Positions 1 through 15,446 of a stretch of DNA of 15,446 nt are shown here, piece after piece. Every line of letters begins with the position of its first letter. Positions within the stretch are counted from its first letter, which is position 1. The notes beneath the pieces were generated by a model. The model saw only the letters and a list, made by a program, of their open reading frames with translations, was not told the DNA's origin and searched no databases. The DNA is from Geosiphon pyriformis uo1 (Eukaryota > Fungi > Glomeromycota). The stretch is from contig JAAOMT010000728.1 of the NCBI GenBank assembly GCA_016748015.1, forward strand, positions 1-15,446. Reading direction: 5' to 3'. The position numbers and the translations under genes are program-made.

Positions 1-2347
1 AATTTGCATTGGCTTTAAGAAGCCAATCATTTCCGACTAGAGCTTAGTATTGGGATGTATCCATAACTAGAACTTTGACTGAAATGGTGATTCCATTAAT
101 AGTGAATGGGAAATTGTCAATCTTTCTCACTGGTGTCTTTTTCATGCCATCTGCAGTTACAATTACAGTTTGGGCTGGTTTGTCAACAGTTCTTTAAAGT
201 TGTTGTATTAACTGGTAGGTGATAATACTTCCAGCTGATCCACTGTCTAGAATTAATCAGATGGATTTTCCTTCTACTGTGGCTTTAGTATATATGGCAG
301 TAATAGCTTTTTGTTCATTAGCTGCTGTATTACTAAGCAAGAATGGTGATTCATTTGCTTCAAATTCGAATGGAAATATATTTGAGAGGTTGGCATTTTG
401 GGCAATTTGGGCTGGTAGAATAGTGTTGTTGGAAGAATTTGATCTTGATGCTGCAACTTTACCTTCAGAAAGTGCAGTTTGTTGAAAATCCGATCCTTTA
501 GGCATTGTAAAATAACTGGGTTGAGTGTGATAGTGATTGGGTCTTTGCTGACCAGAATTTTGGGAAACCAACTGGTTATTTGGGTTGATTCTGTTGTTGT
601 TATTCTGAAATTGATTTTGAGATGTGAATTGGTTATGTTGAACCAATTTTCTGGCTGGTACTTAATATTGTTGAGTGAATGGTATTTGATATTGCTGAAT
701 TGGTAAAGGTTGCTAATATTGTTGTTGCATTGGTTGTAGAGCTAGTTGATAGTAACTGTTTTGATTTTGTGGTCTTGGTAAATAATAAGTTGGTGGTGGA
801 GATTGGTAATAAAATTGTTGTAATAAAGAATAACGTTGATTACTCCTGTTTTGTTGGTCTCTTTGCAATTTTCTGCAATCTTGTTTCCAGTGTCCTGGAA
901 TTCCACAATAATGACAATTTTAAGGTTGGTTGTTGGATGGTAATTCAAAGTTGTTTTGGTTGCATCATTGTGGTGGTTGATATCTTTGTGATTGCTGCTG
1001 CTGTTGTTATTAATTGGTGAAATAGTTTTCAACTTTTTTTGTGAGTTGGTCTATTTTCTCTTCAGCTGCTGAGCTGGTTTCTCCAATAGCTAGGTTGACA
1101 AGTTTGGTGTGGTTTGCTTCTTCCATAGCCATTTTATAGTTCTTTATATGTCTAATAGCAGTTGTTAAGTTTTCTGGGGCATATAGACAAACTTTTTTAA
1201 TTAATTTGTCCTTTAATTTTGCTATAAACTGATCCAGAATCTGGGCATCAGAATAGTATTCATTGGTTTCCAATTGCCGAATTCATCAAAAAAGTTTGTT
1301 AAATCTTCCCAGATAAGTCATAACAGTTTTAGATGTTTCTTGTTTGATATTGCAAAACCGATTATAAAGAGTAATAGATGTGTTGTTGTCAGTGAATTGT
1401 TGTAAGAAAGCATCTTTGAATGCTTGCCAGTTTTCAAATGGTTCTTCTAAATTTTCAAACCATTCTTCTGCAGTTTCTTGAAGGAAATATGAGATTGCTT
1501 TGAGCATTCTTGCTGTATTCCAACCATTTAAATCTCCTGCTTTCTGAATTTTATCAAGCCATTCTTGAGGGCTGGTATTATTGTCTTCACCAGTAAATTC
1601 TGAAATTTTTGCAATATAAGCAGTTGCCATTTCTTCTTCGTTTTCTGTGGTTTTTTTTTGTTTTGATTTAGTTTCTTCACTTTCCAAGTTTTCTGAATGA
1701 TTACTTTTGTTTTCTTGTAAGTACTCAATAATATTGGTGCTTGTTGATATAGGTTCTTGCTGTTGAGTAGGATTTCTAGGTGACTGAAAGTCTTCTAGTC
1801 TGGAGAAATGGTTAAGTAGTGAACTTGGTGTTTGTGGTTGAACAAATAAAATTGGAAATGGTGTAATAGTAAGTGGTAATTTAACACTGGTTCTTTGTTC
1901 AGGTGTTTGTAAGTGTTTGGCAGTTGTTTTTGGTAGTATTGGAGTGTTTGGAGTGGTTCTTGAGTATTGTTTCACTTTTTGTTTGCCTTTATTGCTTGTT
2001 TCTGTTTCTGATTCAAAGTCAATAGAGTATTAAGACTGGACTGGATATGTTTCTTCACAATACTTGATAATATTAAAATTGAGTTCCTGAAAGTAGGTGG
2101 CAAGTGTGTTACTGTTAAGATCTTCAGTTCCCAACTGTGAATAGTGCACTAAATTATTGTAAAGGTTGCTTTTCACTTCTGAAATGTTGTAATTTTCAAA
2201 AAGATAATTGTTGATGCAGTTTTCAATATATTGGTATACTGATTTTTTGACAACTTCAATTCCGTCTGGGATGTTGAATCTTTGCTTGCAGTAAGTGTAA
2301 ATTAACTGATAATACTCTAGAATTGCTGTGTCTGGTGTGGTCACCAC
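1..2347 (-). pseudogene. gag: gag-protease polyprotein pseudogene (single frame, many premature stops)
   Basis: ORF pieces 2030-2347, 1286-1975, 1010-1273 and 257-646 are all in one frame. Capsid-like region starts at ATG 1630 (MATAYIAKISEFTGED...QEWL...WFENL...FKDAFLQQF). CX2CX4HX4C (CHYCGIPGHWKQDC) at 875-916. Protease DSG at about 240-248 and ALVGNDWL near the window edge. Confidence 0.92.
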
Positions 2348-2614
2348 TTTGAATTTGTTGTTGCTGTGTTATTTCCATAAAAAAGCACCAAATGTTACTA
2401 GAAGTTTTTAGTTTTTCTTGAATGTTGTAAATGTTGATTTTGCTGTGAATTCACGTTTCTGGGAAGTAGTTGGATCTTCAATAACTGAATTTATCTTCAA
2501 ATTATCTTCTATAATTTGAACTGCTGGGCTTATAAGTAGAATGACCAATTCCTTGCCAGTTACTTTATGTAGTTATGTTGTAGTAAATGTTAACTTTTTC
2601 CCAGAAATTGCTTA

Positions 2615-2629
2615 TCTGGAAGCTCACTA
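2615..2629 (-). promoter_or_regulatory. candidate primer-binding site (decayed TGGCGAGC..., tRNA-Arg-like)
   Basis: Minus strand reads ...ACTACACA-TTT-TAGTGAGCTTCCAGA, identical to copy D at 10730-10744. Reversing one G>A and one C>T gives TGGCGAGC. The restoration is inferred. Confidence 0.5.
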
Positions 2630-2632
2630 AAA

Positions 2633-3357
2633 TGTGTAGTTCTTTTACTTTAAAAGTCAACTCTTCTACAAGAATCTTGTCTGTAGACTACCCTAATGAT
2701 TGTAATAAAAATAAAAGAAAAATAAAAGAAATGTAAAGGAAATAGAATTCTGTTAAGGAAAACGTTTTCTATTCAGGCCTGAAGTTACTAACAGATTACT
2801 GAAATTGGTAGCTAATTAATTTCAAAATGTTAGTTGTGTTGAGAGAATTTCAAGTACAATAATCAAAGGATTTGGGTTTTGAATATTTAATTTTTATTTA
2901 AAATATGTAAAAGGTGATTTGTTTCAATTAAAATATCTAAAGTAGGATACTATAGTAAGATACTATGAGAAGATACATTTTCTTGAAGAGAGAAGCTCTT
3001 CTTTTATACAACTTGTAATACTAGTTTTTGAACTTGTACTTTTCTCTTTGCTACAATTTGGGTAAACTAAAGATATATTTTGGCGAATTTACAAGTTATT
3101 TTACTGAACTATTGATTATTTCGGCAAATTTTCATTAATTTCGGCGAATTTTGACTATGTTAAAAGGTTCAGAGTATTGTGTAATTTGATTATCTTAATT
3201 TCTAAAATACAAATCGGATTATTGATTAAGTAATGATATTTGATAATTTGATTAAATAATAAGTGATAATCGAATTAATAATAATGTATGCTAATTAATA
3301 ATAGGAATTATAAGGGTAATTTCATGCTAATTAATAGCTAAAATTCTACTAGTAACA
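2633..3357 (-). repeat. 5' LTR of copy A (about 725 bp; inner end inferred)
   Basis: TGT...ACA termini; homology to 9984-10725 begins exactly at TGTTAC; TATAAAA at 3008-3002 and AATAAA at 2898-2893 on the minus strand; followed by a PBS-like sequence. Confidence 0.78.
3056..3150 (-). repeat. U3 array: five copies of a 13-bp motif at 20-21 bp spacing
   Basis: Plus-strand units atttgggtaaact (3056), attttggcgaatt (3077), attttactgaact (3098), atttcggcaaatt (3118), atttcggcgaatt (3138). Confidence 0.8.
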
Positions 3358-4925
3358 ATGCTAACCGAAAAAAACTATAGAACATCAGCACTAGAACATT
3401 TAGCAATTTATTGGGCTGTCATGAAATGGAAGGAATATTTAAGCCAGAAATTTGAGATATATACTGATCACAAAGGATTAACTTCAATTCAGAAGCAAAA
3501 ATTTGGAGACAATTGACATGTGAAATAAAAAATAGCACTTTCACTATATACTTTTACAGTACACTATAAAAAGGAAAAAAAAACAGAAATGCTAATGGTT
3601 TGTTGCAAATAAAACAAATCTGAACATTTCAACCCAAAAATATAATAAAAGATGAATACACAAAAATATTAACAACTCCAGTATTATATAAATATTTAAC
3701 AGTTTAAAAAGAAACAAAACAACATAAAATAACAATTAAAATATTTTATCAACCATCAAAATATACTTTACCAAAAAAACAAAAGAAATCCAAATCAACT
3801 AATTAGAGTAATTACAGAATCAGAAAAAGAGACAATATTGTTCAACATGCATTTAGATCCAACAGCAAAACATTTTTATAAAGAAACAACCATGAAAAAA
3901 ATCAAAAAAAATACTATTGGCCATCAATATATTCAGACATCATTCAATATATTCAAAATTGTGATGCTTATTAGAGAAGAAGAGAAATCAGATCCAACAA
4001 ACCATTGAGACCAATCAAAGTGAGACAATTATTTGATCATATTAAGATTGACTTAGTTAGACCATTAACAATAACCAGCAAAGGAAACAGATATATTGCA
4101 GTAACTATGGATTACCTTACTAAGTGGCCAGAAGCCAAAGCCATTTAAAAAACAGATGCAAAATCTGTTGCCAAATTTGTTCATTAAGATCTAATTTGTC
4201 AACACAGATGTCCAAAAAAACTACTATTAAATCAAGGAACTTACTTTGTAAACAAAACACTAGCAGAATTAAGTCAAAGATTTAGAATCAAAAAACCATT
4301 ATTATCACTATACAATCCACAAACAAATAGTTTAATTGAAAAATTTAACAGAACATTGTATGAAGCAATTGCCAAAATCAGCCAAGAAAATCAAAACAAA
4401 TAGGATTTATTTATACTATCAGTATTATTTGCTTATCAGACAATAAAACAAAACACTACACAAACAACACTATTTGAATTAATATATGGTAGAACAGCAA
4501 TATTACCAATAGAAATAGAAGTCAGCACATATCTAACTGAACCAATAACAGAAGACAATTTTCAAAAAACATTGTTGAGAAGAACATATAACTTAATAGA
4601 AACACTAGAAAACAAATAATAAAGCACAGCTAATAATATTCAGAAGTTACAAAAAAAACAATGAAGTGGAAAATTTGACCCCAAATGAGATGAACCATTT
4701 CACATAAAAGAAATTCTAGAAAATAGAGCTTATAAATTAAGATTGAACAACAAAATCTTAACCAAAGCAGCACATGGAGATTAACTGAAATCATATTACA
4801 ATATAGCATTATCATTTACCAGTAATATTTTACAATTGAAAGTAAAGAGAATACTAGTCCAACCAAATAAGATTTCATGAGATTTAGAACCAATCATCAT
4901 CATTGACACAAACATATCAAATTGA
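3358..4925 (+). pseudogene. pol: pol 3' half: RNase H and integrase (HHCC, rve core, GPY/F module)
   Basis: Manual translation: EKNYRTSALEHLAIYWAVMKWKEYL..FEIYTDHKGL (RNase H); MHLDPTAKH (3847-3873)...CDAY (decayed HHCC); IDLVRPL..KGNRYIAVTMDYLTKWPEAKAI; NQGTYF; YNPQTNSLIEKFNRTL; FELIYGRTAILPIE; GKFDPK*DEPFHI...AYKL...HGD*LKSYY; ends LEPIIII...stop 4923-4925. Confidence 0.93.
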
Positions 4926-4949
4926 TTGACCAAAAGAATATATAAAGAC

Positions 4950-5600
4950 ATGATAAACATGATAGAAAATATCAAAAAAATAGAAATTATTAACGAAATT
5001 TACTTGCTAGCACAACAACTCTTTTAATTAATTCAACAACAAAATATAGAAATTACTATCAACTATTCGATACAAAGATACCAAAAAAATACCCCAATAC
5101 AAAGTACAGAGAAAACCAAAAAACACCATCAACAAAATAATTCTAAAAGTAAAATTGGCAATAGAAGAACCAATAAGTGTTATCTCATATCAAGAATTAA
5201 CCAAAAAAACTTGAAAGTAGTGGATACAAGAATTTCTAAAAAACTTTTGTTATTTTCACTTAAAACAATATTTGAATATCTAGAACTTATATATGAATAA
5301 AACAAAGCAATTATTCAATCCAGAAATATTACAACAACTTGAACAATTTGTGAGAAAAAATAATTTAACCACACAAACATGAGCCATCTATTAATTACAA
5401 GTTGGATTTCAAGACTGACCAGAAATCTTACTCAATTCAACAATAGACTCTATTACCATTAACCAAATAGGAAAATAACCAATGCCCAATTTGAGGAATT
5501 ATAAAACAAGATAACACAAGTAATTCTTGAAAAAGAAGTTCAAAAAATACTCAAAGATGGAGAATTAGAATTAAGAGATTTTGACAGAGCTCAATATTAA
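4950..5600 (+). pseudogene. extra ORF (ORF3) between pol and PPT, unknown function; decayed, with an 8-nt frameshifting deletion near 5063
   Basis: Aligns codon-wise with 8766-9428(-), with many synonymous differences (e.g. EIYLLAQQLF, WIQEF..NFCYF, RAIY.LQ..FQD.PEIL, NQIGK.TNAQFEEL, ILEKEVQ). Both copies end in ...RAQY-TAA. Confidence 0.7.
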
Positions 5601-5610
5601 AAGAAGAAAA
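5599..5610 (+). promoter_or_regulatory. polypurine tract of copy B
   Basis: AAAAGAAGAAAA ends 3 nt before the LTR start; same geometry in copy C. Confidence 0.75.
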
Positions 5611-5613
5611 TAA

Positions 5614-6528
5614 TATTACTTATAGAATATAAGAAATATATTAGCATATAAATTAACCAATCAGAAGTAGCTGTAGTAAATATGAAATTCTAAGATTTTT
5701 TTCAAAGAAATTGCAAAATTTTAGGAATTTTAGAATTCTCATACAAAGAATTGCAAAATTCCAGAATTCCAGAATTCTCATACAAAGAATTGCAAAATTC
5801 CAGAATTCCAGAATTCTCCTTAAAAGAATTATAGAATTTTAGATATGAAAAAATGAGAAATTAAGAAATCTTAATTATGTATATATAATAGTAACACTAA
5901 AAGCAAAAAAGACAGACTTTTCAGTTTAGATTTTATCTAAGCAATCTTTAAATTTACAAATATCAATAAATAATTATTTGCTATCTCAATCCACTCTTTA
6001 CTATCAACACTTTATGTTAATAGTACTATATACTTGACTATACTGAAACAATAGCTCTTGATCATAGCTATTGACAAAATACTAACTTAATTGTTTTGGC
6101 TTATTTTTCTTTATTAAACTTTCTTTTCTTTTATTTTTCTCTTTATTGTTGTATACTAATTGTTTAAAGATTAAGTGCTGAGTTACTGACATTAGAATAT
6201 AGCACTGGTAAAAGACCTAGGAATAAAAGTAGACACTCAAATTTGAGGATAGCTTACTAGAAAATTGCTGGCCACCACACCAAGAAAAAAATTAATGGAA
6301 TTGTAATTCTGAGAAGCAACAAACAAAACAAAACAACTTAACTTGAGGGTTAATACTTGAAACATTACTAAAAAAGAATCACATTTGAACTTCTGTTTAT
6401 TATACAAAAAATTCTAACCAAAGCTTTCAGATAACCAAAACCTTCAGATCATAACTATTATATTAGCTATTAGTACTAAGTTACAGGTTTGTTATTTGAT
6501 TTAAAACTCCAAATAATCATCTATAATA
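5614..6528 (+). repeat. 3' LTR of copy B (about 915 bp)
   Basis: Termini TATTAC...ATAATA, read as decayed TGTTAC...GTAACA; homology with copy C stops here (C ends CTGTAACA); TATA-like run at about 5880, AATAAA at about 5965, T-rich tract at about 6100-6150. Confidence 0.83.
5704..5842 (+). repeat. 39-bp tandem repeat (about 3.5 units) built from GAATTC(C/T)A-like subunits, in U3 of the family-2 LTR
   Basis: aaagaattgcaaaattccagaattccagaattctcatac at 5745 with a near-identical unit at 5784; degenerate units at 5704 and 5823; diverged equivalent at about 8545-8685. Confidence 0.88.
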
Positions 6529-7925
6529 TTGCTTACTACAACTCAAGAACCAGAGCTAACCTCCCAACATGCTCAATAAATAGAATGAAAAATGTTATAA
6601 ACAAAATATCTAAAATTACCAAAAACAATACCACCACCAGCCTTAATGAAATGCTTATTAATTTAATAAAGAAGGTACCAGCCAGAAAAGAAAGCAGATT
6701 CCATGAATGCATTAGTGGCTTTATTGTCTAATATACTTGAATGTCTCTTCACTTTATGTCAGCTAACTTTCAAATTTCTATTATAAATAGCACCCACAAT
6801 ATGGTAATGTTTAATCCAATACTGGTTCTGAAAATTCAGACACAACAAACTCAATTCTGATTTATAAGTATTTAAAGCAGCCTAATTGTCTAAGAAGAAA
6901 TAAACCAAACTGGAAGGCAGTATACACTCAAGTGCCAGCATAATAGCTTGCAACTCTGTCATAGTTGAAGACACTAAACCAGAAATTCTAACACCCAAAC
7001 CCAAACCAATATCTTTAAAAAAAGCAGCTGTACCAGTCCTCATATCAATAGTTTCTAAACCACAAAGAAACCCATCCATATAGACAGAGAGAGGACTAGC
7101 ATTAACATTCAACAAATGGTTACAAATGACTTTAAACTCACTAGAATCAAGAATGTTTAACAAACTAGTGTTCTTAAGAAGAAAAAAACTAGCAGAAAAA
7201 AAAGCCAAACTACTGAGAAAACAAACAGAAAGATCGAACTATTCAAAAACAGAGCCATGTGAATCCAATTTCTTCTACTACTTAAATGTTTTCCAATTAA
7301 AAACCATATCATTTCAGTCATAAAGCTGTTTTACAAAAGCTATTCTATACTGTCATAGCAAAGAAACACACTTATAAAATTTCAACACACCAAAAACAAA
7401 AAACATAGAAGTACCACTCCAAAAATAAAAAGCATTAGTTATAAAACTATTCAAAAACAGATTACACTTCAGAAAAATGCAGACTATCCCAGCTAAAAAA
7501 TTGTTCAAAAGATTAACACCCATACAAACTGGAAAGAGCACGAAATAATATGGAGGCCAGTTGAAAACCTGAAAATTATGTAATCTATGAGCAAAAAAAT
7601 GGCCCCAAACTCCAATAAAATTAACAAAACAAACAATAGAAGCCAATTTGTTCTTAGTCTAAATTTGTTTAAAAGATTTTAAATCATTTAAAAAAAAGTG
7701 ATGGAGTGCATTATTAGAAAAATTGGAAAGAAAACCAGATTTAGATTTCAAATTTTTGTGAATCAAAATGTCTTACTTATTATACAAACTAATAGAAATA
7801 AAACTGAATTAAGTCTTATAACTGATAATTAGATGAAGAACTGCTGAAACCAAATACAAAAATTGTTTGTTAGAGACTATCTTCCTCAAAACCAAATTGG
7901 CAAAAAACTGGATATCTGAATATAC
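6529..7925 (-). mobile_element. non-LTR retrotransposon (LINE-like) ORF2 fragment: post-RT thumb/connection plus RNase H; pseudogenised
   Basis: One minus frame across the segment (ORFs 7353-7646 and 6882-7208 are in frame). RNase HI motifs VYMDG (D at about 7075), SSTMTELQAI, FFLDN*AAL, *HKVKRHSSILDNKA (decayed WxKVKGHSG..GN..AD). This is the cellular/LINE type, not the Ty3 type. Confidence 0.85.
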
Positions 7926-8752
7926 TGTTACAGATAATTATTTGCATAATTTGGTGCTAATTTACTCGATGATATTGGTAATATCTGAAGGTTTTGGTAA
8001 TCTGAAAGTTTTAAGTTAGAGTTTTTTGTTTAATGAACAGAAATTAAATGGTGTACAATTCTTTAGTAGTAAGTCTTCCAATTTTTTTCTTTAACTTAGT
8101 GGCCAGTTTATTCTGCCAGTCATGTCTTTCTGGTAAGCTATCCAATTTTCACTTTGTACCTTTCTATTTGGGTCTTTTACCAGACTATCTGTGACATTAA
8201 TAACTCAATACTTAATTTTTAATTAATTAATCAACAACAAAAATAACAAAAAAAAAGAAAATAAAAATAAAAGAAAATAAAAAAATAAGCCAAAATGATA
8301 AATGTTAGTATTCTATCAATAGCTGTAATCAAGAGCTATTGTTCTAGTGTGATTAAGTATTGGCCACTATTAACATAAAGTATTGATAGTGTAGAGTAGA
8401 TTGAGATGGCAAATAATTATTTATTAATATTTGTGAATTAAAAGGTTGCTTAGATAAAATCTAAACTAAAAGGTCTAACTTTTTTACTTCTAATGCTACT
8501 GCTATATATACATATTTGAGGTTTTTCAATTCTTCTATTCTTCCTGTCAGGAATTCTGGAATTTCTAGAATCTTGTAATTTCTCGAAAGAAATTCTGAAA
8601 TTTTGGAATCCTGTGATTTCTTATATAAGAATCCTGTAATTCTTGGAATTCTACAATTCCTCTGAAAAAAATCCTAGAATTCCCTCTTTTATTATGTCTA
8701 TTTCTGATTGGCTAATATATACTACTATAATTTTTATCTTTTATGAGTAATA
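7926..8752 (-). repeat. 3' LTR of copy C (about 827 bp)
   Basis: Minus strand TATTAC...GTAACA; homologous to 5614-6528; LINE coding sequence resumes at 7925. Confidence 0.86.
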
Positions 8753-8755
8753 TTA

Positions 8756-8767
8756 TTCTCTCTTTTT
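8756..8767 (-). promoter_or_regulatory. polypurine tract of copy C
   Basis: Minus strand AAAAAGAGAGAA, 3 nt before the LTR. Confidence 0.75.
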
Positions 8768-9428
8768 AATATTGAGCTCTATTGAAATTCTTGAACTCTT
8801 CTAATTCTCCTTTTTTGATTATTTCTTGAACTTCTTTTTCAAGAATCACTTGTGTTATTTTGGTTTGTAATTTTTCAAATTGGGCATTGGTCATTTTACC
8901 TATTTGATTAGTAGTAACTGTGTTTATTACTGTGTTAAATAGTATTTCTGGTCAGTCTTAAAATTCAGTCTGTAATTAATAGATGGCTCTTGCTTGTATT
9001 GTTAGATTGTTTTTTTTCACAAATTGCTCAAGATGTTATAGTATTGTTGTATTAAATAATTATTTTGTTTTATTTATATATAAATTCTGAATATTCAAAT
9101 ATTGTTCCAAATAGAAATAACAAAAGTTTCTTGGAAATTGTTGTATCCATTAATTCATGTTTTTATTATCATCTCTTAATATGGTACACCTTTTGTTTGT
9201 ATTTTTATTGCTGCTTTTACTTTCATTATTACCTTGTTAATAATGTTTTCTGGTTTTTTTTGTTCTTTGCATTGAGGTCTCTTTTTTGTATTTTTGTATC
9301 AAATGATTTGTTGGTTAATAGTAATTTTCATATTTTGTTGTTGAATCAGTTGGAAGAGTTGTTGTGTCAGTGTGTATATTTTGTTAGTAATTTCTATTTT
9401 TTTGGTATTTTTTTGTTACATATATCAT
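8766..9428 (-). pseudogene. extra ORF (ORF3) of copy C, about 220 codons, unknown function
   Basis: Homolog of 4950-5600. C-terminal part reads HLEQFVKKNNLTIQARAIY*LQTEF*D*PEILFNTVINTVTTNQIGKMTNAQFEKLQTKITQVILEKEVQEIIKKGELEEFKNFNRAQY*. Stops fall at plausible CAA/CGA/TGG sites. Confidence 0.7.
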
Positions 9429-9451
9429 GTCTTATATACTCTTTTGGTTGT

Positions 9452-9983
9452 TTAATTTGATGTGTTTGGTTTAATAATTATAATTGGTTCCAGATTTCAT
9501 GAAATCTTATCTGGTAGACTAGTATTTGTTGTACTTCTAGTTGTGAAATATTATTGGTGAATGATGATATTATAGAGTGATATGGTTTCAGTTGATTACT
9601 ATGTGCTGCTTTGGCTAATATTTTGTTGTCTCATCTTAATTTATAAGCTTTATTTTCTAGAATTTCTTCTATGTGAAATGGTCCATCCTAATTGGGATCA
9701 AATATTTTACTCCTTTGTTTTTCTGCTTTGGTATAATGTAAAAATACTTTGTTTCCAATCCTGAATTCAACTGGTTTATCTAGTAGTTGGTTATTATGTC
9801 TTTCTTTTTGTTTTTCTTGTGACTTTTCAATATTATCAGCTGCTCTTCACTATTTGTTTTCTAGTGTTTCTATTATGTCATATGTTCTTCTCAACAATGG
9901 TTTTTAGAAATTGTCTTCTGTTATTGGTTTAGTTGAATATGTGTTGACTTTTATTTTAACTGGTAATGTTGCTGTTTTACTGT
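9452..9983 (-). pseudogene. pol: integrase C-terminal part (GPY/F module) of copy C
   Basis: Minus strand encodes TATLPV..., EFRIGNKV, FDPN*DGPFHIEEILENKAYKL, LEPIIII; homologous to about 4486-4925. Confidence 0.88.
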
Positions 9984-10200
9984 TGTTACCAAACGAAATT
10001 AGAGATATCATTTAGCATGAAACTATCTTATAATTCCTATCATTAATTAGCATATATTATCATTCAAATTATCACTTATTACATTAACAAAAAAAAAAAA
10101 AATGTCCAAAATTATCATTTAATTAATAACCCAAATTGTACACAACACAAATGTAACCTAATTGTGATATTCAATCATGTAATACCCCAAACTATGTAAC

Positions 10201-10321
10201 ATTCAAAAGTTCATCAAAATTTATAGAAATTTACCGAAATAATTGATAGTTCACCAAAATATCTAATAGTTTGCAGAAATAACTTGTAGTTTGCGAAAAT
10301 GTATCTTTAGTTCAGCAAAAT
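10201..10321 (+). repeat. U3 array: six units with 20-bp period
   Basis: attcaaaagttcatcaaaat / ttatagaaatttaccgaaat / aattgatagttcaccaaaat / atctaatagtttgcagaaat / aacttgtagtttgcgaaaat / gtatctttagttcagcaaaat. Confidence 0.82.
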
Positions 10322-10369
10322 TATAGAAAATAGCAAAGTTCAAGTTCATAGAATAGTGTTATGACAAGT

Positions 10370-10378
10370 TATATAAAA
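10370..10378 (+). promoter_or_regulatory. LTR TATA box
   Basis: TATAAAAGAAGAGC is conserved between A and D; it lies downstream of the U3 array and about 80 nt upstream of AATAAA. Confidence 0.65.
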
Positions 10379-10729
10379 GAAGAGCTTCTCTTTTCGAGAA
10401 AATGTATCTTACTTTAGATTTATTACTTGGAACTATTCCTACACACAAAAAGAAATAAATATCAAATAATTTGAAAAACCAAATTCTTTAATTATTGTAC
10501 TTAAAAAATCTCCAAAACCCAACTAACATTTCGAAATTGATTAGCTACCAATTTCAGTAAAACTGTTAGTGACTCCAGGCCTGAATAGAAAACGTTTTCC
10601 TTGATAAAATTCTATTTCTTTTACATTTCTTTTATTTTCTTTTATTTTCTTATCATAATTATTAGGGTAACCTACAGACGAGATTCCTGTAGAAGAGTTG
10701 ACTTTCACAGCAAAGTAACTACACATTTT

Positions 10730-10744
10730 TAGTGAGCTTCCAGA
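10730..10744 (+). promoter_or_regulatory. candidate primer-binding site (decayed TGGCGAGC...)
   Basis: TAGTGAGCTTCCAGA after ...ACACA-TTTT; identical in copy A. Confidence 0.5.
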
Positions 10745-11013
10745 TGAGCAATTCCTGGGAAAAAGTTGACGTTTACTACAATGTAACTACATAAAGCAAC
10801 TGGCACTGAATTGGCCATTCCACTTATAAGCCCAGCAATTCAAATTATAAGAGATAATTTGAAGATAAATTCAGTTACTGGAGGTTCAACCACATCCAGA
10901 AAATGTGAATTCACAGCAAACAGGCATCAACAACATTCAAGAAAAGAGACCAAAAACCTTTGGTAACATTTGGTGCTTTCTCACGAAAACAACACAGCAA
11001 AAACAACTTCAAA

Positions 11014-12910
11014 GTGGCAACCACACCAGACACAACAACTCTAAAGTATTACCAGTCAATTTACACCCACTGCAAGCAAAGATTCAATATTCCAGACAGA
11101 ATTGAAGTTGTCAAGAAATCAGTATACCAATACATTGAAAACCGTATCAACAATTATCTTTTTAAAAATTACAATATCTTAGAAGTTAGAAGCAACCTTT
11201 ACAATAATTTAGCACACTATTCACAGTTGGGAACTGAAGACTTTAACAGTGAAACACTTGTCACTTACTTTTATGAACTTAATTTTAATATTATCAAATA
11301 CTGTGAAGAAACATATCCAGTGCAGTCTCAATACACTATTGATTTTGAATCAGAAACAGAAACAAATAACAAAGGCAAAAACAAATTGAAGCAATACTCA
11401 AGAACCACCCCAAATACTCCAACATTACCGAAAACAATTGCCAACCATTTACAAACACCTGAACAAGAAACCAGTTCAAAACTTTTACTTACTATTACAT
11501 CTTTTCTAGCTTCACTTGCACAAGCACAAATGCCTAATTCACTCTTGAATCGATTTGCAAGACCAGAAGATTTTACAGCACTCAGAAGTCCTATCAGACA
11601 ACAAAAACCTCTTCAAACTAGTTCCAATCTCCTTGATTTTCTAGCTGAAAACCAAAGTGAACACTCTGAGACAACAGCAAATGAAGAAAACAACTCTGAA
11701 ATAACTGAAGAAGAATCAATAAACAGTAAAAAGGAAGAAGACAAAATGACAACATATATCGCAAAAATCCCTGAATTCAATGGAGAAGATATTGAGACCA
11801 GTCTCCAAGAATGGCTCAACCAAGTTACTAAAGCTGGAAATGCAAATGGATGGAATGCTGCCAGAATGTTAAGAACAATTCCCTACTTTCTCAAAGAAAC
11901 AGCAGGAGAATGGTTTGAAAACTTGGCCACCCCATTCAATGATTGGAATGCTTTCAAAGCAGCCTTCCTTGAACAGTTTACCGACAATAATACCTCCATC
12001 ACTCTTTGTAATCATTTTCAAAATATTAAACAAGAACCCTCTGAATCTATTATGACTTATATTGGGAAATTCAACAAACTTCTCAGACAAATTCACCAAC
12101 TCAAAACAAACAATTATTATTCCGATGCTCAAATCTTGGATCAATTTATCACTGGTCTAAAAGATAAACTAATTAAAAAGGTTTGCCCACATGCGCCAAA
12201 AGATTTAAACTCTGCCATACAGCATGCAAAAAAATACAAAATGGCCATGGAAAAGGCCAATTGCACAAAACTTGTAAATTTGGCAATTGGAGAAACCAGC
12301 TCAGCAGCTAAGGAAAAAATTGACCAACTCACAAAAAAGATTGAAAACTATTTCACCAATCAACAACAACAGCAACCCCAAAAATATCAACCACCCTAAA
12401 GATGAAATCAAAATAACTTTGCACCACTTTCCAATAACCAGCCTCAGAATTGCCATTACTGTGGAATCTTTGGCCACTGGAAAAGAGATTGCAGAAAGCT
12501 ACAACAAGACCAACAAAATAGGAGTAATCAATATTATCTTCCACCACAGCAATCTTATTATCAACTGCCACCACCAGCTTACTATCCACCAAAATCCCAA
12601 TACCAAAATAACTATTATCAGCCCACCCCACAGCCAATTCAACAGCAATACCAGCAACCACCTACACAACATTATCCAGTACCTGTTTGAAGACTGATTA
12701 CACAAAATCAACTCACTCCACAAAACTGATACCAAGTAAACAACAATAGAATTGGTTCGAACAACCAATTAGCTCCCCGAAATTCCACTCAACCAAGACC
12801 CAATCACTACCACACTCAACCCAGTTATTTAACAATGCCAGAAAAACAGGATTTTCACCATATTGCACTCTCAGAAGGTAGAGCTGCAGCACAACAACAA
12901 CAAAACCCTT
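11014..12910 (+). pseudogene. gag: gag: N-terminal extension, capsid (from ATG 11746), CCHC knuckle, Q/N/P/Y-rich tract
   Basis: 479-aa ORF 10960-12399 contains retrotransposon-gag-like IPEFNGED..EWL..GW..WFENL..W.AFK.AFLEQF..IKQ..ESIMTYIGKF..QFITGL. The frame continues through CAA/CGA-derived stops to CHYCGIFGHWKRDC (12451-12492). Confidence 0.92.
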
Positions 12911-13049
12911 CTTATACTCTCACCACAATCCTACCAGCCAGAATTGCTAAAAACACTAACTTTTCAGATATATTCCCTTTTGAGTTCAAAGCAAATGAGT
13001 CACCATTTCTGCTTAGCAATGCAGCCGCCAATGAACAAAAAGCAATCAC

Positions 13050-13410
13050 AGCCATGTACACTGAAGCCGAAGTCGAAGGAAAGACAATTCGCTTAATCCT
13101 AGACAATGGATCTGCCAGAAGCATTATCACCTACCAGTTAATGCAACAGTTGAAAAGAAATGTCGACTGACCAGCTCAAACAGTAATCGTCACTGCTGAT
13201 GGCATGAAAAAGATCCCAGTAGAAGAAATTGACAATTTTTCATTCACTCTTGATGGAATCACCATTCCAGTCAAAGTTTTTGTAATGGACGCATCCCAGT
13301 ACCAAGCCCTCGTCGGAAATAATTGGCTTCAAAAAGCCAATGCTAATCTGAATTAGGAAACATAAGAATTAACAATCTCCTACCAAGGACAACACACTCA
13401 GGTACCTGCC
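13050..13410 (+). pseudogene. retropepsin-type aspartic protease, in frame with gag
   Basis: EAEVEGKTIRLILDNGSARSII (DSG in copy A), flap VIVTADG, and QALVGNNWL. Confidence 0.92.
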
Positions 13411-13620
13411 ACTTGTGGTACATTCAACAAACGCTCTGAAAAAGCCCCAGCTTTTGAATTCGAACCGGAAGAGAAAAAACCCCTCATTAAAACATTTATG
13501 GCTCTTGGATCAACGTCCAACTGGGCTGATGAAACAGAACAAGAACATTTTACCCCACACTCTGAACCTGAAACCTCTGAATAGAATATCCCTTACTCAA
13601 AACCTGAACCAAGGAAACAA

Positions 13621-14240
13621 TGCCCCTATATTCCCCTTAAATGTAAGGACTGCCACAAGAAACTATCATCAATGGAAGCCTGTATTTCACCTGAAGAAAA
13701 ATATGAAAATCATACTTGTTATTACTACAAGACTTGCCACAGAGAATGATGAGGCTATCTAATAAAAAAGAGCAGAAAATAAGACAACACCTCTTGTTTG
13801 ACTTGTGGAGATATGCTACTGAAAGAATGCAATTGGATTGATGTAGCCATGAGAGAAGAAGTCTGCAATCAGACCTGCCAATATGCTTTATCAATTTCAG
13901 AAAAAGTAAAAAGAGGAACACCCTTTAATGCAGCATACAACAGTGCTTTCAACAAACTTTATCACTACCCCCATAATGCCAAAATGATTTTCAACTTAGC
14001 AATGGCATTAATTAATTACCAAAGAAGATGTTCGCCAAATGAAGGAAGCAGAATATATTGAATATATCATGGAATTAGCTGGATTTGATTATGAAGACGA
14101 AGTAAAAGTCTACCACCAAATCGCAAGTTACACCTACCCAACCCAAGAAGCTCAAATTCAACAATTAGAGCAAATGAACATTAGGCTATGTGAAGAATGC
14201 ATTATGCCTTGTGATGAACAGTAGTGTCCTGAATGTTACG
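13621..14240 (+). pseudogene. Cys-rich insert of unknown function in the polyprotein (three putative C4 zinc sites plus helical region); frameshift at about 14017
   Basis: CKDC(13642)...[Y/C]KTC(13726-13737); CLTC(13795)...CNQTC(13864-13878); CEECIMPCDEQ*CPEC(14189-14236). In frame with protease upstream and with dUTPase downstream. Confidence 0.72.
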
Positions 14241-14359
14241 CTCTTAGCATTCCTTTGCCCAGCAAAAATGATGAATACAAAATTGAATTCGGAGAACTTG
14301 AAGTGACAGAAGAAATTGAGACAACACTCACCTATCTCATTGAAAATCAGCCTGCTTTA

Positions 14360-14788
14360 CAACTTAAATATTTCAACAACAATGGACAAGGAATAAAACC
14401 AGAAAAAGCCCATGAGATCAATGCTGGATATGATCTAAGATATCCAGGAAAAGATACTCTTACTCTTAAACCCAAATTTTTCACAAAATTCAACCTCAAA
14501 ATTGTCCTCAAAATCCCACCAGGAGCAATGGTTCAAATTGCTTCTCAATCATCCTTGGCAAGCAAAGGAATCAATGTTAGAGGAGGAATCATTGATGCTG
14601 GATACACAAGAAACATCACAGTCATGTTACAAAATGAAACTAATAAACCTTTCAAAATTGGATATGCTGATAAAATTGCTTAAGCTATCTATTTACCCTT
14701 AATCAACATTTCGGGTTTACAATTAGTTAATCAAAGAGAACAGTTGGGAAAAAGCGAAAGAGGAACAAAAGGTTTTGGTTCAACTGGA
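14360..14788 (+). pseudogene. dut: trimeric-type dUTPase domain within pol
   Basis: All five motifs in order: AGYDL (14423), ASQSSLA (RSS, CGA>CAA), GGIIDAGYTRNI, KIA*(Q) and RGTKGFGSTG. Confidence 0.95.
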
Positions 14789-15226
14789 CATTTCACAGTT
14801 CCAGTAAACATAGCTTTCAATGAACAGAAAGAATCACACCAGATTTTACAACTTCCACAACCAATTATCATTTCACCCTTTGGAGAACATCCTGAAATTT
14901 ACATTTGTGAAAAGCCAACAACTACACAACAAATTTTTGAATCAAACAAACAAATCTGCTTGAAATATAATATCTTGATCCCAAACATTTATATTCCAGA
15001 AGGAACAAAGAAAGTCCGAGTTACTTTTTACAATCCCAACAATTATCCCATAATTTTATTAAATAACTTAGAAATTGGAATCATTCACAGTAACATCTTT
15101 CAACAAAAATTACTCCAAACAGTCCCTGATTTTTCTGAAATTATTGGACATTCACTACCAAAAATCAACACAAATCTCAGCTCCAAAAACTACCATATTG
15201 TTATAGAAAAACTATCTTGAATCAAC

Positions 15227-15446
15227 ATGGGACAACTTGAACCACAACAACAAAACCAGCTCAAGAAACTAATTGCAAATTTTGCTGATATTTTTGCCAA
15301 AAACAACAATGACTTAGGAAGAACCGATTTGGTGCAACACCAAATCTATACAGGAGATGCCAAACCAAGGCGACAACAAGCCTACCGAGTTGCTCCAGAA
15401 AGCCACCAATTTATCCAAGAAAAAGTACAATAGACGCTTAACAATG
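15227..15446 (+). pseudogene. pol: N-terminal lead-in of Ty3/Gypsy reverse transcriptase (truncated by window end)
   Basis: QLKKLIANFADIFA...DLGRTDLVQHQIYTGDAKPRRQQAYRV...FIQEKVQ is the typical pre-RT segment; same frame as dUTPase. Confidence 0.9.

Follow-up and report, generated by a model that had tools for sequence, protein, structure and literature searches.

In a 15,446-nucleotide stretch of DNA from Geosiphon pyriformis (contig JAAOMT010000728.1, hereafter the window), two retrotransposon copies have very few ATGs ahead of their capsid start codons, which raises the question of what the active element translated from this region and how its ribosomes reached the capsid. A sequence-only reading of the window had described an ATG desert of about 1.35 kb in all three frames between the LTR promoter and the capsid ATG, and had attributed it to selection for long-range ribosome scanning in an element with no AUG before the capsid start.

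The two copies, A on the minus strand and D on the plus strand, are the 5' halves of one Ty3/gypsy family, and each contains capsid, protease, dUTPase, and the start of reverse transcriptase in one frame. A domain profile search returned Retrotrans_gag (1e-13) and Ty3_capsid (7e-9), with protease pieces below the cut-off; the order of a Ty3-type capsid and then an aspartic protease is that of Ty3/gypsy LTR retrotransposons, and the LTRs have TG...CA inverted ends (5' LTRs only, since each copy is cut by an end of the window). Of 394 homologues of this region, the top 120 are without exception G. pyriformis gene models. Copies A and D are each inserted in the integrase region of another element (B and C, respectively), and these elements do not carry the A/D LTR. 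A segmental inversion of whole A/B and C/D units was considered and rejected, since what the junctions share is the start of the LTR, and B and C do not have the LTR of A and D. The LTRs of A and D are 75% identical, and the end of the D LTR at 10968 is marked in a pile-up of family contigs by a drop in depth and by 28 contigs that turn loose behind it. A primer-binding site, recognized by its TGG start and its position, lies just 3' of the 5' LTR in both copies. With the LTR ends placed, the interval therefore consists of about 580 nt of LTR and about 770 nt of internal sequence. CpG is scarce (observed/expected 0.18-0.27), and all of the evidence comes from the decayed DNA and gene models of one species, in which every copy seen is decayed. 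The features are listed in Table 1.

Table 1. Positions of the retrotransposon features in the window
Feature	Position	Strand	Remarks
Copy A 5' LTR	2393..3357	-	965 nt, TGTTAC...GTAACA, 9-nt inverted ends
Copy A TATA box	3001..3008	-	TATAAAAG; aligned to D 10372; putative promoter element, from sequence
ATG common to A and D 10402	2976..2978	-	Near the putative cap site, about 30 nt past the TATA box; uORF of 13 codons in A, 18 in D
Copy A site matching D 10744	2613..2615	-	ATA
Copy A site matching family-majority ATG-TAA D 10781	2576..2578	-	ACA
Copy A primer-binding site	2375..2390	-	TGG start, 2 nt past LTR; contains the sole ATG of the interval in A
Copy A GTG	2345..2347	-	ttcaaaGTGg, candidate start of long Gag
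Copy A N-terminal domain of extension	1991..2347	-	119 codons; A-specific stop at 2030-2032
Copy A linker of extension	1631..1990	-	S/T/P/Q/E-rich, ATG-free
Copy A capsid region	992..1630	-	From ATG 1630 (gaaATGg); Retrotrans_gag, Ty3_capsid
Copy D 5' LTR	9984..10968	+	985 nt, 10-nt inverted ends
Copy D U5 uORF	10744..10794	+	16 codons, weak context cagATGa, gag frame, closed by stops; contains ATG-TAA 10781
Copy D primer-binding site	10971..10986	+	TGG start, 2 nt past LTR
Copy D extension	11014..11745	+	GTG start candidate, predicted four-helix domain to about 11370, then linker; 244 codons, open, in frame with capsid
Copy D capsid	11746..12399	+	From ATG 11746; Ty3_capsid profile position 5 maps two residues before this Met

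ATG is scarcer than the dinucleotide composition predicts. On recount, the sense strand of copy A has one ATG from 2975 to 1631 (2376-2378), copy D has six in 10405-11745 (10744, 10781, 10903, 11273, 11530, and 11681), and none within the interval is common to both, all exactly as first reported; the interval begins directly after an ATG that both copies do have (A 2978, D 10402). Dinucleotide shuffles contain 12.2±2.8 ATGs for copy A, with 0 of 1000 as low as one, and 15.0±3.1 for copy D (P about 0.001), and ATG is the most depleted of the 64 trinucleotides in each copy. Four downstream control regions are normal (26 ATGs vs 28.5, 23 vs 23.6, 41 vs 35.6, and 23 vs 24.4), and the depletion is strand-specific, the opposite strands of the interval having 20 and 15 ATGs. 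It is stronger in the internal part past the LTR end (A 1 vs 7.9, P 0.0007; D 3 vs 8.4, P 0.013) than in the LTR part (A 0 vs 4.3, P 0.006; D 3 vs 6.4, P 0.06). Counted from a conserved GTG (see below) to the capsid ATG, the numbers are zero in 717 nt for copy A and three in 732 nt for copy D.

The inherited or decayed state of each ATG was judged from contigs of one public DNA run aligned on D (one table gives 40 of 387 rows), in which percentages are depth sums over the aligned contigs and not copy counts. At the lone ATG of copy A, this pile-up has C>T in 25% and G>A in 36% at D 10984-5; decay in both directions makes the site read as an ancestral ACG, in agreement with the earlier attribution of this ATG to CpG decay on the grounds that copy D has ACG there. 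The same explanation had been extended to most of the ATGs of copy D, and it holds for 10903, where ACG accounts for about 90%, but not for 11530, which is ACA in about 93%, or for two ATGs in U5. The codons at 11273 encode Gln-Glu in most family proteins and His followed by Glu (25) or Lys (21) in the rest, which reads as CAC-GAA, and those at 11681 encode Asn followed by Glu 48 times or Lys 38 times, which reads as AAC-GAA. In U5, T is found at 10782 in about 71% with no listed change of the next G, so that ATG-TAA is the majority sequence at 10781. For 10744-10746 there is no alternative allele at 12% or more, and 8 of 360 gene models, from both subfamilies, start here. This position is 20 nt from the edge of the aligned stretch, where alternative alleles may be under-reported, and a change predicted from proteins 12 nt from the other edge is absent from the allele list; 10744 is for these reasons a probable rather than a proven inherited start of a family uORF. 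TAA 10792 closes this frame in about 85%, and further stops, at 10858 and 10906, occur in A and D alike and have no alternative allele listed, which disposes of the possibility that 10744 is a true start with the intervening stops absent. An ACG at D 10805 was rejected as a start: it is ATG in at most 32% and many gene models begin there, but the frame it opens is not that of gag, and the ATG has the look of CpG decay.

U5 probably does contain AUGs, and the claim of no AUG before the capsid start is not supported, given the majority ATG-TAA at 10781, the probable start at 10744, and the shared ATG past the TATA box. Ribosomes crossing U5 would need to leak past these short uORFs or reinitiate after them. 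In the roughly 770 nt that separate the primer-binding site from the capsid ATG, the family sequences revealed no inherited ATG in any frame. Of the proposed desert, the depletion is real, but its ancestral core is this shorter stretch, and the core is coding sequence.

Purifying selection, a confident predicted fold, and a homologous domain in a second family indicate that the region ahead of the capsid is a translated, in-frame part of Gag. Copy D is open from 10909 into the capsid, and the frame is continuous in copy D and in the family proteins, the upstream ORF having no stop of its own. Between A and D, transversions in the gag frame are found at 10 of 67 fourfold sites and at 26 of 447 non-degenerate sites (P 0.017; the same test on the capsid gives P 5e-10), with no such enrichment in the other two frames of the extension or in distal U5. 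Only indels of 12 nt and 3 nt separate the copies in the internal part, while the LTR has 24 gaps of mixed length. Diverged subfamily copies give ungapped extension alignments at 56-71% identity, with a modest BLOSUM excess (+0.12 to +0.19 in pairwise alignments vs -0.33±0.32 and -0.44±0.27 in neutral simulation). An AlphaFold model based on a 30-row alignment predicts four helices with a mean pLDDT of 81.5, and the linker is likely disordered. The extension has no Pfam match, and fold searches gave no significant match (best Z 6.9, rmsd 3.4, 99 residues; no Foldseek E under 0.001), which is not proof of a new fold. The second family comprises 67 proteins with capsids 40-43% identical to those of family 1, and its N-terminal domain is homologous at 18% identity (hhalign probability 87.7, E 3.4e-6, 92 columns; reversed control 1.05).

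Relatives outside Geosiphon were found neither among viral contigs nor in metagenomes with a capsid alignment, and the ESM Atlas gave no usable match. A metagenome match to the domain query was discarded because its frame lies opposite an unrelated 806-amino acid ORF. Ten of the 69 matches in a representative search were looked up and were nine Geosiphon proteins and one ankyrin false positive; in the capsid search, the 120 of 163 matches listed are all from Geosiphon.

Taken strictly, the original proposal was a single leader, free of AUG all the way from the cap to the capsid, in which the upstream frame is vestigial or goes untranslated. The LTR part of copy A, with no ATG against 4.3 expected, fits this, but the majority ATG at 10781 and probably also 10744 do not, and the selection, predicted fold, and family 2 homologue of the extension indicate translation; this form of the proposal is highly improbable.

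The sequence-only reading overlooked a conserved GTG, present in both copies (A 2347, D 11014) 46 nt past the LTR, that likely opens the extension. It is the first in-frame near-cognate codon with a purine at -3 and G at +4 in both A and D, that is, a strong-context codon upstream of and in frame with the gag AUG, as at glyco-Gag starts, as far as sequence can tell. GTG is the rarest Val codon downstream (2/41). Across family proteins its column decays to Met in 8 cases and to Ile in 1, whereas the other 11 Val columns decay to Ile in 56 and to Met in 5, and this Met-type decay confirms GTG across family 1. In family 2, for which GTG was deduced from the proteins, the domain starts with Lys/Thr/Asn/Ile-Val-Ala; the start Val column has 35 Val, 5 Met, 2 Leu, and no Ile (in the 42 of 67 proteins with the motif), the preceding residue has an A-starting codon in 39/40, and the profile alignment places this start no more than two residues from that of family 1. 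No stable hairpin is present 3' of the GTG (-4.8 and -7.3 kcal/mol).

The capsid Met also behaves as a start codon might. It is present in 104/114 proteins of family 1 and in 37/49 motif-bearing proteins of family 2, with Ile or one Val in the rest, and it precedes the first conserved Tyr of the capsid by 2-4 residues, at the point where the Ty3 capsid profile starts; such a shifting distance is allowed for a start codon. In family 2 the AUG follows Pro or Gln codons, which puts C at -3 and makes its context only moderate.

Avoidance of AUG extends to the family proteins, which are gene models with unreliable introns, picked by similarity to the query. Met occupies 19 of 26,519 cells (0.07%) in the extension of 120 family proteins vs 317 of 13,614 (2.3%) in the capsid, and there are no majority-Met columns among the 250 of the extension vs five in the capsid. 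Family 2 has no majority Met in 283-310 columns with three references (Met 0.17-0.28% vs 1.5-1.6%), and in subfamily 3 Met fills 4 of 904 cells, all within the last 15 columns before the capsid. Out of frame, Asn, Asp, His, or Tyr codons before a G-starting codon are xAC in 6/6 cases in the extension and xAT, which creates an ATG, in about 7/10 in the capsid (Fisher P 0.011), a classification that is approximate because it mixes decay rates with A/D DNA and because CpG before G or T decays slowly. Codon permutation predicts 5.2 junction ATGs in A, with none observed (P 0.0007), and 5.6 in D, with two observed (P 0.052). Synonymous recoding of the decayed proteins predicts only 1.2 out-of-frame ATGs (A 0, P 0.14; D 2), and this control therefore gives no support; most of the avoidance is in the content and order of residues, for which protein constraints could be an alternative source. 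The corresponding check in family 2 has two Tyr-G pairs with intermediate decay. The extension is AUG-free in family 1 and, considering the gag frame, in family 2, and the AUG-free coding stretch before the polyprotein AUG is about 730-770 nt, as in rice tungro bacilliform virus (RTBV) and the badnaviruses.

These controls also bear on the reading that the extension is translated from GUG while its lack of AUG is a side effect of composition (neither Met nor Trp, and a linker of low complexity), the capsid being released by the protease and its Met being incidental. The low expectation from recoding favors it, as do ATG-free runs of 433 and 407 nt in other low-complexity parts of copy D. The chance of no Met at the downstream rate (26/1344), however, is about 0.009 for 243 codons and 0.0035 for the 290 codons of family 2, the junction ATGs predicted for copy A by permutation are missing, and both families keep a Met, with a shifting offset, at the start of the capsid, so that this reading is unlikely.

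Splicing could also produce a long Gag. The weak U5 AUG at D 10744 would then open a 13-codon exon whose GTAACT donor at 10783 is joined to an acceptor lying in frame within the extension, and ribosomes that leak past this AUG would go on to the capsid AUG. The AUG is in the gag frame, probably ancestral, and the start of the 8/360 gene models mentioned above, the donor G at 10783 has no alternative allele in the pile-up, and a phase-0 CAG is present at D 11053 in both copies. Use of the 11053 acceptor, on the other hand, would cost the protein its 14 N-terminal residues, among them a portion of helix 1 that is alignable with family 2. Nor is the CAG at 10921 conserved; the gene models use many different acceptors, and there is no AG before the GTG in the Asn-Val lineages of family 2. 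Splicing also leaves a GTG with A at -3 in two families unexplained, and it is a rather improbable source of the long form.

The reading preferred here, at a probability of roughly 0.6, is that two Gag forms were made from one RNA, with inefficient initiation at GUG giving the long Gag and leaky scanning giving a capsid-first Gag. An open, in-frame, AUG-free extension with a conserved GTG makes it likely that the active element produced two isoforms, and a GTG start would make this a two-isoform system, not a long leader. Transcription would start near the TATA box, with the cap near D 10400, and ribosomes would get through U5, with its two or three short uORFs, by leaky scanning or reinitiation. 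A minority would initiate at the GUG to make the long Gag, and the remainder would continue for about 730 nt and start at the capsid AUG, making capsid-first Gag the majority product. An AUG anywhere in the extension would draw ribosomes away before they reached the capsid start, and this accounts for the purge of AUG from every frame. The earlier proposal of long-range scanning is thus supported in part: scanning over a coding region is the simplest reason for the apparent AUG purge from the primer-binding site to the capsid ATG. Non-AUG initiation is known to be inefficient and generally part of a leaky-scanning arrangement (PMC3542737, in the portion available). The purpose is likely dosage, with many capsid-first Gag molecules for the shell and few that carry an accessory domain, predicted to be a four-helix fold, on a flexible tether.

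Access to the capsid AUG by a route other than linear scanning from the cap (a downstream promoter, a shunt, or internal entry), with the long form made from another RNA, is very unlikely. A leader running as far as the capsid AUG would measure about 1.35 kb and include uORFs, and PMC5902531 describes caulimovirids as shunting past such leaders; D 10680-11060 nevertheless folds no better than shuffles (z -1.28, for one decayed copy), and a route that skips the extension gives no reason for an AUG purge from all of it.

Several known systems resemble the proposed two-isoform arrangement. According to the portion of PMC5778647 available, murine leukemia virus (MLV) makes glyco-Gag from a CUG, and also from an upstream GUG, in strong context and in frame with gag; the gammaretroviral extension is generally AUG-free, its ribosome density is 6.7% of that of gag, and short uORFs are tolerated. 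The in-frame, strong-context non-AUG start, the AUG-free extension, the short uORFs, and the long-minor, short-major Gag proposed here from sequence are all similar, but this element is a fungal Ty3/gypsy retrotransposon whose 244-codon extension has a predicted four-helix domain of no matched fold and is not known to carry a signal peptide or glycosylation, and whose short form starts directly at the capsid; homology with glyco-Gag is not claimed. RTBV, as described in the available parts of PMC3542737 and PMC5902531, initiates at AUU, and ribosomes scan about 895 nt of AUG-free coding sequence to a capsid-containing polyprotein. RTBV and the badnaviruses share with the Geosiphon elements a long AUG-free coding stretch before the capsid start and uORFs in the leader. 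However, in these accounts ORFs I and II of RTBV are genes in their own right, each closed by a stop, while here the upstream frame is fused to the capsid, and the RTBV leader is bypassed by a shunt, while no stable leader structure was seen in the one decayed copy folded here.

Among retrotransposons, Ogre and Diaspora have, like other Ty3/gypsy elements and the copies studied here, an LTR, primer-binding site, Ty3-type capsid, protease, dUTPase, and reverse transcriptase start, with a long interval before the capsid (PMC1142308, in part). In Diaspora the 873-nt interval between LTR and gag has no long ORF, and in Ogre it has a 550-codon ORF of unknown function; the available portion of that paper describes neither a non-AUG start nor an in-frame extension for these elements. 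In Neurospora, cpc-1 uses near-cognate initiation to produce N-terminally extended isoforms from an RNA with uORFs (PMC5487733, in part), a fungal combination similar to that proposed here from sequence, but cpc-1 is a host transcription factor of Dikarya and not a retroelement. In the literature searched (mostly non-subscription papers), no LTR retrotransposon with a non-AUG or GUG gag start or with gag isoforms was found. A paper on Geosiphon reports that 41% of the genome is LTR sequence, and its main text does not mention gag (PMC11952901). While the mechanism is known from viruses, what appears new, judging from these sequences, is an in-frame GUG extension in a retrotransposon that is kept across two diverged families.

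Where gag is annotated from the first ATG, such an extension is invisible or is patched with invented introns, and the Geosiphon gene models start the extension in many different ways. Other retrotransposons could be screened for an AUG-free, coding, in-frame stretch past the primer-binding site with a conserved near-cognate start. If the two-isoform reading is true, a translation strategy of gammaretroviruses and plant pararetroviruses is also used by these fungal elements, and the extension is a new accessory domain with a testable function. More tentatively, the Geosiphon Ty3/gypsy clade may have evolved a glyco-Gag-like strategy independently of retroviruses, with the GUG kept across families whose domains are 18% identical and metering a few copies of a capsid-tethered, new four-helix domain into each particle, possibly for integration targeting or for countering host silencing. 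Leaky scanning over AUG-purged coding sequence might be a widespread, annotation-invisible route to accessory proteins in LTR retrotransposons.

The elements designated A and D, the 5' halves of one decayed Ty3/gypsy family, lie in opposite orientation and are each inserted into the RNase H/integrase region of another element, A into B and D into C. These two host elements share 77-86% identity, and their LTR differs from that of A and D. Pieces of one more element lie between B and C, including an RNase H-like stretch for which Pfam gave no match; judged by eye, it resembles parts of P0170 and P0040.

Features of the elements and of the sequence between them (window coordinates)
Feature	Position	Strand	Remarks
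Insertion points	3359 (A); 9983 (D)		
39-nt tandem repeats	5686-5843; 8540-8690		directly 5' of the 3' LTR of B and C
Further-element fragments	6480-7660		
RNase H-like stretch	6882-7238	minus	within these fragments
AATAAA	D 10454; A 2898		bears on the polyadenylation reading
Intron-like stretch in U5	D 10557-10665; A ~2693-2800		GT donor candidates, long pyrimidine tract, TAG
Second frame, distal U5	10787-10966		~60 codons; ACG at D 10805
Capsid to RT start, D	11746-15433		

The U5 of both A and D has a conserved intron-like stretch, which could alternatively be a downstream polyadenylation element. Distal U5 also has a second frame that opens near an ACG in good context and runs to the end of the LTR; comparison of A with D gave no sign of selection on it.

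Downstream of the capsid start in D, a single frame appears, apart from copy-specific breaks, to run through capsid, zinc knuckle, protease, and dUTPase as far as the RT start, and a Cys-rich stretch sits between protease and dUTPase.

Divergence between A and D is uneven along the element. Identity is 86-88% across distal U5 and the predicted helical domain (10669-11370 and the matching part of A), but only 72-73% across the linker and capsid (11371-12330 and its counterpart in A). In other copies (P0144, P0148), a diverged domain is joined to either a D-type or an A-type linker. Together, the drop in identity after the domain and these mixed pairings suggest that modules were exchanged by recombination between domain and linker.
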